Source: an uncultured Gammaproteobacteria bacterium
GTDB taxonomy: Bacteria > Patescibacteriota > Microgenomatia > UBA8517
Assembly (NCBI GenBank): GCA_964488535.1
Contig: CAZAUT010000003.1
Location: 2,232-66,231, forward strand
Reading direction: 5' to 3'
DNA: 64,000 nt
Part shown: in pieces, positions 1 to 64,000 of the stretch
How positions within the stretch are numbered: position 1 is the first letter of the stretch
Layout of the letters: each line of letters begins with the position of its first letter
The notes under the pieces: model-generated
Told to the model about the DNA's origin: nothing
Databases searched by the model: none
What the model saw: only the letters and a program-made list of their open reading frames with translations
Made by a program: the position numbers and the translations under genes

Positions 1-20
1 CAAATAAAAAGCAAAACATT

Positions 21-335
21 ATGTCCCCTTTACTTGAAAAAGAAACAAATATTGGAAAACTGTATTTTAATAAATTCTTAAGATACGGAAAAAACATTAT
101 CTATGACTCACCAAGGAAAAACCACAGCGTAATCGCATCCGAGCATGGTGGAGAAGTCTACGTCGATGACGGTGGTTATATAGAACCATTTGGTAAATTT
201 CCATATAACGAAAATAAAATTATATTTACATCTACCACAGAGACCTGTTACATCAAAGGTGATAAAAAGGAACAAAGAAGAATAACCAAAATTACGGCAA
301 AAGAAATTTTAGGTGAAGATAAAGTAGCGGATTAA
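21..335 (+). CDS. hypothetical protein, paralogue of 9882..10286
   Basis: ORF of 104 aa. It shares GG(Y/W)(I/L)EP, TCx(I/L)KG..KE and a C-terminal EILGEDKVA motif with ORF 9882..10286. No recognised domain. Confidence 0.4.
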   Translation: MSPLLEKETNIGKLYFNKFLRYGKNIIYDSPRKNHSVIASEHGGEVYVDDGGYIEPFGKFPYNENKIIFTSTTETCYIKGDKKEQRRITKITAKEILGEDKVAD

Positions 336-353
336 AATTCAAGAACCTGAAAG

Positions 354-611
354 GTGGTGAAAATTATGAGTAAGGAAAGTGGATTATTAACATACAAACA
401 AGTGCTTAATCCAAAAGGCTGTGGAGCAGGAACTGAAAATGCTTGTTTTGCAATCACTAGTGGCATAAAAGGATTTGAATGCATGTTGATCACATGTCCA
501 CAAATGGCACAACTTGCAGGAATATCACTGGGATGGCGGGTAAATGTAGATCAGCAGGATAATAAAGTTTGGTGTCCTTTAGGAGTATTGGATAATTCAA
601 AAACCGAGTAA
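354..611 (+). CDS. small Cys-rich hypothetical protein
   Basis: ORF of 85 aa with several Cys residues and no recognisable family. It follows ORF 21..335 directly on the same strand. Confidence 0.3.
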   Translation: MVKIMSKESGLLTYKQVLNPKGCGAGTENACFAITSGIKGFECMLITCPQMAQLAGISLGWRVNVDQQDNKVWCPLGVLDNSKTE

Positions 612-641
612 AAAAATATGAAACGCGCGTTTCAAAAAAAA

Positions 642-1442
642 TTACTTCACAAATGGTACAAAATGAAATGTTCCAAATTCCTCCCTTGCCCTACGAAGCC
701 TTGGCGAAGTGGGGTTATTTATATCACTAACTGTTAAGCCACGTTTTTTCGTAATTCGAACCATCGTCTTATCCCTTCCTTTTCCCAACGGAGCCACAAG
801 TACTCCCCCGACTTTCAATTGTTTAAATAATTCCTCCGGTACATTTTCAACCCCGGCAGTTATAATTATCGCGTCGTACAGAGAGTGTTCTTTCCACCCC
901 CACTCCCCGCTTCCCGTTCTTACAAATACATTCCTATACCCCAACCTTGAAAGGTTGTTCCCTGCAAGGTGTGAGAGTTCGGAAATAATTTCCACCGTAT
1001 AGACCTTGTTAAAAAAGTACGACAGCACCGCTGCCTGATATCCGCTTCCCGTCCCAATCTCTAAAACACATGTATTACGTATAAAGTATTTTGTATTAAG
1101 TATTTCTTTATCTCTTTCATATATTTGAGTTATTCGTTTCAGTTTTGCGTTTGTAATTTGGAGATTCTTTCGGATTTCGGATTTCGAATTTCGAATTTCC
1201 GTTGCAAGTTGTGTCATCTTTGCAACGGTGTACGGTTGACTCATCGTCTGTCCGTATCCAATATCAACGGGGTAATCATCGTAGGCGATATTCCAGTACT
1301 TCTTCGGAACAAACTCGTGCCGGGGAACTTGAAGCATTACATCTAAGACGCGTTCATCTTTGAAGCCATATTTTTTCCGAATGGTTTTTACCATCTGACA
1401 ACGTCTATCCTTATAAGGATTGTGTCTGTTGTTTTCTGTCAT
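642..1442 (-). CDS. pcm: protein-L-isoaspartate O-methyltransferase, carrying in-frame repeat insertions
   Basis: Motifs GYGQTMSQP, VLEIGTGSGYQAAVL, YDAIIITAG and LKVGGVLVAP. It contains a tandem SKSEIRNSKSEIRK segment and a palindromic-element insertion near the C-terminus. Confidence 0.8.
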   Translation of the reverse strand: MTENNRHNPYKDRRCQMVKTIRKKYGFKDERVLDVMLQVPRHEFVPKKYWNIAYDDYPVDIGYGQTMSQPYTVAKMTQLATEIRNSKSEIRKNLQITNAKLKRITQIYERDKEILNTKYFIRNTCVLEIGTGSGYQAAVLSYFFNKVYTVEIISELSHLAGNNLSRLGYRNVFVRTGSGEWGWKEHSLYDAIIITAGVENVPEELFKQLKVGGVLVAPLGKGRDKTMVRITKKRGLTVSDINNPTSPRLRRAREEFGTFHFVPFVK

Positions 1443-1568
1443 CCCAAATCCAGTTCAGGATCTAACATAGGAATGAAGATTCTGAAACAAGTTCAAAATA
1501 ACACTGACCATTTCAAAAAACAACCCCCTTCACTCCTATATACTATATGCAATCTACTATATACTAAT

Positions 1569-1904
1569 TTACACTTTCTTCACAAACATCCGGACATATT
1601 TACCCAAAAACGGAACTTCATATTCTTGCCCTTGCCATGCTTTGTATACCAGCATAAGCCACAGGACAAAAGCCATAATTCCCAAAAGCCCGCTTAAGGG
1701 AATAAGTATGATTGTAATTCCCAATACCCACTGCAAAACAAAGATTGCTCCGAACACCACTATCGACTGCATTGCGTGAAATTTGACAAAAGGATCCTTT
1801 TCCACAAGCAAAAAGAATACTCCCGAAACAGGACCCAAAACATACGATAGTGCTGCTGCTGTATTTTTCGGAAGACCCGTTAAACTCTTTTTCTCATCTG
1901 CCAT
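1569..1904 (-). CDS. DUF4870-family small membrane protein
   Basis: 111 aa with two or three TM segments and an HAMQS motif typical of the DUF4870 / YvlC-like family. Confidence 0.55.
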   Translation of the reverse strand: MADEKKSLTGLPKNTAAALSYVLGPVSGVFFLLVEKDPFVKFHAMQSIVVFGAIFVLQWVLGITIILIPLSGLLGIMAFVLWLMLVYKAWQGQEYEVPFLGKYVRMFVKKV

Positions 1905-1919
1905 AAATTTTCACCACCA

Positions 1920-2010
1920 ATCTAAGAGTAAAAGAGCAGGAGAGCGGGAGAGCAGGAGTTTTTTTAACTTTTTACTTCTACTCTTCTACTCTTCCACTCT
2001 TCTACTCTAA
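1920..2010. repeat. GA-rich / TC-rich inverted repeat (gagagcgggagagcagg ... ctcttctactcttccactc), long hairpin
   Basis: The sequence shows an arm of G/A heptamer repeats, a T-run, then the complementary C/T-rich arm. The same motif family recurs at 10595-10640, 12475-12530, 21540-21650, 55720-55775 and 63470-63540. Confidence 0.6.
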
Positions 2011-2972
2011 TACATCTCTATTACAAAAAATAAGAAGTATATCCCCAAAAGTACTCCCGCCTCCCACCTGTCCAAACGTCTTTTTGAATGGACAAATAAA
2101 TAAAAAAGAAGAAAAACCGCAACAAAGGCAACGGCAGGAATAAGGTAACTCCGTCCGGAAAGCGAATTTATTGGATTTATAACAGCAGAAAGACCAATAA
2201 CCAAAGTCGTGTTAGCAACGATAGATCCCATCAGATTGCCTATAAACATCGAGGACTCTTTGTCTTTCAGTGATTGCAGGGAAAACGCAAATTCGGGCAG
2301 TGAAGTGCCGACAGCGAGTATGAATAATCCGATTATAAATATCGGAATGTTGGAGCGTTCTCCCAAAACCGAAGAAAATTTAACAATCGTATCGGCGGAA
2401 AAAAGCATTAAAGAGATTCCGATAAAAACATTTGCCAAACTCTTCCATTTATCCTCCGAAATGTGGCGGATTTTTCTGATAAATTTTGTAAAGGACAACC
2501 CCATTTCGTATTCTTTTACCGCCTGCTCACCGAAACCTCTAAAAAAGCTTATCGTATAGGCTCCATAAACAAGAAGCAGGATAAATCCGTCAATCCGTGT
2601 CAGTTTACCGTCAAAAAGCAGAATGTAAGGTAAAATACCGCAGACGAAACTTATTCCGGCAATTTTCTTAACAACGGCATCCGAGATATAAACCCGCCCT
2701 GTTATCAGTGCAGCACCTGCTCCGATAAGGGCTATGTTGGCAATATTGGAACCCAACGGAACACCAAGGGATAATCCAGATTTTCCGCTTGCTGAAGAGG
2801 TAACTCCCATAAACAGTTCCGGAAATGAAGTTCCGATGGCGATAATAACAGCAGAAAAACCGACTATACTGCTTCGGTTTATGAGCTTTCTTAACGAAAT
2901 CACGGTCAGATCTGCCGATTTGATCAGCAAAATCGAAAATATAATAACCAATATCAAAAGTAAAAATGACAT
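2007..2972 (-). CDS. Na+/Ca2+ exchanger (CaCA family, YrbG-like)
   Basis: About 10 TM segments and duplicated alpha-repeat motifs GTSFPE and GTSLPE. Confidence 0.8.
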   Translation of the reverse strand: MSFLLLILVIIFSILLIKSADLTVISLRKLINRSSIVGFSAVIIAIGTSFPELFMGVTSSASGKSGLSLGVPLGSNIANIALIGAGAALITGRVYISDAVVKKIAGISFVCGILPYILLFDGKLTRIDGFILLLVYGAYTISFFRGFGEQAVKEYEMGLSFTKFIRKIRHISEDKWKSLANVFIGISLMLFSADTIVKFSSVLGERSNIPIFIIGLFILAVGTSLPEFAFSLQSLKDKESSMFIGNLMGSIVANTTLVIGLSAVINPINSLSGRSYLIPAVAFVAVFLLFYLFVHSKRRLDRWEAGVLLGIYFLFFVIEMY

Positions 2973-2989
2973 AACCTTATAAATTGCTA

Positions 2990-3262
2990 AATTGTTAAAT
3001 GGTTAAATTGTTATTTAGTCAATAAAATATTTTCTATTTTCTGATTTTCCATTTTCTATTACAAATCTCTATTTTTCCTCAACAAGTTTCCATTTCCTGT
3101 TTTTTCTCCTAATATCCTAGTATCGTAATATCCTAATATCTTTTTTATTTTCCTATTCTACTTATTCTACTTTATCTACTTATTCTACTTTTTCTCCTAA
3201 GCACTTGATCACTTCCTATTTTTTCTCCTAATATCCTAGTATCATAATATCTTAATATCATC
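2990..3262. repeat. intergenic period ~8 tandem-repeat array (cctaatat / ctattttc / tacttattc families)
   Basis: Direct reading shows degenerate tandem units such as tcctaatatcctagtatcgtaatatcc and ttctacttattctactttatctac. Confidence 0.6.
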
Positions 3263-3263
3263 C

Positions 3264-5741
3264 TCAATACTCTCTCTCATGAAACACATCATGCCGGAAG
3301 GCAATTTTCGACAATTCTATTGTAACAAACATAACACCCGAAGAAAGAAAAATTACAACCCACTGTTCAATATTAAGGGGTGTAAGCCTGAAGAAATTTC
3401 TGGAAAACGGAATTGTAAAAGGCAGTATCTGGAAAGCTAAACCTGCAAAAACAGCCAGATTTAGCCATTTATTGTCAAAAGGATTTTCCGTCCAAAAAGG
3501 ATCCTTTAAAGTTCTGATGGAGAAAACATACACAAGAGAATTCACACCAAGTGCAGCAAAGGCAACCGATCTTGCCAAAGTCTCATCTCCCCCGCTTGTG
3601 TTCAGATAATAGCGGAACAGGAAAAGAGCAATAAGCCCGCCGGATAACGAAACGATTAAAATCAGCGCTTTCATCCATTTGTTTATAATTCCGACCCCGG
3701 GTTTCAAAGGTGGCCGTAACATGACGTTTTTGGCTTTCGGATCGATGGTTAAAGCCAAATGAGGAAAGCCGTCGGATACAATATTAATCCATAATATCTG
3801 GACGGCCGATACAGGCAAAGGCAAGAAAAGAATTATTGAGCCTACAACCGCGATTATCTCCTCAAAAGAATCAGACAGCAGATACAAAATAATTTTTCTT
3901 ATGTTGTCAAAAATACCCCGTCCTTCACGGATTGCAGAAATAATTGTTGAAAAACTGGAGTCAAGAAGTATAAGATCCGCTGACTCTTTCGCAACGTCGG
4001 TCGCTTCGCCTACCACAACTCCAATATCGGCTTTGTGAAGAGCTGGTGCATCATTTACTCCATCTCCCATCATAGCAATAATCTCATTATTCAATTTTAA
4101 TGCGTTTATTACCTTTAATTTTTGCTGCGGTTTTGTACGTGCAAATATGATAGGTGTTGCGTCTACTTCAAATAGTTTTTTAATTTTTACGGCAACTTCC
4201 GCGTCTGACATCTCCTCAAGCTCGTGTCCTAAAAACATTCTCTCTTTGGCAACATCCATTCCAAGTTCGTTCATCACCATCCGCGCAGTATCTGCATAGT
4301 CACCCGTAATTAATATTGTCTTAATCCCCGCAGTCTTTGTTTTTTCAAATACATCTCCAATATTTTTCCTGACAGGATCGGTAAAAACCAGAAGTCCGAC
4401 CCATGTTAATCCGCCCTTAACATCATGTTCGGATATTTTTTTCCTCTCTTCAGTGAAACCTTTTTTTGCCATTCCGATAACGCGATATCCTTCTTTCGTT
4501 TTCTCCTTTATCGTATCTCGTATCTCGTCTTGAGTATCACGTTTAAGTGTTGACCACTCCAACAAATGTTCCGGCGCTCCGTTAACGAAAAGCTCCTCTT
4601 TCTGTCTTTTATGTTTAACTAACGTTGCATAAAATCTGTTTTGGGGAGTAAAGGGAATGGAATCTACTATCGTACAATATTTATAGAAATCTTTCTCGTC
4701 TTTATCAAAATGAACAGAGTGTTTTTTCAGCCAATTTCTTGCAGCAACCATAATGGGATCATCGGGTGTCGCGAAATGTTGGTAGCAAACTTCCTCAACA
4801 TCCCCGATTTCTTCGACCACTTTTAATTTTCCGTAAGTCAAAGTTCCCGTTTTATCAACACAGATCGTTGTCACCGAACCTAATGTCTCTGCTGACAGAA
4901 GGTCTTTTACGAGTCCTTTTCTTTTTAATATTTTTTGCATCCCAACCGCCAAAACAACCGTCAGAGCAATTAAGAGTCCCTCAGGGATGGAAGAAACCGC
5001 AAGGGCGACTGAAGTTGTAAATATTTCTCTTTTATCCATTCCGGTCAATAGTCCGATGACAAATACAAAAACAGTTAGAAATACCACCAATACCGTAAGC
5101 TGTCTGCTGAAAGCTTTCAACTGCTTAGTAAGCGGAGTGTCTTCATCGGGTTTTTGGATTTGCTCCGCAATCTTCCCCATTTCGGTCAACCCTCCTGTTT
5201 TTGTAACCTCATAAACCGCCTCTCCTGAAGAAACAATTGTTCCCATATAAATGTCGTCGCCGGTATCTTTTTCTACTGGAACGGATTCGCCTGTAAGCAT
5301 CGCCTCTTCCAAAAAGAGACGGTTCGCACGGATAAGTTTTCCGTCAGCGGGAACTTTCTCGCCCTGTTCAAGATCGACAATGTCTCCAGGTACGATGAAT
5401 TTAGTCTCAATTCTCTTTTTTATTCCTCCTCTTACAACTTCAGCAGTCTGCGTTATCATACTTCTCAACGACATCAAAGCGTTATTAGCCTTTTTTTCCT
5501 GAACATATCCGAGGGTGGAGTTGACAATTACCACAAAAAATATAATTGCCGTATCCGACAGTTCTTTCAAAAAGAAAGTAACTGTTCCGGCTGCCAAAAG
5601 AACATAAACAAGAGGGTTTTTGAATTGTGATAAAAATATCGCCAAAGAAGTCGGCGGTGCTTTTTCGGGAAGGGTGTTATACCCGTATTTGGTCAATCGC
5701 TCATTTGCTTCTTTTTCCGTCAATCCAATAACATTTTCCAT
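3264..5741 (-). CDS. cation-transporting P-type ATPase (Ca2+ type, PacL/SERCA-like)
   Basis: Motifs ICVDKTGTLT (phosphorylation site), TGD, MMGDGVNDAPAL, and about 10 TM segments. It is adjacent to the CaCA exchanger. Confidence 0.85.
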   Translation of the reverse strand: MENVIGLTEKEANERLTKYGYNTLPEKAPPTSLAIFLSQFKNPLVYVLLAAGTVTFFLKELSDTAIIFFVVIVNSTLGYVQEKKANNALMSLRSMITQTAEVVRGGIKKRIETKFIVPGDIVDLEQGEKVPADGKLIRANRLFLEEAMLTGESVPVEKDTGDDIYMGTIVSSGEAVYEVTKTGGLTEMGKIAEQIQKPDEDTPLTKQLKAFSRQLTVLVVFLTVFVFVIGLLTGMDKREIFTTSVALAVSSIPEGLLIALTVVLAVGMQKILKRKGLVKDLLSAETLGSVTTICVDKTGTLTYGKLKVVEEIGDVEEVCYQHFATPDDPIMVAARNWLKKHSVHFDKDEKDFYKYCTIVDSIPFTPQNRFYATLVKHKRQKEELFVNGAPEHLLEWSTLKRDTQDEIRDTIKEKTKEGYRVIGMAKKGFTEERKKISEHDVKGGLTWVGLLVFTDPVRKNIGDVFEKTKTAGIKTILITGDYADTARMVMNELGMDVAKERMFLGHELEEMSDAEVAVKIKKLFEVDATPIIFARTKPQQKLKVINALKLNNEIIAMMGDGVNDAPALHKADIGVVVGEATDVAKESADLILLDSSFSTIISAIREGRGIFDNIRKIILYLLSDSFEEIIAVVGSIILFLPLPVSAVQILWINIVSDGFPHLALTIDPKAKNVMLRPPLKPGVGIINKWMKALILIVSLSGGLIALFLFRYYLNTSGGDETLARSVAFAALGVNSLVYVFSIRTLKDPFWTENPFDNKWLNLAVFAGLAFQILPFTIPFSRNFFRLTPLNIEQWVVIFLSSGVMFVTIELSKIAFRHDVFHEREY

Positions 5742-6037
5742 CCCTTTAATCCTAACACAAAACCTGTTTGTCTTTATGGCTATATTGTTACGTTGCTATA
5801 TGGCTATATTGCTAACACACATTTTCCATTTCATGATTTTCAATTTACTATTTTTTCCTAATATCTTTATATCCTAATATCGTAATATCTTTTTCTCTTT
5901 TCCCGATGATACTTAATACTTTATACATGATACGTTATACATTATACGTAATACATTTTCTCCCCATATACCATATACAACATACAATATACTCGTCATC
6001 TTATTATCTTTATATCTTTGTATCTTTATATCTTTTC
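5742..6037. repeat. intergenic tandem-repeat array (ggctatattg, cctaatatc, tatacgt/tatacat families)
   Basis: Sequence such as tggctatattgttacgttgctatatggctatattgctaac and tacgttatacattatacgtaatacat. Confidence 0.6.
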
Positions 6038-7870
6038 CTATCTCCCCTGAAGCCCGAAAAGCATCTTTATTTCCTGAAGCGTTGTCGCTTCCTTTACGCT
6101 TTTATCTTCTCTAAACTTAACAAGTCTCGGAAAGCGAAGGGCATATCCGCTTGTGTGAATCGGGCTTTTGGTCAAGTCATCTCCCGCAAGCTCAACCACA
6201 AACTTTGGCTCAACCCAAAAATCGGGAGTGTAGTTTTTGTGCGCCTCATACTCTTTCGGCTTTTCTCTTACTTCTAATCGCTTAAGCCTTATTGCTAACT
6301 CTCTAAATTCTTCATCCGTTAAGCCCGTTCCTATTTTGGTTAAAGTTAATATCCTCCCCTCGCCCACCGTAGCCTTGCGCGAAGGCGGGTCAACAACTCC
6401 CACCAAAAATTGTCCTAAACCGAACGACGCCCTTTTACCTTTGCCGACGGTATAGCCCATGACTACGCAGTCAACCGTATCCGAAAGTTTTCCCACCGCT
6501 TCCTCTCCCTGCTTCATTTTTACCCACCGCCAGCCGGTCCGTCCCGAAACATATTTGCTATCATACTTCTTGATAAATATTCCTTCCAAGCCATCTTTGA
6601 TTTTTTTTCTGTATTCGTTATTTATAACTTCAGGATCTTCAGTCACTACCATCGCGTCAACAACCAATAAATTATTTTCCTTGGAAATTATATTCTCTAA
6701 AAGTTTTCTTCTTTTATAATACGGCTCGTTCATCATATTTTTTCCGTCGCAATACAAAACATCAAATACCTGAAAGCTTAAAGGCACTGCTTCGCAGGTA
6801 ACAGAAATCTGATGCACCCTCCTTCTTTTCATCGTCGTCTGGAAATCGGCAAATTTTTTCATTTCGGGATCCATCCCAACGGCTTCGGAATCGAGAATTA
6901 CTTCGCTGCAATTTACATATTTCCCGATTTCCGAAAGTTCCGGAAACATCTCCGTCACATCATTTGAGTTTCTGGTAAATGCTTTTATAAATACATTAGT
7001 TTGTTCGTGATTCGCATGCTTCGTTTCTTCGTTGTTTTGAATTTTTAATTTTTGTTTTGAGTTTTGAGTTTTAAGTTTTGAGCTTTTATAGTGGATTAAA
7101 ACACGAAGTCCGTCAAACTTCGGCTCGATTGCCACTTTACCCATTTTTTCGATCATTTCGGCAGGTGACTTTATCCTTTGTCCGAGCATCGGAAGAACCG
7201 GAACTCCGACAACGGGGGTTACGTTTTTACACGTCTCGTCAATTCCCCTGAGCTTTACACTTTTAGCTAATAGCCCTACATCCGGTAAAATATTGTAGGC
7301 CTCTTCTATCTTCTTACTCTCACTCTTCCCCCCCGTTTCCATCCAGGAAAGCGCATCAATGATTGTCTTATCAGAAAAACCCAAACGCAATTTGCCAACA
7401 GGAATTCTTGCCAAATACCGGGCTGAAAGCGGATCAACACTTTTCAATAATTCCGCCAATTTATCAATTTTTCTTTCAACACTTCCCCCACCCTCGTCCA
7501 CCGCAATCTTATAAAGTACATCATATACTTCGTCAACTGAAGAATTTGTTTTCTGCTTTCTGTTTATTGTTTCTTGTGCAAGCAGCTCCGTCACTATTCC
7601 CAAATCTCCTTTTACTTTATATTCCCGTACCACATCCTCCACTTCACTTCCATACGCCTTCGCCACCGCCTGTATCACCAATTTGTCCGCCATATTAAAG
7701 ACAATTCCTTTGTAGTTTGGAGCAAGTCCGCCAAGGGCTAGATAGCAAATTTTGTCTATTTCATCAGGTGAAGATGTTTTAAAAAGTTCCGCCAGTATTC
7801 TCGTGATCTCAAGACGGGAGGGCGTACTTTCAAGTCGTTGAAGAAAAATCGAAAATTGCGAAAAAGTCAT
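6038..7870 (-). CDS. ATP-dependent DNA ligase, carrying in-frame repeat insertions
   Basis: KxDG adenylation motif (IEPKFDGLRV) plus downstream ligase motifs. A low-complexity insertion KLKTQNSKQKLKIQNNEETK is encoded by gttttgag repeats, and a palindromic-element insertion gives DPPSRKATVGEG. Confidence 0.8.
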   Translation of the reverse strand: MTFSQFSIFLQRLESTPSRLEITRILAELFKTSSPDEIDKICYLALGGLAPNYKGIVFNMADKLVIQAVAKAYGSEVEDVVREYKVKGDLGIVTELLAQETINRKQKTNSSVDEVYDVLYKIAVDEGGGSVERKIDKLAELLKSVDPLSARYLARIPVGKLRLGFSDKTIIDALSWMETGGKSESKKIEEAYNILPDVGLLAKSVKLRGIDETCKNVTPVVGVPVLPMLGQRIKSPAEMIEKMGKVAIEPKFDGLRVLIHYKSSKLKTQNSKQKLKIQNNEETKHANHEQTNVFIKAFTRNSNDVTEMFPELSEIGKYVNCSEVILDSEAVGMDPEMKKFADFQTTMKRRRVHQISVTCEAVPLSFQVFDVLYCDGKNMMNEPYYKRRKLLENIISKENNLLVVDAMVVTEDPEVINNEYRKKIKDGLEGIFIKKYDSKYVSGRTGWRWVKMKQGEEAVGKLSDTVDCVVMGYTVGKGKRASFGLGQFLVGVVDPPSRKATVGEGRILTLTKIGTGLTDEEFRELAIRLKRLEVREKPKEYEAHKNYTPDFWVEPKFVVELAGDDLTKSPIHTSGYALRFPRLVKFREDKSVKEATTLQEIKMLFGLQGR

Positions 7871-8057
7871 AAGCTATTATAAATCCTAAATCCTAATTTC
7901 CAAATCCTAAATAATTTTCAAATGTTCAATACAAAATTTTTTAGGATCCTTATATATTTGAATTTAAATATTAGAGTTTGTTTAGAATTTAGAGTTTAGT
8001 GCTTAGAATTTATCTTTGTAACCATCAGCTGAACTAATTCCGATCAGTTGATTTGTA
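7871..8057. repeat. inverted-repeat element of the aaatcctaaat ... tttagaatttag family
   Basis: aaatcctaaatcctaatttccaaatcctaaat and tttgtttagaatttagagtttagtgcttagaattt are reverse complements. The same family sits upstream of nrdR at 47165-47300. Confidence 0.5.
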
Positions 8058-8258
8058 TTATGTATTTATCAAATATGTGGAGAAAAATAGGTATCCGAAA
8101 AATACCATAAGAAAAAAGAGTATCCCGAATGTTAATGTTAAATACCCGTGTTCGTTTCGGTGAATTAGTTTGTTAAGACCGTCGCCAAACATCGTTATTC
8201 CAAATATCGCAGGTAATACCAAAACTATGTACAAAAATTGTGGGTCAGATGGACTCAT
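8058..8258 (-). CDS. small membrane protein, hypothetical
   Basis: 66 aa with two predicted TM helices. Confidence 0.3.
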   Translation of the reverse strand: MSPSDPQFLYIVLVLPAIFGITMFGDGLNKLIHRNEHGYLTLTFGILFFLMVFFGYLFFSTYLINT

Positions 8259-8334
8259 ACCTTAAAAAATAAATACAAATTTCAAATAAATACCAATAAA
8301 TACAAATTACCAATAAATAATTACCCCAAACACA

Positions 8335-8718
8335 CTATCTTTTTCTGGAATTGGAAATAATCCTACTAACTATGGCTACAATTTCTTCCCCTTCTTTAAT
8401 CAAAACACTTATTTTATCTTTAAAGATAATATTTAATTCGTACAAAAGTTTTAACCAATAAACGCTTTCTTTACCCTCTTTTCTTACCGTTGTAAAATTA
8501 TGAACAAAATCTTTCGAGGAAGATACTCCATCGGCTTCCTCGGAATTGGCGCCCATTGAAGTTGAAGACCGCAACAATTGTCCAATAACAATTTTATTTT
8601 CATCCGATTTAGGAAGCGACTTTGTTAATTTAATGACACTGATCACAAACATAAAAATTCGCCTATAAATATTGTATTTTCTGTTTTTAATTGGTAATTG
8701 GTACTTATTGGTGTTCAT
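8335..8718 (-). CDS. four-helix-bundle protein (Avd / 23S rRNA intervening-sequence protein family)
   Basis: GQLLRSSTSMGANSEEA and ESVYWLKLL motifs of the family. The true start is probably the internal Met (MFVISV, near 8652). Confidence 0.65.
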   Translation of the reverse strand: MNTNKYQLPIKNRKYNIYRRIFMFVISVIKLTKSLPKSDENKIVIGQLLRSSTSMGANSEEADGVSSSKDFVHNFTTVRKEGKESVYWLKLLYELNIIFKDKISVLIKEGEEIVAIVSRIISNSRKR

Positions 8719-8734
8719 TGGTATTTATTGGTAT

Positions 8735-9796
8735 TTATTTTGTAATTACATACCTCGCTGCTTTCGTCTTTCCTTCTTTCTTAATAATCTTATTTTCGAT
8801 CAGATAGTTCATGTCACGAAGAACTGTGTCTTCCGATACCATCGGGAAAAGTCTTTTTAGTTCCCCCATTCCGACATATCCGACCTCGCCCATGTGTTCA
8901 ATCAATTTCATCTGCCGTTCAGTAAGAGCGATCTGGTTCCCGATCAAGCCTTTAAGACGGGAATCAACGGAGAGTTTTCTAATTCTTTCTTTTATTTTCG
9001 TTAATTCAATAGCCACCACCTGGGTAAAGTACTCAAGCCACTCCGTCAGATCTTTTTCAAAAACATCACCCTGTTGTGAATCCGTCTTTTCAAAGGCTTC
9101 ATAATAACTTGCAGGGTCGGCGTCAAAATGCTCTTCAAGGGAGAAAAAGCTTTTTATATCATAGTTCTCCCTCATTAATACAAGAGTTGAAAAAGCTCTG
9201 ACTGTCCTTCCATTTCCTTCCACAAAAGGGTGGATAGAAACAAGAATATAATGAACAATTCCCGCCTTCAATATTGGATGTTCCTCCCGTGTATAAGGGC
9301 TATTTAACCATGCAATAAACTGCTCCAAAAGTATCGGCACTCTGGGAAAATTTGGCGGTTGAAAAACAATTTTTCCGCTGCCTTCTTCCTTAATAACAAC
9401 TTCACTTTTTCGCAATATCCCGCTTTTTTCGGGCGCAACAACCTTATCTACCGTTTCTTTGTGAATGTCGGTCAACATCGAAATTTCATACCCCCCCCGT
9501 TTTTCTTTCAGTTCATCCAGGAGTCCGACAACCCTCCTGTAATTTATGACTTCCTGGACATCGCGCTCTCTGGCAAATATCTCTTGTCCCTCCAACACCT
9601 GCCTCGCCTGGTCAATATTAAGGTCGTTTCCCTCCAAATGCGTACCGTGGTGAACGGTCCGCAATATAGCTTCGCTTTTAAATCTCTTTTCGTACAAGGG
9701 AACCAAGGGGGCATTTTCGATAACCTCTTTGGCAGCCTCAATCGCGCCGATGTTTCGAAGAATTTTGTTTGTAATTACAAACTTAGGTTCAAACAT
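8735..9796 (-). CDS. Fic/DOC family protein with C-terminal winged-HTH
   Basis: Canonical Fic motif HPFVEGNGRTVR, and a C-terminal wHTH-like segment. Confidence 0.8.
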   Translation of the reverse strand: MFEPKFVITNKILRNIGAIEAAKEVIENAPLVPLYEKRFKSEAILRTVHHGTHLEGNDLNIDQARQVLEGQEIFARERDVQEVINYRRVVGLLDELKEKRGGYEISMLTDIHKETVDKVVAPEKSGILRKSEVVIKEEGSGKIVFQPPNFPRVPILLEQFIAWLNSPYTREEHPILKAGIVHYILVSIHPFVEGNGRTVRAFSTLVLMRENYDIKSFFSLEEHFDADPASYYEAFEKTDSQQGDVFEKDLTEWLEYFTQVVAIELTKIKERIRKLSVDSRLKGLIGNQIALTERQMKLIEHMGEVGYVGMGELKRLFPMVSEDTVLRDMNYLIENKIIKKEGKTKAARYVITK

Positions 9797-9881
9797 ACCT
9801 TAAGTATTACTCTACTTATATCATATATCAGTATGCGTTTAAAGTGCGGAAAAAACATCTGTTATTGACAATTCCCTATCT

Positions 9882-10286
9882 TTGCAGATACAATCCGCGC
9901 TAATGGCACCACTACTTGAACATGGGGTTAACCTTGATCCGGGAATCCGATACCGTTTCGTAAGTAATGGAAAAACTATTGCTTGTGCACCTCACGACCT
10001 CTTTGGTTTCGACTCTTCCAGACCGGATAATAATTTGACGCACACTCAATTGGCAATAAAATATAAACTTTCCACAGAAATAGATGAACACGGGAGACCA
10101 TTTGTGGCTTCGGCGGGATGGCTTGAGCCGGTAATGTCTGATAAAGGATACAAATGGCGTCTTGACAATGAAGTGAACACTTGTGCCTTAAAAGGTAACT
10201 GGAAAGAACGAGAAACAGCCTTTGCAAATGTTCGGCAAAAGTTAATTGAAATCTTGGGTGAAGATAAAGTTGCTGTTGGTGAATAA
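9882..10286 (+). CDS. hypothetical protein, paralogue of 21..335
   Basis: 134 aa with the shared AGWLEP, TCALKGNWKE and EILGEDKVA motifs. It is divergent from the Fic gene. Confidence 0.4.
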   Translation: MQIQSALMAPLLEHGVNLDPGIRYRFVSNGKTIACAPHDLFGFDSSRPDNNLTHTQLAIKYKLSTEIDEHGRPFVASAGWLEPVMSDKGYKWRLDNEVNTCALKGNWKERETAFANVRQKLIEILGEDKVAVGE

Positions 10287-11168
10287 TCACTTCATTAAAT
10301 CAAAAAACGTCTCAGGTATTTTTTCAGCAAGGTCATCAGAATTGTAGTTTACCCCAACCTTTTTATACAACTCATCCGCCACAGCTTTCTCTATATAACT
10401 TGCCGCACAAGCTGCTAAAAACGGCTCGTTCTTGGCAAGTAACGCAACTGTCAACCCCGCCAACACATCCCCGCTTCCCCCTTTGGTAAGTCCAGGATTT
10501 CCACCTGTTACTTTTACACACTCATTTGGTGAACAAACCACTGACTTGGAACCTTTGGCAACAATAATACAGTTGTGTTTTTTTGCCATTTCCTGAACCA
10601 CTTCCACTCTTCTACTCTTCCACTCTTCTACTCTAAAGAGTATTTCCAACTCTTTAGCATTCGGAGTTAGTATAGCGTTGTTGGGAATCCATTTATTATC
10701 TATGGTTTGCAAACTCCCTGCATCAATCACCCACTTCTTATGAGGGAACTTCAACAGTAATCTTTTAGTAATTTCTCTCGTTTTATTTCCTTCCCTGTCA
10801 TATTTTTTCACCCCTAATTCATTGTTCATAATTCTTGATTCATGCGTAAAGCGCATCATCCCCGGCCCGATCAAAACCGCGTCCGACTTTTCAATATACG
10901 CATCAACTTCCTCCCATGGAACCAATATAAAAGAGGACAATTCTGCTTTTAGTCGCTCAGCAACCCCGCCTACGCTTGACTCCGGCGAAGCAAAGAAAAC
11001 CATATCCACAACTCTTGAAGCGGCTTTTAACGCCAGTATGGGTGCTCCATGGAAGAGTGATGATCCTCCGATTATTGTTACCTGCCCATTTTCCTCATTA
11101 GACGAACCCCATGCTGGACTATATAAACCTGTTAACAGTTTGGTATCAAATATTTTCATAATAAACAA
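10287..11168 (-). CDS. ADP-dependent NAD(P)H-hydrate dehydratase (YjeF C-terminal domain)
   Basis: Motifs GGSSLFHGAPILA, VLIGPGM and GGSGDVLAG. It contains an in-frame EEWKSRRVEVV insertion encoded by the tcttctactc repeat. Confidence 0.7.
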   Translation of the reverse strand: MFIMKIFDTKLLTGLYSPAWGSSNEENGQVTIIGGSSLFHGAPILALKAASRVVDMVFFASPESSVGGVAERLKAELSSFILVPWEEVDAYIEKSDAVLIGPGMMRFTHESRIMNNELGVKKYDREGNKTREITKRLLLKFPHKKWVIDAGSLQTIDNKWIPNNAILTPNAKELEILFRVEEWKSRRVEVVQEMAKKHNCIIVAKGSKSVVCSPNECVKVTGGNPGLTKGGSGDVLAGLTVALLAKNEPFLAACAASYIEKAVADELYKKVGVNYNSDDLAEKIPETFFDLMK

Positions 11169-11169
11169 A

Positions 11170-11262
11170 AATGGATAAGTCCCGTAGCCACGCTCTTGCG
11201 ACGCGAGGACGTAGACCTCGGGAGCAAGTAAGTGTGGTATCGGGAACCATTATCCTCCCCGC
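11170..11262 (-). ncRNA. conserved ~90-nt noncoding element, copy E1 (putative sRNA, leader or miniature element)
   Basis: It shares gcgaggaYgtaRacctcgRgagMaag and gtaagtgtgKtat blocks with the copies at 29590-29700 and 18800-18930. Each copy lies immediately 5' of a minus-strand gene. Confidence 0.3.
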
Positions 11263-11371
11263 TTGAATCCCATGCAGATTTGTAGAGCTTTTTCAGATCT
11301 TCTTTACCGAAGGTTTTCATATAATGATTATAAATATTATAATCGTTATAATTGGTATAACATAGACATGT

Positions 11372-11695
11372 ATGAATAAAACAGAAGAACAAATCTACAA
11401 AAAAGAGGTCGCAAAACAAAAAATGATCCATGAGGCGGTTATGGACGATGCAAAAGAATTCAAAAAGCAATTTGTTGCAAGATCTTTAAAGCTTGTTACA
11501 AGTGGGTTCGGACTTGTCTCGGCACTAGCATGGAATGAATTGATCAAAGAAGCTGTCGAAGTATATATAAAACCTTACTTCGGAAAAAACTCGGGATTAA
11601 TTTCTTTGGCAATTTATGCACTACTCGTAACTGCTCTTGCTGTCTTTATAACTTATCAATTGAGTAAGATTTCCGATTACTCTAAGGAGGATTAG
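11372..11695 (+). CDS. DUF5654-like small membrane protein
   Basis: 107 aa with two C-terminal TM helices, a type common in CPR genomes. Confidence 0.45.
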   Translation: MNKTEEQIYKKEVAKQKMIHEAVMDDAKEFKKQFVARSLKLVTSGFGLVSALAWNELIKEAVEVYIKPYFGKNSGLISLAIYALLVTALAVFITYQLSKISDYSKED

Positions 11696-11994
11696 TCATC
11701 AACAATTCCCTTTTTTGGCTGCCCAGCCTCCTCAAAACGCAATCTCATTTTAATTGTATCCACCTGATAATAACGGCCTGTTTCAACAGTTTGAGGTCCG
11801 CTGCCTTCCGCAACCGTAAGAAAAGAACCCTTTCGATCTGATGATAATGGTTTGCCAGGATTATTCTTCGCATGTTGAATTACCAAATCATCATATATTT
11901 TCCTTTGCTCACTTGTGAGATTGTCGAGCCTGTTCCTAAACTGCTTTTGCAAAAATTCTGATTCCATATTACCTCCTATTTTACACCCAACCAA
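11692..11994 (-). CDS. hypothetical protein
   Basis: 100-aa ORF. The start is probably the internal MESEF. Confidence 0.3.
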   Translation of the reverse strand: MVGCKIGGNMESEFLQKQFRNRLDNLTSEQRKIYDDLVIQHAKNNPGKPLSSDRKGSFLTVAEGSGPQTVETGRYYQVDTIKMRLRFEEAGQPKKGIVDD

Positions 11995-12151
11995 TATCTC
12001 CTTTCCACAAGAGATTGATTGTGTTACTTAGTTACTTGGTTACTTTATGGAGATTCGTAATTGGGAATTGGTGTACATTTGTGCACATTGGTACTTATTT
12101 GTATTTATTTCCCTATATACAACATACAATATACTTTTTCTCATAGTATCT

Positions 12152-13450
12152 TTATATCTTAATAATCTTCCCCTCCACTCCCTCTATGTAGTGTGGGTCT
12201 GCTGTAGTTATTAAAGTTTGCTGTTTATCTACAATTCCCATCACAACATCCCTATGTTCATGATCGAGTTCTGAAAAAATGTCATCAAGTAATAGAACCG
12301 GCTTATCACCCGTAATACTTTCAATATACGACAGTTCCGCAAGTTTCAGCCAAAGTATTCCCATTCGGGCTTCTCCTCGAGAACCGTATGTAGCAAGATT
12401 TCGAGTAGAATATTTTCCATTTTCCATTTTCTCCCGCAGGACGGGATCCTGCTCCGCAGGAAATTTTCCATTTATTCCCTTTTCTTTTACTCTTCTACTC
12501 TCCTGCTCTTCCACTCTAAAAACGAAATCATCCCTATGCGGTCCTACCAGCGTCGTCCCCGCCGCTACCTCCTCGTTTTCATATTGCTTCAGCCGTCCTT
12601 CACTTATAACACTACTATCATACTGTAAGCTGTAGACCGTCGACTGTAGACTTGTATCTATTTTCCCTTTCCCCCTTTCTTTATTTCTTAAGTTCTTTGT
12701 ATTATTTTTATATATTGGAAATTGGTGCTCATTGGTATTTATTGGATATTGGTATTTATTTATGTAATCGATTAGTTCCCCCCTCTTTTCGGTAATGTAA
12801 TTTCCATGTTTTATAAGGAGTTTATCCCAATACATCAACTGCCCACGGGACAAATTCTCATCCCTTATCCGAAGTAAGAGCCGATTTCTCTGCCGAAGCC
12901 CTTTTTCGTAGATCATCACCGATCTTCGGTATTCACGATCGGTCTGCGACAAAACCGAATCAAGAAATCTTCGCCGAAGCGATGGTGAAGCCGTCACCAA
13001 ATCCATGTCCCATGGACCAAAGAGAACTACCTTCAGATTCCCTGCAAAATCCAAAAGTCTCTTTGCAACTCCATTAACCATTAGTTTTTTTCTCTGCGCC
13101 CTCTGTACTCCTCCGCCATGCAATTCTATTTCACCGTTGGTTAAAACCACCTCTAGGTTTGTATTATGTATTATGTATTTTGTATTATGCGTATTTTCGC
13201 TTAATACATTATTCATGATACTTAATACTGCGGAGACACGAGCAATGCTCGTGTTGTAGCTTATCATCTCCCCCTCCACCCTTGCTTTAAAACTCTTTCC
13301 CGTTGCCAAAAGATAAATTGCTTCCAAAATATTGGTTTTTCCCACAGCATTATCTCCGACAACAATCGTCGTCTTATCCGAAAATTCAAATTTCTTTTTG
13401 CTAAAATTCCTGAAGTTGGTAAGCATCAAATGTTTAATAAACATAATCAA
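12152..13450 (-). CDS. recF: DNA replication and repair protein RecF, carrying in-frame repeat insertions
   Basis: N-terminus LTNFRNF ... VGDNAVGKTNILEAI (Walker A) and a C-terminal LLLDDIFSELD signature. Several in-frame segments are encoded by the ttggtatttattgg, gtattatgtat and tcttctactc repeat families. Confidence 0.8.
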   Translation of the reverse strand: MIMFIKHLMLTNFRNFSKKKFEFSDKTTIVVGDNAVGKTNILEAIYLLATGKSFKARVEGEMISYNTSIARVSAVLSIMNNVLSENTHNTKYIIHNTNLEVVLTNGEIELHGGGVQRAQRKKLMVNGVAKRLLDFAGNLKVVLFGPWDMDLVTASPSLRRRFLDSVLSQTDREYRRSVMIYEKGLRQRNRLLLRIRDENLSRGQLMYWDKLLIKHGNYITEKRGELIDYINKYQYPINTNEHQFPIYKNNTKNLRNKERGKGKIDTSLQSTVYSLQYDSSVISEGRLKQYENEEVAAGTTLVGPHRDDFVFRVEEQESRRVKEKGINGKFPAEQDPVLREKMENGKYSTRNLATYGSRGEARMGILWLKLAELSYIESITGDKPVLLLDDIFSELDHEHRDVVMGIVDKQQTLITTADPHYIEGVEGKIIKI

Positions 13451-13523
13451 GTCCGTTAAGTATAATATATTTTATACGAAACACTTTGCAGGTTATAATC
13501 TGTATATAAAGAAATAAATATTT

Positions 13524-14876
13524 ATGGAAAGCCAAGATACTCAGGAGACTAAGAATTCATTTACGCCTGATAATTTAAACATCTCCGACATTTTACCAAA
13601 AATAAGTACTCTAAAAGATGGTGAATATCTTAGAATTTCCCATGCTTTTTCAATTTTCAAAATCGGGGGTAAAACCATTGGGATAGACCCTTCTGTTCAA
13701 GGACGGCAGTATCTTAATGAAAAAGGAAAGTTGATTCCCCCTGGGAGCGATAACGCATTTATGTCCATAAAACCGAGAGAGACAGAGTATACGTGGGAGA
13801 TGATTCATGCAGAGCCAGAAGCTGCCAATGACAAAGTACTTAACAACACACAGAGGGTGGGAAAATATCTTGCACCTTACATCGATTACTTTCTTATATC
13901 TCATTTGGATGCTGATCACCTGGATTTTGAGTTAATCAGATCAGCCATGGAAAACAATCCCAATCTGAATGTATATGGCCCTCTAGGATGGCAAAAGTTT
14001 ATTTACAAATACCACACACTGGAATCAGATGATTCAAAATTCCCACAAAGCGGTCCTAACTTACCAAGAGATATTGAAAAAAGACTTCACGGATTGAGTC
14101 CAAAACATGCAATAGAAGGGAAAGATGTTGGCTTATCGTTTAAAGGACTTAATCTGAATGAAATAGACCTGTCTCAAGGTAGGGGGTTACCAAAAATTAA
14201 ATCCTTTGACATTCCACATGCCGGAGCCATAACAAATGTCGAATATGTTCAAGGGTTTTTACTCGAAGATGAAAATAACCGAATTCTCTACCTACCCGAT
14301 TCTGCCTTGTCTCCTGAAATCATAACAATCATTCGAAATTTACACAATGAAAAAAAACTTACACGAATGTTGATATCTATTGCCACAATGGGGTCAGAAA
14401 GTTTTTATGGAATTGATCCTAAAATTGCAGATAAATTAAGGGAAAACATTGAGGAACCTATTTCGCATTCCGCATATCTTCCCCTAATCGCTATTGCATT
14501 AACAGACAGTGAAACACCTGTTGATGTTATTCACCATGGATTTTTCTACCGGTCAAGACAGAAAAAATCGCTTTTCCGTCACAAATATCCCATTCCCAAA
14601 AATACAGATTCAATTGAGCCGAATGAATGGTTAAATCAATTTAAGTCGTATATTCAAAACTGTTTGGATACGATGCAGGGATCCATTAATAAGTTAGGAC
14701 CCGATGTGCTTTCTTTCGGAAAACAAGGAAGAACCAGTGTAAAAAGATTTATCGGTGATCTTTTTGCGAGATCGAAATTTTCAAATCAAATTGTTAACTG
14801 GATAAAAACTAACGGCGTACCAGATGGAATTATTAATAAAATTAATATTCCAGAAGCAGGTAAGATTGTTCATTAG
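13524..14876 (+). CDS. hypothetical protein, possibly MBL-fold
   Basis: 450 aa. An SHLDADHLD segment resembles the metallo-beta-lactamase HxHxDH motif. The call is weak. Confidence 0.3.
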   Translation: MESQDTQETKNSFTPDNLNISDILPKISTLKDGEYLRISHAFSIFKIGGKTIGIDPSVQGRQYLNEKGKLIPPGSDNAFMSIKPRETEYTWEMIHAEPEAANDKVLNNTQRVGKYLAPYIDYFLISHLDADHLDFELIRSAMENNPNLNVYGPLGWQKFIYKYHTLESDDSKFPQSGPNLPRDIEKRLHGLSPKHAIEGKDVGLSFKGLNLNEIDLSQGRGLPKIKSFDIPHAGAITNVEYVQGFLLEDENNRILYLPDSALSPEIITIIRNLHNEKKLTRMLISIATMGSESFYGIDPKIADKLRENIEEPISHSAYLPLIAIALTDSETPVDVIHHGFFYRSRQKKSLFRHKYPIPKNTDSIEPNEWLNQFKSYIQNCLDTMQGSINKLGPDVLSFGKQGRTSVKRFIGDLFARSKFSNQIVNWIKTNGVPDGIINKINIPEAGKIVH

Positions 14877-16030
14877 GATAAGGAGGAAATTAAATCAAAA
14901 TACTCTTTTTCGTACTTTTTGAATGTATCTTCAATATTGTGCTTACTGATTATTTTCAAACTTGCAGCTGAAAATTTTGAGATATTGTTTTTATGTCCGA
15001 TCAGTTCATCTATTTTTACAGCCATATTTTTATAATCCTCTGGCATAAACAGATATCCATTTTCACCATCGTGTACCAATTCTGGCAATGCTGCTGAATC
15101 TGAAGCGATGACCGGTAATCCAGACGCAAGAGCTTGCATAGTTACAATACTTTGCGCTTCAACGGTTGAAGGTATCACAAATAAATCCGCGTTTTTGTAA
15201 AGATCTGGTACATCTTTTTCATTCACATATCCGGTAAAATAAATCTTCTTTTCCAAATGCAGCTTCACAGTTAGATTTCTCAATTTGTCATTTTCGTCAC
15301 CATCTCCGGCAATTATTAATTTACAAATTTTCTTTACTTCACCCATTGCTTTAATTAGAACCTCTAATGATTTGTCTTTATCCAATCTTCCAAAATACAG
15401 TAAAGTTGGAACTTCCTGCATACTCTTTCTGACCCCATTATGAAAATGCTTGATGTTTATTCCGTTTGATATCGCTTCTATTGGTTTGATAACACCTAGG
15501 TTTATTAAATATTTTTTTATAGTAAATGTTGGCGTGATTATCCTGCTGCACTTGTTGGAAAATTTTTTCATATAATATGACGTCAATGCTTCAATCTTGT
15601 CTAATTTAGAAAAAATATGTAATCCCGGAATAAAACCTTTCATATAGCTAGTCAAATATCGGGGAATAAAGTGGTGCGTATAAAGAGTCGGAATTTTATT
15701 ATTGTTTGCTAAGTTTATAGTATAATTTGAGATATAAGCAGGGTCGTGCAAATGAATGATATTAGGTTTAAAGTTATTAACAATCTTTTCAACTTCAGAA
15801 AATGCCGGAAGGATGATTCTATGGCCTGTTCTGAACGGGTTTGGGAAAGATTTTAAACGAAACTCCAGAACATTGTTGACAATCATTTTAGAGGATTCAA
15901 GTGAATAAGACGGACATATAACTCCCACATTATGTCCTCTGCTAGCCATTGCCATCGAAATGGAACCGGCAACGGTTGATACTCCTGACGTAAAGGGAGG
16001 ATAGCTTCCTGATACAACTAAAATGTTCAT
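14873..16030 (-). CDS. glycosyltransferase family 4 (group 1)
   Basis: C-terminal EAQSIVTMQALASGLPVIASD (the E-x7-E-like GT4 signature). Confidence 0.75.
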   Translation of the reverse strand: MNILVVSGSYPPFTSGVSTVAGSISMAMASRGHNVGVICPSYSLESSKMIVNNVLEFRLKSFPNPFRTGHRIILPAFSEVEKIVNNFKPNIIHLHDPAYISNYTINLANNNKIPTLYTHHFIPRYLTSYMKGFIPGLHIFSKLDKIEALTSYYMKKFSNKCSRIITPTFTIKKYLINLGVIKPIEAISNGINIKHFHNGVRKSMQEVPTLLYFGRLDKDKSLEVLIKAMGEVKKICKLIIAGDGDENDKLRNLTVKLHLEKKIYFTGYVNEKDVPDLYKNADLFVIPSTVEAQSIVTMQALASGLPVIASDSAALPELVHDGENGYLFMPEDYKNMAVKIDELIGHKNNISKFSAASLKIISKHNIEDTFKKYEKEYFDLISSLS

Positions 16031-17616
16031 TTTAATAAATCTTTTAGTTCTTCTATATTAATTTTATCCAAGTTATCTCCTGTCCACAAAGATGTTTTGT
16101 TGTTTAAAGCAAATCGCTTTTGTTTTTCAATTAAATTCTCTTCAAGCCCTGTTCCGGGTCTGAAAATTATACAGTCTGGATCGTTAACCCAAATTTTATT
16201 ATGTAAAAAATTCCTGGTTCCACAACTTCTTAAATTCTCCCTTAACATGCCGTTGTTAACGACCGAATTAACAATCGGTATTTTGCAGATAGATGGATTC
16301 AAAGTGTCCAAGCCCACCCTGCAGTAATCTATCAGTCCAACCAGAGGTGAAATTTGAGTTATAGCTGATCCAATTAATACATCTTTTCCCGCTGCTTTTT
16401 TTATTGTCTCAAACCCCAACCTTAACGCCTGCACTCTTGTCATGGGAACATGATAATTATTTGAAAAACAAACGGGATATGTAAAATCAGTTTTTATATA
16501 TTCAAAACCGTATCCAACAATTTTCTTAATTGTTTTAGTTAAATGTTCTTGAAATTCAGGATGTGTTGGGTCAAGAGCCCTTAAAGATAAAAAGGGTGAG
16601 AAATCAAAGGGAGATGTTAACCTCGCTTCAAAATATTTCCCTCTTTTATCTTTTAAAAACCAATCCGGGTGATTTTTAAATATCTCAGAATCGGGACTTG
16701 CCACAAATGGAGCAAGCCAAATACCCGCCATCATTCCCTGCTTTTTTATTTCTTGTACGATAAATGGCAATCCTTTAGGAAAATGCTTTTCAACAGCTTC
16801 CGGCCAATCTCCCCAAGGGGTTGGGACACCATCTATTTGAACTATGTCAAACTTTAGCCCTCTCTTGTCAATTGCAGTAAGCTGGTCAAGAATATATTTC
16901 TCATTAACTTTATTTCCCTGAAAATAATATGCACAACATAATCCCTTTATCGGCTTTTTTATTTTATAACCGGAATTATTTTCACTTAATAGATCTGCAA
17001 AAACTGACAAAGAATCTTCTTTTTTACCATAAATAAATGCTATTTTTTCAGAAGATACCCTCTCACTCGGTAGCAACTTCATCTCATCTAATTGGCAGGT
17101 AATTCTAACCCTTATACCTCCATCTTCTTTCTTTAAAAATATTTGGGTAAACTGATCTTTTGTTGTTACTGCACCAATAACCAATGACCAACCATCACCA
17201 ACTAACTGCGTATACCATTCGCTAACCATAGAATTATCCAAATATCCATAATCTTTTTGGAATGAAAAGGGGTTTTGATCGCGTTCAAGAAACAACTTTT
17301 TCTTCTTTGTCGGAGTTATATCATTTCTATAACCGGAAAATCCGGATTGTGTCCAAGCGTTTTCTAATACTTTACTGGGGACATGTCCTCGAAGGACAAA
17401 GTCTGCTACTATAATCGAATATACACTTATGATTTTATTGATATTATTCGAAATTTTAACCTGAAAAGTAATTACACCGTCTTTAGTAAAGTTCCTTCTA
17501 TCTAGAGTAATCCCTTTGTAATTTCCACTCTTAACTAACAAGTCTTTGCCGTCAATATTGCAAAACACACCATATGATGAATTTTCTGCGTAATTATTAA
17601 GCAATGAAACAACCAT
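16027..17616 (-). CDS. glycoside hydrolase, alpha-galactosidase-like (clan GH-D)
   Basis: FDIVQIDGVPTPWGDW and GFEYIKTDF resemble the GH36/GH27 DDGW and KxD catalytic motifs. Confidence 0.45.
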   Translation of the reverse strand: MVVSLLNNYAENSSYGVFCNIDGKDLLVKSGNYKGITLDRRNFTKDGVITFQVKISNNINKIISVYSIIVADFVLRGHVPSKVLENAWTQSGFSGYRNDITPTKKKKLFLERDQNPFSFQKDYGYLDNSMVSEWYTQLVGDGWSLVIGAVTTKDQFTQIFLKKEDGGIRVRITCQLDEMKLLPSERVSSEKIAFIYGKKEDSLSVFADLLSENNSGYKIKKPIKGLCCAYYFQGNKVNEKYILDQLTAIDKRGLKFDIVQIDGVPTPWGDWPEAVEKHFPKGLPFIVQEIKKQGMMAGIWLAPFVASPDSEIFKNHPDWFLKDKRGKYFEARLTSPFDFSPFLSLRALDPTHPEFQEHLTKTIKKIVGYGFEYIKTDFTYPVCFSNNYHVPMTRVQALRLGFETIKKAAGKDVLIGSAITQISPLVGLIDYCRVGLDTLNPSICKIPIVNSVVNNGMLRENLRSCGTRNFLHNKIWVNDPDCIIFRPGTGLEENLIEKQKRFALNNKTSLWTGDNLDKINIEELKDLLK

Positions 17617-17844
17617 GGATTTATGCTAGATTGTAGCGTAAGTCAACTATACATAATAATATGTTCTTTTGTACAGAGAAGTAACAACATGTGCCAATTG
17701 CTGTGGGCTATTTGTTGACACTTTGGCCTGCCCGCTATGTCTGACATCAACTCTGACAGGCGGGGCAAAAATATCTTCCTGGGTACATACGATTCATGCA
17801 ACACCTAAACACTTTCTACGTTCGGGGATAAATTGATATTTTGA

Positions 17845-18780
17845 CTATTTCTGACAATTAGGACACATGTATGTCCCCCTCCCTCCAAGTTTTATTTTTA
17901 CAATCGGTGTTTTACATCGATTGCAGGGTTCCCCCTCCCGCCCGTAAACAAGCGTAAAATCCTGATAGTGTCCTTCACTTCCGTCGGGGGTCACAAATGC
18001 CTGCTCACTGGCACCTCCTTTTTTTATCCCCTCTTTCAGAACTGTCTCTATCGCCTTAAATAACTTAATCACTCGATCACTTGATAACTCAATCGCTTTT
18101 TCCTTCGGATTTATTCCCGCAAGCCACAAAGCATCATTAGCATAAATATTCCCTACCCCCGCCATCTTCGTCTGGTCCATTAAAAGTATTTTTATCGGCT
18201 TTTTGCTCTTTGAGAGAATCTCCGAAAAATCTTTCTCCCTCAAATCCCTCAAAAACTCCTTCCCCAATTTTTTTATGAAGTTTTGAGTTTTGACTTTTGA
18301 ACTTTGAGTTAGTTCCATCCACCCAAACCTCCTGTAATCATTAAAATAAAGAACCGCCCCTTGCCCTTCCGTAGCCTTGTGCGAAGGAGGGTCGTCTAAA
18401 TGAAAAATTACATGTGTGTGTTTCCCCGCCTTCGCCACTCCTTCTTTTAAACGTTCGGGGTTCACATATGCTTCGGCGGGCAAGCCAGGAACTCCCCCAA
18501 CTACCTTGGGCGATAGTTTTTTGTTTTCTGTTTTCTGTTTATTCCTGTAAATAAACTGTCCCGTCATTTTGACGTGGGTCACAATGGAGTACCCGTTTGA
18601 CAAATCCATAACCAACACCTTTCCAAATCTTCTGACACTTGTAATCTTTGCTCCAATTAGTTTTGTCCTATCCCATACCCCGTACTTCGTAATTCTTAAT
18701 TCAAAATTGACTATCGTATGTCCGACAAGAAACCTCTCAAGCTGAACACGTATACTTTCCACCTCTGGCAATTCTGGCAT
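17845..18780 (-). CDS. mutM: formamidopyrimidine-DNA glycosylase (Fpg/MutM), carrying in-frame insertions
   Basis: N-terminus MPELPEVE and a C-terminal zinc finger CNRCKTPIVK...CPNCQ. It has a DPPSHKATEGQG palindromic-element insertion and a gttttgag-repeat insertion. Confidence 0.8.
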   Translation of the reverse strand: MPELPEVESIRVQLERFLVGHTIVNFELRITKYGVWDRTKLIGAKITSVRRFGKVLVMDLSNGYSIVTHVKMTGQFIYRNKQKTENKKLSPKVVGGVPGLPAEAYVNPERLKEGVAKAGKHTHVIFHLDDPPSHKATEGQGAVLYFNDYRRFGWMELTQSSKVKTQNFIKKLGKEFLRDLREKDFSEILSKSKKPIKILLMDQTKMAGVGNIYANDALWLAGINPKEKAIELSSDRVIKLFKAIETVLKEGIKKGGASEQAFVTPDGSEGHYQDFTLVYGREGEPCNRCKTPIVKIKLGGRGTYMCPNCQK

Positions 18781-18799
18781 GATACTATTTTAACAGATT

Positions 18800-18930
18800 T
18801 CTACCCCTCGAAGCCCAGCTTAGTGGGGCGAAGTAGGACAACTCTTTCCCTGTAACCATGCCCCTCGCGAGCGCGAAGCTGTAAGATTCTGGCACGGGGT
18901 AAGTGTGTTATGGAGTCGGGTAATTCGGGC
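18800..18930 (-). ncRNA. conserved noncoding element, copy E3, upstream of fpg
   Basis: It shares gcgaagctgtaag..cacggggtaagtgtgttat blocks with E1 and E2. It also contains a copy of the cgaagcc..ggcgaag palindromic element. Confidence 0.3.
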
Positions 18931-19025
18931 ATATCATCAGTATATAGTATGCAGAATACTGTATACAGGACTTCATTGTTTTATTTGCTGTTGATGTAGT
19001 ATTAATATTATCCTATAATACTTCA

Positions 19026-19259
19026 ATGAACAAAGAAGTGTTGACTAAAAACACCAATACTTGGAAAGATGTTGTTACACGCGGTTGTTGCGATGGATCA
19101 ATTTTAACTTTATCGGCTGCCTTAGTGCGAGCTTACGACACGAAAGATTTGCCAACTCTTTATCCCGCATTTTTGTTACTGGGTTTGGTAAATTTTGTTA
19201 TGCTTCCTAATTTAAGAGAAATTAGATCTAAAATGAGAACTCCGGTCGATCTCAGTTAA
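19026..19259 (+). CDS. small hypothetical membrane protein
   Basis: 77 aa with a hydrophobic C-terminal half. Confidence 0.25.
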   Translation: MNKEVLTKNTNTWKDVVTRGCCDGSILTLSAALVRAYDTKDLPTLYPAFLLLGLVNFVMLPNLREIRSKMRTPVDLS

Positions 19260-19303
19260 ATACAAAATTATTTCCCTACAAACCGTTGTATTTTCCTGTT
19301 ACT

Positions 19304-20515
19304 TTAAATCACTTTTTTAATTTCCTTAACAAATTTCTCTTTTGAAAACCTTTTTGCATTGTTCATTATAACCTGCCTGTTCCACTTAATTTTTTCAAAT
19401 CTTTTTATCGCATTTAAAATACTTTTTGTATCATCGCTGTTAACAAATAATCCGGTTATTTCGTCAACTACACTTTCTTTGAATCCTCCGCCATTATATG
19501 CAATAACGGGACAACCTGCAGCCTGCGCTTCAACCGCTGTCATTCCAAAATCCTCATTCTTGGCAAGAGCAATAAAACCTTTTGCATTCGAATACAGTTC
19601 CCACAATTTTTCATCACTTACTCTCCCCATAAATTCAATGTTTCTGAATTTATGTTCCTTAATTCTTGATTCAACATCTGAATACCCCGCCGCCTCCCCT
19701 ACAATCTTCAGTTTGTATTTCCCATCCAATTTTGAAAATGCATCAACCGCATTTTCAATTCCTTTCGCTCCCACCAACCTCGAAACAATTAAGAAGTATT
19801 TCTTATCTTTTTTTCCCTTAATTCTTGCTTGCCCTTCGAAGCCTTGGCGAAGGAGGGATACACGATACTTGATACTTTCCGTATCCACCGGCGGATAAAT
19901 AACTACCGAATCTCTTTTATAAAATTTGTCTATTCTTCTTTTGACATTTGCTGAATTCGCAATAAACAAATCCACTCCAGCTGTTATTTTTTGTTTATTG
20001 CTTATTGCTTTTTGCTTACTGCCGTATGGCATTTGTGCTGTCTTAAAATCATACTGACGTAAAAAATGTCCGACAATAGAAGCATAAATTTTTACCGGCC
20101 AGTACTTTGTAAAGCCAACCGATGTTTCATATCCATAAAGCCATCGTGGCGGTGTATGACAATAAGCTATCACTTTGGTGTGCGGTCCAATTTTAAATCC
20201 CCGGGTTATATACCAGCTGCAAGAAGTAATAACCAAGTCATATTTTGATAAATCCAAACTACCCCAAATTAACGGAATTAAAAATCTTAAGGGGCTATAC
20301 AATTTCCAAATTTTTAAAATTGGTGCCAACCAACTTTCGTGTATTTCCGCATCCGGAAATTCTTTTTGAGCAGTACTACCTTTAACCGTAAATGCGGTAT
20401 AAATAGGCGCATTTGGGTACATTTCTATTAATACCTTCAATACGCGTTCAGCCCCTCCAAATTCTTTAATGTAGTCATGCACAAGCGCCACGCGCTTGTG
20501 TGTATTATGTATCAT
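19304..20515 (-). CDS. glycosyltransferase family 4 (group 1), carrying an in-frame palindromic-element insertion
   Basis: EDFGMTAVEAQAAGCPVIAYNGGG signature. The insertion LLRQGFEGQA is encoded by cccttcgaagccttggcgaaggaggg. Confidence 0.75.
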   Translation of the reverse strand: MIHNTHKRVALVHDYIKEFGGAERVLKVLIEMYPNAPIYTAFTVKGSTAQKEFPDAEIHESWLAPILKIWKLYSPLRFLIPLIWGSLDLSKYDLVITSCSWYITRGFKIGPHTKVIAYCHTPPRWLYGYETSVGFTKYWPVKIYASIVGHFLRQYDFKTAQMPYGSKQKAISNKQKITAGVDLFIANSANVKRRIDKFYKRDSVVIYPPVDTESIKYRVSLLRQGFEGQARIKGKKDKKYFLIVSRLVGAKGIENAVDAFSKLDGKYKLKIVGEAAGYSDVESRIKEHKFRNIEFMGRVSDEKLWELYSNAKGFIALAKNEDFGMTAVEAQAAGCPVIAYNGGGFKESVVDEITGLFVNSDDTKSILNAIKRFEKIKWNRQVIMNNAKRFSKEKFVKEIKKVI

Positions 20516-20518
20516 GTA

Positions 20519-20905
20519 TTACGTATTATGTATTTCTGCACTTTTTATAAGTCCGTTTATCAACTTATGTACGATAATTGTTTGATAATATACTTTATCG
20601 AAATCATCTTTTTCAATATAGCCAATATCCCTGGATATGATTAATTGGTTTTGAACCTCTGTCAAAGAACCCAAAGAAGTGGAGTAGAATTGTACTTTTT
20701 CTTTTCTTGTACGTCTACTAAATCCCTCTGCGATATTGCTGCTAACCGAAATTACAGCACGCAATATTTGGGGGATTAAAATGAAAGCTTCGCTCTTGGG
20801 AAAATTCTTCACAATTTTATAAACCAAAATTACCAACTTATGAGCTTCTTTCCATGCATTTAAATCTGTAAAGTTTGTTATCTTTTTGTTTTGCTGCTCA
20901 TACAT
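20519..20905 (-). CDS. four-helix-bundle protein (Avd / 23S rRNA IVS family)
   Basis: LNAWKEAHKLVILVYK .. FPKSE .. NIAEGFSRRTRKEK. Confidence 0.75.
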   Translation of the reverse strand: MYEQQNKKITNFTDLNAWKEAHKLVILVYKIVKNFPKSEAFILIPQILRAVISVSSNIAEGFSRRTRKEKVQFYSTSLGSLTEVQNQLIISRDIGYIEKDDFDKVYYQTIIVHKLINGLIKSAEIHNT

Positions 20906-20979
20906 AATACTTTATACCTTATACGTTATACATATTTTACATTGCGTTATACATAATACTTTATACGTTATACTCAAAC
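20906..20979. repeat. tandem-repeat array, tatacgt/tatacat family
   Basis: atacataatactttataccttatacgttatacatattttacattgcgttatacataatactttatacgttatac. Confidence 0.6.
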
Positions 20980-22002
20980 TCAAAACAACATACCTTGCTC
21001 ACTTACAGAGTTTATATCTTTCAACTTAACCTTCTCTTGACCAATCTCTGGTTTTGAGTTTGATAGTCTCCGCAGGAGACTTTTGAATCCATACTCCATA
21101 AAAAGCCCTACGGCTTTCTCGCTTCCCAAATCCCACTCCCCCATTTTTTTAATATCAATTTCTGTCGGAACGTTGGTGTCAATTGTCGCCAATTCGTACG
21201 ACAGGTCGGCTCCTTCCCTGTCTTTCTCTAATTTATTTCTTACATTTGGATTTATTTCCGACAGGTGTTTATAAACATTCTCCTTCGTTTTATATTTTGT
21301 CAATAAGTCCCTCGCCGTTTTCGGACCAATCCCTGCCACTCCGGGGTAATTGTCCGACGAATCTCCAACCAACGCTTTATAATCAACCATTTGTTTGGGC
21401 TCAAAATCAAATTCTTGCTTTACCTCTTCAACTCCGTATAATTTCCCTTCTTTTAATCCTTTTACCGGAACATAGACCTTCACTTTGTCATTTATGAGCT
21501 GAAAAATATCCCGATCGCCGGTGACGATGATAACTTTGTCGATCAGAGTAGAAGAGCGGGAGAGCGGGAGAGTAGAAGTTCTTATTGATTTCTGATTTTT
21601 CTCATGTTTCTTACTTACACTCTTCCACTCTTTTACTCTTATACTCTGCTTGGCAAGCGTCCCAAGCACATCATCCGCCTCAAACCCCGCTTTCTCATAA
21701 ACCGGAATTCCAAATGCTTCCAAAACATCGTGCATTTTGGTAATTTGTTGGGAAAGAAAGTCATCCATTTCAGGACGCTGTGATTGATAGTGAATATACT
21801 TTTCTTTTCTGAAAGTCTTTTCCGGGCGGTCAAAACAAACCGCAATATGGGTGGGTTTAATGTCGTTTATAAGTCCCAGAAGCATTGAAACAAATCCATA
21901 AACAGCATTTATAGGTTCTCCTTTTTTAGTCGTTAAGGGAGGCAAAGCATGATACGCCCGATGCATGATCGCATTTCCGTCAATAAGAATCAGTTTTGAC
22001 AT
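20980..22002 (-). CDS. stand-alone 5'-3' exonuclease (PolI N-terminal / FEN-like), carrying an in-frame repeat insertion
   Basis: N-terminus LILIDGNAIMHRAYHALPPL and an H3TH region. A 40-aa low-complexity insertion is encoded by a gagtagaag / ctcttccactc inverted repeat. Confidence 0.8.
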   Translation of the reverse strand: MSKLILIDGNAIMHRAYHALPPLTTKKGEPINAVYGFVSMLLGLINDIKPTHIAVCFDRPEKTFRKEKYIHYQSQRPEMDDFLSQQITKMHDVLEAFGIPVYEKAGFEADDVLGTLAKQSIRVKEWKSVSKKHEKNQKSIRTSTLPLSRSSTLIDKVIIVTGDRDIFQLINDKVKVYVPVKGLKEGKLYGVEEVKQEFDFEPKQMVDYKALVGDSSDNYPGVAGIGPKTARDLLTKYKTKENVYKHLSEINPNVRNKLEKDREGADLSYELATIDTNVPTEIDIKKMGEWDLGSEKAVGLFMEYGFKSLLRRLSNSKPEIGQEKVKLKDINSVSEQGMLF

Positions 22003-22299
22003 TATTGAATTTTAACACCTTTATCCCATAAAGTTGACATTCACACACACTAAGATACCGGTGATGATTGAAAAGTTTGGTCAATATGGAATAGACAGAG
22101 CGATTTCGGATAGAATTTTAGCTACGAGCAGTGGTACCAAGAAGCGAGAAGAGACTCCATTCAGGAAATAAAAAGGGCTGCATTTAACAGTAATGAAAGA
22201 CTTGCGGTACTACTCGGTATACTCCAACACTTCTTGGGAAATCAACCAAAAATGCTTAAAAGTGAAGCTCTTGGCTGGCAAAGTAAAAAAATATTGATG

Positions 22300-22660
22300 G
22301 GTATAAAGAGGTATTCCAAACTGCCAATCACCCCGGATTGGAATTTGTGACCGAATACAGACGCGACGGCGTCGGGCAGTTATACGCATACGACAGGCAA
22401 TTCGTTTATACTCCTTTGGACAAGTAAGCGGCATCAAACGTTTTAAAAAACACTCGCGATGTCTGTATCCTCTCGGATATTTTTCGGTGAACTGTATCAC
22501 CGAAAAAGGTGTTCAAGGAGAAGCTTACCCCATTACCAACCTTTATCTGGAACAAATTCTGTCGAGCCGGTTATCGAAACAGATTTCGCACCACAACGGT
22601 GTCCTTTTTCGTTTCTTGCAGACACTGCAAAAGCTGCCGCCTTAGACCTTCCTTCGGGGG
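22300..22660 (-). ncRNA. rnpB: candidate RNase P RNA
   Basis: A GC-rich noncoding island of ~360 nt. On the minus strand, GAUAACCGGCUCGACAG matches the P4 5' strand region GAAAGUCCGGGCUCCAUAG. About 255 nt downstream, ACAAAUUCCAAUCCGGGGUGAUUGGCAGUUU matches the conserved 3' end ACAGAACCCGGCUUAUCGGUCAGUUU. Confidence 0.45.
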
Positions 22661-22776
22661 TATTTAAAAAAGTTCTGCTTGCTTGTGTGCACGCTTGTCC
22701 ACCATCTCCGTGATAGTGAACGATTACATATTCACAACCTTCAGCCTTCATACGGATTGTTCAATATAAATATTTA

Positions 22777-22980
22777 TTACACGCCATCCTGTCTCTTGTC
22801 GTATTCCCGCATTCTTCCGATATAATTTCCATCCATCATTGCGCGCCAAGCCGTTCCGTCTTCATCGTACACCGGATGCACAACTTCCTTCCTTTTGAGT
22901 CTTATACTCCAATTCTGAAAAGCAGTTAAAAATGGTGATTTTTTTGTCTCTTTCGGTTTTTCAATAGTCATCTTCTTCAC
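22777..22980 (-). CDS. small hypothetical protein
   Basis: 67-aa ORF lying between ftsH and the RNase P RNA candidate. Confidence 0.3.
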   Translation of the reverse strand: MKKMTIEKPKETKKSPFLTAFQNWSIRLKRKEVVHPVYDEDGTAWRAMMDGNYIGRMREYDKRQDGV

Positions 22981-23040
22981 CTCCTGACTTCTCTACATCC
23001 CTCCCAATATCCTAGTATCTTAATATCTTAATATCTTTCC

Positions 23041-25032
23041 CTATTTCTTCCCCACAATCTTCTCAAACTGTTCCCGATCGAGCGTTTCTGTTTTCAAAAG
23101 TTCACTGGCTACATTATCAAGTTTTACCTTATTTTTCTTAACCAGGACAACTGCTTCTTTATACGCTGTATCCATAATTTTTTTGATTTCCATATCTACT
23201 TTCTCCTGCATTGCCGGAGAAACATTGGCCGGCTCGTAAAACATTGCTTTTCCCATTTCGTCCGCTTCGTACTGCGGTCCCAGGTTGATCGGCCCCAAGG
23301 GACTCATTCCGAATTCGACAACCATTGCCCGCGCAAGACGGGTTGCCTGTTCGATATCACTGCTTGCACCGCTGGTCATTTCATTAAATATCAATTCTTC
23401 CGCAGCCCGCCCTCCCAGCATAGCGGAGATTTGCTCTTTTATTCTTGAACGGGTTTCGTGAGTTCGGTCCGCTGCAGGAGGAATAAGGGTATGTCCGAGA
23501 CTTATCCCCCGCGCAACAATTGAAATCCTCTGAACCGGATCCATGTGGGGAAGAAAGTGAGTAACAATGGCGTGTCCGGCTTCATGGTATGCAGTTATTT
23601 TTTTGTCCTCCTCGCTTTGAAGACGCTTTTTCGCAGGTCCAAGTTTGACCTTAGTCCCTGCTTCCTCAATATCCTTCTGTTCGATCGCTTCCTTATTCTC
23701 ACGCGCTGCCAGAATCGCAGATTCGTTCAGTACATTTTCAAGATCGGCTCCCGAATACCCCACTGTCGAATCCGCAACCTTTTCCCAGTTAATGTCTTTA
23801 ACAAATTTTTTTCCTTTGGCATGAATTTTTAAAATTGCCAATCGGCCGTCTTTATCCGGCATATCAAGCATTACACGCCTGTCAAAACGGCCCGGACGAA
23901 GAAGAGCCGGGTCCAAAAGATCCCCTCTGTTTGTCGCTGCTATAACTACAACATTATCATTCGAAGTAAATCCGTCCATCTCAACCAAAATCTGATTTAA
24001 CGTCTGTTCGCGCTCGTCATGTCCGCCAACGATTCCACGCCCGCGTTGTCTTCCGATTGCATCAATCTCGTCAATAAATATTATTGAAGGTGACTGTGTT
24101 TTAGCAGTTGAAAACAGATCGCGCACGCGACTGGCACCAACACCCACAAGCATTTCCATAAACTCACTTCCGGCCATGGAAAAGAAAGGCACGCCGGCTT
24201 CACCCGCTACCGCCTTGGCCAAAAGGGTTTTTCCAACACCCGAAGGTCCGAATAAAAGCACTCCCTTAGGCGTTCTTGCTCCGATCTTCTGATACTTTGC
24301 CGGATTTTTCAAAAAATCTACAATTTCCACCAACTCTTTCTTTGCCTCGTCAACTCCCGCTACATCAGAAAAAGTGACATTTTGTTTTCCTTTTGAAAAA
24401 AGTTTTGCTTTGCTTCTGCCGAAAGAAAAGATGTCCTGTGCACTCCTGTTTTGGGCTCGAAGGACAGCAAAAAATATCGCTCCGAAAAGAACTACCGGAA
24501 GAAGGATTCCCAATATCTCACCGAAAGAATTAGAAAGCGATTGGTCAACAACCCGATATTTTATATCTGACGGTTGTTTGTTTATTTTTTCAAGTAATTC
24601 CGCCAAGCTGTCCGACGGTTCTTTTGTGGTTGTTTTTACGCTTCCATCCTGATATGTCAGTACCAGTTTTGAATCCTGAACAATAATTTCTTTTACTTTA
24701 CTTTCTTTAATATCAGTTAAAGCCTGAGAGATATCAAGCTTCTGGTCGGTATTGGCAATTTCAAAAATCGAGAGTATAAAAGGCGCAAAAAAGATAAAGA
24801 GCATAAAGGCCAGAAGCATTTTCCAAAGGTTTATACGCAGTTTTACCTCCACTTTCTTTTCGGCCGGTTTTCCATATTTTCCCTTTTTTCCGTCCTTTCC
24901 GTTCTTAACCTTTTTTTCCAATGCTGGCTTTTTCTCTTTTTTCTGATCCTCTTTTACAATTCGCTCAAGATCCTTCAGAGATTTTATCTTTACAAATTTT
25001 ATTTTAGGAATTATTGACATGTTAATAAACAA
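23041..25032 (-). CDS. ftsH: ATP-dependent zinc metalloprotease FtsH
   Basis: N-terminal TM segments, AAA motifs GPSGVGKTLLAKAVAGEAGVPFF and DEIDAIGR, and the zinc-binding HEAGHA. Confidence 0.9.
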   Translation of the reverse strand: MFINMSIIPKIKFVKIKSLKDLERIVKEDQKKEKKPALEKKVKNGKDGKKGKYGKPAEKKVEVKLRINLWKMLLAFMLFIFFAPFILSIFEIANTDQKLDISQALTDIKESKVKEIIVQDSKLVLTYQDGSVKTTTKEPSDSLAELLEKINKQPSDIKYRVVDQSLSNSFGEILGILLPVVLFGAIFFAVLRAQNRSAQDIFSFGRSKAKLFSKGKQNVTFSDVAGVDEAKKELVEIVDFLKNPAKYQKIGARTPKGVLLFGPSGVGKTLLAKAVAGEAGVPFFSMAGSEFMEMLVGVGASRVRDLFSTAKTQSPSIIFIDEIDAIGRQRGRGIVGGHDEREQTLNQILVEMDGFTSNDNVVVIAATNRGDLLDPALLRPGRFDRRVMLDMPDKDGRLAILKIHAKGKKFVKDINWEKVADSTVGYSGADLENVLNESAILAARENKEAIEQKDIEEAGTKVKLGPAKKRLQSEEDKKITAYHEAGHAIVTHFLPHMDPVQRISIVARGISLGHTLIPPAADRTHETRSRIKEQISAMLGGRAAEELIFNEMTSGASSDIEQATRLARAMVVEFGMSPLGPINLGPQYEADEMGKAMFYEPANVSPAMQEKVDMEIKKIMDTAYKEAVVLVKKNKVKLDNVASELLKTETLDREQFEKIVGKK

Positions 25033-25188
25033 GGAGAATTATAGCACGGAGAGTATTAATTTCTAATTACTAATTTCAAATTTCTAAACAAGCTCAAATT
25101 ACGCAATTCCCAACTATAAAAATGTCCCATTTTGACATTTGGGTTTGGGACTTGATTTGTCATTAGGTTAATCAGGTCAATTAGAAAT

Positions 25189-25668
25189 TTACATCACCCT
25201 CGTTCCATTCGGTACTTTTTCCATTGGAGTAAGTAGTACCGGTTTGTCGGAAACTTCCTCATCCCCTATTTTTATGGGTTTATCCAATATCAAATCTGCT
25301 GCCATCATCATTCCTTCACTATAGTCCCCCTCGGGACCAATTTTCTTTTTTTCCATATTAACTACAAAGGGAAATTGTTTTCCGATGAGATCGTCCGGCT
25401 TGAAAAAGTGCATTATGCCTGCAAAAATCGTAATTGGGGCCGATTTTTGCCCTGAGCGACCAAGAGGAGCCGAAGAGCTATTGCCGTCATTCTGGCCCAG
25501 TCCAGAATCTGACTCTGTCATCCTGAGCGTAGTCGAAGGATCTTTCTTTGTATCACCTACGTCTACAGTTAACTTCATCACCCAATGGCTCCACTCCGGC
25601 ACTACTGCCTCAACAACAGTCCCAATCCTAATGTCTAATTGTTTGAACTGGTTAAAAGTAACGTTCAT
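25189..25668 (-). CDS. tRNA-binding domain protein (CsaA / Trbp111-like), carrying an in-frame insertion
   Basis: The LDIRIGTV...LIGK...GMMMA pattern of the OB-fold tRNA-binding domain. A 38-aa low-complexity insertion is encoded by a palindromic segment. Confidence 0.55.
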   Translation of the reverse strand: MNVTFNQFKQLDIRIGTVVEAVVPEWSHWVMKLTVDVGDTKKDPSTTLRMTESDSGLGQNDGNSSSAPLGRSGQKSAPITIFAGIMHFFKPDDLIGKQFPFVVNMEKKKIGPEGDYSEGMMMAADLILDKPIKIGDEEVSDKPVLLTPMEKVPNGTRVM

Positions 25669-25692
25669 ATGGCATGTATATTGTATAAAGTA

Positions 25693-26073
25693 TTACGAAT
25701 TATGTATTTTTTCAACTCCTTTTATTAAACCATTAATTAGTTTATGAACAACAATCGTCTGATTATCTAAAACCTCAAAATTGTGCATATCAAGATAATT
25801 TACTCCACGGGCAATAATTATTTGATTTTGAAGCTCGGTTAACGACCCCTGAGCCATAGTATAAAACTGAATTTTTTCCTTTCTCGTCCGTCTACTAAAA
25901 CCCTCTGCAACATTACTTGAAACTGAAACGACAGCCCTTCTCATTTGAGAAACAAGTGCATATATCTCCTTTTGAGGAAAACGTTCTGTAACTTTGTAAA
26001 TTAATATTACTAATCTATAAGCTTCTTTCCAGGCATTCAAATCAGAAAACCTACGAATTTTCTCCTCATACAT
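25693..26073 (-). CDS. four-helix-bundle protein (Avd / 23S rRNA IVS family)
   Basis: LNAWKEAYRLVILIYK..FPQKE..NVAEGFSRRTRKEK. Confidence 0.75.
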   Translation of the reverse strand: MYEEKIRRFSDLNAWKEAYRLVILIYKVTERFPQKEIYALVSQMRRAVVSVSSNVAEGFSRRTRKEKIQFYTMAQGSLTELQNQIIIARGVNYLDMHNFEVLDNQTIVVHKLINGLIKGVEKIHNS

Positions 26074-26160
26074 AATACCTAATTCAAAATACTATATTCA
26101 ACAGAGCCCAACCTTCTCATACACTTACCTCAAATTCTTCCCTGAAAAAATTTGTAGACG

Positions 26161-27660
26161 TTACCCGTTCAATTTATTGATAATTCCAATAACTTCGTAT
26201 ACTTCACGCATCGTTTCTTTTGCAACAAGTCTGGCTTTTTCGGCACCTTTTTTCAAGATATTCCTGGCTAAATCGATATTATTCTCAAGTTCATTCCTTC
26301 TCTTTCTAGCTTCGGTGAATTTGCGTTTATGGGCTTCAAACAATTTCTCCTTTACCTCTACATCACCAACTTTTCCTTCCCGGTATTTTGTTTTCAGGTC
26401 GTCAACCTCTTCTTTGTCGTCGTTTATTATATCGTGATAAATAAATACAGGATTTCCCTCAACCTTCCCCGGATCCGTTGCTTTCTTCCTATTGGGGTCC
26501 GTATAGCTTCCCATAATCTGTCTTCTTATTGCCGTTTCGTCATCAAAAATTCCAATAATATTTCCCAAACTTTTACTCATTTTTCTTTCTCCGTCAGTAC
26601 CCACAACTCTGCCATTGGCACCCGTTTTAATTAACGGCTCCGGAACCGTAAAAACCTCCCCATGAACCCTATTGAAATTTCTTGCCGTTTCGCGCGCGAA
26701 CTCAACGTGCTGTCTCTGGTCATCACCAACAGGAACCCCGTCGGGTTTATAAAGCAAAATATCTGCTGTCATTAATATGGGGTAATTAAAAAGTCCCATA
26801 TTGATATCCTCTTTTGAAACCCCTTTAGCCAGTTTGTCTTTAAAGGCATGCATCCGGTTTGCCAAGCCAAAGGGAACGTAATTGGCTAAAACAATTGCCA
26901 ACATACTGTGTTCTGGTACATCCGACTGACGGAAGTAAATCCCTTTTTCGGGATCAAGCCCCAAGGCAATGTAGTCAAAAACGTTACTGACAATACACTT
27001 TTCAAGTTCATCTTTGTCTTGAACGGTTGTTAAAGCGTGTAAATCTGCAACAAAATAAAACGATTCAACCCCTTTTTCCAATAATTCAAATTGGGGTTTA
27101 ACTGCACCGGCGTAATTACCAAGATGAAGCGTGTTCCCGCTTGGAGTAATCCCGGACAATACCCTCTTGGCTACTCTTTGCGTTACTCCTTCTTCAATAA
27201 AATCACCAATAACTGCATTGGTTACTTTCTGTAAAATTTCTGGTTTTATCTTTAAATCGTGTTCAAAGCTGCCGGTTCCACCATAGGCATATTCTCTTTC
27301 AAGAATTGTCTCATCCATCAAGGTTAATAAATGTGTGACCATTGGAGTAGCCCCCTTTAAAGCACTTGTTACTTTTTTTATTTCATCTTCTGAAGCCATC
27401 TTAAGATCTGGGGTATTGAGATAAATCTTAATTTTTTCTGTATCCAATTTATGATCGTCTCTCCTAAAAACGGCAATAAATTTTTTATCGGTTTTAAAAA
27501 TAAGTGTTGAAACACCATCTTCGGCACCAATATTTAAAAACTCCAAACCTTCCTCCACAGTTTTAATTGGTGGATGTTTGATAATTTCATATTCCACACC
27601 TAAATTATCAAGTTCTTTCTGAAGTTCCTGCAATCTTCTATTTTCAATTTTGTCTTTCAT
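26161..27660 (-). CDS. trpS: tryptophanyl-tRNA synthetase with an N-terminal YbaK/ProX-like domain
   Basis: The C-terminal ~330 aa carry TLHLGNY (HIGH), VGDDQRQHVE (TrpRS GxDQ) and KMSKS. The N-terminal ~170 aa look like a YbaK/ProX deacylase domain (EIIKHPPIKTVEE, YAYGGTGSF). Confidence 0.75.
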   Translation of the reverse strand: MKDKIENRRLQELQKELDNLGVEYEIIKHPPIKTVEEGLEFLNIGAEDGVSTLIFKTDKKFIAVFRRDDHKLDTEKIKIYLNTPDLKMASEDEIKKVTSALKGATPMVTHLLTLMDETILEREYAYGGTGSFEHDLKIKPEILQKVTNAVIGDFIEEGVTQRVAKRVLSGITPSGNTLHLGNYAGAVKPQFELLEKGVESFYFVADLHALTTVQDKDELEKCIVSNVFDYIALGLDPEKGIYFRQSDVPEHSMLAIVLANYVPFGLANRMHAFKDKLAKGVSKEDINMGLFNYPILMTADILLYKPDGVPVGDDQRQHVEFARETARNFNRVHGEVFTVPEPLIKTGANGRVVGTDGERKMSKSLGNIIGIFDDETAIRRQIMGSYTDPNRKKATDPGKVEGNPVFIYHDIINDDKEEVDDLKTKYREGKVGDVEVKEKLFEAHKRKFTEARKRRNELENNIDLARNILKKGAEKARLVAKETMREVYEVIGIINKLNG

Positions 27661-28298
27661 ACATCTTTTAATATTTTAGCTTTTAAACCAAAAAAATCAT
27701 ATGCATTTTCTCCGGCAAGTACAGGATAGAAATTCTCGTTTGAGTCATTGTATACCTGAAAGTTAATATAATCGCCTTTATTTTTGATCTTATCATAAAC
27801 CTCATATACGGTGATTTTACTTTTAATACATCCTTTCTTTCTAATTGTCTCAATTATATTAAGTGTTCGTTCAAACGATTTTGGGTCGGTATGGTTTCCG
27901 ACTTCAATCGATACGCCATTTCGATAATTAATCAAGGCATGTCCTTTTTTAATATTATGTTTCATATAAACAATATCTTTGATACCAAGGGTTTTTGCAA
28001 AATTCAACATTTTCAAATCAACCATAATTACAAATGGTTTTGACATGGCAGAAAATGTATGAAGGTCAATGACAATGGTTTTTTTGTCAATCTTATATAA
28101 AACCTCCCGGGCTCGTTTTTCTTCATAACTATTACCCTTTTTTCCAAATGATGCGTTCATGTCTATTTGAATAAACCGCTTTCCCAGACTAAGTGCTTTT
28201 TTATTCGCAATAATTTGCCTTACTCCGGAAGAAGCCAAAGCCAAAACAGGCATGGGTTCGTCTCCGTGTATTGCTGTTACAAATTGTATATTTTTCAT
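27657..28298 (-). CDS. succinylglutamate desuccinylase / aspartoacylase (AstE/AspA) family protein, short form
   Basis: IHGDEP (the HGNE-type zinc motif) and DLH. At 213 aa it is shorter than typical family members. Confidence 0.5.
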   Translation of the reverse strand: MKNIQFVTAIHGDEPMPVLALASSGVRQIIANKKALSLGKRFIQIDMNASFGKKGNSYEEKRAREVLYKIDKKTIVIDLHTFSAMSKPFVIMVDLKMLNFAKTLGIKDIVYMKHNIKKGHALINYRNGVSIEVGNHTDPKSFERTLNIIETIRKKGCIKSKITVYEVYDKIKNKGDYINFQVYNDSNENFYPVLAGENAYDFFGLKAKILKDV

Positions 28299-28300
28299 AA

Positions 28301-28930
28301 TTAACTCTCCTTTACATATCCGGCAAAAATAATCGCATCGCCCCGCAGATGGTCAAACCCATTTCCCTTAATTGCGATCGAATCAAATTTTTTGATGTCG
28401 CCATACAAACTCGAGCCGCCATATCGTCCTCTATCAAACGGACCAATCTCTGACATCTGCAAATTTCTCGTTCCAATCAATTCAGCAATCTCCACAGACA
28501 TATGAAAATCATAATGAGAAATTTTCTCTCCAAGTTTTCGCATAATAAATGATTGTGTATGAAAAGCCAAAACATCTGAACCACATTCTCTTATATCGTT
28601 TTCTAAAAATGTCTTCGCAAATCCATTTCCCCGCACCGACTCTGACGTTATAATTCCTTCAAGGTGATATACACTCATATTTCGATAAAATCTCAAGCTT
28701 GTTGCTATAAACGCAACCGATTTACCGTTTTTATCTTGAGCTATCCTCAATCTATCACAATCAATCACATGGTCATAAACATCTTTATACAAAGCATCTG
28801 TAACGGTTCTCATAAAACCTTCTGCTGTTAATGGTGTAAGTGAAAGAGCCAAATTGTGTTTATGATTTTCGGATAAAGTTTCTTTTGGTCTTATAATTAC
28901 TTCGCCAAAGTACCCCCTGCCCTTCGACAT
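28301..28930 (-). CDS. putative GNAT-family acetyltransferase
   Basis: HLEGIITSESVRGNGFAKTFL resembles GNAT motif A. The call is weak. Confidence 0.35.
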   Translation of the reverse strand: MSKGRGYFGEVIIRPKETLSENHKHNLALSLTPLTAEGFMRTVTDALYKDVYDHVIDCDRLRIAQDKNGKSVAFIATSLRFYRNMSVYHLEGIITSESVRGNGFAKTFLENDIRECGSDVLAFHTQSFIMRKLGEKISHYDFHMSVEIAELIGTRNLQMSEIGPFDRGRYGGSSLYGDIKKFDSIAIKGNGFDHLRGDAIIFAGYVKES

Positions 28931-29154
28931 TGCTCAGGGTTAATAACCCATTTGCACTCTCAGAGCAAGAGGCTCCTTTCACAATGTTTGGTTCATATTC
29001 TTTTGACATATTTTTTTGTACACCAATAACGCAAAAAACCCTTGCAAAACCACCACAAAATGATGATCTTACAAGGGTTCTTCAATTAAAGCTTATTGCC
29101 GTTCCGCAGCTTTAGCGAAGGACGGTGCCACCTTGTTTTAATATCTTACCCCAA

Positions 29155-29181
29155 CCAATAAAAAAGTCGCCTATCGGCGAC
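29155..29181 (-). terminator. rho-independent terminator (GTCGCCGATAGGCGAC + U-run) on the minus strand
   Basis: A perfect 6-bp stem with a 4-nt loop, followed by TTTTTTATT on the minus strand. It lies ~240 nt downstream of tRNA-Met. Confidence 0.45.
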
Positions 29182-29455
29182 AAACAGTTCGAATAAGATA
29201 TCCTCATTATTCGGTACTCCGACTGTCTGCCGACATACCGTTGTGACGTGATGACGCTTCACTTGCGTGGTAGACTATCGCCTACCCGGCTCCGGGATCC
29301 CAACCAATCCCTTCACAGCCTTTTTTAAATTATGTTGGTATAGTACCAAAATTTCGAAATAATTGCAAACATACTGAAGTTGAAAAGAATTTTGACATGT
29401 CGATCTGCGATTGCCATAGCGATTTGAAAAATCGGTATGTCGCAAAAATTTGCTG

Positions 29456-29527
29456 TGCCAAGGGAGAGGATCGAACTCTCGACATCGCGCTTATGAAACG
29501 CGCGCTCTACCACTGAGCTACCTTGGC
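29456..29527 (-). tRNA. tRNA-Met (CAT anticodon; elongator Met or Ile2/lysidine type)
   Basis: The minus strand reads GCCAAGGTAGCTCAGTGGTAGAGCGCGCGTTTCATAAGCGCGATGTCGAGAGTTCGATCCTCTCCCTTGGCA. The cloverleaf is complete, with anticodon loop TTCATAA and no GGG/CCC initiator signature in the anticodon stem. Confidence 0.8.
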
Positions 29528-29540
29528 AATATTTTTTGCG

Positions 29541-29577
29541 CCATGAAACGATTGCTCTACCACTGAGCTACGTTGGC
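29541..29577 (-). pseudogene. truncated 5'-half copy of tRNA-Met, ending in the anticodon loop after CAT
   Basis: The minus strand reads GCCAACGTAGCTCAGTGGTAGAGCAATCGTTTCAT then GGCGC. It lies 12 nt upstream of the intact tRNA-Met. Confidence 0.5.
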
Positions 29578-29589
29578 AAAATTTGTCAT

Positions 29590-29700
29590 GAAACGACTAC
29601 CCTGCCATTACCTGCCCCGTAAAAGCGATACTTCGATGCGAGGATGTAAACCTCGAGAGAAGCGAGCTCTGTACGGGGAGCTACCCCGACATTCCCTATT
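29590..29700 (-). ncRNA. conserved noncoding element, copy E2, upstream of tRNA-Met
   Basis: cgatgcgaggatgtaaacctcgagagaagcgagctctgtacgggg shares blocks with E1 and E3. It contains the hairpin CGAGG-7nt-CCTCG. Confidence 0.3.
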
Positions 29701-29906
29701 TTACTAAAGCGTTGTATTAACTTCAATCTTGAAGTATAATTTACCCTGTTCTTTACCATAATTCCTAATTCATAATTCGTAATTCAGGAAAAATGTGCGG
29801 GGTAGTGTCCCGAAAAAATTTCGCTTTGCTCAATTCAACGGGACGAGCAGATGAAACTTCGCATACATTGGTAATTTTAATCGTATTTTAACAACTTAAT
29901 CATATG

Positions 29907-30227
29907 TGCGGGGTAGTGTACGGCTGCACGGAAGGCTCAAAATGGGCTTCCCGCTTAGCGGGATAAATTTGGCTATATCGGTGAAACCTAAGCTTTATAG
30001 AGTATGGCAACGCCGAGGAAAGACTACGTTCAAATTTTATGAAAGTAGAATCCGTAGAGACTATACGCCAAAGCACGTTCATATAAACTGAATGTACAAG
30101 ACATAGTCCGACACTCCCAAATACCTTTTGGTATTTGACAGTAAACTGTATAGTTCATTGCAAGAAATTGGAGATTACAGAATAAGCATAATCTTCCAGA
30201 TCAGGTTCAACTCCTGACCCCGCAACA
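29907..30227 (+). ncRNA. ssrA: tmRNA (SsrA)
   Basis: The 5' acceptor strand TGCGGGG pairs with the 3' CCCCGCA. The 3' T-arm CAGGTTCAACTCCTG is near-identical to the E. coli tmRNA T-arm GGGTTCAACTCCCGC. A candidate tag ORF at 30007-30042 (GCA ACG CCG AGG AAA GAC TAC GTT CAA ATT TTA TGA, giving ATPRKDYVQIL) aligns in position and codons with E. coli ANDENYALAA. Confidence 0.6.
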
Positions 30228-30241
30228 CATTTTTCAGAAAT

Positions 30242-30676
30242 TTAAAAACTGCTTTTCTGAAAAAAAATCTCTGCCCACTTCCTCCAATTTGGTACCGTGT
30301 TGTCCTCATTAATAATTTCATCCTTGGGCACAAGTTTAACCAAAATCTCATCCGGCGGTAAGATCAGAATCAGCTCATTTTCTTTTGTCATGTTCAGTTG
30401 ATTACGAAGCTGCTTTTCAATATAATCGTCACTTGTAATCTCTTCATATTTACTCTTTAATTGGGCTTCCCTGTCGCGAAGTTCAACCAGTTCTCTTTCT
30501 TTTATGTCCGCTTCCTCGTCAATATTTCTCAGTCTCTTGAAAGTACGCACGGAAGAACTTAAAAACATCACTAAAGAAACGAGAAAAGCGATGGATAAGA
30601 TCTTCTCTTTAACCGCAGACGAACGTTTTTCTGAATTATTTTTGATTAGACTATATTGTCTCATAATATTGACCAA
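30242..30676 (-). CDS. FtsB/DivIC-like septum formation initiator (TM + coiled coil)
   Basis: 144 aa with an N-terminal TM helix followed by a heptad-rich segment (ELVELRDREAQLKSKYEEI). Confidence 0.45.
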   Translation of the reverse strand: MVNIMRQYSLIKNNSEKRSSAVKEKILSIAFLVSLVMFLSSSVRTFKRLRNIDEEADIKERELVELRDREAQLKSKYEEITSDDYIEKQLRNQLNMTKENELILILPPDEILVKLVPKDEIINEDNTVPNWRKWAEIFFQKSSF

Positions 30677-30762
30677 GTGCCATACGACGTGATAATATAC
30701 TGTCCGATAGCTTATTTTTTAAGGGTTAGGTCTCCAAAATAAGTCTAAAGACATTATATAAT

Positions 30763-31626
30763 ATGACGCAGGTTGTTCTTAAAGACCTTTTGCCCAAATT
30801 CATACAACACCTCAAGGATAATAAAAGATCCCCATCGACAGTATTGGCGTACAAAGCAGACCTCGATCAGCTGGTTTCATTTCTCACAGAGAAAGGTAAA
30901 GTATTGACCGAAGATGTAGAAGCATCCGACATTGAAGGGTTCCGTGATACGCTGCTAGCCAACAAGTATACGCCGAAATCCGTTTCGAGAAAACTAAATG
31001 CCGTAAAAACGTTTTTCAGGTTTTTGACCGACAACAAAATATCTCCCAAAGATCCGTCGTCTTCAGTTTCTCACCCCAAAATCGAGTCAACTATGCCGAA
31101 ATTTTTATCTGCCATTGAATACAGAGCCTTGCGGGATGTGGTCCGAAACGACGCCAGGATAGCTGCAATAATTGAATTGATCTTAGAGGCCGGATTGAGA
31201 ATTTCTGAAGTAGCCGGACTTAAAAGGGAAAACTGCAAAAACCACATCCTTAAAATTGAGGCTTATGCAACTCAGGAAGCTCGGGAAATTCCTCTCAATG
31301 CATCGGCAAAGGCTGCCCTCGACAGGTATCTTAACGAGAGGCCGGATACCAAGTCTCCCTATGTATTCGTAAGTAAAAACGGAAAACCTCTTGCCATAAG
31401 AAATATCAGAGCAGCTATCGACAGATATTTCCAAAAAGCCGAAATTCCCGGATACACCGTAAACGATCTCCGCACTACTTTTGTCGTACAAAACTTAAAA
31501 GCCGGCGTGGATCTTATTCTTCTTTCCCGTGTTTCGGGCCCCAAAAGACTCTCAACGACGGAAAGATATCTTCAGCTTGCCCAAATCACCCAATCGGGCA
31601 AGAAACAGGAGTTGGTGGAGTTGTAA
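30763..31626 (+). CDS. tyrosine site-specific recombinase (XerC/XerD/integrase family), with divergent active-site residues
   Basis: Core-binding N-domain, ARG-I in GLRISEVAGL, DLRTTF in place of HxLRH, and C-terminal LSTTERY carrying the catalytic Tyr. Confidence 0.7.
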   Translation: MTQVVLKDLLPKFIQHLKDNKRSPSTVLAYKADLDQLVSFLTEKGKVLTEDVEASDIEGFRDTLLANKYTPKSVSRKLNAVKTFFRFLTDNKISPKDPSSSVSHPKIESTMPKFLSAIEYRALRDVVRNDARIAAIIELILEAGLRISEVAGLKRENCKNHILKIEAYATQEAREIPLNASAKAALDRYLNERPDTKSPYVFVSKNGKPLAIRNIRAAIDRYFQKAEIPGYTVNDLRTTFVVQNLKAGVDLILLSRVSGPKRLSTTERYLQLAQITQSGKKQELVEL

Positions 31627-31654
31627 ACCCAATAAATTAGCCCAATTAGTCAAA

Positions 31655-32203
31655 TTAGTCCAATTTGCCTAATTTGTAGTTACTTCTTTTTCTGTACAAA
31701 TTTTCACGAAATCCACCTTCCTTCACAAACTTTTCTTGTTTTGACTTCAGCAGTTTGTCCAAAAGATAACCCTGCTTGTAACACAAACAAATCATTAAAT
31801 TTGCAAAATTTTCGGGGTTGTTAAAATCCAATCCTGTCCAATCGGCTAAATCATCCAAAGTAGTTGGTTTACCAACGCTTTCTTTAAAACTCCGTATTCT
31901 TAACACCCGCGGGTCGTTTTTGTCCCATACCGGCAAATTCCTCATCCTTAAAAAATCCTCATAATCCTCCGAAAGTTCCGAATATGAACTTCTGCTGACA
32001 CTATTAAGCATAATGTCGCTGGCTATTGAAAGTTCTTTTGAACCTTCAACAATATTCTGCTTGCCGCTTCTTGCGGCTTGAATCATCTGCTCAACGGTTC
32101 TTTTGAATTTTGGGTGAGACAAAAATCTTTCACAAAAAATGTTTGTTAAATCGTAGATCGTAACTGAAGTTCGATAAACCAGAAGTTCTTTATATCCTCC
32201 CAT
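31655..32203 (-). CDS. four-helix-bundle protein with a C-terminal suffix domain
   Basis: LLVYRTS..IYDLT...QMIQAARSGKQNIVEGS plus a ~70-aa C-terminal extension. Confidence 0.6.
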   Translation of the reverse strand: MGGYKELLVYRTSVTIYDLTNIFCERFLSHPKFKRTVEQMIQAARSGKQNIVEGSKELSIASDIMLNSVSRSSYSELSEDYEDFLRMRNLPVWDKNDPRVLRIRSFKESVGKPTTLDDLADWTGLDFNNPENFANLMICLCYKQGYLLDKLLKSKQEKFVKEGGFRENLYRKRSNYKLGKLD

Positions 32204-32407
32204 TATCTCAAGTTAGCCCAATCGGACAAATTAGTCAAATTCAGATAATCAGCCAAATTAGACAAATTAGCCACACGCCAATAAACCGTTTTTTATTTTC
32301 AACATATTTGTGGCCCGGGATGGGTTCGACCAAGTCTGACTTGGGTTACTCTCCATCGACTTCCATTTTATGACAGATACTAATCTGACATGTCAGAAAT
32401 TGAGATT

Positions 32408-32446
32408 GTGGGCGTGCATGGGATCGAACCATGGACATCTACTTTA
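32408..32446 (-). pseudogene. 3' half of a split tRNA (AAAGTAG..GTCCATGGTTCGATCCCATGCACGCCCA)
   Basis: An anticodon-stem 3' strand, variable loop, T-arm and acceptor 3' strand CACGCCC that match the 5' half at 32569-32602. Confidence 0.45.
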
Positions 32447-32462
32447 TGGCAATAAATTTCCT

Positions 32463-32534
32463 GTGGGCTGAGATGGGTTCGAACCATCGACATCTACTTT
32501 ATAAGAGTAGCGCTCTACCACTGAGCTATCAGCC
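32463..32534 (-). tRNA. tRNA-Ile (TAT anticodon)
   Basis: The minus strand reads GGGCTGATAGCTCAGTGGTAGAGCGCTACTCTTATAAAGTAGATGTCGATGGTTCGAACCCATCTCAGCCCA. The cloverleaf is complete, with anticodon loop CTTATAA. Confidence 0.7.
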
Positions 32535-32568
32535 CTTAAATTTATTGACATGTCAAACTCCGTTTGCC

Positions 32569-32602
32569 ATAAGAGTAGCGCTCTACCGCTGAGCTACACG
32601 CC
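32569..32602 (-). pseudogene. 5' half of a split tRNA (GGGCGTGTAGCTCAGCGGTAGAGCGCTACTCTTAT)
   Basis: Acceptor 5' strand, D-arm, anticodon stem, and a loop ending at CTTAT. Its 3' partner lies 125 nt downstream on the minus strand, beyond the intact tRNA-Ile. Confidence 0.45.
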
Positions 32603-32614
32603 CTCAACTTCTGT

Positions 32615-32650
32615 CATAAGAAAGGCACTCTAACCACTGAGTTACCGAGC
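32615..32650 (-). pseudogene. additional truncated tRNA 5' half (GGCTCGGTAACTCAGTGGTTAGAGTGCCTTTCTTAT)
   Basis: A third 5' half that also ends at CTTAT. No matching 3' half was found. Confidence 0.4.
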
Positions 32651-32971
32651 CGTGAGGTTATTATATCAAGAGATGTGTAAAAACTTAACACGAGGTTGAA
32701 AATTTGTTGATAGTTACTTGGTTACTTTGACAAACGCGGTACGTGATACGAAATGCGAGATACGAAATACGTAAAACGAAAATGGTTAGTAGAAATCAGA
32801 AAATTGTAATGGATAATAGAGATTGGAAAATGGTACTCAAATTTCTATTTTCAATTTTCCATTACTAATTTCTACTTTCTCTCAACCAATTTCTGTTCCT
32901 GTTTATTGTTTTTCCTCCCAATATCCTAATATCCTAGTATCTTAATATCTTCATCTCTCAACAATTTGTAT

Positions 32972-33808
32972 TCACAAATTATTGTTCACCGCTCCCCTTA
33001 TCCCCTCCCAATCCTTAACTTTTCTTATTTTGAGGTTTTTATTCCATGCGGCCCGAAGTACGGAAAGGTCAACACCTAATTTTTTGGCGTGTCCCAAAAT
33101 GGCTACGGTATCCTTGGGGAAACATTTCAAACCAAAACCTCCAAACGGAGACGCCTTCAAAAATGCCTTACCTACTCTCGGATCGGCACCTACCATCTCT
33201 GCAATTTCGTTATAATTAACCCCCAATTTCTTTGCCAGTTCCGCCATTTCATTGGCAAAAATTATTTTGGTTGCCATAAAAGTATTACTCATATATTTCA
33301 CCATCTCAGCCGATGTCGGGTCGGTTATATAAACTTTCACTTTATAGCCCATTACGTCACGGTGAAGACGGGCAATTCTGTTGGCAACATCTTCGTTAAA
33401 GGCACCGATGACAATACGGTCCGGGTGTAAAAAATCCCATGGAGCATTGATTTCGGTTAAAAATTCCGGATTCATGGCAAAATCCACTTTCGGATATTTC
33501 TTTGCGTATTTGGCGGTTGTGCCCGGAATCACAGTTGATTTAACAATTACGGGAATGTTCTTTCCGGCCAGTAGAGGAGCTATCCCGTCAACAACCTTGT
33601 CCATTATGGAAAGATCGATACCTGTGTGATCCGCTTTCATCGGTGTGGGAAGACAAAGAAAAATAAAGTCGGACTTTTCGCAGAGTTCCCCGACCGGAGT
33701 CGATCCTTTATCGGTCTTATTGTTCCACAGAATTTTATGTTTCCTGCCAAAACCCGTTCCGGTAGCCTTGCCTACTATTCCCCAACCGATAATACCAAGC
33801 GTAGCCAT
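32972..33808 (-). CDS. UDP-glucose / nucleotide-sugar 6-dehydrogenase family protein (short form)
   Basis: N-terminal Rossmann fold GIIGWGIVG and catalytic GFGLKCFPKD. At 278 aa it appears to lack the usual C-terminal UDP-binding domain. Confidence 0.65.
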   Translation of the reverse strand: MATLGIIGWGIVGKATGTGFGRKHKILWNNKTDKGSTPVGELCEKSDFIFLCLPTPMKADHTGIDLSIMDKVVDGIAPLLAGKNIPVIVKSTVIPGTTAKYAKKYPKVDFAMNPEFLTEINAPWDFLHPDRIVIGAFNEDVANRIARLHRDVMGYKVKVYITDPTSAEMVKYMSNTFMATKIIFANEMAELAKKLGVNYNEIAEMVGADPRVGKAFLKASPFGGFGLKCFPKDTVAILGHAKKLGVDLSVLRAAWNKNLKIRKVKDWEGIRGAVNNNL

Positions 33809-33945
33809 GATGAGAAATTTACTACTTTATAAAAAAAATCGCAAGGGAGGAAAAATCTTCACAAATATATACCAATTTCAAATGTCCACCAATTCCCAAT
33901 AAGAAATTTGTATTTATTTGTATTTATTGGTACTTATTGGAAATT

Positions 33946-36270
33946 CTATAGTTTTGATCTTCTTGCAATCTCTGCTTCAACAAGCCGAATGTCGCGCCCA
34001 TAATTAAGTCTGCTCATTTCGCGTATGATTTCGGCCACCTTCGGATTTTCCATAGCCTTTATTTTCTCAACATCGCGGAAAAGATCCATTGAAAATGGCG
34101 GAACGGGTTCATTATTTACCGTAGTTTTGACATAGACGTGATATTTTTCAATGTTAAGAAGGTCGTCTTCGGCAAAAACGGGTGTAAATTCATGCTGAAG
34201 GTAACTCGCGTCCGTAGTTCCGATTCTAAAAGAAATTATCGTGCCGACGTTCCCGAAAACGGCGTTTTTAACCTCTTCCTCCACCTGTCCGATAAACTGA
34301 TTTGCAACACAAAGTGCCAGAGCATATTTTCTGGCTTCGGAGAGAATGACAGCAAAATCAGGGGTTGCAAAATTTTGGAACTCATCAACATAAAGATAAA
34401 ACGGACGTCTTTGCTCTTTAGGTACGTCTGTCCTGCTCATTGCTGCCATAAGAATTCTTGGAACCAAAATAAGCCCCAAAAAGCTGGAGTTCTCCTCCCC
34501 GATCGTACCTTTTGAGAGATTGATAAAGAGAATCTTTCCGTCATCCATAACCCGGCGGAGATCGAAAGATGACTGGGATTGGCCGATTATATTCCTCACC
34601 ATCTTGTTTGTAACAAATCTTCCGAATTTTGAAGTAATATAGTCCAAAACTTCAGATTTATGAAAATCGGACGTCTGTGCAATCTGGTCGGTCCAGTAAC
34701 GCCGGACAATCGGATCCTTCACTTTAGGCAGCAGTTCCTGCACATAGCGCGAGTCTGTCAAAACCCTCATTACCTCGATAAAAGTGTTGCCATCCTCGCT
34801 CATAACCGTCAGCATTGCATTTCTTACTGCATGTTCAAAACGAGGGCCCACAATACCGGTTTTATAGGGATCGAAAAGCTTATACATCATGTTTATGACG
34901 GAAGTGGATGCAAAGTGCTTCTGATCTTCCGTTTTGGCTTCAAGAAGGTTTAACCCCATCGGTCTTTCCGTGTCGGAAGGGTTGAAATAAATAACATCCT
35001 CGGCCCGTTCCGGCGGGATGAGATTTAAAAGTTCCTCTACCGCGTCTCCATGCGGATCGATAAAACACACTCCCTCGCCGTTTCGTATGTCCTGAATTAC
35101 AAGATCTTTTAATAGCTCCGACTTTCCGACACCGGTTTTTCCGACAATATACATATGCCTCATTCTGTCTTCATCGGTAATGTAAACCGGCCGTTTTGTT
35201 CCCTGGTATGAACTTAATCCCAAATACGTTCCCGTCTGAGGAATTCTGGCCGGGGCAGGTGCGGTTTTTGAATAAACCCAATGTATATGGGGTGTTGTAA
35301 TCGTTTTATTGGGAAAATGATATATCGACGCAAGTTCCTCGGAATTAAGTATTGTTTTTTTATTTCCCATGATATGAAACATTGGGTGGTAACGGTAAAT
35401 AAAGTCTTCAATAAAAGCGCCTTTTTGTCTTACCTTTCTCCCTTTAAGATAATTAAGATCTCCGTTAAATTGTGCAAATGCACTGCTGATATTCGACAGG
35501 TGGGATTTTGCCGTCTCTTTGTTGTTGGCAACAACAACAATCCTGATTGATGTGTCAAAACCAGATTTGGATATTTTGTTTTCCACCGCCTCAAGCGTTT
35601 TCGCGGGAACGGAAAACTTTGCTTTCTCCGGATCTGCCTCCTGTTTCTTCGTTGAAGAAATAAAGCCGGATCCGGCTTTACTCCAGTTATTTTCTGCGGG
35701 AGAAATGAGTATTTGAATTGCAGCTGACTCACCATCGCCCATCTTTGCCAATGCTGCAGTTATAACCGACATAGGATCGGTGGGCAATTCTTTATATGTT
35801 TTCATCGGAAAGTAGTTGTCCCTTGCCAGTTGAAATGCCTTATAGGCAACCTTTCCTTCCTCCGTAAAGATATTGTATTCCTGTACTTCGGTCACGTCTG
35901 CATCGGGATACGCTCCGTGAATCTGTTTTTCTATCATGTCCTGAAATTTTTTCGGTGTCCAAACGTAAAAACGGATATCTTCCTTTTTGGCAACAATCTC
36001 GAAAGAAATCGTTGGCTGTGTTTTATATTTTTGTTTCCAACCGCCTTCTTTTATTGAATAAAGCGCGGAAAACATCTGCTCCATCGCATCAATTTTTATC
36101 TCATTATTTTTATGAACTGCCACCTGCAGTAAAACCGAGTCTATCGATTCTTCTTCTCTGTTTCGATGTTTGATATTCGTAAAAATAAAAAAAACCGCAA
36201 CGGCAGCAAAGAAAATAAAAAGAGACAATATTGCTAAAAATATTAGGATTATATCTATTTCGCTATACAT
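33946..36270 (-). CDS. type IV coupling protein-like P-loop ATPase (VirD4/TraD/TraG family), membrane anchored
   Basis: N-terminal TM helix, Walker A IVGKTGVGKS, Walker B YLYVDEFQNF, then ARKYALALCVANQF..GNVGTIISFRIG, which parallels the TrwB RKFGLRVVAGLQ..FRSLVVLG region. Confidence 0.55.
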   Translation of the reverse strand: MYSEIDIILIFLAILSLFIFFAAVAVFFIFTNIKHRNREEESIDSVLLQVAVHKNNEIKIDAMEQMFSALYSIKEGGWKQKYKTQPTISFEIVAKKEDIRFYVWTPKKFQDMIEKQIHGAYPDADVTEVQEYNIFTEEGKVAYKAFQLARDNYFPMKTYKELPTDPMSVITAALAKMGDGESAAIQILISPAENNWSKAGSGFISSTKKQEADPEKAKFSVPAKTLEAVENKISKSGFDTSIRIVVVANNKETAKSHLSNISSAFAQFNGDLNYLKGRKVRQKGAFIEDFIYRYHPMFHIMGNKKTILNSEELASIYHFPNKTITTPHIHWVYSKTAPAPARIPQTGTYLGLSSYQGTKRPVYITDEDRMRHMYIVGKTGVGKSELLKDLVIQDIRNGEGVCFIDPHGDAVEELLNLIPPERAEDVIYFNPSDTERPMGLNLLEAKTEDQKHFASTSVINMMYKLFDPYKTGIVGPRFEHAVRNAMLTVMSEDGNTFIEVMRVLTDSRYVQELLPKVKDPIVRRYWTDQIAQTSDFHKSEVLDYITSKFGRFVTNKMVRNIIGQSQSSFDLRRVMDDGKILFINLSKGTIGEENSSFLGLILVPRILMAAMSRTDVPKEQRRPFYLYVDEFQNFATPDFAVILSEARKYALALCVANQFIGQVEEEVKNAVFGNVGTIISFRIGTTDASYLQHEFTPVFAEDDLLNIEKYHVYVKTTVNNEPVPPFSMDLFRDVEKIKAMENPKVAEIIREMSRLNYGRDIRLVEAEIARRSKL

Positions 36271-36355
36271 ATATCTATCTTCACAAATACGTACAAATTA
36301 TAAATGAGTACTAATTTCCAATAAAAAATTCTTTCGTTGGTAATTTTTGAAATTC

Positions 36356-36718
36356 CTAAACAGAATTTTCTTTAGGGCTTGTAATCTTTTTAATCATTCT
36401 CCAACCGAAATGAATCGCTTTCTTGATTAGCCTGATCCAGAATACCGCAAACCAGGTTATTGCATTTTCCGAATCGCCCTTCGACCAATCTTCGAGCTGC
36501 TGCTGAGAAGCCGGTATCTGAATCGTCACCGTTTGAGTTTGCGGTGTTTGGATCAGAGGCTTCCCCGAATCGTCGTTGACCTGTGCCTGAAACTGGCTGG
36601 GAACTTTTTGTACAATACCTCCACGTTCCAGCTCCGGCGGAATTTCAACATCGGTCGGTCTTTCTTTAATTAAAGGCGGTCCGGGGGAATGCTGTTCCCT
36701 TTCAACATCGGTGGACAT
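36356..36718 (-). CDS. hypothetical protein with a C-terminal TM helix
   Basis: 120 aa: a Q/P-rich N-terminal half and ITWFAVFWIRLI as the TM segment. It lies immediately upstream of the coupling-protein-like gene in the same orientation. Confidence 0.35.
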   Translation of the reverse strand: MSTDVEREQHSPGPPLIKERPTDVEIPPELERGGIVQKVPSQFQAQVNDDSGKPLIQTPQTQTVTIQIPASQQQLEDWSKGDSENAITWFAVFWIRLIKKAIHFGWRMIKKITSPKENSV

Positions 36719-37026
36719 GCTAATTCATTATAACCAAAATTATCAAATTGTTATATGGCTATATGGCTATATTGTTACTACTTATTATTATTCTAACCTC
36801 GATTGACGAAGATAGATTCCCACGGCTGAAGCCGTGGTACATATATCATTTCAAACGCCTCGCGTTTGGATTGTCTGGTTCAATTCATCCCCCGCTGGGC
36901 GGGGTCTTCTTGAACTAATGATAAAATCTCTTCTTTATTGATTTATCACCTTTAACTATCAATTTCTTGATCACTCAATCAACTTGATTAACTCAATTAA
37001 CTTAATCAACTATTTGCTTGCGCAAT

Positions 37027-37056
37027 TTGACAAAGAAGAAGTAGTAGTAGTACAAT
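37027..37056 (+). promoter_or_regulatory. sigma70-like promoter, TTGACA-N18-TACAAT
   Basis: atttgacaaagaagaagtagtagtagtacaatg. A near-identical atttgacaaagaagaag box sits at 38284-38300 upstream of the second small Cys-rich ORF. Confidence 0.35.
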
Positions 37057-37426
37057 GCCCCATAATTATTTCATGAGTATAGAGTACATATTGGTTTCCG
37101 CAGATACACCGGCTGGTCAAGAGCATCACCTTAAAAAATATGCGCCTCCAGGATGTCCTGTCTTGGGTTGTTTAGATGAACATCGGAAAAGAGGCGAAGA
37201 TTGGTCTTATGCTTATCCGAAACCGGAAGAACAAAAACCATGGCCTATAGAATATTCAGGAACAGGAGAGGGTTTCACTCTCACATGCAGTCCTTGGTTT
37301 AACAGCAGAGTATGTGAAAGTTGTCGTTTAAATGAAAAAAATGGCGGCCATAAATACACCCACAAACCAACTTTGGGAGAAAAGATCAAAAAGGTAGTAC
37401 AGCAAATTGGAAATAAAATTTCCTAG
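37055..37426 (+). CDS. small Cys-rich hypothetical protein (cassette gene A)
   Basis: 123 aa with Cys pairs CPVLGC and CESC. The start may be the internal Met at 37073. Confidence 0.35.
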   Translation: MPHNYFMSIEYILVSADTPAGQEHHLKKYAPPGCPVLGCLDEHRKRGEDWSYAYPKPEEQKPWPIEYSGTGEGFTLTCSPWFNSRVCESCRLNEKNGGHKYTHKPTLGEKIKKVVQQIGNKIS

Positions 37427-37509
37427 GATTACTACTTCTTTGCTATCTTTGCAGAAAACCGTATTCACTTCAAGGTTGTTAACCTTCAAACCACCCACTT
37501 TTCCTCCCC

Positions 37510-37568
37510 AACCCCCTCTTTCCAATTCACCCACCTCGCCAGCATAAACAAATAATCCGATAAGATAA
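37510..37568 (-). pseudogene. remnant of the 3' end of a PduO-type adenosyltransferase gene
   Basis: ccaattcacccacctcgccagcataaacaaataatccgataag matches about 50 nt of the 3' coding end of the intact gene at 38700..38760. Confidence 0.35.
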
Positions 37569-37982
37569 TTAATCCAAATTCGTTTTTAGTCCGATCTGTT
37601 TGAAATGGTGGTCAAATGTAAAAATCTCATCAAACCTGTATTTTTTAAATTGATAAACAATTGAACCGTCGGTAAATGATAATTTTTTGTCATCGTATTT
37701 CTTGAGTTCTTCGAACACAAAACTATTTTCCAATTCCGATATTTCCATTACCCGTAAATTAAGCATTGCCCCTTTGTTTACAGCATCGTTAAAATCAATT
37801 ACCGCATATAGACCGGCATCATAAATTAGACGGGTAAATACTTCAGACAATACCAAATTATTCGTAAAAAAAAGCGGGCGTACTTTCGTAATTATATTAA
37901 TATACTTCTTTGCCTGAAGATGGTTTATGTCATTTTTATTTTCCAAAGCAAGCCATGCACCGGAATCAATAAATATTTTCAT
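37569..37982 (-). CDS. vapC: PIN-domain toxin VapC
   Basis: N-terminal MKIFIDSGAWLAL acidic-residue pattern of the PIN domain. It overlaps the upstream RHH gene by 4 nt. Confidence 0.75.
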   Translation of the reverse strand: MKIFIDSGAWLALENKNDINHLQAKKYINIITKVRPLFFTNNLVLSEVFTRLIYDAGLYAVIDFNDAVNKGAMLNLRVMEISELENSFVFEELKKYDDKKLSFTDGSIVYQFKKYRFDEIFTFDHHFKQIGLKTNLD

Positions 37983-38293
37983 TTGTAATAAATTTCATCC
38001 ACATTCTCAGACAAATTTACTTTTTTTCTGCCTGTTGAAACAGAACCGATAATCTTCTCAAGCCATAAATAATCACTGGGAATTTTACGGCTGTTTAATG
38101 AAAGCATTTTCCCCACTCTGGAAGAAGCGCCATCTACTGCCTCTCTTATCACTTCCGACCTTGTAAATCCGATTAATTTTGACGCTTCGTCCAAAATCTT
38201 AACACTTTGCGGCTCCAAATATACCTGATACCTTTTCATATACATACACCATACCATAGGTGTATATAATAAGTCAATACACCCATTTGACAA
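37979..38293 (-). CDS. vapB: RHH/CopG-type antitoxin VapB
   Basis: MKRYQVYLEPQSVKILDEASKLIGFTRSEVIREAV ribbon-helix-helix pattern. The real start is probably the Met at ~38239. Confidence 0.55.
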   Translation of the reverse strand: MSNGCIDLLYTPMVWCMYMKRYQVYLEPQSVKILDEASKLIGFTRSEVIREAVDGASSRVGKMLSLNSRKIPSDYLWLEKIIGSVSTGRKKVNLSENVDEIYYK

Positions 38294-38316
38294 AGAAGAA
38301 GAAGAAGTAAAATACT
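38284..38316 (+). promoter_or_regulatory. promoter-like box, TTGACA + A-rich -10 (second copy)
   Basis: atttgacaaagaagaagaagaagtaaaatact. Confidence 0.3.
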
Positions 38317-38328
38317 GAAAATTCTTAT

Positions 38329-38682
38329 TTGTATATGGAAATCACAAAAGGTGGCACAGATAAATCAAATAAGGTTCTTCTTTGCGATGTTTCCCGCAAT
38401 GTGAAATATCAGCATAGTGTACCTTCCAGACCAAGCAGGGGAACGTGCGATAGTGGGGACGGAAGCGTTCATTGTGATTGGTGTAAACACGCGCAAGAAT
38501 TTTTAACAGAACATGCAGTAAATAATTCGGCAGATGGTGCAGAAAGTATTCGTTTTGTTCCCAATCCGGACGATCACTCTCTCACAGTCGTTTACCCTTC
38601 AAAACCCGATGGAACGTTTATGAGTAGGTCTGTTGCTCGCGGACACCTGTCCGATCCCGAAAAAGTTGATGTTGTAGATTGA
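38329..38682 (+). CDS. small Cys-rich hypothetical protein (cassette gene B)
   Basis: 117 aa with CDSGDGSVHCDWCKH. The table start is TTG; the first ATG is at 38335. Confidence 0.35.
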   Translation: MYMEITKGGTDKSNKVLLCDVSRNVKYQHSVPSRPSRGTCDSGDGSVHCDWCKHAQEFLTEHAVNNSADGAESIRFVPNPDDHSLTVVYPSKPDGTFMSRSVARGHLSDPEKVDVVD

Positions 38683-38699
38683 TTCGTATTTTTATAATT

Positions 38700-39236
38700 T
38701 CACTTTATCCACTTCTTTTCTCTAATCCCCTTTTCCCAATTCACCCATCTGGCCAATACAAACAAATAATCCGACAGGCGATTAAGGTATTTCAAAACCC
38801 CCGCCGGAACCTTTTCCGCCTCACTTAATCCCACCACTTCTCTCTCCGCTCTTCTGGCCAGTGTCCTTGCATACTGAAGCCTTGCTGCAACCGGACTTCC
38901 GCCCGGATAAATAAAATTTGAAAGTTTCGGCAGTATTTTATCGGTTTCGTCTATTTCCTCTTCCAATTTTCTTGTTTCTTTACTTTCTAATTTCAAATCT
39001 GATCCTGCTAAAATTGAACCCGTTGTCAGTAAATTATTTTGAACCAGCCTTAGTTTTACCTTCAATTTTTCATCAGAAGTTTCCGCTATAACAATTCCCA
39101 AAAAACTATCAATCTCATCAACCGCTCCGATTGCCCGGGTATTGCATGACGATTTTGAAACACGGACCGATTTTCCGTCAACTTTTCTGAAAAGTCCCGT
39201 TGTTCCGTCATCGCCGGTTTTTGTATAAATAACCAT
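38700..39236 (-). CDS. ATP:cob(I)alamin adenosyltransferase, PduO type
   Basis: N-terminus IYTKTGDDGTTGL and C-terminal RLSDYLFVLAR. Confidence 0.75.
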   Translation of the reverse strand: MVIYTKTGDDGTTGLFRKVDGKSVRVSKSSCNTRAIGAVDEIDSFLGIVIAETSDEKLKVKLRLVQNNLLTTGSILAGSDLKLESKETRKLEEEIDETDKILPKLSNFIYPGGSPVAARLQYARTLARRAEREVVGLSEAEKVPAGVLKYLNRLSDYLFVLARWVNWEKGIREKKWIK

Positions 39237-39281
39237 AAATATAAAGATATCAAGATATTAAGATATTAGAATACTACGATA

Positions 39282-39653
39282 TTACGAGTGGGAAAGCTTC
39301 TCGGTTGAACGAATAAGTCCGCCAAGTATAACCCCCGATTTTTCGGATTGTTTCATTATCTCTTCAAACCCTTCATTGGATAAGTATCCTAAATCCTTGG
39401 CAATTAACGACTGTGTTTGAACCTCTGAAAGTGAACCTCTGGCATCGAAATAGAAATTCAACCTGTCTTTGTAGTGGTATCTGGAGAATCCTTCTGCTAT
39501 ACAAGATTCATTGGAAACAACGGCACGTCTGATTTGTGAAGTCAATCCAAAAGTTTCCGACTTTGGAAAACTCCCGGAATACTTGTAAATCATAAGTGTT
39601 AACTTATGCGCCTCTTTCCAAGCATCCAAATCCTGAAATGTTTTTATTTTCAT
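39282..39653 (-). CDS. four-helix-bundle protein (Avd / 23S rRNA IVS family)
   Basis: LDAWKEAHKLTLMIYK..FPKSE..CIAEGFSRYHYKDR. Confidence 0.75.
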   Translation of the reverse strand: MKIKTFQDLDAWKEAHKLTLMIYKYSGSFPKSETFGLTSQIRRAVVSNESCIAEGFSRYHYKDRLNFYFDARGSLSEVQTQSLIAKDLGYLSNEGFEEIMKQSEKSGVILGGLIRSTEKLSHS

Positions 39654-39767
39654 TCTCCTAATATCTCAATATCCTAATATCGTAATATCCTAGTATCCCA
39701 GTATCTTTCTTTCTATCCTGTGCCCTCTCCTAATATCGTAATATCGTAGTATCCTAATACCGTTTCT
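39654..39767. repeat. tandem-repeat array, cctaatatc / gtaatatc family
   Basis: tcctaatatctcaatatcctaatatcgtaatatcctagtatcccagtatc ... ctcctaatatcgtaatatcgtagtatcctaataccg. Confidence 0.6.
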
Positions 39768-41927
39768 CTAAAGTTCGCATGTACTAAACCCGCACTTTTT
39801 GCATTTGAAGCATTTATTATCCCTGACCAGTAAAATATTACATGTGGGACATTTTCTCAATGAGGGAAGGGTTCTTTCCGACGACCCGAACTCAAAAACC
39901 TGGTTGTTTTTTGCCTTATCGCGGTAAACGGTAAGGCCTTTGCAACCCAGTTTCCAGGCCAAAATGTACGCCTGTTCGACATCGTCGGGTGTTGCGTGAG
40001 AAGGCATATTAATTGTTTTTGTTATCGCGTTGTCTGTCCACTTCTGAAAAGCAGCCTGCATTCTGATGTGATCGCGCCAGTCAATATCGTGTGCCACTTT
40101 AAAAACATTCCGAAGATGTTTCGGAATCTCGGTTATACCCTGCGCACTTCCATGATTCTGAACCACCTTTTGAATAAGACTGTCGCTGTAAACGCCGTAT
40201 TCTTTAAGCTTTCTCGTAAAAATGCCGACTGTGTTTTTTAACCGCATCCCGTCCAAGACGTTTTGTTCATATGCAAGTGCAAAAAAGGGTTCTATCCCGA
40301 AAGAAGTCTCACAAATGACTGCATTTCCGCTTGATGGCGGGAAAGTTAAGAGAGCTACATTTCTTGGCTTGTCCTTCCTTTCCGCCCAAATTGATTTATT
40401 AACAAGCGGAAATGCTCCCTTTTCTTTTGCCAAATGCACCGAAGCCTCAAAGCCCGACTGATACATCGTCTGCGTGACTTTTTCGGCTAGATTAAAGGCT
40501 TCGACACTGTCATAGGGTATTTCCATCATGGCAAGCGTTTCCGCCCAGCCGACACAGCCGATTCCGATCCTTCTGTGTTTTTTTACTGCCTCGGAAATTT
40601 CCTGTACCGGAAACCATGAAGCATCAATTACATTATCCATTAACCGCACCGCTGTCTTCATTGTCTTCTGCAATCCTTCAAAATCAAATCCGCCGTCCGG
40701 CGGACCATGTATCACAAATTTGGTAAAATTTATATATCCCAGATTACAGGACTCGTATGGATATAAAGGAACCTCTCCGCAGGGATTGGTCGTCATTAAA
40801 AGCCCCTGTTTTCCGAGAAGCGGATTGGATAGTGCCGTTCCTTTGTTTATTGCGGATAAATTAATAATTCCCGGATCTCCCGTTTGCCACGCCATTTGGG
40901 CCATTAGTTCAAGAATCGAATTTGCTTTAACTTTATTCACGACTTCACCCGTTCTTGGATTTATAAGGTCCCAGTTATCACCGTTTTGCGCTTTTTGCAT
41001 AAACTCATCGGTAACACCAACCGAAATGTTTGTTTTTGAAAGATAGCCGTCGTTTTGCTTCGAGGAAATAAAATTAAAAATATCGGGGTGGCTCGAATTC
41101 AATATTGCCATGTTTCCGCTTTCATATTTCCCCTCCTGTTTGAACAGGGATGTCATAAGATCAAACATTTCGATCAGTTTTACCGGCCCTGCAGCCAGGT
41201 TTGGAGCGCCCCCAACCGGATCTCCCTCGGGACGGATCATTGAGAAATTATAACCGCATCCCCCGCCGTGTTTTTTAATTAAAGTGGATTTGTGAAGAAT
41301 ATTGAAAATTGAATTAATATCATCCTCGATTGGCCAGACAAAACAATTAGCAAGCTGGGGAGATTTTTTTCCGGCATTGGCAAGCGTTCTTGTACCCGGA
41401 AGAAACTTGAAACTCATCATCAGATCAAGAAAGCGCTTGTTCCATAGACTTCTCTTTTCTTTTGTTTTTTCGACATCGGAAAGGCATTTTGCAACCCTTT
41501 CAAACATTTGCCGTGGTGTTTCCAAAATCTCCCCCTTCTCGTTTTTTTTAAGGTAACGTGACTTAAGAATGTATAAAGTATTGTAAGAAAGTCCAATATC
41601 GTCCTTCACCCCAAGCGATTCTTTATCCTGTCTCAAATGTTTTTTGTTCTCCCGGTATCTGATAAATTCTTTCGCTGTTTTTGCGTGACCGCGTTCAATA
41701 AGAACCTTTTCTACAATTTCGCCGATTTCCGAAGTTTTTATGTTTTCACCGACAGCGTACTTTTCCTTCAAAACAGTCAAAACCTCGTTCCTTAAGGAAA
41801 GTGCCGTCTTTTCGTCCTTTCCTCCGACATTCCGTGCTGCAAGAAAGATACTCCGGAAAATTTTCTCTCCGTCAAACGGCTCGTTTATTCCGCTCGCTTT
41901 GATAACGTATTTGGCTGGTTGCTTCAT
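39768..41927 (-). CDS. nrdJ: adenosylcobalamin-dependent (class II) ribonucleotide reductase with an N-terminal ATP-cone
   Basis: ATP-cone VIKASGINEPFDGEKIFRSI, NCFVWP, radical-site TTNPCGEVPL, and a C-terminal CxxC...CxxC zinc ribbon. Confidence 0.85.
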   Translation of the reverse strand: MKQPAKYVIKASGINEPFDGEKIFRSIFLAARNVGGKDEKTALSLRNEVLTVLKEKYAVGENIKTSEIGEIVEKVLIERGHAKTAKEFIRYRENKKHLRQDKESLGVKDDIGLSYNTLYILKSRYLKKNEKGEILETPRQMFERVAKCLSDVEKTKEKRSLWNKRFLDLMMSFKFLPGTRTLANAGKKSPQLANCFVWPIEDDINSIFNILHKSTLIKKHGGGCGYNFSMIRPEGDPVGGAPNLAAGPVKLIEMFDLMTSLFKQEGKYESGNMAILNSSHPDIFNFISSKQNDGYLSKTNISVGVTDEFMQKAQNGDNWDLINPRTGEVVNKVKANSILELMAQMAWQTGDPGIINLSAINKGTALSNPLLGKQGLLMTTNPCGEVPLYPYESCNLGYINFTKFVIHGPPDGGFDFEGLQKTMKTAVRLMDNVIDASWFPVQEISEAVKKHRRIGIGCVGWAETLAMMEIPYDSVEAFNLAEKVTQTMYQSGFEASVHLAKEKGAFPLVNKSIWAERKDKPRNVALLTFPPSSGNAVICETSFGIEPFFALAYEQNVLDGMRLKNTVGIFTRKLKEYGVYSDSLIQKVVQNHGSAQGITEIPKHLRNVFKVAHDIDWRDHIRMQAAFQKWTDNAITKTINMPSHATPDDVEQAYILAWKLGCKGLTVYRDKAKNNQVFEFGSSERTLPSLRKCPTCNILLVRDNKCFKCKKCGFSTCEL

Positions 41928-41936
41928 GTTGATAAT

Positions 41937-44243
41937 TTAAAGCCTGCACTTACTCCACCCGCATTCTTTGCAACTTCTACATCCTCCCTCAAATTCCAAA
42001 ACTCCTTTGCACTCCGGGCAGTTTTTTTCTTCTTTCTCCAATTCGGGCTTATACTTTTCACCGGTATTTATTACTTGATCCTCCTTGCTGCCATCTCTGT
42101 AAACCGTAATGCCCTTACATCCGAGTTTCCATGCCAGCATGTACGATTTCTCAACCTCCTCAACCGTCGCCGTGTTTCTGAAGTTTATGGTTTTTGACAC
42201 AGCATTATCGGCATATTTCTGAAACGCTGCCTGTATTCTTACATGCCACTGGGGATCAATGTCGTGTGTTGTAACAAAAACTTTTCTGATGTCACCGGGA
42301 AGTCCGGGTACATTTTGAATTGAACCGTGATTTTTGATAATTTTTTCGATCAACGTATCACTAAACAGATTTTTTTCTTTTAATATTTCCTCAAAAACCG
42401 GATTAATATAATAAAGTTTTCTGGTAGATCTATTCTTGTGATCCTCGTTATAGAAAGAACTCCTTGTATAAACAAGGGCAAAACTTGGCTCGACACCGCT
42501 TGTTGTATCTCCAATCATCGATACTGTACCTGTTGGAGCAATAGTAATCATCGTACAATTACGATATTTCTCTGCGGATCCTTTGTAGGTCGATATGTCC
42601 CAATTGGGAAATACACCGCGAGTTTTGGCTAATTCAAGCGAAGCTTCTTCGGCTTTGCGTTTAACAAATTTTGCAATCTTATCCGCAATCCGTACACCGT
42701 CGGGGCTGTTATAGGCAATATTCAATTTAAAAAGTGTTTCCGCAAAACCTACCATTCCCAAACCTATTTTCCTGTTTCCGTACTTTACGATTTTTTCGGT
42801 TTCGGGTAAAACATAGTAGTTTGTTTCAATCATATTGTCCAAAAAACGGACAAGTGTTTTAACCGTATCTCCCAACTCTTCCCAGTTAATTTCCCATCCG
42901 CCATTCTTCCTGATTAAATGGTTTGCTAAATGAACGGAAGAAAGGTTGCATGACTCGTAAGGTAACAAAGGTTGTTCACCACATGGATTCGTTGCATTTA
43001 ACACTCCAAGGCTTGGAGTGAAGTTATCCTCTTCCATCCGGTCTAAAAAGACCATCCCGGGATCGCCGGTTTTCCACGCATGTTCACAAATTTCATGAAA
43101 AAGTTTTCGGGCAGAAACTTTCTTCACCGCCACTCCATCCCGTGGATTCACCAGAGAAAACTTCTTATCAGCCACGACCGCTTCCATAAACTCATTTGTC
43201 GCACCGACAGAAATGTTAAAATTCTTCATATTTCCGTCTTCGTCCTTGATTTTAATGAACTCAAAAATGTCAGGGTGGTTAACATTTAAAATACCCATAT
43301 TTCCACCGTGTTTTTTGGATCCCTGCATAATTTTTGACAAGGCTGCACTGTAAACCTGCAAAAAGTCCACAGGCCCTGAAGCGGTATTTGGAACATTTCT
43401 TACCTTGTCACCCTTGAAACGTATATCACTGAAGTTAAATCCTGTTCCTCCAAAGTTTTTTTGAATGAGAGCTGCCTCGCCAAGTGTCTGGAAAATTTTA
43501 GAAATAGAATCTTCAATTTTCAAGACGAAGCATGGGGAAAGTTGCTGCAAACAATGGTCATTACCGGCTTCATACATAGCACTGGTAGTGCATATAAATT
43601 TAAACTTAACCATTTTATTAAAAAATACCTGTGCTGCCAATTCGACATCTTTTTCGTTACCCCAATTAATTTCTGTTTTGGCGATATATTTCGCAACTCT
43701 CCAGAAAATCTGTCCCGGAGTCTCTTCCGGCTTTCCGTCAGCACCCAACTTGGAACATCTGGCAACAAGGGTTGTCCTGGCATTGCCGGTCATTTCCGGT
43801 TCGCGGATGATAAATTCGTCTTTTTTTGACTGTTCCTTCCTTTCTTTGTATAAAATATAATATCTGGCCGTTTCGAAATAACCTTTCTGTGCAATGACAG
43901 GTTCAACAATGTTCCGGATTTCTAATGTGGAAATGACTGGTTTCTTAAAAATTAAAAGCTTGGATAGGACTTCTTTTAATATGGCGTTTGAGTCCTCTTT
44001 GGAATAGGACATCGTATCCTTGCCGGCTAAGATAATACTTTTTACTATTTTATTCCAAATGAATAATTGTGTCTGTCCGTCCGATTTTATTACTTTTTTT
44101 ATTTTTAATTTGGGTAAATTTGCTTTTATGTAATCTTTGTCTTTTTTCATATCAACACTCCGAATAACCGCATCCGTGACACGTCTTGCAGCCCATTTCG
44201 TGAACCAAAGTTGCGTTTCCGCAAGACGGACAAAAATCGGCAT
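41937..44243 (-). CDS. nrdJ: class II ribonucleotide reductase paralogue 2, with ATP-cone
   Basis: ATP-cone VIKSDGQTQLF, ATNPCGEQPL, and a C-terminal CPECK..CRSCKECG. The start is probably the Met at ~44153. Confidence 0.85.
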   Translation of the reverse strand: MPIFVRLAETQLWFTKWAARRVTDAVIRSVDMKKDKDYIKANLPKLKIKKVIKSDGQTQLFIWNKIVKSIILAGKDTMSYSKEDSNAILKEVLSKLLIFKKPVISTLEIRNIVEPVIAQKGYFETARYYILYKERKEQSKKDEFIIREPEMTGNARTTLVARCSKLGADGKPEETPGQIFWRVAKYIAKTEINWGNEKDVELAAQVFFNKMVKFKFICTTSAMYEAGNDHCLQQLSPCFVLKIEDSISKIFQTLGEAALIQKNFGGTGFNFSDIRFKGDKVRNVPNTASGPVDFLQVYSAALSKIMQGSKKHGGNMGILNVNHPDIFEFIKIKDEDGNMKNFNISVGATNEFMEAVVADKKFSLVNPRDGVAVKKVSARKLFHEICEHAWKTGDPGMVFLDRMEEDNFTPSLGVLNATNPCGEQPLLPYESCNLSSVHLANHLIRKNGGWEINWEELGDTVKTLVRFLDNMIETNYYVLPETEKIVKYGNRKIGLGMVGFAETLFKLNIAYNSPDGVRIADKIAKFVKRKAEEASLELAKTRGVFPNWDISTYKGSAEKYRNCTMITIAPTGTVSMIGDTTSGVEPSFALVYTRSSFYNEDHKNRSTRKLYYINPVFEEILKEKNLFSDTLIEKIIKNHGSIQNVPGLPGDIRKVFVTTHDIDPQWHVRIQAAFQKYADNAVSKTINFRNTATVEEVEKSYMLAWKLGCKGITVYRDGSKEDQVINTGEKYKPELEKEEKNCPECKGVLEFEGGCRSCKECGWSKCRL

Positions 44244-46662
44244 GACGGCTTAACAGAGACAATTGATTATTTCTGTCGTCACTCAGTCCTTTTGTACCGT
44301 AATTGTAAGACAGACCATTGCCGTTAATAAGTAATTTCTCCTGAACCGGCTGGTTATACTCCTTCTTGTTTTCCGGAATCATTCCAACATCCAGAGATAA
44401 GGCTCTGGCAATTGCATCCGGCAGTGATAATATTCTGTCCGATCCAAAACCAACACTTCTTGACCCGCCTATGCCTTGAAGTTGTTCTATTATAATTGCA
44501 GCTCTCTCTCTGCCGGTTAAGTTGCTGCCCAATCTTAAGGATTTGGAAATGACACGACCTAAGGCTTCCGCCATTGCCTGCACGTCACTGCCCGCCCTTC
44601 CGATATTAATGAATGTCTCAACCGGACTTCCCGTTTCATCATGATTTACAGTAATAAATGCTGTCCCCACAGGTGTTTTCAAACGGTAGGTTGAACCGGA
44701 CACTTTAATTGGCCGTTCCCAAATTGCTAAAAACGATTTTGATTCGCCGTTTTTGTATACTCCATTTTTTGATTCCGCCTTCTCCTCTTTCTTTTCATTT
44801 CTTATCAACGTCCCTTCCCTTGATCCTTCTCTCATGTAAGATATTCCCTTGCATCCGGTGTCGTAGGCAAGCATGTAAAGCTTCTTTACATCGTGCGCTG
44901 TGTGAGACTTCGGAGCGTTCACGGTCTTACTGATAGAAGAATCGGTATAGGTTTGTATTAATGCCTGAATTTTTACGTGCTCATCAGGGGATAAATTGTC
45001 GGCAGTTACAAAGTAGGACGGGATATTTTCCTTTCCGTTGTTTTCTATCCATTCCTGATAGAGCGGATGATACATCGTCCTCTCCCCCAACCGGTCTTTC
45101 TGAATATAGGAGAATGAGAAAACAGGTTCTATTCCCGAAGATACTCCTGCAAGAAGTGCTATTTTTCCGGTCGGAGCTTCCGTTGTCAGAAAACAATTTC
45201 TAATACCCTGACGGCGAATTTTTTGTCTGATCTCCTTCGGCAAATTTTTAATAAAACCACCCCGAAGAAAATTCTCTTTGTTGTAAGCAGGAAAAACACC
45301 CTTCTCTTTTGCTAAATCACTTGAGCAGTCATAAGATGTATCACGAAGGGTTTTGTAAATTTTTTCTATAAGTTTTAATGATTCTTCCGAGCCGTAGCGA
45401 ATCTTCAATTTAATGAGCATGTCGGCAAGTCCCATTGTTCCAAGACCAAGTCTTCTTTCTCTTTTTTGTGTCTCTTCGATTTCGGGGTAAAGATAATTTT
45501 CCGAATCAACTGCATTATCCAAAAATCTCACTCCCACTTTAATAGTCTTAGTAAAATCATCAAAGTCAAATACATCTCCGTTAACAAAGGCAGACAGATT
45601 AAGTGAACTTAAATTGCATACCCCCCAAGCCGGTAATCCCTGTTCACCGCATACGTTTGTTGCAATTACTTTTTCAAAATACCAGGAATTGTTCATATCA
45701 TTGTATCTGTCCATATACACAACACCCGGTTCGGCCGATTCCCAAGCCGATTCGCATATTCGGTCCCACAGCTCACGCGCTTTGATTGTTTTATAAATTT
45801 TTGTGGGATAACTTTTTCTTTTCCACTCGCTCAAATCGCCGCTCCATTCTTGTCTATACTTCTCAAAATCGGTATCCGGAAATTCCAAATGCCAGTCTTT
45901 GTCGTTTTTCACTGCCTCCATAAACGAGTCCGACAAACAGATGCTCAGATTGGCTCCGGCAATTTTTCCCGTTTCTTTCTTTATCGAAATAAATTCTTCA
46001 ATGTCGGGATGCCAATCCCAAAGCATTATCATTAACGCCCCGCGCCTTGTCCCTCCCTGCTGAATAATGTCATGAACGGCAACAGAATAAAGGTTTGCCC
46101 ATGAAACAGCACCCGAACTTGTTCCGTTAACGCTTTTTAAATATGATCCGTTTGGCCTGAGCGTGGAAATGTTGAAACCTACTCCTCCGCCCCGTGCGCT
46201 AATTTCCGTGACCTGCTCCAAAGTTTTTATAATTCCGCCTCTCGTATCCTGAGGGTTTGGTATAACAAAGCAATTAATCATTGTTGCATTGGAACCGCTG
46301 CCTGCTGCCGTCAAAAATCTTCCGGCCGGACAAAATTTAAAGTCCACCATGGCTTCATAAAAATTCTTTTCCCATACTTTTTTTTCTTTGGAGGTTTTTT
46401 CCGCTTGAGCAAGCGCAAAGGATACACGATGCCACATCTGTTCGGGGTATTTTTCCATTGGTTTTCCTTTCTCGTTTTTTAGAGAATATCTGTCAAGAAA
46501 CAACTGTTTTCTTATCCCCGTTAAGGAAGTGCCCTCATGAACTGTTACAAGATGACGAATACTGTTGTATTTTGAACCCAAAGTTTTTGATAACTTTTTT
46601 ATTTTCATAATTTTAAAATCACAAAGTACACGGGATAAATCGGGAAGAATGGCGGATAACAC
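44152..46662 (-). CDS. nrdJ: class II ribonucleotide reductase paralogue 3, no ATP-cone, long C-terminal extension
   Basis: NCFVIP, ATNVCGEQGL (Pro to Val in the NPCGE motif), and a C-terminal CPSCG..CKTCHGCG. The start is probably MKIKKLSK at ~46611. Confidence 0.8.
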   Translation of the reverse strand: MLSAILPDLSRVLCDFKIMKIKKLSKTLGSKYNSIRHLVTVHEGTSLTGIRKQLFLDRYSLKNEKGKPMEKYPEQMWHRVSFALAQAEKTSKEKKVWEKNFYEAMVDFKFCPAGRFLTAAGSGSNATMINCFVIPNPQDTRGGIIKTLEQVTEISARGGGVGFNISTLRPNGSYLKSVNGTSSGAVSWANLYSVAVHDIIQQGGTRRGALMIMLWDWHPDIEEFISIKKETGKIAGANLSICLSDSFMEAVKNDKDWHLEFPDTDFEKYRQEWSGDLSEWKRKSYPTKIYKTIKARELWDRICESAWESAEPGVVYMDRYNDMNNSWYFEKVIATNVCGEQGLPAWGVCNLSSLNLSAFVNGDVFDFDDFTKTIKVGVRFLDNAVDSENYLYPEIEETQKRERRLGLGTMGLADMLIKLKIRYGSEESLKLIEKIYKTLRDTSYDCSSDLAKEKGVFPAYNKENFLRGGFIKNLPKEIRQKIRRQGIRNCFLTTEAPTGKIALLAGVSSGIEPVFSFSYIQKDRLGERTMYHPLYQEWIENNGKENIPSYFVTADNLSPDEHVKIQALIQTYTDSSISKTVNAPKSHTAHDVKKLYMLAYDTGCKGISYMREGSREGTLIRNEKKEEKAESKNGVYKNGESKSFLAIWERPIKVSGSTYRLKTPVGTAFITVNHDETGSPVETFINIGRAGSDVQAMAEALGRVISKSLRLGSNLTGRERAAIIIEQLQGIGGSRSVGFGSDRILSLPDAIARALSLDVGMIPENKKEYNQPVQEKLLINGNGLSYNYGTKGLSDDRNNQLSLLSRHADFCPSCGNATLVHEMGCKTCHGCGYSEC

Positions 46663-46714
46663 CGGATTTTTCCCTGCGTTTTCCTGTCATAATCCTGTTT
46701 CTTCCTGTGTGCTT

Positions 46715-47155
46715 CTACTCTTTGATCGCGCGTGCAAAATCCTCCAAATCCTCAAACTGCAGATAAACGCTTGCAAACCGAAGCCACGCCACCTTGTCGA
46801 TTCTTTTTAATTTTTTCAGTATTGCAATACCTATAGCTTTACTGGAAACCTCCTCTTTTTCTTTTCTCAACATCTCCCTCTCCACCCTATCCACGATATC
46901 GTTAACCAAATCCATTGAAACGGGTCTTTTCTCAACGGCTCGTAATATTCCCTTTTTGATCTTCTCTCTGTCATAAGGTTCTCGCCTGCCGTCTTTTTTT
47001 ACAACCCACATTGCTGATCCGCCAATCTTCTCGTAAGTTGTAAATCTTTTTTTACATTTTAAACATTCCCTTCTTCTTCTCAAAGATTTTCCTTCATCAA
47101 CCATGCGCGACTCTAAAACCTGTGTATCGTTTGCTGTACAAAATGGACAACGCAT
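46715..47155 (-). CDS. nrdR: transcriptional repressor NrdR
   Basis: N-terminal zinc ribbon MRCPFCTANDTQVLESR...CLKCKKRFTTYE followed by an ATP-cone. Confidence 0.85.
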   Translation of the reverse strand: MRCPFCTANDTQVLESRMVDEGKSLRRRRECLKCKKRFTTYEKIGGSAMWVVKKDGRREPYDREKIKKGILRAVEKRPVSMDLVNDIVDRVEREMLRKEKEEVSSKAIGIAILKKLKRIDKVAWLRFASVYLQFEDLEDFARAIKE

Positions 47156-47531
47156 ACCTTAATTTATAAATTCTAAATCCTAAACAAATCGAAATTTTTC
47201 AATATCAAATGCATTTAACTTTTCTTTAAGTGAATTTTTATATTTGTTATTTTGTATTTGTTTAGAATTTAGGGTTTAGTGCTTAGAGTTTGCTTGGATT
47301 TCATTCAAGCTTTTCATATATGAAAACGAAAAGTACTACCCGTTGTACTGGTTGTGATGTTCATACACTACCTGTCTTTAGTCAACTATAAGTAACTGTA
47401 TCAAATTACGGCATTTTCCGCACGCCATGAAGCTGAAAATATGTCAATTACCGAAAATTCATGTGGAATTATTATAAGATTAACGCCATATACTCCGAAG
47501 CATGATGATAGACATTCCTCAAAGAAATAAT

Positions 47532-48158
47532 TTATTGCCAATCGAACGGGTTATTCGGTACCCGTGATCCTTTCTCCAGAAGGGAATTTCTGGCCCGTTC
47601 AAATGTTTTTATGGGAATGTTCTTGTAAAGAACAATTGTCGGCCGTATATCATCCGGAACTTTTAATTCCAATTCGGAAAGGACTTCATAATGCTTAAGG
47701 GAAGCATACGCCAAACGCGAAGATACATCCTGCGAAAATATCCCTTTCTCCTTTCTTAAACTTTCTTCATATAAAGATGCCTCTTCAAGGTATTTTTCGG
47801 CTTTAGTCAAAGTTGACACAGCATTTTCATTTTTCCCGCGTTCAAAAAGAAGTATTGACGAACCGAGGCGTTTGTCGGCAAAAAGAATTTTAAGTTCAAT
47901 CTTTTTTAGTTTGTCGGGAGTCAAAGCAATCCACATCCTGTCGCGTATTGCCTTAACGGGCCAGAGCACACTGTCGGGCAAAATACTGCCCGGATATGCA
48001 AGGCTGTACTCAATATTTATGTCTTCCTCCGCCAGAGCAGAAGGGGTTTTTATATGATTTGTTTCAAATCTAACAGCAGCTGATCGAAAAACAGACGTAA
48101 AAAGTATCCCTAAGGCAAAAATAATAACAGCGGAATAGACCAAAGCTTTCCGAAACAT
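47532..48158 (-). CDS. hypothetical membrane-anchored or secreted protein, DUF5667-like
   Basis: N-terminal TM helix followed by a helical domain. The family assignment is tentative. Confidence 0.3.
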   Translation of the reverse strand: MFRKALVYSAVIIFALGILFTSVFRSAAVRFETNHIKTPSALAEEDINIEYSLAYPGSILPDSVLWPVKAIRDRMWIALTPDKLKKIELKILFADKRLGSSILLFERGKNENAVSTLTKAEKYLEEASLYEESLRKEKGIFSQDVSSRLAYASLKHYEVLSELELKVPDDIRPTIVLYKNIPIKTFERARNSLLEKGSRVPNNPFDWQ

Positions 48159-48259
48159 ACTATTTCTTACTATACGCCCACCAGTTGCTCAAATCAAATT
48201 CCCGTTATTATTTACCGCTTATTGTTCACTATTCCCAACTAGTGCCTAGTTGCTAGTTT

Positions 48260-48946
48260 CTACCTAAAAAGAATAATCGGCCATTCCCATAATACATGAA
48301 GAATAACAGGGGCAGCAATATTTTTTGTTCTTAAAAATAAAACCGATGCACCGAACCCATAAGCAAACGTCAGAAGTAAAAAAACGGCAAACTGAATTCC
48401 GCTGAGACTCCATTGGTAATAAGCTATCGGCATGTGGATCAAGGTCCATAAAACCGTTGTGAGAATTATTGACGAGTATTCGTTTTTCAGCTTTCGCACC
48501 ATATCGCTCAAAAGATACCCGCGGAAAACAATTTCTTCCGTTAAGGAGGTAATAAACGAAAGAACTATAGCTCCTCCAAAAAAGAGAGATCCTATATTTG
48601 CATTAAATTCCAATCCTTTATATTTCGTGATATTGGCAATAAGACCTAAAAAGGCAAATCCAACACCAAGGGCAATTGAAATATATACTGAAGGGAATAA
48701 ATTTTTTAATGTGATACCAAGATCCGAAAGCTTCAGTTTTTCCCTAGGGATAATATAAAAAAAGGGCAGAAACCAGACGATGGGTTTTATATAAAGTTCT
48801 TCAGTTGTATCGGAAAATTTGAAATTTGCGCGATACAAAGACCAGACTATAAATAAATAAATAAAATATATAAGAGGTGTTGCCAAACCTTTATGTTTAT
48901 ATGTTGTTGATTGTTTATCCATAAACAAATATAACTTAAAACTCAA
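48260..48946 (-). CDS. CPBP-family intramembrane metalloprotease (CAAX protease / Abi-like)
   Basis: Multiple TM helices and the EEIVFRGYL motif, with a downstream His. Confidence 0.7.
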   Translation of the reverse strand: MSFKLYLFMDKQSTTYKHKGLATPLIYFIYLFIVWSLYRANFKFSDTTEELYIKPIVWFLPFFYIIPREKLKLSDLGITLKNLFPSVYISIALGVGFAFLGLIANITKYKGLEFNANIGSLFFGGAIVLSFITSLTEEIVFRGYLLSDMVRKLKNEYSSIILTTVLWTLIHMPIAYYQWSLSGIQFAVFLLLTFAYGFGASVLFLRTKNIAAPVILHVLWEWPIILFR

Positions 48947-49026
48947 AAGTCAAAACTCAAAACAAAAACTTAAAACTGAAAAGTTTTTAGCTTTAATCTG
49001 AAACTTTGAACTTTAAGCTTTTAGCT
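48947..49026. repeat. inverted tandem-repeat element, ctcaaaac / gttttgag family
   Basis: aaactcaaaagtcaaaactcaaaacaaaaacttaaaactgaaaagtttttagctttaatctgaaactttgaactttaagc. Confidence 0.55.
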
Positions 49027-49563
49027 TTAAGCTTTCTCCATTTCGCATTCTTCAAACGCCATGTCTATTGTTTCTATTATTAAATTTACCCTATCTTTGG
49101 CTTCGGTTAAAGTGACGGCGTTCTTCTCGTTGGGAAACCAGTGGAACAAAAGATTTCTGCATTCTTTCCAACACATCCAAAGCTTATTTGCAAGATCCTC
49201 TCCGTTACAAAGTTCTTTGATTCTGTCGTATACGCCTTCTTTTTCCCGCAGCTCCTTCTCCAGCGAAGGATTAAGGGCCTTACCGATCCTGAAATGTTTT
49301 CCGTAATAATCGTTTTCGGAAATAAAACCGAGGTCAAGAAATAATTTTTTCAAAAATCCCTCGTAGCCTTTTGCAGCCGGGAAAACGATAAATGAGTAGT
49401 CGTGAAACCCCTCTTTTTGCACAACCCCCCTCCCAAATGTTTCTGAAAAATTTGTTTCCCATTTTTGTGCTGTTTCAACCAAAAGAAGAGATTGCATTAA
49501 CAGCTCTTTTATGTCGGAATGAACATAACTCCACCAGACCCTTTTCTCCAATTCCTCAACCAT
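49027..49563 (-). CDS. hypothetical protein with a possible HEPN-like Rx4H motif
   Basis: 178 aa, fully alpha-helical by eye, with KECRNLLFHWF (Rx4H). There is no other recognisable family. Confidence 0.3.
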   Translation of the reverse strand: MVEELEKRVWWSYVHSDIKELLMQSLLLVETAQKWETNFSETFGRGVVQKEGFHDYSFIVFPAAKGYEGFLKKLFLDLGFISENDYYGKHFRIGKALNPSLEKELREKEGVYDRIKELCNGEDLANKLWMCWKECRNLLFHWFPNEKNAVTLTEAKDRVNLIIETIDMAFEECEMEKA

Positions 49564-49642
49564 ATACTTATAATAGCAAATTATTTTGAAGTTGTTTTGA
49601 AGAAATCGCTAATGACCAAAAAGAAAGCGTAAAAGAAAATCC

Positions 49643-52099
49643 GTGTCACAATGTAATATAATATGCAACATGAAGAAGAAAGAAAGACATAAACAAAAAA
49701 CAGGGATCGAAAAGCGAAAAGTAGAAAGCAATAAGAAATTAAAAAGTATATTGAATGTTGTATATCGTATGTTGGGGAAAGCAGTAAACAGAAAGCAGAA
49801 AGCAAAAAACAAGAAAACAGTAAACAAAAAGCAGAAAGCTCTCCTTCGTATGAAGCTACGGACAAGCGAAGTAATTAACAAAAAGCTAAAGACAAGAATC
49901 CCGCGGAAATCTTTTTTGCATAATAAAAAATTCCGCATCATTATCGCCTGTGGTCTATTGACTGCAGTCGTTGCCTTCACAACGTGGCTTTTTTGGGGAC
50001 TTCCCCTTCCTACAAAACTACTGAAATCACAGGTTCCGGTTTCCACAAAATTATATGATCGTAACGGAGAACTAATATACGAGATATATGCCGATAAAAG
50101 AAGCTCACCCGTTAATATTGACGAACTGCCGTCCTACGTCATTGACGCCACAATCTCAATTGAAGACAAGGATTTTTACAGACACCACGGCTTCTCAATT
50201 TCCGGTATTACGCGTGCTGCCTATAACACGCTTTTCAAGCAAAAGCTGCAGGGCGGTTCAACTTTAACGCAACAACTGGTGAAGAATGTACTCCTGACGC
50301 CCGAACGTACCGTCAAAAGAAAGATGCGGGAATTGGTAATTACGGTTATCGTCGAAATACTGTATTCCAAAGAGCAAATCCTTGATCTTTATTTTAATCA
50401 GATTCCTTATGGTTCCACCGCTTACGGAATAGGATCCGCAAGTGAATTGTATTTTGATAAAGATGCCAAGGATCTTACTCTTGCAGAAGCTGCACTTTTG
50501 GCAGGAATTACCGCAGCACCGACAAAATACTCTCCCTTTGGGGCTCATCCGGAGATCGCTAAATCAAGACAGGAAATTGTTCTTGCCCGTATGGTCGAGG
50601 ACGGGAAGATAACGCAGGAGGATGCAGATGAGGCCAAATCACAAGAACTGAAATTCGCCGAACCGCAAAAGTTTAACGCTCCTCATTTTTCTCTCTGGGT
50701 AAAAGAACTTCTGGCTGATAAATACGGGGACACACTGGTTGAACAAGGAGGTCTTCGTGTTACAACTACCCTTGATATGGATCTTCAAGAATACGCGGAA
50801 GGCACGGTCTCGGGTGAGTTGGCGAAATTGAAAAAACAAAATGTCGGAAACGGTGCAGTACTTGTCACCCGCCCCGGGTCAGGGGAAATTCTTGCAATGG
50901 TTGGATCAAAAGATTATTTCGCCAAAGACGAAGATGGAAAAGTAAATGTCATTTTTGCCAACCGCCAACCGGGATCATCCATAAAACCCATAAACTATGC
51001 TCTGGCTCTGAAAGACAGAAAGATCACTCTTTCCACTCCCCTGGCTGATGTGCCGACTTGTTTCTCGGTCTACGGACAAAAGGCGTACTGTCCGGTGAAT
51101 TACGACGGATCGTTCCATGGAGCAGTCCAGCCGAGATTTGCATTGGGAAATTCCTACAACAGTCCCGCGGTAAGAGTCTTGGCTCTTAATGGTTTGGAAC
51201 ACTTTATAGATTTTGCCAATCAGATGGGATTAACGACGTTTATTGATCCAAAAAATTACGGATTGTCGCTAACTCTTGGCGGGGGCGAAGTAAAACCGTA
51301 TGACATGGCAACCGCCTTTGGTGTTTTTGCAAACGAGGGAGTAAAAATACCTCTCAATCCGATACTTAAAATTACAGACTGGAAAGGAGAAGTGTACGAA
51401 GAAGTTGATCCCAACAAGATTGACGGAACAAGAGTACTTGATCCTGAAGTGACATTTTTAATCTCTCACACCCTTCACGACAATAATGCAAGATCGGCTG
51501 CTTTCGGCAGCAACTCATACTTGGTAGTCAAAAACCATTCCGAGGTGTCTGTAAAAACCGGAACAACCAACGATAGAAAGGATAACTGGACGATCGGTTA
51601 TACTTCTCAAATTCTTACTCTCGTCTGGGTCGGGAACAATGATAATTCGGAAATGAGCGGAGCCGTTTCCGGTGTCTCAGGAGCATCGCCAATCTGGAAC
51701 TCTGTAATTAAATATGCACTTGATAAGGCCGAAAAAAGCTATTACAACCAAGAAGATGATGGGCACGCCTGGCCGAGACAGCCTGAAGGAATCGTCGGGA
51801 AAAATGTCTGTGCAACAACTGGAAACATACCAACCAATCCTGATTCTCCAGAGTGTGGAACTAGGTTTGAATATTTCATCAAAGACGCAATTGGTGCGAA
51901 TATCCAGGCGGGACAAAAGGATGTACTTGTATTCAAAGATACAAGACAGCTTGCCAATGAAGATGCCCTTCCCGAACAGGTAGAAGTACAAAACCACCCC
52001 TTCCTTCTCGACCCTTTGGGGACTCTTGTCTGTCTCGATTGTCCCCTGGCAAGTTCATCTGCTAAAATCAGCTACCCTTTGATTGCTGCGCCCAACTAA
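49643..52099 (+). CDS. class A penicillin-binding protein (transglycosylase + transpeptidase)
   Basis: GT51 motifs EDKDFYRHHGFS and GGSTLTQQLVKN. Transpeptidase motifs RQPGSSIKP, SYN and KTGTT. Confidence 0.85.
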   Translation: MSQCNIICNMKKKERHKQKTGIEKRKVESNKKLKSILNVVYRMLGKAVNRKQKAKNKKTVNKKQKALLRMKLRTSEVINKKLKTRIPRKSFLHNKKFRIIIACGLLTAVVAFTTWLFWGLPLPTKLLKSQVPVSTKLYDRNGELIYEIYADKRSSPVNIDELPSYVIDATISIEDKDFYRHHGFSISGITRAAYNTLFKQKLQGGSTLTQQLVKNVLLTPERTVKRKMRELVITVIVEILYSKEQILDLYFNQIPYGSTAYGIGSASELYFDKDAKDLTLAEAALLAGITAAPTKYSPFGAHPEIAKSRQEIVLARMVEDGKITQEDADEAKSQELKFAEPQKFNAPHFSLWVKELLADKYGDTLVEQGGLRVTTTLDMDLQEYAEGTVSGELAKLKKQNVGNGAVLVTRPGSGEILAMVGSKDYFAKDEDGKVNVIFANRQPGSSIKPINYALALKDRKITLSTPLADVPTCFSVYGQKAYCPVNYDGSFHGAVQPRFALGNSYNSPAVRVLALNGLEHFIDFANQMGLTTFIDPKNYGLSLTLGGGEVKPYDMATAFGVFANEGVKIPLNPILKITDWKGEVYEEVDPNKIDGTRVLDPEVTFLISHTLHDNNARSAAFGSNSYLVVKNHSEVSVKTGTTNDRKDNWTIGYTSQILTLVWVGNNDNSEMSGAVSGVSGASPIWNSVIKYALDKAEKSYYNQEDDGHAWPRQPEGIVGKNVCATTGNIPTNPDSPECGTRFEYFIKDAIGANIQAGQKDVLVFKDTRQLANEDALPEQVEVQNHPFLLDPLGTLVCLDCPLASSSAKISYPLIAAPN

Positions 52100-52170
52100 G
52101 TTACTCTCATGTGCAAACTTTCGCTTGAAGCGGAATTTTAAGCCTTATTCTTTATTACACAAAAGCCGAA

Positions 52171-52401
52171 GTGTTATTATTAAATATGGCAAACACACCT
52201 TCCCCTTCCGACAACCATGCGTCATATATTGACCCGAGCGGAAAAGAAGTTGAAAAGTCTTATCAAAAAGTCGGTTATCTGCCCAACAGGACATTTACAA
52301 TCATACTTTTGATAATATTTCTTGTTACCGCAGTTTCCGCAATAGTGATAACCGATTATAATTACAGAAGGGAAAGAGACAGGATCATGTCGCGTAAATA
52401 G
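52171..52401 (+). CDS. small membrane protein, hypothetical
   Basis: 76 aa with a single TM helix. Confidence 0.25.
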   Translation: MLLLNMANTPSPSDNHASYIDPSGKEVEKSYQKVGYLPNRTFTIILLIIFLVTAVSAIVITDYNYRRERDRIMSRK

Positions 52402-52404
52402 ATA

Positions 52405-53100
52405 TTGGCAAAAAGCGTAAAATCTATGTTTATTAACCGGCTTCGCCTTTTTCAGAATCTTCTCGTTCTTTCGTTGGTTACCTTAATTACCATTGTCTGG
52501 TCCACGGTTATTTTTTTATCTCATCAAAATGAACAATTATTTAAACAAGGAAAAATCATTTCCTCATATGAAGAATGTGCTGGTTCAGGAAATGTAATTT
52601 TGGAATCCTACCCTTCCATATGTATCACCAAAGACGGACAGCGGTTTGTACAGCAGTTGCAGACTTCAGTAAATGAACCTGATAACTGGCAGGAATATGT
52701 TGACAGTGATTACAATTTCTCGGTATCCCATCCGTCTTACATCACACCTCAATTCGGCACAAATGATCTTGTCTTAAAGTCAATCTATTTTCATGAAACC
52801 GGAGAAGAAACACGATTCTGGATGACAATTGAAGTGAATCAAAGTAGTTTGGAATTTTCCAATGCGGTAGAAAACGAACTTGCGATAATCTCGCACGGCA
52901 ACGGAAAATTGTTAAAAAAAGCCGATATTTCAATTCAGAACTATAACTCCATCAGGGCAGATTATGATTCACAAAGTAGTGGTGGAAAACCGATTTCGCA
53001 TATATATATCGACAAAAAACCATACATCTACGCCATACATACTTACACCAAGGACGTTGACCAAATTCTCTCTACCTTTCGATTTGAATCTGATCAATAA
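52405..53100 (+). CDS. membrane-anchored hypothetical protein, paralogue 1 of 3
   Basis: Conserved N-terminal anchor FQNLLVLSLVTLITIVWSTVIFLSHQN and C-terminal DQILSTFRFESDQ. Confidence 0.5.
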   Translation: MAKSVKSMFINRLRLFQNLLVLSLVTLITIVWSTVIFLSHQNEQLFKQGKIISSYEECAGSGNVILESYPSICITKDGQRFVQQLQTSVNEPDNWQEYVDSDYNFSVSHPSYITPQFGTNDLVLKSIYFHETGEETRFWMTIEVNQSSLEFSNAVENELAIISHGNGKLLKKADISIQNYNSIRADYDSQSSGGKPISHIYIDKKPYIYAIHTYTKDVDQILSTFRFESDQ

Positions 53101-53103
53101 TAC

Positions 53104-54300
53104 TTGAATTTAATGAATATTAAACTTCGCTTTCTTCAAAACCCTCTTGCATTGTCTGCCATAACTTTAATAGTTATCGTCTGGTCAACAGTTTCTTTTC
53201 TTGCATACCAAAATAAACTTCTAAAAATTCAAGAGAAACATTTTGAAAAAAATATCCCAAAAAGTATATCCGAAAGCATTTCTACTGCACCACCTTTTCC
53301 ATTCGGATCATTTTCTATATCATCCATTCCCAACTGGCGTAAGTATTCGAATTCTGAATTAAACTATTCTATTGAATTTCCAAACGATTGGAACTTTTCT
53401 ATTAACGACACATACCCAGAAAATCCGATTTTCTATATCTCTAAAGACAAATTAAGCAATTGGCATGAATGCCATAGAAAAACATCTTGTTTGGTAATCC
53501 AAACAAACATGGGTGGACGTGGCGGTTATATGTTCATGACAAAAACTCGTCAATCCTTATACAATCAAAATAACGTATCTGGAATACGAACCGACATTCT
53601 CGCATATGATGGAGGTGTTTACAGTTTTTTTATTAATATTGACGAACATATTCAACGACCACTGTGGAAACAGGGAACAATAGACATTTTTCCCAAAATC
53701 ATTAATGAAAAATTTTCCGAAACGGAAATGTTGCATCGTACCGGCCAAACCTCATTTGATTCACGGCTTGATAGCATTGCAACAGATACTGAAGATTTAT
53801 CTCTCCTTAGCCAAATCCTCTCCACATTTAAATTCACCGACAACAACCATAACAATTCGCTAAAGTGTATAAATGCTTTTGCGAACTCCAAAATTGAACT
53901 GCCCAACCACTCCATCCTCAATGGAACAGTAAGTGGGCAGGTTTTTTGGCCGTCTGAAAAACTACCAATAGGCATTAAAGTATGTGCATATAACACTTTA
54001 AACTATGCTAGATATTGCACCTCAGAAATCTTAAACGAAAATCCCTTCTATTCCTTATCTATCCCTGAAGGAAACTATTATATTTTTTCACTCTCCGCAG
54101 ACGGTTTAATTGGGGTGGATGGAATGTTAACAAAAAACAATGATCGCTATGTAGATACGGATACCGCAGGTTCAATAATTAGTGAAGCTCCTTTGCATAT
54201 ACATGTCGGCGCAAACACTACAACAGAAAACATAGATGTCGGTGATCATGTAATTGGTAAAAATACTCTTTCCTGTCCGGAAGTAAAAAACAACAAATGA
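53104..54300 (+). CDS. membrane-anchored hypothetical protein, paralogue 2 of 3
   Basis: Anchor LQNPLALSAITLIVIVWSTVSFLAYQN and C-terminal SQILSTFKFTDNN, with a longer central region. Confidence 0.5.
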   Translation: MNLMNIKLRFLQNPLALSAITLIVIVWSTVSFLAYQNKLLKIQEKHFEKNIPKSISESISTAPPFPFGSFSISSIPNWRKYSNSELNYSIEFPNDWNFSINDTYPENPIFYISKDKLSNWHECHRKTSCLVIQTNMGGRGGYMFMTKTRQSLYNQNNVSGIRTDILAYDGGVYSFFINIDEHIQRPLWKQGTIDIFPKIINEKFSETEMLHRTGQTSFDSRLDSIATDTEDLSLLSQILSTFKFTDNNHNNSLKCINAFANSKIELPNHSILNGTVSGQVFWPSEKLPIGIKVCAYNTLNYARYCTSEILNENPFYSLSIPEGNYYIFSLSADGLIGVDGMLTKNNDRYVDTDTAGSIISEAPLHIHVGANTTTENIDVGDHVIGKNTLSCPEVKNNK

Positions 54301-54339
54301 TGTTTGTTCAAACTCTAAATAAACTGATACCCAAGTAGT

Positions 54340-55074
54340 ATGTTATCCAACAAATTTCATTTTTTTCAAAACACCCTCACCCTTTCTGCTGTTGCTTTTA
54401 TCATTACCTTCTGGTCAACAGTTTCTTTTCTTGCATACCAAAACAATCAATTTAAAGAATATTCAGATGGATACAAAAGAGGTATAGACATATTTAAAAC
54501 AACACCAGCCCCTTCACCGGTTCCTACAATTTATCAACTGCAAATAACTGAGGATAACAATTGGTATGTTTTTAAAAATGAAGAATATCATTACACAATT
54601 AGCTATCCTAAAAATTTTAGGCTAATTGGTCGAGACCCTGCATCTATTGAAATAGACTTAGACCAAACGGAGGGGGCACCAACAAGATGGTTAAGAATTA
54701 ATGTTGTTTCCCCGGAAAATATTTCTCAATACCAAATACTTAACAATTTAGAAGTTGGTGAGACCACGGTTGATAAAGCAAATGAATTCAATACATGGAA
54801 AAGACTGAATAACAGAGATATTGCCAATGTTTCAGCAAAAGTGTTTATTAACGAAAAACCGTGGGAACTTCCGATACTAAAACTGATTATTCTTGAACAT
54901 AACAATGTCTTTCTAATAATAAAATATGTTCCATATAACAGTACCCAAGAGTCTATAAAAAAACAACCAGATGACCCTGAAGCCCGGATTGATTTTGTTG
55001 GTATCTTTGACCAAATTCTCTCCACCTTTCGATTTGACTCAGAGTTGCAACATTCAAATTTACCCGCTGAATGA
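54340..55074 (+). CDS. membrane-anchored hypothetical protein, paralogue 3 of 3
   Basis: Anchor FQNTLTLSAVAFIITFWSTVSFLAYQN and C-terminal DQILSTFRFDSELQ. Confidence 0.5.
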   Translation: MLSNKFHFFQNTLTLSAVAFIITFWSTVSFLAYQNNQFKEYSDGYKRGIDIFKTTPAPSPVPTIYQLQITEDNNWYVFKNEEYHYTISYPKNFRLIGRDPASIEIDLDQTEGAPTRWLRINVVSPENISQYQILNNLEVGETTVDKANEFNTWKRLNNRDIANVSAKVFINEKPWELPILKLIILEHNNVFLIIKYVPYNSTQESIKKQPDDPEARIDFVGIFDQILSTFRFDSELQHSNLPAE

Positions 55075-55159
55075 TTTTGGTATTACCGAAACTTTAATTT
55101 CCATTTACCAAAATCTCCACATTGTTGTCTTTTATATTTCTTTGATCTTTAGATCTTAA

Positions 55160-55480
55160 GCTTTACTTGCATTTTCCCTTCAATTACTCGATTGCTTACT
55201 CACTTAATCGCTTAATCGCTTCGTCGCCTTATCCCTTTGTATTTTTATTTCCTTCCCTGACAATACTTAATACATAATACGTTATACACTTTCCCCATTC
55301 CCCCATACATGCTTCATCCTACTTACTACATTCTGCATACTACGTGCTTTCTTTCTCCCTATATACTATATACAGCATACAATATACTGTTTCTTCCCTA
55401 GTATCCCAATATACTCCCTTGACCTCTTTTGTTATCTTTTTATCCTTTTAATCCTATTTATTTTTAAATATTTAGGTACT
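55160..55480. repeat. intergenic tandem-repeat arrays (cgcttaatcg, tacgttatac, tatacagcatacaatatac families)
   Basis: Direct reading shows several period 7-10 families in succession upstream of the second PBP gene. Confidence 0.55.
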
Positions 55481-55493
55481 AAATTGAATTAAA

Positions 55494-57815
55494 ATGGGTT
55501 ACTGCCAAACCCGAAAACCAAATGTTAAACAATTTTCAAAATTAGCAAAAAAAGGCCTCAAATTCTTGAAAGGCCTTGTGCTTTTGGTCGGCAAACCGTT
55601 CTACCTTATTTTCCTGCTTCTTCTTACCGTTCTAAATTCCGTTCTAAATTTCGCGTTTTCAAGAAAGTATAACAATTATAATCGTTATAATAATTATAAT
55701 TTTTATATTAAACTCCTTCTTACCTCTTCTACTCTTCTACTCTTCTACTCTTCTACTCTTTCTGGTCTTCCTTCCCCCAAAACCCTCTCTACAACCCATC
55801 CTCCTCTTTCGACAAAGATCTATGATAGGGACGGCTTTTTGCTTTATACAATTTACGATAATGAAAACAGGTCGCTTGTTTCAATTAAAGACATACCCGC
55901 CCATCTGATTCTGGCTACTCTGGCAATCGAAGATAACGAGTTCTACAAACATCCCGGTTTTTCTGCAAAGGGAATACTCCGTGCCCTATCGAAAAATATC
56001 AGTGACGGTACAATGTACGGAGGTTCAACAATTACCCAGCAGCTCGTTAAAAATACACTTCTTTCTTCCGAAAAAAGTATCGAAAGAAAAATAAAGGAAC
56101 TTTTTCTGGCTATAGAGATCGAACTTTTATACCCCAAAAACAGAATTCTTGAAATGTATCTCAACACGTCTCCTTACGGCGGTCCGGTATACGGCATCGG
56201 TCAGGCTGCAAGGGTTTATTTCGACAAAGATGTCGAAAAATTGTCGTTGGCAGAATCGGCTTTTCTGGCGGGTATTCCAAAAAGTCCCAATATATATTCG
56301 CCGTTTATCGGTGATATCGATAGAGGACTGGAAAGACAAAAAGAAGTGCTTTCTCTCATGCTTTCAAATGGTTTCATAACTTCTGTTCAATTTGAAGAAG
56401 CAATGTCCGAAACACTTTCGTTCTCAGGCAATAAAATAAAAATATATTCTCCTCACTTTGTTATGTATGTAAAAGATCTTCTTGAAAAGGATTTCGGAAA
56501 GGATACTGTCTCCCGCGGAGGACTGGAGGTTACGACAACTCTTGATATAAATATCCAAAAGGCAGCCGAAAAAGTTGTATCCGAGGAAATTGCAAATCTC
56601 AAAAACCAGAAGGTCACAAACGCTGCGGTAATTGTTCTCAACCCAAAGAATGGAGATATTCTGGCAATGATCGGATCCGCGGATTATTTTAATAAGACAA
56701 ATAATGGCAATGTAAACGCCGTTCTTTCGCTTCGTCCTCCGGGTTCTTCAATTAAGGTTGTCAACTATGTATATGCTTTATCACACGGCTATACCGCTGC
56801 AACCGTTGTCGACGACTCCCCCGTCTCATATTCTTATTCCGGATCACCTCCCTACTCGCCGGTCAATTATGACAGAAAGTTTAAAGGAAAAATGACAGTC
56901 AGATCGGCGCTTGCACAGTCAAGGAATGTCCCTGCTGTTAAGATTCTTAATTCTTACGGAATCGAAAATATGATAGCCACGGGGAAGAGCATGGGTATCT
57001 CAACATGGGAAGAAAGCCAAAATTTCGGTCTTTCAATGACACTTGGAGGTGCAAATACAACTTTGTACGATCTTGCGGGTGTATACTCCGTCATTGCCAA
57101 TTACGGTGTAAAACCAAACATCAACCCGATTCTGTCTGTGAGGAACTACAACTCATTACTGCTTTCACAAAAGGCATGCGTCAGAAGCAATCATTCGGCG
57201 GTTTTACCGACTGTTCCGATACAAAAACTAAAAACTCTTGCAGATATTCCCCGTCTATCTCTCATATCACTCACAAGTGCATCATACTCGGCGGATTTTG
57301 AAAAAAATGATACCTGCAAAGTCAACTACGTCATAGATCCCAGAGTTGCGTTTATCATTACCGATATTCTAAAAGACAATAAGGCACGATCACCTGCATT
57401 CGGAGCAAACTCCCAGCTCACAATTAAAGACCATCCCGAGGTGGCAGTAAAAACCGGAACAAGTAATTCCATACGTGACAATGTCGCCATTGGTTATTCT
57501 CAAGATTATTTGGTGGCCGTGTGGGTGGGAAATAATGACAATTCGCCGATGAGTAATATTGCTTCCGGGGTTACCGGTGCAACGCCGATTTTTAATAAAA
57601 TAATGACAAAACTGCTTGAAAACGACGAAAGTAAGGATTGGGAAATCCCGTCAGGTTTGGTAAAACTGCCGGTTTGCACGTCCTTCAAAGTTCCCGACAG
57701 TGAAGAAATTATCGTCAAAAGATATGAGGAGTGGTTTTTGGAGGAAAATGTACCGAAAAATGTGTGTTTAAAAAAAACAACTAAACATTTGAAGGAAAGT
57801 GGGTTAATGCTCTGA
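55494..57815 (+). CDS. class A penicillin-binding protein, second copy, with in-frame repeat segments near the N-terminus
   Basis: EDNEFYKHPGFS, GGSTITQQLVKN, RPPGSSIKV and KTGTS. N-terminal YNNYNRYNNYNFY and SSTLLLFYSSTL are encoded by the aattataat and tcttctactc repeats. Confidence 0.85.
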   Translation: MGYCQTRKPNVKQFSKLAKKGLKFLKGLVLLVGKPFYLIFLLLLTVLNSVLNFAFSRKYNNYNRYNNYNFYIKLLLTSSTLLLFYSSTLSGLPSPKTLSTTHPPLSTKIYDRDGFLLYTIYDNENRSLVSIKDIPAHLILATLAIEDNEFYKHPGFSAKGILRALSKNISDGTMYGGSTITQQLVKNTLLSSEKSIERKIKELFLAIEIELLYPKNRILEMYLNTSPYGGPVYGIGQAARVYFDKDVEKLSLAESAFLAGIPKSPNIYSPFIGDIDRGLERQKEVLSLMLSNGFITSVQFEEAMSETLSFSGNKIKIYSPHFVMYVKDLLEKDFGKDTVSRGGLEVTTTLDINIQKAAEKVVSEEIANLKNQKVTNAAVIVLNPKNGDILAMIGSADYFNKTNNGNVNAVLSLRPPGSSIKVVNYVYALSHGYTAATVVDDSPVSYSYSGSPPYSPVNYDRKFKGKMTVRSALAQSRNVPAVKILNSYGIENMIATGKSMGISTWEESQNFGLSMTLGGANTTLYDLAGVYSVIANYGVKPNINPILSVRNYNSLLLSQKACVRSNHSAVLPTVPIQKLKTLADIPRLSLISLTSASYSADFEKNDTCKVNYVIDPRVAFIITDILKDNKARSPAFGANSQLTIKDHPEVAVKTGTSNSIRDNVAIGYSQDYLVAVWVGNNDNSPMSNIASGVTGATPIFNKIMTKLLENDESKDWEIPSGLVKLPVCTSFKVPDSEEIIVKRYEEWFLEENVPKNVCLKKTTKHLKESGLML

Positions 57816-57955
57816 TTTCTATTACTTTATCGCGAATCGCCCTAATTGTAATATCTCCCGCAATTTACGGTAGCTGTAAATCATGTTGCGAAGGTACCTT
57901 TTGAAAAACGGATGAAAGACTACGAACTGCCTCACGTGGTGTGATTTTTATTCTT

Positions 57956-59038
57956 TCATTTCCCATTGACTGCATCATAAACAATTTTTGACAATTCTGC
58001 AAATGCCTTGTCTGCTTCGTCTAGATCGGCATCTTTGCTCATAATCACAACAATATAGGGATTGTCTGCATATACAATTCCTGCATCATTGACCACTCCC
58101 GTTTCCCTACCGTATTTGTGGGCAATTTTAATTTTCGAAGGTAATCCCGCCGGAAGATGGTTTTCATACTTCGTATCCGTCAAATACGACAGTAGTTCGG
58201 TGGTATTTTTGTTGTTTAACAATTTACCTTCCCACAATTTTCGGAAAAATAACCCCACATCATAAGGTGTTGTTTCATTTGTATCGACACTCGTATCAAC
58301 CATACCAATATCATTAATTATTTCGTTCACTCTTTCCTCACCTAAAATTTTTACGCAAATATTAAAGGCTGTGTTGTCCGACTCCTTACCCATCAAACGG
58401 ATTAGTTCGCGGTAAGAAAGTTCGTACCCTGCCGGTTTATAATAAAGTGAACCTGACCCTTCAGCTTTATCTTCCTTTTTCAATTTATATAACGTTTTTA
58501 AATCCAGATTTTGTCTCTCTTCCTCGATATACATTCCTGCCATGACCGGAAGTTTTATCAGCGAAGCTGCCTGAAACATCTCTTTTTCTCTTACTCCGAA
58601 TTCATAAGAATCGTTGCCGTCTAAAACATAAACAAAAAGTCCGTATTCTCCCTGAAGCGGATCGGTATGTTTTATAAATTCTTCAACTGCACGGACGGAT
58701 ATGTTTTTTTCATTCCTCTTTCCGATTTCCACTGTCCTTTTTACCGATAAATCAATTTTGGGAAGTTTCAGGGCAAAGGGATTGTTTACCAATAATCCGC
58801 GTGAACGCGCAGAAAAATACAAAGACAGCCCAAATGTGAATACTATCAGAAAAAAAATTATTACTCTGTCAAGTGTTTTCCATGGACGTATAGGCTCCTT
58901 TCTCCTCCTTTTATTTTCAGGCTTCAGATCCTTGATTTTTTTTACCTTTAGGTTTTTCTCTTCCTGCTTTTCTTGCGCACTTTCGTCTTCTTTATTATCT
59001 TTAAGCTTAGTATTTTTATTTTTTCCGAATATTCCCAT
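57956..59038 (-). CDS. membrane-anchored class A beta-lactamase-like serine hydrolase
   Basis: Lys-rich N-terminus plus a TM helix, then AASLIKL (SxxK), ESDNTAF (SDN) and HKYG (KxG-like). Confidence 0.5.
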   Translation of the reverse strand: MGIFGKNKNTKLKDNKEDESAQEKQEEKNLKVKKIKDLKPENKRRRKEPIRPWKTLDRVIIFFLIVFTFGLSLYFSARSRGLLVNNPFALKLPKIDLSVKRTVEIGKRNEKNISVRAVEEFIKHTDPLQGEYGLFVYVLDGNDSYEFGVREKEMFQAASLIKLPVMAGMYIEEERQNLDLKTLYKLKKEDKAEGSGSLYYKPAGYELSYRELIRLMGKESDNTAFNICVKILGEERVNEIINDIGMVDTSVDTNETTPYDVGLFFRKLWEGKLLNNKNTTELLSYLTDTKYENHLPAGLPSKIKIAHKYGRETGVVNDAGIVYADNPYIVVIMSKDADLDEADKAFAELSKIVYDAVNGK

Positions 59039-59088
59039 AAAGAAATTATATGTTAATTATTAAATTATTAAATTATTAAATTATTTAT

Positions 59089-59556
59089 GTGATTGTTCCG
59101 AAAGTGAAAATTCTCCACACTTCAAGATACATATTGACACACGCTAATTTACAGAATATATTTGTGCCAATTACTATGAGTCCATTTTTTGAAATCGAAG
59201 GTGATATTAAAACCTATTATGATGACAGCCCGCAGGGAAGTCGCCGGCAAGTGGTTTTAACAAGAAGATCCCGATTATATCAAGGTGACGTTGTCGACTT
59301 GTTTCAGTTTGAAGGCATTCTCAGACCACAAGTGGCTGCTGTACATGTAGTAGATGATAATAATTTAAAAATTGTAAGATTCCCAACAGAAGACTTAAGA
59401 TTAGAAGAAGAAAGTTTGGATATGCAGAACTTTGAAGCTCCAGTGCGACGCGTATTTCCCATTGAAAGAAGAGTTTCCAGAGAAAGTGTAATACTTACCA
59501 ATCGGAAAATAACCGAAATTCACGCGGTAATTTACGAAGAAAAAGAAGAAAAATAA
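59089..59556 (+). CDS. hypothetical protein
   Basis: 155-aa ORF with no recognisable motif. Confidence 0.3.
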   Translation: MIVPKVKILHTSRYILTHANLQNIFVPITMSPFFEIEGDIKTYYDDSPQGSRRQVVLTRRSRLYQGDVVDLFQFEGILRPQVAAVHVVDDNNLKIVRFPTEDLRLEEESLDMQNFEAPVRRVFPIERRVSRESVILTNRKITEIHAVIYEEKEEK

Positions 59557-59617
59557 CAAATACCCCCATATTTCTTCTTTTACCACAAAAAAACTTAATA
59601 TTAAAAATCGCTTAATT

Positions 59618-60604
59618 TTAGCTTCTGCGGGAGTCCCAAATCTCGGGATTTACCAAGTTCTCCGGCTTTTCACCGCTAGCGGTTTTGAGTATCGCATCAA
59701 CCGCCAACTGTCCCATTTTCTCTCTGGCCTCAAAGGTAGCCGAGGCAATATGGGGAGTTAATATTACATTCTCCATTCCGATAAGCTCCGGATTAATGTT
59801 CGGCTCCGTTTCAAAAACGTCCAAGCCCGCTCCCCCGACCTTACCTTCACGAAGCCCGTCAACAAGCGCGTGCTCATCAACGATTGGGCCTCGGGCAGTA
59901 TTAACAATAATAACACCGTGCTTCATTTTTCCGATTGCGTCACGGCCGATCATTCCTCTTGTTTCGTCAGTTAGGGGAACATGTACGGAAATAAAATCCG
60001 ATTCGCTATAAAGCCGATCCAAATCCGCAAACTCTATTCCGAATTCTTTCTCTGCTTCTGAGTCGGGAGATCTTTTGTTATACAAAACCCTCATATCAAA
60101 TCCTTTTACTCTTTTGGCAGCCATCGTCCCAATTCTCCCGAGACCGATTATTCCCAACGTCTTTCCCTTCAACGCACGCCCAAGAAAAATATTAGGTTCC
60201 CACCCGCGGTAACTTCCTCTTTTGGTTGACTCGTCCGCCTCGACTATTCTTCTGGCAAGAGATAGCATCAAAGTTACCGCGTGTTCGGCAACGGCTTCGT
60301 TGACTTCGTCGCAAGGGGTATTTGCAATCAAAACATTTCTGTCGGTTGCGTCTTTGACGGTGATATTGTCAAATCCAACCGCATAATTACTGAATATCTT
60401 TACTTGGGGGCCAATTGCATCAATCACATCCCCATTTATCTTATCCGTCAGAAAAGACAAAACCGCATCCATTCCCCTCGCACGTTCCAGAAACTCCTCC
60501 GGTTCCAGAGGTCTGTCATGTTCACAAACATAAACCTCGTTTCCCGAATTTATCAAGCGGTCAAGATGTGTTCCCGGAAATTTTCTTGAAACAAAAATTC
60601 GCAT
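59618..60604 (-). CDS. D-isomer-specific 2-hydroxyacid dehydrogenase (glyoxylate / hydroxypyruvate reductase family)
   Basis: NAD-binding GIIGLGRIGTMAAKR plus a catalytic-domain pattern including HIASAT. Confidence 0.8.
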   Translation of the reverse strand: MRIFVSRKFPGTHLDRLINSGNEVYVCEHDRPLEPEEFLERARGMDAVLSFLTDKINGDVIDAIGPQVKIFSNYAVGFDNITVKDATDRNVLIANTPCDEVNEAVAEHAVTLMLSLARRIVEADESTKRGSYRGWEPNIFLGRALKGKTLGIIGLGRIGTMAAKRVKGFDMRVLYNKRSPDSEAEKEFGIEFADLDRLYSESDFISVHVPLTDETRGMIGRDAIGKMKHGVIIVNTARGPIVDEHALVDGLREGKVGGAGLDVFETEPNINPELIGMENVILTPHIASATFEAREKMGQLAVDAILKTASGEKPENLVNPEIWDSRRS

Positions 60605-60639
60605 AAAAGTTTATTAAGTTGACTGAGTTAATTAAGAAA

Positions 60640-61002
60640 TTAAGTTGATTTTTTTATTGTCAAGATATTACTGTTGATTCCCTTAGCCAAACCACCATAT
60701 TCATGGTCCATATTTTGAAAATTCACTTTATCAATATATCCTAAACCGAGTGCTATTGACAAGTGGCTTTGGGTTTCAAAACATTCTCCACGGGGAACAT
60801 ATAACGATCTGACTTTATCCTTATAGTAATATCTTCCATAAGCTTCCGCAATTCCGGCAGTAACTCCGTTTGCCGAACTTCTAGTTTGACTTATTAAGTT
60901 GTATTTTTCTTCTTTTGGATAGGTTGAAGTAATTTTGTAAATTTCTACCTCCAACTCGTATGCCTCCCTCCAAATATTTAAGTCCCTAAAACTACCAACC
61001 AT
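60640..61002 (-). CDS. four-helix-bundle protein (Avd / 23S rRNA IVS family)
   Basis: LNIWREAYELEVEIYK..YPKEE..GIAEAYGRYYYKDK. Confidence 0.75.
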   Translation of the reverse strand: MVGSFRDLNIWREAYELEVEIYKITSTYPKEEKYNLISQTRSSANGVTAGIAEAYGRYYYKDKVRSLYVPRGECFETQSHLSIALGLGYIDKVNFQNMDHEYGGLAKGINSNILTIKKST

Positions 61003-61098
61003 AAATATTCATTTAGTTAACCAATTATGTAAATCAACTGAAAATCCCAATCTGCTTGTTTTACTTAATTTACTTAGTTAACCAATTATCGTAATTAA

Positions 61099-62091
61099 CT
61101 ATATCTCCCCCACCCCCACCCCGCAACTTCCCGCCCGATCCAGCCATTCTTGCATTTTTTCTTCTGTCAAAAGACCTTTTTGCGCCCCGACATATCCGAT
61201 AACCGAGGCGGAATTTACCGTTCCCCATACAAGCGCTTCAGAAATATCCTTCCCCTTAATAAGGGCGGAAAGACATCCCGAACCAAAAGCGTCTCCAGCC
61301 CCCGTTCGCTCGTACGCATCAACCGGCATAACGTCCGATTTAAAATATTTTCCTTCATACTTCGCAAATGCGCCATTTGGTCCGTCGGTAATCACTGGTA
61401 CTTTCGGACCCAAAGAAGACACTCTGTCCAGAAGTTCTTTTTCCTTCCCTCTGCTTTCGTCAAACCCGGAAATCTTTTCCGCTTCTTCACGATTGATGTA
61501 AACCATGTAAGAAATCTCCAAAACATTTTTTATCTTTTCTACACCCGCCCTGATCTGCCGGCTACCCGGATTGAATACTACTTTTATATCAGGTTTATCT
61601 TTAATGTTTCTGACGATCTTTTCGTAAGTGTCTTCAAAATCACTCCCCATTGAAGTTAAATAAATCCAAGAGACATTGGGGAACTCAACAGGTAATTGAT
61701 AATCAATTTCATCTTTATAGGTAAATATTGTTCTTTCTCCCGAATAATTGATTGCCAGTGAATAATTTGACCTTTTGTCCTTTGCCCGATAAACGAACGA
61801 TGTGTCAACACCGTCTTTGATAAGTTTTTCAACTATCTGGTTTCCGATATCATCATCTCCCAGAGTCAGCAGAGGTGCGCTTTTTATTCCTAACCGCCTT
61901 GTTCCAACCGCATTATTTGCAGCATTTCCTCCTATGGAAAATTCCAGCTCCTTAACCGGAATCTTGTCGCCGTAAGAAAAACATATAAGGCAGTCCTTAT
62001 CGTTTGTCTGGCATAGCGCCTCGCTTTCGGTTGGAAAAATGAAAGCGTCCAAAGACGCATCGCCAATGGTTAATAGGTCAATATTACTCAT
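61099..62091 (-). CDS. PfkB-family carbohydrate kinase (ribokinase / phosphofructokinase-like)
   Basis: GGNAANNAV and the anion-hole motif TGAGDAFGSG. It overlaps the aldolase gene by 4 nt. Confidence 0.75.
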   Translation of the reverse strand: MSNIDLLTIGDASLDAFIFPTESEALCQTNDKDCLICFSYGDKIPVKELEFSIGGNAANNAVGTRRLGIKSAPLLTLGDDDIGNQIVEKLIKDGVDTSFVYRAKDKRSNYSLAINYSGERTIFTYKDEIDYQLPVEFPNVSWIYLTSMGSDFEDTYEKIVRNIKDKPDIKVVFNPGSRQIRAGVEKIKNVLEISYMVYINREEAEKISGFDESRGKEKELLDRVSSLGPKVPVITDGPNGAFAKYEGKYFKSDVMPVDAYERTGAGDAFGSGCLSALIKGKDISEALVWGTVNSASVIGYVGAQKGLLTEEKMQEWLDRAGSCGVGVGEI

Positions 62092-63461
62092 GTTTTACAA
62101 AAATCATCGATACTTTTATGAACATCGGGCATGTCAATCTTACCTAAAACAAGTTCTTTGGTATTACCTACATTCAAACATCCGAACAAAAATTCAAACT
62201 TCTGTTCGAGTGTTTTTCTTATCTCAGACCTGCTTCCGCCGTCAATTTCCCAAATTTCTTTTTTGAATTTTCCCAGCGCTTTTTTTCTCATTTTATAATG
62301 AAACTGTTCGACACTTTCCCCCTCTTTCTTTTCACTGCCCTCTTCGGTATCAATCCAGGAGTACATCTTCTCAAGAAGATCCTTCGGAAAAGAATCGTGG
62401 TCAAGTAAAAGGTTCTGAAACCCCGTGGCGAGATGAATCTCCAATGTTTCGGACAGCGGAAATTGCGAAAACAAGTTGTCCGGAAGGGTTGATGCCCCAT
62501 GCTGGACAGCACCCCCCATGCCATAAACATTCCTGGCGACTCTTGATATATCAGTTAACACTCCGAAGTCAACTTTCACATCGGCAAGGGATCCGTTAGG
62601 CAGAACAACGCCTCCATGGTGCGTCCCTGTCTGGACGCTAACTTTGCTCAAAGCGCTGTCCGTACCCCACTTTTCCAGAAGCCCGTCCATATAAACTCTG
62701 AAGTCTTCAACCGTCGAATTTTTACCGCCAATATGGCCAATCTCTCCACCAATCGAAATTACGACACCAGAAGGCTGCCCACTTCGGATAAATTTGCCCA
62801 CTTCCAAAGTCGAGAGTATATTAGGTTGCTGCTGTAATTGCACACTCTCTTTTTCAGTGTCAACAAGGGTTGACATGTCAATATCGATATTGTAAAAACC
62901 GGCATCTATAGCCTCTTGTGTTAACTTTTTAATTGCTTCCGTTTCGCCTTCGGCCGGAACCCCGGGCGACGCAGCTTTTGCCTGAAAATGATCACCCTGA
63001 ATAAATACCGGACCTTTATATCCTTCTTTTATAGCTGCACCGAGAATAACTGATGAAAATTCCTCCGGTCGTTGACCGGTATAACCTATCTCGCTTCTGG
63101 CTATCTCGACAATAAATGCACACGAATTTAATTTAGAGGCAACCTTGAAAACCGCGCGGGCGGTGTCATATGCCATCACTCTTATATTTATCGCCGGCAC
63201 TGTAAAATCATGCGCCACCTCACCCTTACCTCTTGCCATATACAGATTGTTTATCGACGACGGTTTAATACCCAGCGATTGCGCAATTTCCCAAATTAAA
63301 AACCTCGTAAACTTTTTCTCCTCCGTTTTTCCAAAAACAGATATCCAGACCAATCTGTCCCATTTGTCACTCTGTAAAAATGAATGGTTTATAACCAGTA
63401 TCCCGTTCGAAGTAATTTCAATATTGCCGGAAATTATTTCACTTATTTCTTCATTGTCCAT
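62088..63461 (-). CDS. class II (metal-dependent) fructose / ketose-bisphosphate aldolase family protein
   Basis: FIQGDH, IGGEIGHIGG, THHGG and VQHGAST, matching the class II aldolase His/Glu pattern. Confidence 0.6.
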   Translation of the reverse strand: MDNEEISEIISGNIEITSNGILVINHSFLQSDKWDRLVWISVFGKTEEKKFTRFLIWEIAQSLGIKPSSINNLYMARGKGEVAHDFTVPAINIRVMAYDTARAVFKVASKLNSCAFIVEIARSEIGYTGQRPEEFSSVILGAAIKEGYKGPVFIQGDHFQAKAASPGVPAEGETEAIKKLTQEAIDAGFYNIDIDMSTLVDTEKESVQLQQQPNILSTLEVGKFIRSGQPSGVVISIGGEIGHIGGKNSTVEDFRVYMDGLLEKWGTDSALSKVSVQTGTHHGGVVLPNGSLADVKVDFGVLTDISRVARNVYGMGGAVQHGASTLPDNLFSQFPLSETLEIHLATGFQNLLLDHDSFPKDLLEKMYSWIDTEEGSEKKEGESVEQFHYKMRKKALGKFKKEIWEIDGGSRSEIRKTLEQKFEFLFGCLNVGNTKELVLGKIDMPDVHKSIDDFCKT

Positions 63462-63469
63462 ATTAAAAT

Positions 63470-63545
63470 CAGAGTATAAGAGTATAAGTAAAGCATAACT
63501 TTTGTTAAAATACTTCTACTCTCCCGCTCTTATACTCTATTCAAT
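63470..63545. repeat. inverted repeat, gagtataagag ... ctcttatactc
   Basis: agagtataagagtataagtaaagc ... ctactctcccgctcttatactc. Confidence 0.55.
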
Positions 63546-63599
63546 CTACCATTTAATTCTTGCAACGGCAAGGATTTTCCTGCATACTGAATGTACAAT

Positions 63600-64000
63600 T
63601 ATGAAACAAAAAACCGACCCCGCATCCGATTCGCTCATAAGCGGAATTAATCCTCCAGCCGAGGCCCCTTCTGCGGAGTCCGGTATACCTCCGGCTCCTG
63701 CACCAATTGACCTGCCGGTATCACCGTCTTCCCAGCCGTCGACAACCGTCCAGGACAGCCAACAGATGCCGGCGCCTGCACCGCAAAACATGAATGAGCA
63801 TCCTTATTCCGGTTTTCAGACCCAAAGCGTACAAAATCAGGCTCCTTCCGGCCAAATCTTCACACCCACACAGGTTCAGACAGCGGAAACGCCTTTCATT
63901 CAACCGCCTGCCGTTCAGACTCCCGATCCCATACAAACCCAAAACATACCTCAAAATACATCACCTTTTGATCCGCCCCCGGCCCCGCCACAAGCACCAC
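63600..64000 (+). CDS. partial (5') ORF encoding a Pro/Gln/Ala-rich low-complexity protein, running off the window
   Basis: ATG at 63600 opens MKQKTDPASDSLISGINPPAEAPSAESGIPPAPAPIDLP... There is no stop before position 64000, and local GC is elevated by Pro and Ala codons. Confidence 0.4.

What the first reader, a model, noticed from the sequence alone, without database searches (positions are those of the whole stretch)
38700..47155. nrdR, three tandem divergent class II RNR paralogues, and a PduO-type adenosyltransferase in one locus
Three full-length NrdJ-like genes sit head to tail. Two carry ATP-cones and one does not. One has NVCGE in place of NPCGE and a long C-terminal extension. All three keep the radical Cys/Glu and end in CxxC..CxxC ribbons. 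NrdR is directly upstream, and an AdoCbl-forming adenosyltransferase is directly downstream, separated by an Avd-like gene. Triplication with retained catalytic residues suggests sub-functionalisation, such as substrate class, allosteric control or hetero-oligomers, and not decay. The adjacent cofactor-maturation enzyme makes the locus self-contained for B12-dependent dNTP synthesis.
Basis: partly seen in the sequence, partly recalled or inferred. Interest (0 to 1): 0.6.

Follow-up and report, generated by a model that had tools for sequence, protein, structure and literature searches.

The report
Three-paralogue B12 ribonucleotide reductase operon
A small-genome Woesebacteria (CPR) bacterium keeps three anciently diverged vitamin-B12-dependent ribonucleotide reductase genes in one NrdR-controlled operon with a B12-activating enzyme; all three look functional, and one has a rebuilt substrate-selecting loop, which hints at a division of labour not yet described for this enzyme class.

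Summary
On the minus strand, 38700-47155 holds nrdR, three full-length class II RNR genes (R1, R2, R3), a 23S-rRNA-IVP-family gene and a PduO-type adenosyltransferase. All are tightly packed behind a conserved two-box NrdR operator.

The three RNRs are 31-39% identical. They are not a recent triplication or an assembly artefact: they fall in three separate clades, each with 100% bootstrap support.
- R1 is the usual Microgenomates NrdJ, with an IscU-like/TSCPD domain and a zinc finger.
- R2 belongs to a Patescibacteria-wide lineage.
- R3 is an isolated Woesebacteria-only clade.

The same three-gene operon occurs in at least six species-level relatives, including a complete genome. Two-gene forms (a canonical NrdJ plus R3) appear more common in a small sample.

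All three keep the catalytic Cys/Asn/Cys/Glu/Cys set, the effector-site residues and the C-terminal zinc finger, and all are under strong purifying selection. NVCGE is a common local variant and has no special meaning.

The real oddity is R3. The otherwise invariant loop-2 arginine (E. coli R298, T. maritima R207) is Tyr in 127 of 128 orthologues, and the phosphate-binding APTGS motif is PPSSGN. R3 was never the only NrdJ in 13 loci.

Natural NrdJ-NrdJ fusion proteins in other CPR lineages hint at hetero-dimers. I found no literature on any of this.

The parts
47333..47385 (-). Promoter and NrdR operator. It holds a TTGAC -35-like element (47385-47381), NrdR box 1 (about 47380-47365, TAAAGACAGGTAGTGT), a 16-nt linker, and NrdR box 2 (about 47348-47333, GTACAACGGGTAGTAC).
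   Evidence: The composite pattern occurs 15 times in 1.2 Mb of window plus loci, and every time it lies 70-230 nt upstream of nrdR on the same strand. Box-to-box register is 31-32 bp in 13 of 14 loci. This matches the published architecture of two 16-bp boxes with a 15-16 bp linker (PMC13584703 abstract). The pattern was derived from these same sequences, so the test is partly circular.
46715..47155 (-). nrdR, the transcriptional repressor of RNR genes (Zn-ribbon plus ATP-cone with the canonical VKKDGRRE motif).
   Evidence: TIGR00244 scores 191.6 bits against a cut-off of 124.65, with PF22811 and PF03477. It is syntenic in nearly all related loci.
44152..46662 (-). nrdJ paralogue R1 (836 aa). 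It has no ATP-cone. Catalytic residues are C131, N336, C338, E340 and C349. Loop 2 is QQGGTRRGALM (aa 201-211). The IscU-like/TSCPD domain covers aa 665-756 (window 44395-44670) and the C-terminal zinc finger aa 811-831 (44170-44232).
   Evidence: Its orthologue is the only NrdJ in the nrdR-nrdJ-pduO operon of Levybacteria, Gottesmanbacteria and other Microgenomates. The R1 clade has bootstrap 100.
41937..44150 (-). nrdJ paralogue R2 (737 aa). The ATP-cone covers aa 18-106 (window 43833-44099), with IKSDG in place of K-R-[DN]-G. Catalytic residues are C207, N388, C390, E392 and C401. Loop 2 is MQGSKKHGGNM (aa 275-285). The zinc finger covers aa 711-730. Its ATG lies 1 nt after the R1 stop codon, with a GGAG 7 nt upstream.
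   Evidence: The R2 clade has bootstrap 100 and includes NrdJ of WWE3, Pacebacteria and other Patescibacteria at 51-64% identity.
39768..41927 (-). nrdJ paralogue R3 (719 aa). The ATP-cone covers aa 6-96 (window 41640-41912), with IKASG. Catalytic residues are C195, N381, C383, E385 and C394. Loop 2 is non-canonical, KQEGKYESGNM (aa 263-273, window 41109-41141), with Y268 at the position of T. maritima R207 / E. coli R298. PPSSGNA (aa 530-536) replaces APTG[ST][IV]S. The zinc finger covers aa 693-712.
   Evidence: The clade is isolated: at least 68% identity inside it and at most 45% to anything else among 1.84 billion representatives. Bootstrap is 100.
39231..39764 (-). IVS-like cassette. It holds a 23S_rRNA_IVP-family four-helix-bundle ORF (39282-39653) bracketed by mutually inverted arrays of 8-nt-period GATATTAG-type repeats (39231-39286 and 39648-39764).
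   Evidence: PF05635 scores 109 bits and TIGR02436 100.8 bits, while the Avd models score below cut-off. The inverted repeats have 50-nt arms at 76% complementarity and a 24-nt core at 96%. A 65%-identical orthologue sits at the same position in L031 with a 25-nt inverted repeat of the same motif. The cassette is absent from most relatives.
38700..39236 (-). PduO-type ATP:cob(I)alamin adenosyltransferase (178 aa, N-terminal TKTGDDGTT motif).
   Evidence: PF01923 scores 166.9 bits and TIGR00636 163.7 bits against a cut-off of 108.45. It lies downstream of the last nrdJ in nearly all related loci. In L032 a non-homologous CobA/BtuR-type adenosyltransferase occupies the same slot.

Best explanation
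This is a chromosomal operon of a Candidatus Woesebacteria (CPR/Patescibacteria) genome, repressed by NrdR. It co-expresses three functional dimeric-type adenosylcobalamin-dependent ribonucleotide reductases of three ancient NrdJ lineages, together with the PduO adenosyltransferase that converts salvaged cobalamin into their AdoCbl cofactor.

Shown:
- Gene content and tight spacing.
- A conserved two-box operator upstream of nrdR.
- Intact catalytic, effector-site and C-terminal redox residues in all three.
- Strong purifying selection on each.
- Recurrence of the operon in related species.
- Separate phylogenetic origin of the three.

Inferred:
- The base operon is nrdR-nrdJ-pduO, as found in most Microgenomates. 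Extra NrdJ lineages were added between nrdJ and pduO.
- The paralogues divide the work of dNTP supply. They differ mainly in loop 2, the element that couples the allosteric specificity site to substrate choice, and in N- and C-terminal accessory domains.
- R1 looks like a general-purpose enzyme and R2 is nearly canonical.
- R3 is a specialised accessory reductase. It is still built for radical chemistry, but its substrate base/phosphate recognition is rebuilt: R207 to Y, a loop-2 net charge of about 0 instead of +4, and APTGS changed to PPSSGN. It always accompanies a canonical NrdJ.

Whether the paralogues act as separate homodimers or as mixed dimers is unresolved.
For: - Domain and family assignments.
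- 31-39% pairwise identity.
- Organism and synteny.
- The three-gene operon is in L001/CP065002.1 (a complete genome), L005, L007, L024 and L025. Shared contig sizes point to about 8 more.
- Single-gene and two-gene variants.
- Three clades, each with bootstrap 100, and no R2+R3 clade.
- R3 is isolated at 45% identity or less to everything else.
- Residue conservation: of 103 positions that are at least 88% invariant in 67 diverse NrdJ, R1 departs at 7, R2 at 6 and R3 at 17. C134, N320, C322, E324, C333, D141 and R171 are kept in all three, and K158 is K in R2 and R3 but R in R1.
- YESGNM is present in 127 of 128 R3 orthologues and FPPSS[GS]NA in 123 of 128.
- pN is 0.16-0.21 against pS of at least 0.78 for all three.
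- Operator.
- The loop-2 Arg contacts the base and the beta-phosphate, and R298A is essentially inactive (PMC4728125).
- Adenosyltransferase coupling appears independently with a CobA-type enzyme.
Against: - No expression or activity data exist for any copy.
- AdoCbl dependence is inferred from family membership and gene neighbourhood only.
- Loss of the loop-2 Arg inactivates E. coli RNR, so R3 might not reduce nucleotides in the normal way.
- The ATP-cones of R2 and R3 lack the Arg of the K-R-[DN]-G motif. The one class II ATP-cone studied showed no activity regulation (PMC9669993), so regulatory differences are speculative.
- I could not check the rest of the genome for other RNR classes.
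- Operon status rests on spacing alone. The promoter/terminator scan was uninformative.
Confidence: 0.7

Rival explanations
1. The paralogues assemble into mixed (hetero-dimeric) class II RNRs. The two protomers contribute different loop 2 and specificity-site halves, giving two non-equivalent active sites. The separate genes here would be the unfused version of the NrdJ-NrdJ fusion proteins seen in other CPR lineages.
For: - In-frame fusions of two complete NrdJ catalytic units exist. Each unit has the C134-like Cys and the N-x-C-x-E...C finger, and there is one shared C-terminal TSCPD domain and zinc finger.
- They occur in several independent assemblies: P0538 (1495 aa), P0544 (1476 aa), P0546 (1445 aa), P0364 (1351 aa, no internal stop in L032) and P0363.
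- The N-terminal half is sister to the R2 clade. The C-terminal halves form their own clade with a non-canonical loop 2.
- The theme of a canonical plus a non-canonical loop 2 recurs: X+R3, the fusion halves, and the three barrels of L032.
- R3 is never the only NrdJ in 13 loci.
- R1 and R2 are spaced for translational coupling.
- The AF2 model of fusion P0215 has pTM 0.82 across both halves.
Against: - The window has three paralogues, an odd number.
- Each has its own zinc-finger redox tail and a complete effector site, so each could work as a homodimer.
- The fusion partners are not orthologues of R1 or R3.
- There is no physical interaction data.
Confidence: 0.25
2. R3 (and possibly R2) is a catalytically inactive pseudo-enzyme that acts as a regulatory or scaffolding partner, or as a nucleotide sensor. 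Only R1 makes dNTPs.
For: - R3 lacks the loop-2 Arg, whose Ala mutant is inactive in E. coli and lethal in yeast (PMC4728125).
- R3 has changed the invariant T491/G492/S495 phosphate-binding motif and 17 of 103 invariant positions in all.
- It always co-occurs with a canonical NrdJ.
Against: - All five catalytic residues, the effector-site residues and the C-terminal CxxC..CxxC redox finger are essentially invariant across about 128 R3 orthologues. A non-catalytic protein should not show this.
- R3 evolves as slowly as R1 and R2.
- The substitutions are fixed and specific (Y-E-S, P-P-S-S), as expected for a changed function and not a lost one.
Confidence: 0.12
3. The extra copies are functionally redundant xenologues picked up by horizontal transfer, in transit between gain and loss. 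This is the null model proposed for RNR paralogy in PMC3019208.
For: - The three copies come from different lineages.
- Copy number at the locus varies among relatives (1, 2 or 3), and the middle gene belongs to different R2 subclades in different genomes.
- RNR paralogy is common (PMC3019208).
Against: - The same three-gene order is kept across genomes whose synonymous sites are saturated, with equal and strong constraint on each copy.
- These are roughly 1-Mb reduced genomes.
- R3 is highly conserved (at least 68% identity) across more than 120 clusters and keeps lineage-specific fixed changes.
Confidence: 0.1

Closest known systems
Thermotoga maritima NrdJ (dimeric class II RNR; PDB 1XJE and related entries)
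   Same: It is the best solved-structure match for the two paralogues searched against PDB, R3 (E 5e-95) and R1 (2e-73); R2 was not searched. It shares the catalytic C134/N320/C322/E324/C333 and the effector residues D141/K158/R171. R1 has a nearly identical loop 2 (QQGGTRRGALM against KQGSRRRGALM).
   Different: T. maritima has one NrdJ. Here there are three lineages in one operon. R2 and R3 add ATP-cones, and R1 adds an IscU-like domain. R3 replaces R207 with Tyr and APTGS with PPSSGN.
Streptomyces-type nrdRJ operon (nrdR co-transcribed with a single nrdJ and auto-repressed through paired NrdR boxes)
   Same: nrdR is the first gene of an nrdJ operon. Two 16-bp NrdR-box-like elements lie 31-32 bp apart at the promoter.
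   Different: That the Streptomyces operon has one nrdJ and no adenosyltransferase rests on my own knowledge; the papers listed were not read beyond their abstracts. Here there are three nrdJ genes plus pduO. Box 1 is only half-palindromic and overlaps the -35 element.
[quoted passage not shown] 2022, PMC9669993; Loderer et al. 2017)
   Same: R1's C-terminus (TSCPD/IscU-like domain, then CxxC..CxxC) fits the described architecture. The zinc finger of R2 and R3 is the type found in 71% of dimeric class II RNRs.
   Different: R1's IscU-like domain lacks the cysteines of the TSCPD motif (LSLPD). These features are ordinary and are not the novelty.
Thermoplasma acidophilum NrdJ and other ATP-cone-bearing class II RNRs (11.3% of class II)
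   Same: An N-terminal ATP-cone on a dimeric NrdJ. R3's nearest outside relatives include archaeal (Bathyarchaeota) ATP-cone NrdJ at about 40% identity.
   Different: Related sequences keep K-R-[DN]-G in the cone, whereas R2 and R3 do not. The function of class II cones is unknown.
Pseudomonas aeruginosa split NrdJa/NrdJb, and genomes with several RNR classes
   Same: More than one nrdJ-derived gene side by side, or several RNRs kept in one genome for different conditions.
   Different: NrdJa/b are two pieces of one enzyme. Multi-class genomes combine different radical chemistries. Here three complete enzymes of the same class sit in one operon.

Membership tests
Class II (AdoCbl-dependent, dimeric) ribonucleotide reductase NrdJ | RNR alpha barrel that scores above the curated NrdJ model cut-off and better than the class I model | tested here: met
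   TIGR02504 scores 576, 611 and 600 bits for R1, R2 and R3 (cut-off 400). TIGR02506 NrdE_NrdA scores 347, 302 and 329 bits (cut-off 341). R1 is marginally above the class I cut-off but scores far better as NrdJ.
Class II (AdoCbl-dependent, dimeric) ribonucleotide reductase NrdJ | Thiyl-radical Cys on the finger loop within N-x-C-x-E, plus the redox Cys pair (T. maritima C134/C333) | tested here: met
   R1 has C131, N336, C338, E340, C349. R2 has C207, N388, C390, E392, C401. R3 has C195, N381, C383, E385, C394. NVCGE in R1 belongs to the non-NP minority of class II finger motifs (172 of 3347 sequences; PMC9669993) and is common in this lineage.
Class II (AdoCbl-dependent, dimeric) ribonucleotide reductase NrdJ | Allosteric specificity site of the dimeric type (T. 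maritima D141, K158, R171) and canonical loop 2 with Q203 and R207 | tested here: inconclusive
   D141 and R171 are kept in all three; the K158 position is K in R2 and R3 and R in R1. Q203 is kept in all three. R207 is R in R1, K in window R2 (R in most R2 orthologues), and Y in R3, invariant in 127 of 128 orthologues. The feature is met for R1 and R2 and not met for R3 at R207.
Class II (AdoCbl-dependent, dimeric) ribonucleotide reductase NrdJ | Uses adenosylcobalamin as radical generator and needs no NrdB or NrdG partner | not testable with these tools
   The evidence is indirect. An adenosyltransferase gene closes the operon here and in relatives, and a CobA-type enzyme does so in L032. The ORFs scanned around the locus gave no NrdB, NrdD or NrdG hit. 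The rest of the genome was not seen.
Class II (AdoCbl-dependent, dimeric) ribonucleotide reductase NrdJ | C-terminal Cys pair or zinc finger for re-reduction of the active site | tested here: met
   CxxC..CxxC lies at the extreme C-terminus of all three and in 117/120, 30/32 and 56/56 orthologues of R3, R2 and R1. The architecture is described in PMC9669993.
NrdR repressor and NrdR-box operator | Zn-ribbon plus ATP-cone protein above the equivalog cut-off, with paired 16-bp boxes separated by 15-16 bp at the nrd promoter | tested here: met
   TIGR00244 scores 191.6 bits against 124.65. Paired boxes with 31-32 bp register are found only upstream of nrdR across 1.2 Mb. A strict consensus search with up to 3 mismatches found nothing in the locus: box 2 keeps the CwA-N4-TwG core, and box 1 keeps only the right half. 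Binding was not tested.
PduO-type ATP:cob(I)alamin adenosyltransferase | PF01923/TIGR00636 domain above cut-off, with the N-terminal ATP-binding motif | tested here: met
   TIGR00636 scores 163.7 bits against 108.45, and PF01923 has E 5.7e-49. The TKTGDDGTT motif at aa 5-13 was read; its role in ATP binding is from my own knowledge.
Avd (accessory variability determinant of diversity-generating retroelements) | Scores above the bAvd / DivGenRetAVD cut-offs | tested here: not met
   PF22296 bAvd scores 23.1 bits (cut-off 40) and NF033474 scores 24.8 bits (cut-off 80). None of the neighbouring ORFs scanned against Pfam gave a reverse-transcriptase hit. The gene is a PF05635 / TIGR02436 four-helix-bundle protein.
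Functional (activity-regulating) ATP-cone | Canonical nucleotide-binding residues, including the K-R-[DN]-G hairpin | tested here: inconclusive
   PF03477 is above cut-off for R2 (51.5 bits) and R3 (59.5 bits). The Arg is replaced (R2 IKSDG, R3 IKASG). It is never R in 128 R3 orthologues, whereas the NrdR of the same genome and related NrdJ keep K-[KR]-[DN]-G. The assignment of ligand contacts is from my own knowledge.

The most novel reading that the evidence does not exclude
CPR bacteria have split the single, allosterically reprogrammable class II RNR into sets of non-equivalent protomers that work as hetero-dimers. These are covalently fused in some Parcubacteria and are separate co-translated genes in Woesebacteria. 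In this reading R3 is a new NrdJ subclass. Its active site lacks the universal arginine latch and has a rebuilt phosphate-binding loop. It would accept a different substrate form, for example a Mg-bound or differently phosphorylated nucleotide or a restricted base set, and would not act as a general reductase.
Probability: 0.25. Interest if true: 0.8.

Novelty: new variant of a known kind. Interest (0 to 1): 0.55.

Why it matters
RNR is the only route to DNA building blocks. Textbook RNRs use one enzyme whose specificity is reprogrammed by allosteric effectors through loop 2 and a conserved arginine.

A lineage with roughly 1-Mb genomes that cannot make nucleotides de novo (my own knowledge of CPR biology) spends about 7 kb on three class II RNRs. 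One of them has replaced that arginine while keeping all the radical chemistry. This suggests another way to balance dNTP pools: several specialised catalytic subunits, possibly mixed dimers.

It also offers natural material for open questions about class II RNRs: what their ATP-cones and IscU-like tails do, how loop 2 encodes specificity, and whether hetero-dimeric or fused alpha subunits exist. In addition, it marks AdoCbl salvage as a dependency of these symbionts.

Tried and rejected
- A strict NrdR-box consensus search (ACACWATATATWGTGT, up to 3 mismatches) gave one chance-level hit outside the locus. The operator was found only by comparing upstream regions across loci.
- An exact look-up of R3 on assemblies found nothing.
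- The metagenome scan with R2 returned only 4 loci.
- The viral-contig scan with R3 returned none, and the best tblastn match in phage genomes was 38% identical. I therefore dropped a phage origin for R3.
- The promoter/terminator scan was at chance level and shows no internal terminators in the intergenic gaps.
- tblastn of the MazG, NUDIX, DUF6580 and DUF4430 genes next to pduO in L001 found no counterparts in the window.
- Literature searches for CPR, Woesebacteria or Patescibacteria combined with RNR or NrdJ, and for class II hetero-dimers, gave nothing relevant.
- I predicted the structure of a natural fusion (P0215) to see whether its halves form an RNR-like dimer. The model is confident (pLDDT 86.9, pTM 0.82), but the coordinates are not exposed, so the interface could not be examined.
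- dN/dS could not be given as a ratio because synonymous sites are saturated.
- I rejected an assembly artefact (31-39% identity, and the operon is present in a complete genome).
- I rejected recent tandem duplication (three deep clades).
- I rejected NVCGE as a class-Ø-like or degenerate motif (it is common in orthologues, and class Ø has NVCLE).

Full report
**What is in the window**

The region 38700-47155 carries six genes in a row on the minus strand.
- nrdR is at 46715-47155.
- Three ribonucleotide reductase alpha genes follow: R1 (44152-46662), R2 (41937-44150) and R3 (39768-41927).
- A small four-helix-bundle gene is at 39282-39653.
- An adenosyltransferase gene is at 38700-39236.

Pfam and NCBIfam confirm each assignment.
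- NrdR scores 191.6 bits on TIGR00244.
- All three RNRs pass the NrdJ equivalog TIGR02504 at 576, 611 and 600 bits (cut-off 400).
- R2 and R3 have N-terminal ATP-cones.
- R1 has none, but carries a TSCPD domain before its C-terminal CxxC..CxxC.
- The last gene is a PduO-type ATP:cob(I)alamin adenosyltransferase (TIGR00636, 163.7 bits).
- The 'Avd-like' gene is a PF05635 23S-rRNA-IVP family member and fails both Avd models.

NCBI's own gene calls for the source contig (70,961 bp) match these gene limits. Gaps between genes are small: 52 nt (nrdR-R1), 1 nt (R1-R2), 9 nt (R2-R3), 114 nt and 45 nt.

**Not an artefact and not a recent triplication**

The copies are only 31-39% identical.

The organism is a Candidatus Woesebacteria (Microgenomates, CPR), judged from named close homologues and conserved flanking synteny: class A PBPs, a HEPN-like gene, an Rce1-like gene and DUF5667 upstream, and a DUF8128/TraG-like gene downstream.

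In a neighbour-joining tree of 98 NrdJ sequences, R1, R2 and R3 each fall in a clade with 100% bootstrap support. R2+R3 never group together.
- R1 is the orthologue of the only NrdJ in the nrdR-nrdJ-pduO operon of Levybacteria, Gottesmanbacteria and other Microgenomates.
- R2 belongs to a lineage spread through Patescibacteria at 51-64% identity.
- R3 forms an isolated clade. Its members are at least 68% identical to one another. Nothing else among 1.84 billion representatives exceeds 45%. Its nearest outside relatives include archaeal ATP-cone NrdJ.

**Distribution of the arrangement**

The same nrdR-R1-R2-R3(-pduO) order occurs in L001/L002 (complete genome CP065002.1), L005, L007, L024 and L025. 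Matching contig sizes across the three homologue tables point to about eight more genomes.

Other Woesebacteria show different forms.
- Some have R1-R2 only (L006, L019).
- More often there is a two-gene form. A fourth lineage, X, precedes R3. X is a TSCPD type with a fully canonical loop 2 (KQGGKRRGANM). This form is in L003, L004 and L028-L031.
- Among seven R3 orthologues picked only for long contigs, six loci were X+R3 and one had three genes.

In all 13 R3-bearing loci examined, R3 is accompanied by a canonical NrdJ.

**Function-relevant residues**

I aligned the paralogues against T. maritima NrdJ, the best solved match for R1 and R3. All three keep C134, N320, C322, E324 and C333. They keep the effector-site residues D141 and R171, with K or R at the K158 position, and the terminal zinc finger.

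NVCGE in R1 is a neutral local variant. It is present in 40 of 120 R3 orthologues and 5 of 56 R1 orthologues. NPCXE predominates in class II, and class Ø uses NVCLE (PMC9669993).

R1's long C-terminus is the IscU-like domain plus zinc finger already described for class II RNRs.

Against the orthologous operons of L024 and L005, each paralogue shows pN of 0.16-0.21 while synonymous sites are saturated (pS at least 0.78). All three are therefore under similar, strong purifying selection.

**The distinctive paralogue**

Loop 2 is specific to each paralogue and conserved within each.
- R1 has QQGG[ST]RRGALM.
- R2 has xQG[GSA]K[KR]HGGNM.
- R3 has [RK]Q[EQD]G[KR]YESGNM.

I defined 103 positions that are at least 88% invariant in 67 diverse NrdJ. 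R1 departs at 7 and R2 at 6, mostly conservatively. R3 departs at 17. The R3 changes include:
- R207Y, at a position 100% invariant elsewhere;
- G204E and G209S;
- the APTGxxS motif changed to PPSSGNA (T491S, G492S, S495A, A489P);
- F300N and D302S.

These changes are fixed. YESGNM occurs in 127 of 128 R3 orthologues and FPPSS[GS]NA in 123 of 128.

The arginine is the equivalent of E. coli R298 and yeast R293. It stacks on the base and contacts the beta-phosphate. R298A is essentially inactive and R293A is lethal in yeast (PMC4728125).

R3 therefore keeps the radical machinery but has rebuilt the part that grips the base and phosphates. This pattern fits a changed function better than a lost one.

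The ATP-cones of R2 and R3 lack the Arg of the K-R-[DN]-G hairpin that NrdR and related NrdJ keep. The role of class II cones is unknown in any case.

**Regulation**

The upstream regions of nrdR across loci share a composite element: TTGAC, then a 16-bp box ending in TAGTGT, a 15-16 bp linker, and a second box of the form CACTA-N4-TAGTG.

The composite occurs 15 times in 1.2 Mb and always lies 70-230 nt upstream of nrdR. Box register is 31-32 bp in 13 of 14 cases. This matches the published NrdR operator layout (PMC13584703). In the window it lies at 47333-47385. The pattern was derived from these sequences, so the count is supportive and not independent.

**Cofactor coupling**

pduO closes the operon in almost every relative. 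In L032, from a different CPR lineage, a non-homologous CobA/BtuR-type adenosyltransferase takes the same place. This supports a functional link between the nrdJ genes and AdoCbl formation.

The locus is not self-contained. It has no cobalamin uptake, corrinoid reduction or protein reductant genes. Relatives carry varied insertions between nrdJ and pduO, including MazG, NUDIX, small toxin-antitoxin-like ORF pairs and a kinase-like ORF (assigned by eye where no Pfam hit was on record).

**Hetero-oligomers**

While collecting homologues I found proteins with two complete NrdJ catalytic units in one reading frame.
- They are P0538 (1495 aa), P0544 (1476 aa), P0546 (1445 aa), P0364 (1351 aa) and P0363 (1600 aa, with a Ham1 domain between the units).
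- Fragments of the same architecture are P0151, P0154, P0157 and P0215.
- They come from NCBI, ENA, JGI and Logan assemblies, some labelled Doudnabacteria or Andersenbacteria.
- The fused ORF in L032 has no internal stop.
- The N-terminal unit lacks its own zinc finger, and in two of the fusions it groups as sister to the R2 clade.
- The C-terminal units form a separate clade (bootstrap 97), have a non-canonical loop 2 without Q203, and carry the TSCPD domain and zinc finger.

L032 as a whole reads nrdR - NrdJ - fused NrdJ-NrdJ - adenosyltransferase. That is again three barrels with three different loop 2 sequences.

By gene-fusion (Rosetta stone) logic, this suggests that different NrdJ protomers can work in one complex. 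An AF2 model of fusion P0215 is confident across both halves (pTM 0.82). I could not inspect the interface.

This is indirect evidence, and it concerns other lineage pairs. The window's paralogues each look self-sufficient.

**Verdict**

The locus is an NrdR-controlled operon for three functional, anciently diverged class II RNRs plus the AdoCbl-forming enzyme. It is conserved in a Woesebacteria subclade.

Most individual features are ordinary: the zinc finger, the IscU-like tail, the ATP-cones, NVCGE, and nrdR and pduO adjacency.

Three things are new, as far as the searchable literature shows.
- Several same-class paralogues are stably maintained in one operon of a minimal genome.
- The R3 subclass has its loop-2 arginine replaced.
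- Related fused double NrdJ proteins exist.

I rate this a new variant of a known kind, of moderate to good interest for RNR biochemistry and CPR biology.

Noticed in passing
window 39231-39764: The 23S_rRNA_IVP-family ORF (39282-39653) is bracketed by mutually inverted arrays of 8-nt-period GATATTAG-like repeats (50-nt arms at 76% complementarity, a 24-nt core at 96%). This resembles the stem of an rRNA intervening sequence. A 65%-identical orthologue at the same position in L031 has a 25-nt inverted repeat with the same motif. It could be a mobile cassette or an RNase III processing site between nrdJ and pduO.
   Followed up: partly
L032:6001-10056; also P0538, P0544, P0546, P0363, P0151, P0154, P0157, P0215: These are natural in-frame fusions of two complete NrdJ catalytic units with a single C-terminal TSCPD domain and zinc finger, found in other CPR lineages. 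L032 reads nrdR - NrdJ - NrdJ::NrdJ - CobA/BtuR-type adenosyltransferase, with a dCMP deaminase upstream and two NDK genes downstream.
   Followed up: partly
window 29907-30226 (+): The Rfam group I intron hit (29891-30132) lies in the anticodon loop of a tRNA-Leu(CAA) gene. ARAGORN finds this gene only when long introns are allowed; the intron is 249 nt.
   Followed up: partly
window 32463-32535 (-): There is a tRNA-Ile with anticodon TAT (UAU). To my knowledge most bacteria instead decode AUA with a lysidine-modified CAU tRNA, so AUA decoding here may not depend on TilS.
   Followed up: no
L001:12157-14748: In the complete Woesebacteria genome CP065002.1, MazG-like and NUDIX genes sit between R3 and pduO. 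DUF6580 (membrane) and DUF4430 genes follow pduO. From memory, DUF4430 is transcobalamin-like, which would suggest a cobalamin-uptake pair. No counterparts exist in this window.
   Followed up: partly
L020, L021, L022 (R1-type match spans about 3.5 kb); P0193, P0207, P0223, P0237, P0240, P0344: Many CPR NrdJ genes are interrupted by inteins (PF14528/PF14890 Hint and LAGLIDADG domains, proteins of 1000-1250 aa). The window's three copies have none.
   Followed up: no
window 37569-38293 (-): Two small overlapping ORFs (137 and 104 aa) lie between pduO and the DUF8128/TraG-like gene. They have no Pfam hit and are absent at this position in relatives. Their layout resembles a toxin-antitoxin pair, and a similar small-ORF pair sits between nrdJ and pduO in L012.
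   Followed up: no
L001/L019 middle nrdJ (P0180, P0216) versus window R2: The middle gene of the operon belongs to different R2 subclades in different Woesebacteria (51% identity to window R2, while R1 and R3 stay at 64-70%). This suggests replacement of the middle paralogue or a deep split.
   Followed up: partly

What the first reader, a model, noticed from the sequence alone, without database searches (positions are those of the whole stretch)
52405..55074. Three tandem paralogous membrane-anchored proteins of unknown function inserted between two class A PBP genes
All three share a conserved signal-anchor (F.QN.L.LS..LI.IVWSTV.FL..QN) and a conserved C-terminal motif (QILSTF+F(D/E)S). Their central regions differ in length and sequence (231, 398 and 244 aa). 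They sit between two bifunctional PBPs and near a membrane-anchored beta-lactamase-like hydrolase. That placement points to a lineage-specific periplasm-facing family linked to peptidoglycan synthesis, such as PBP regulators or scaffolds. The diversified middle with conserved ends also resembles surface-exposed variable proteins.
Basis: partly seen in the sequence, partly recalled or inferred. Interest (0 to 1): 0.6.

Follow-up and report, generated by a model that had tools for sequence, protein, structure and literature searches.

The report
Tandem membrane-anchored PsbP-like envelope proteins
The three genes are real tandem paralogues, but they are fast-evolving members of a very large PsbP-like family of membrane-tethered surface proteins in Patescibacteria, and their place between two penicillin-binding-protein genes is local gene order in one Woesebacteria clade, not a family-wide link to cell-wall synthesis.

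The parts
52405..53100 (+). Gene 1 (231-aa ORF from TTG; probable start ATG 52426, giving 224 aa). Domain order: anchor, two-Cys module, PsbP-like body.
   Evidence: ORF. Aligned with its paralogues. Scores 65 bits against an HMM built only from PF18933-annotated proteins.
52564..52653 (+). Small two-Cys module of gene 1 (SYEECAGSGNVILESYPSICITKDGQRFVQ), inserted between anchor and body.
   Evidence: Read from the translation. Conserved in the L001 9132-9995 protein. No credible Pfam match.
52675..53091 (+). PsbP-like body of gene 1 (EPDNWQEY ... VDQILSTFRFESD).
   Evidence: Body extraction; HMM alignment.
53104..54300 (+). Gene 2 (398-aa ORF from TTG; probable start ATG 53113, giving 395 aa, identical to NCBI protein P0006). 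Domain order: anchor, divergent PsbP-like body, extra C-terminal domain.
   Evidence: Scores 54 bits. The AlphaFold model is poor (mean pLDDT 57).
53323..53835 (+). PsbP-like body of gene 2, ending in QILSTFKF. The first half is predicted confidently and the second half is not.
53836..54297 (+). C-terminal 154-aa extension of gene 2: probably a CarboxypepD_reg-like or Ig-like beta-sandwich. It occurs as a repeated module in large proteins elsewhere.
   Evidence: 75 relatives at E<=0.001, several with 3-12 matched stretches. Two of them give CarboxypepD_reg matches of 31.5 and 34.8 bits against a 32.3 cutoff. No direct Pfam match. Beta strands in the model have low confidence.
54340..55074 (+). 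Gene 3 (244 aa). Domain order: anchor, Pro-rich linker, PsbP-like body.
54547..55038 (+). PsbP/Mog1-fold body of gene 3 (residues about 70-233). The N-terminal beta-hairpin carries NW..F.N..Y.Y.I.YP. The C-terminal helix plus short strand carries FDQILSTFRF.
   Evidence: Secondary structure and pLDDT; fold matches.
52438..52532 (+). Anchor-coding repeat, copy 1.
   Evidence: Direct-repeat family D1, 62% identical to the reference copy.
53122..53216 (+). Anchor-coding repeat, copy 2. It contains a 34-nt stretch (53180-53213) identical to 54410-54443 in gene 3.
   Evidence: Family D1 reference copy. The exact stretch is visible.
54352..54446 (+). Anchor-coding repeat, copy 3.
   Evidence: Family D1, 78% identical to the reference copy.
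49643..52099 (+). Context: upstream class A PBP gene. The ORF is given as listed; the true start is probably further downstream.
   Evidence: Transgly 2.2e-59 and Transpeptidase 1e-14.
55494..57815 (+). Context: downstream class A PBP gene.
   Evidence: Transgly 2.2e-58 and Transpeptidase 1.2e-20.
57956..59038 (-). Context: membrane-anchored Beta-lactamase2-family protein.
   Evidence: PF13354, E 1e-52. TM segment at residues 59-79.

Best explanation
The three genes are tandem duplicates encoding single-pass, N-terminally anchored proteins. Each body is a non-enzymatic PsbP/Mog1-fold domain, a divergent relative of Pfam PF18933 (PsbP_2), held by a short Pro/Ser/Thr-rich linker on what is most probably the outer face of the cytoplasmic membrane. 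They belong to a very large expansion of such proteins in Patescibacteria. The conserved ends have an ordinary structural explanation: the NW..Y...YP motif is the first beta-hairpin of the fold, and FDQILSTF.F is its closing helix and strand. The sheet and loops between them are free to vary. In every characterised member, the PsbP/Mog1 fold acts as a binding or adaptor module. Here the bodies diverge far faster than all neighbouring genes, and copy number differs between close relatives. The most likely role is therefore a set of membrane-tethered binding modules in the cell envelope that diversify against variable partners such as host-cell surface, phage or exogenous proteins, not a fixed cofactor of the flanking PBPs. 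In this Woesebacteria clade the paralogues also share an unusually conserved anchor with a Ser/Thr stripe on one helix face, which probably mediates a specific helix-helix contact in the membrane with an unidentified partner. Shown: gene structure, paralogy, fold, family relationship, distribution, divergence rates. Inferred: outward topology, binding function, diversifying selection, the anchor's helix-packing role.
Against: None of the three window proteins reaches any Pfam or NCBIfam threshold directly, so family membership rests on transitive profiles and on the fold. Only gene 3 gave a confident model. Gene 2's body is only half-confident, and gene 1 was not modelled. No PF18933 protein from Patescibacteria has a tested function, and nothing relevant was found in the held literature, so the binding role is extrapolated from distant fold relatives. 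Rapid divergence could reflect relaxed constraint and not diversifying selection. The strict co-location of the anchor subfamily with the PBP genes, and the strong anchor conservation, are not explained by a generic surface-protein role.
Confidence: 0.6

Rival explanations
1. The proteins are dedicated regulators or scaffolds of the flanking class A PBPs. In this view the conserved anchor docks onto a PBP transmembrane helix and the PsbP-like body contacts the PBP ectodomain.
Against: All such loci share more than 20 kb of synteny, so they amount to one evolutionary observation. The bodies are about 26% identical while the PBPs are 54-86% identical, which is not the pattern expected for a co-evolving specific partner. 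Copy number varies from 1 to at least 3. L016 and L022 have the two PBP genes adjacent with nothing between them, and L008 lacks the downstream PBP. The wider family shows no PBP linkage: 13 of 18 plus 4 of 4 loci have none nearby. Non-coding gaps of 305 and 419 nt separate the cluster from the PBP genes.
Confidence: 0.12
2. The proteins are an array of immunity or neutraliser proteins against exogenous envelope-targeting toxins such as peptidoglycan hydrolases or lipases. This would be analogous to the PsbP/Mog1-fold T6SS immunity proteins Tsi3 and TplEi, with diversification tracking the toxins.
Against: The fold similarity is generic to the whole superfamily, and PsbP and Mog1 score as well or better. 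No toxin or effector gene is adjacent here. T6SS is not known in Patescibacteria (my own knowledge, not tested here). The family's size, thousands of clusters with several per genome, suggests a broader role.
Confidence: 0.08
3. The genes are drifting duplicates under relaxed constraint with no specific individual function. In this view the cluster is a duplication-prone variable spot, and gene 2 in particular is partly degenerate.
For: The second half of gene 2's body is predicted with pLDDT below 50. Contig L028 lacks gene 2's body and 3' domain. A frame-shifted QILSTFKF remnant follows a member's stop codon in L005. The gene content of the slot varies, including a toxin-antitoxin insertion.
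Against: All three ORFs are intact. The hairpin and end motifs are invariant across very divergent sequences. The anchor is under strong conservation. Gene 3 folds confidently. L028 may be an assembly chimera at a 34-nt exact repeat.
Confidence: 0.1

Closest known systems
Pfam PF18933 (PsbP_2, 'PsbP-like protein'), named 'PsbP-related protein' by NCBI in Patescibacteria (for example P0047 from Candidatus Gottesmanbacteria)
   Same: Same domain family by transitive profile. Same N-terminal NWKTY..YGFSF.YP hairpin and FDQILSTFKF end. Same architecture of N-terminal hydrophobic anchor, Pro/Thr linker and body. Same tendency to form tandem arrays.
   Different: The window proteins fall below the Pfam threshold. 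They carry a strongly conserved, polar-striped anchor that is specific to one Woesebacteria clade. Gene 1 adds a two-Cys module and gene 2 adds a beta-sandwich-like C-terminal domain.
Solved PsbP/Mog1-fold proteins: BT_1490 (3hlz), cyanobacterial PsbP/CyanoP (2xb3, 2lnj), plant PsbP and PNSL1, Mog1 (1jhs, 5yfg)
   Different: Sequence identity is only 5-14%. There is no photosystem or Ran in this organism. The window proteins are tethered by an N-terminal TM helix.
Mycobacterial secreted and envelope PsbP-like proteins (Apa 5zxa, MTC28 4pws, LpqN 6e5d) and Salmonella DcrB (6e8a)
   Same: Extracytoplasmic PsbP-like domains of monoderm or envelope context, often preceded by Pro-rich segments, with adhesion or envelope-biogenesis roles (PDB descriptions).
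T6SS immunity and adaptor proteins with the PsbP/Mog1 fold (Tsi3 4luq, TplEi 5h7y, EagT6 6xrf)
   Different: No cognate effector gene is adjacent. There is no evidence of a T6SS. The anchor type differs.
PBP activators and regulators (LpoA, LpoB, MacP, CozE and similar), from established knowledge
   Same: They are lineage-specific, membrane-associated and extracytoplasmic-facing. The genes here sit beside class A PBP genes.
   Different: No sequence or fold relationship was found. Unlike known regulators, the bodies here are hypervariable, copy number varies, and the wider family is not PBP-linked.
Multigene variable surface protein families with a conserved leader and variable body, such as Mycoplasma Vlp, Vsp and Vsa (from my own knowledge)
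   Same: A conserved N-terminal membrane-targeting segment is shared by tandem paralogues with highly divergent exposed regions. There is also a possible recombination between the conserved 5' segments (L028).
   Different: No invertible promoter, recombinase or simple-sequence tract was found. The anchor is a TM helix and not a lipobox. The variation seen is between lineages and was not shown to switch within a strain.

Membership tests
Pfam PF18933 PsbP_2 / PsbP-Mog1 superfamily | Direct match to the PF18933 (or PF01789) model at or above the gathering score (27 or 23.5 bits). | tested here: not met
   The three window proteins have no PsbP match at E<=1. The closest anchor-bearing relatives are sub-threshold: P0002 22.9 bits, L005b 16.1 bits, L001a 12.6 bits.
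Pfam PF18933 PsbP_2 / PsbP-Mog1 superfamily | Homology to bona fide family members by profile, i.e. a transitive link. | tested here: met
   An HMM built from 42 proteins with precomputed PF18933, and no window sequences, scores w1 at 65 bits, w3 at 57 and w2 at 54 over anchor to end, while two control proteins give no hit. 13 of 27 related bodies hit PF18933. Many hits carry PF18933.
Pfam PF18933 PsbP_2 / PsbP-Mog1 superfamily | PsbP/Mog1 alpha/beta sandwich fold. | tested here: met
Pfam PF18933 PsbP_2 / PsbP-Mog1 superfamily | Extracytoplasmic location, shown by a signal peptide, lipobox or anchor. | tested here: inconclusive
   An N-terminal 21-residue hydrophobic helix preceded by K/R residues is present, and Cys pairs occur in the gene 1 module and the gene 2 extension. 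Topology was not predicted with a dedicated tool or shown experimentally.
   13 of 18 GTDB loci and 4 of 4 extra loci have no PBP within 8-10 kb. L016 and L022 have adjacent PBPs without an insert. The anchor subfamily is PBP-adjacent only within one syntenic clade.
   No complex prediction or experiment was available.
T6SS-type immunity proteins (Tsi3/TplEi-like) | Adjacent cognate effector or toxin gene. | tested here: not met
   The neighbours are PBPs, Beta-lactamase2, HEPN, Rce1-like and DUF5667. No effector-like gene lies within the cluster.
Phase- or antigen-variable surface protein multigene families | Conserved leader with hypervariable exposed region in tandem paralogues. | tested here: met
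   Anchors are 54-96% identical and bodies about 26%. Copy number varies between close genomes.
Phase- or antigen-variable surface protein multigene families | A switching mechanism: invertible element, recombinase, simple-sequence tract or silent cassettes. | tested here: not met
   There are no significant inverted repeats and no tandem or simple repeats within or just upstream of the coding regions; weak ones occur only in the 55194-55461 spacer. No recombinase is adjacent. L028 may be a recombinant, but it could equally be an assembly chimera.

The most novel reading that the evidence does not exclude
The conserved, Ser/Thr-striped transmembrane anchor (LQNLLALSAVTLIITVWSTVSFLAYQN) may be a specific intramembrane docking or sorting signal. 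It could recruit interchangeable, rapidly diversifying PsbP-like ectodomains to a fixed membrane partner in this Woesebacteria clade. The partner might be the transmembrane helices of the two flanking class A PBPs, or the syntenic Rce1-like intramembrane protease might process the anchor. Recombination between the anchor-coding repeats, as possibly captured in L028, would then shuffle or delete ectodomain cassettes. This would be a cassette-like system for displaying variable surface modules at sites of cell-wall synthesis in an episymbiotic bacterium.
Probability: 0.08. Interest if true: 0.6.

Novelty: new member of a known kind. Interest (0 to 1): 0.25.

Why it matters
Patescibacteria have small genomes, yet they devote many genes to this PsbP-like, membrane-tethered family, and none of its members has a tested function. 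This locus is a clean example of how the family evolves: tandem duplication, structurally conserved ends, a very fast-evolving binding surface, added accessory domains, and a lineage-specific conserved anchor. If the proteins mediate contact with hosts or phages, or protect the envelope, they would be relevant to the episymbiotic lifestyle. As it stands, the finding mainly reassigns an 'unknown PBP-linked family' to a known fold and family and removes the suggested functional link to peptidoglycan synthesis.

Tried and rejected
(1) An anchor-only profile search (45 columns) against the 5.8-billion-protein set gave no hit at E<=0.01. The profile was too short and hydrophobic, and the search was wasted. 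(2) Direct Pfam and NCBIfam scans of the three proteins gave only spurious sub-threshold hits: HTH_DNAJC9, OorC, YeiB and FolD. (3) A profile search of solved-structure sequences with the body alignment gave only a chance hit to eS8, so fold comparison was needed. (4) The gene 2 model was too poor (pLDDT 57) to justify a fold search, so its extension was characterised by sequence instead, and only tentatively. (5) The AFDB50 Foldseek library was unavailable. (6) The promoter and terminator scan did not exceed shuffled expectation, so operon structure is inferred only from spacing: 3-12 nt and 39 nt within the trio, 305 and 419 nt to the PBP genes. (7) Rfam found nothing in or around the cluster. 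(8) Literature searches for PsbP with Patescibacteria and for PF18933 found nothing on this family's function. (10) I considered a type IV pilin-like class III signal for the anchor. I rejected it from reading the sequence: there is no G/F-T-L-I-E motif, and the hydrophobic stretch is a plain 21-residue TM segment. (11) I considered a cleavable signal peptide. It is unlikely because the H-region is long and there is no small-x-small site before YQN. This was not tested with a dedicated predictor.
Full report
OBSERVATION. The three ORFs exist exactly where stated: 52405-53100 (231 aa), 53104-54300 (398 aa) and 54340-55074 (244 aa), all on the + strand. They are separated by 3 and 39 nt. Non-coding gaps of 305 and 419 nt separate them from the flanking genes. 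The likely true starts are ATG 52426 for gene 1 and ATG 53113 for gene 2; NCBI's copy, P0006, begins at the latter. A three-way alignment gives 31 invariant columns, clustered in an N-terminal hydrophobic segment and in QILSTF.F. The anchor-coding DNA forms a three-copy direct-repeat family of 95 nt at 62-78% identity. Neither motif occurs elsewhere in the 64-kb window. Pfam confirms two class A PBPs (Transgly + Transpeptidase) on either side and a Beta-lactamase2 protein downstream on the opposite strand.

Two corrections apply. In the 398-aa protein the QILSTFKF motif is internal and is followed by a separate 154-aa region. Gene 1 carries an additional two-Cys module of about 30 aa between anchor and body, which is also present in its positional counterpart in a related genome.

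WHAT THE BODY IS. Direct scans of Pfam and NCBIfam find nothing credible. A first homology search found only eight relatives, all from Woesebacteria or Patescibacteria. They share the same anchor, an NW.TY.N..Y.F...YP motif at the start of the body and FDQILSTF.F at its end, and two of them carry two such bodies in tandem.

Bodies extracted from those loci and aligned were scanned member by member. 13 of 27 match Pfam PF18933 (PsbP_2, best E 2.3e-6) and 6 match PF01789 (PsbP). The body profile recovers at least 2,878 protein clusters at E<=0.001. Many carry precomputed PF18933, and NCBI names one of them 'PsbP-related protein'. An HMM that I built only from 42 PF18933-annotated hits, with no window sequence included, scores the window proteins at 65, 57 and 54 bits. 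The alignments run from the anchor to the end motif, and two control proteins from the window do not score.

The body is therefore a PsbP/Mog1-fold domain and a divergent relative of PF18933. It does not pass the Pfam threshold directly, and I record that as a failed direct membership test alongside passed transitive and fold tests. In the model, the conserved N-terminal motif is the first beta-hairpin (strands 75-80 and 85-90). The QILSTF.F motif is the closing helix (219-228) plus a short strand. The 'conserved ends, variable middle' pattern thus has an ordinary structural explanation. The last step is inference, because I could not inspect contacts in the coordinates.

ACCESSORY PARTS. The gene 2 model is poor: mean pLDDT 57, with the second half of the body and the extension below 50. 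I therefore did not fold-search it. A full HMMER scan of 1.84 billion representatives with the 154-aa extension found 75 relatives at E<=0.001. These include large proteins in which the module recurs 3-12 times. Two of them give CarboxypepD_reg matches near threshold, at 31.5 and 34.8 bits against a cutoff of 32.3. The extension is therefore tentatively a CarboxypepD_reg-like or Ig-like beta-sandwich. The two-Cys module of gene 1 has no family match.

DISTRIBUTION AND THE PBP LINK. In the closest genomes the whole neighbourhood is syntenic: NrdR, DUF5667, Rce1-like, HEPN, PBP, [family genes], PBP, Beta-lactamase2, 2-Hacid_dh, PfkB and aldolase. The slot between the PBP genes holds two members in L001. 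In L005 it holds two members plus a YafQ-type toxin-antitoxin pair and a small membrane ORF. In L008 it holds one two-domain member, and there the downstream PBP is absent and the beta-lactamase-family gene is truncated. In L038 it holds at least three genes.

A degenerate DNA pattern for the anchor core found 13 metagenome stretches. Seven are this same slot in the same clade, and six are chance matches in frames full of stops. The conserved-anchor subfamily therefore occurs only here, but all occurrences share ancestry and synteny. They count as one evolutionary observation and not as repeated independent linkage.

In the more distant L016 and L022 the two PBP genes are directly adjacent with nothing between them, and a family member lies about 5 kb away beyond PfkB. 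Of the 18 GTDB loci, 13 have no PBP within 8 kb. Four further members on long contigs have none within 10 kb; they sit among glycolytic genes, Fic, or dense toxin-antitoxin clusters.

RATES. Between the window, L001 and L005, flanking proteins are 47-91% identical, with PBP_up at 74-86% and PBP_dn at 51-58%. Family anchors average 74% (54-96%) even between paralogues, and family bodies average 26%. Even the positional counterpart pair w1/L001a, which shares the Cys module, is only 31% identical in the body. The TM anchors of orthologous neighbours (DUF5667, both PBPs, Beta-lactamase2) are 38-71% identical over the same comparisons. The family anchor is therefore unusually conserved and the bodies are unusually fast-evolving.

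The anchor is a 21-residue hydrophobic segment preceded by K/R residues. Its Ser/Thr residues (S9, T12, T16, S19, T20 of the consensus) fall within a 100-degree arc of a helical wheel. That pattern is compatible with a helix-helix packing face, which is an inference. Elsewhere in the family, paralogues within a genome also share their own lineage-specific anchors, as in L013, L014 and L018. Conserved anchors on divergent bodies are thus a general habit of the family and not a peculiarity linked to PBPs.

MECHANISM. In every characterised case the PsbP/Mog1 fold is a non-catalytic binding or adaptor module. Examples are PSII and NDH lumenal subunits, the Ran-binding protein Mog1, T6SS immunity and adaptor proteins, mycobacterial envelope and adhesion proteins, and DcrB (descriptions). 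My best account (confidence 0.6, made up of about 0.85 for identity and about 0.4 for role) is as follows. These are membrane-tethered, outward-facing binding modules that arose by tandem duplication and diversify quickly against variable partners. The clade-specific anchor mediates a conserved intramembrane contact.

Rivals are a dedicated PBP regulator or scaffold (0.12), Tsi3-like immunity proteins (0.08) and drifting, largely functionless duplicates (0.10).

SIDE OBSERVATION ON RECOMBINATION. Genes 2 and 3 share an exact 34-nt stretch (53180-53213 and 54410-54443) encoding WSTVSFLAYQN. A 1,411-bp contig from another dataset (L028) is 100% identical to the window on both sides of a junction inside that stretch, joining the 5' end of gene 2 to the body of gene 3. 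It is either a genuine 1,230-bp deletion variant or a short-k-mer assembly chimera, and the tools here cannot tell which. No inverted repeats, simple-sequence tracts or adjacent recombinase were found that would indicate programmed switching.

VERDICT. Novelty: new, divergent members of a known kind. Interest is low to moderate (0.25). The only unexplained feature is the conserved polar anchor shared by hypervariable ectodomains in a fixed genomic slot.

Noticed in passing
window 29891-30132 (+), flanks 29797-30226: Rfam group I intron match (RF00028, 51.9 bits against a gathering score of 50, full-length) in an ORF-free gap. The flanks contain a tRNA-like acceptor 5' half (GCGGGGT) and a T-arm plus ACCCCGCA. 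This is probably an intron-containing tRNA-Leu gene.
   Followed up: partly
L028 (Logan SRR14492171, 1,411 bp) against window 53180-53213 and 54410-54443: The contig is identical to the window but jumps from the 5' end of gene 2 to the body of gene 3 inside a 34-nt exact repeat. It is either a real 1,230-bp deletion by recombination between anchor-coding repeats or an assembly chimera.
   Followed up: partly
window 52186-52401 (+): An unlisted 71-aa ORF lies in the gap between the upstream PBP gene and gene 1. It has a Pro/Ser-rich N-terminus followed by one hydrophobic segment (TFTIILLIIFLVTAVSAIVI). An ORF of similar architecture (87-111 aa) lies just upstream of the downstream PBP gene in L005, and none was seen in L001. 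It is unclear whether this is a real gene.
   Followed up: partly
L005 11067 and L005 11145-11691: A QILSTFKF-coding remnant in another frame lies immediately after the stop codon of the two-domain member P0008, and a YafQ-type toxin plus a partner gene are inserted between the two family members. This suggests the slot between the PBP genes is a hotspot for rearrangement and insertion.
   Followed up: no
L008 1-3773: In this relative the downstream PBP gene and the 2-Hacid_dh gene are missing and the Beta-lactamase2 gene is reduced to a 123-aa fragment, so a family member is followed almost directly by PfkB. This could be a lineage-specific deletion or a mis-assembly.
   Followed up: no
window 32463-32535 (-): ARAGORN calls a tRNA-Ile with anticodon TAT (UAU). 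From my own knowledge, most bacteria instead decode AUA with a lysidine-modified CAU tRNA, so this is uncommon.
   Followed up: no
window 41937-46662 (-): Two large, slightly overlapping ribonucleotide-reductase-like ORFs (768 and 836 aa) lie in tandem downstream of NrdR. The same pair, with Ribonuc_red_lgN/lgC domains plus ATP-cone or TSCPD, is conserved in L001 and L005.
   Followed up: no
L018 494-10068; L013 7893-9430; L014 5560-7504: In other Microgenomates, paralogues in tandem arrays (six in L018) share their own lineage-specific anchor sequences, for example GFVHLFL.VV.VI.G.GGLLY.SWQ.G.IKT in L018 and KGFAPIIIILGIVLFL in L013, while the bodies diverge. Anchor conservation among paralogues is therefore a general trait of the family.
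   Followed up: partly
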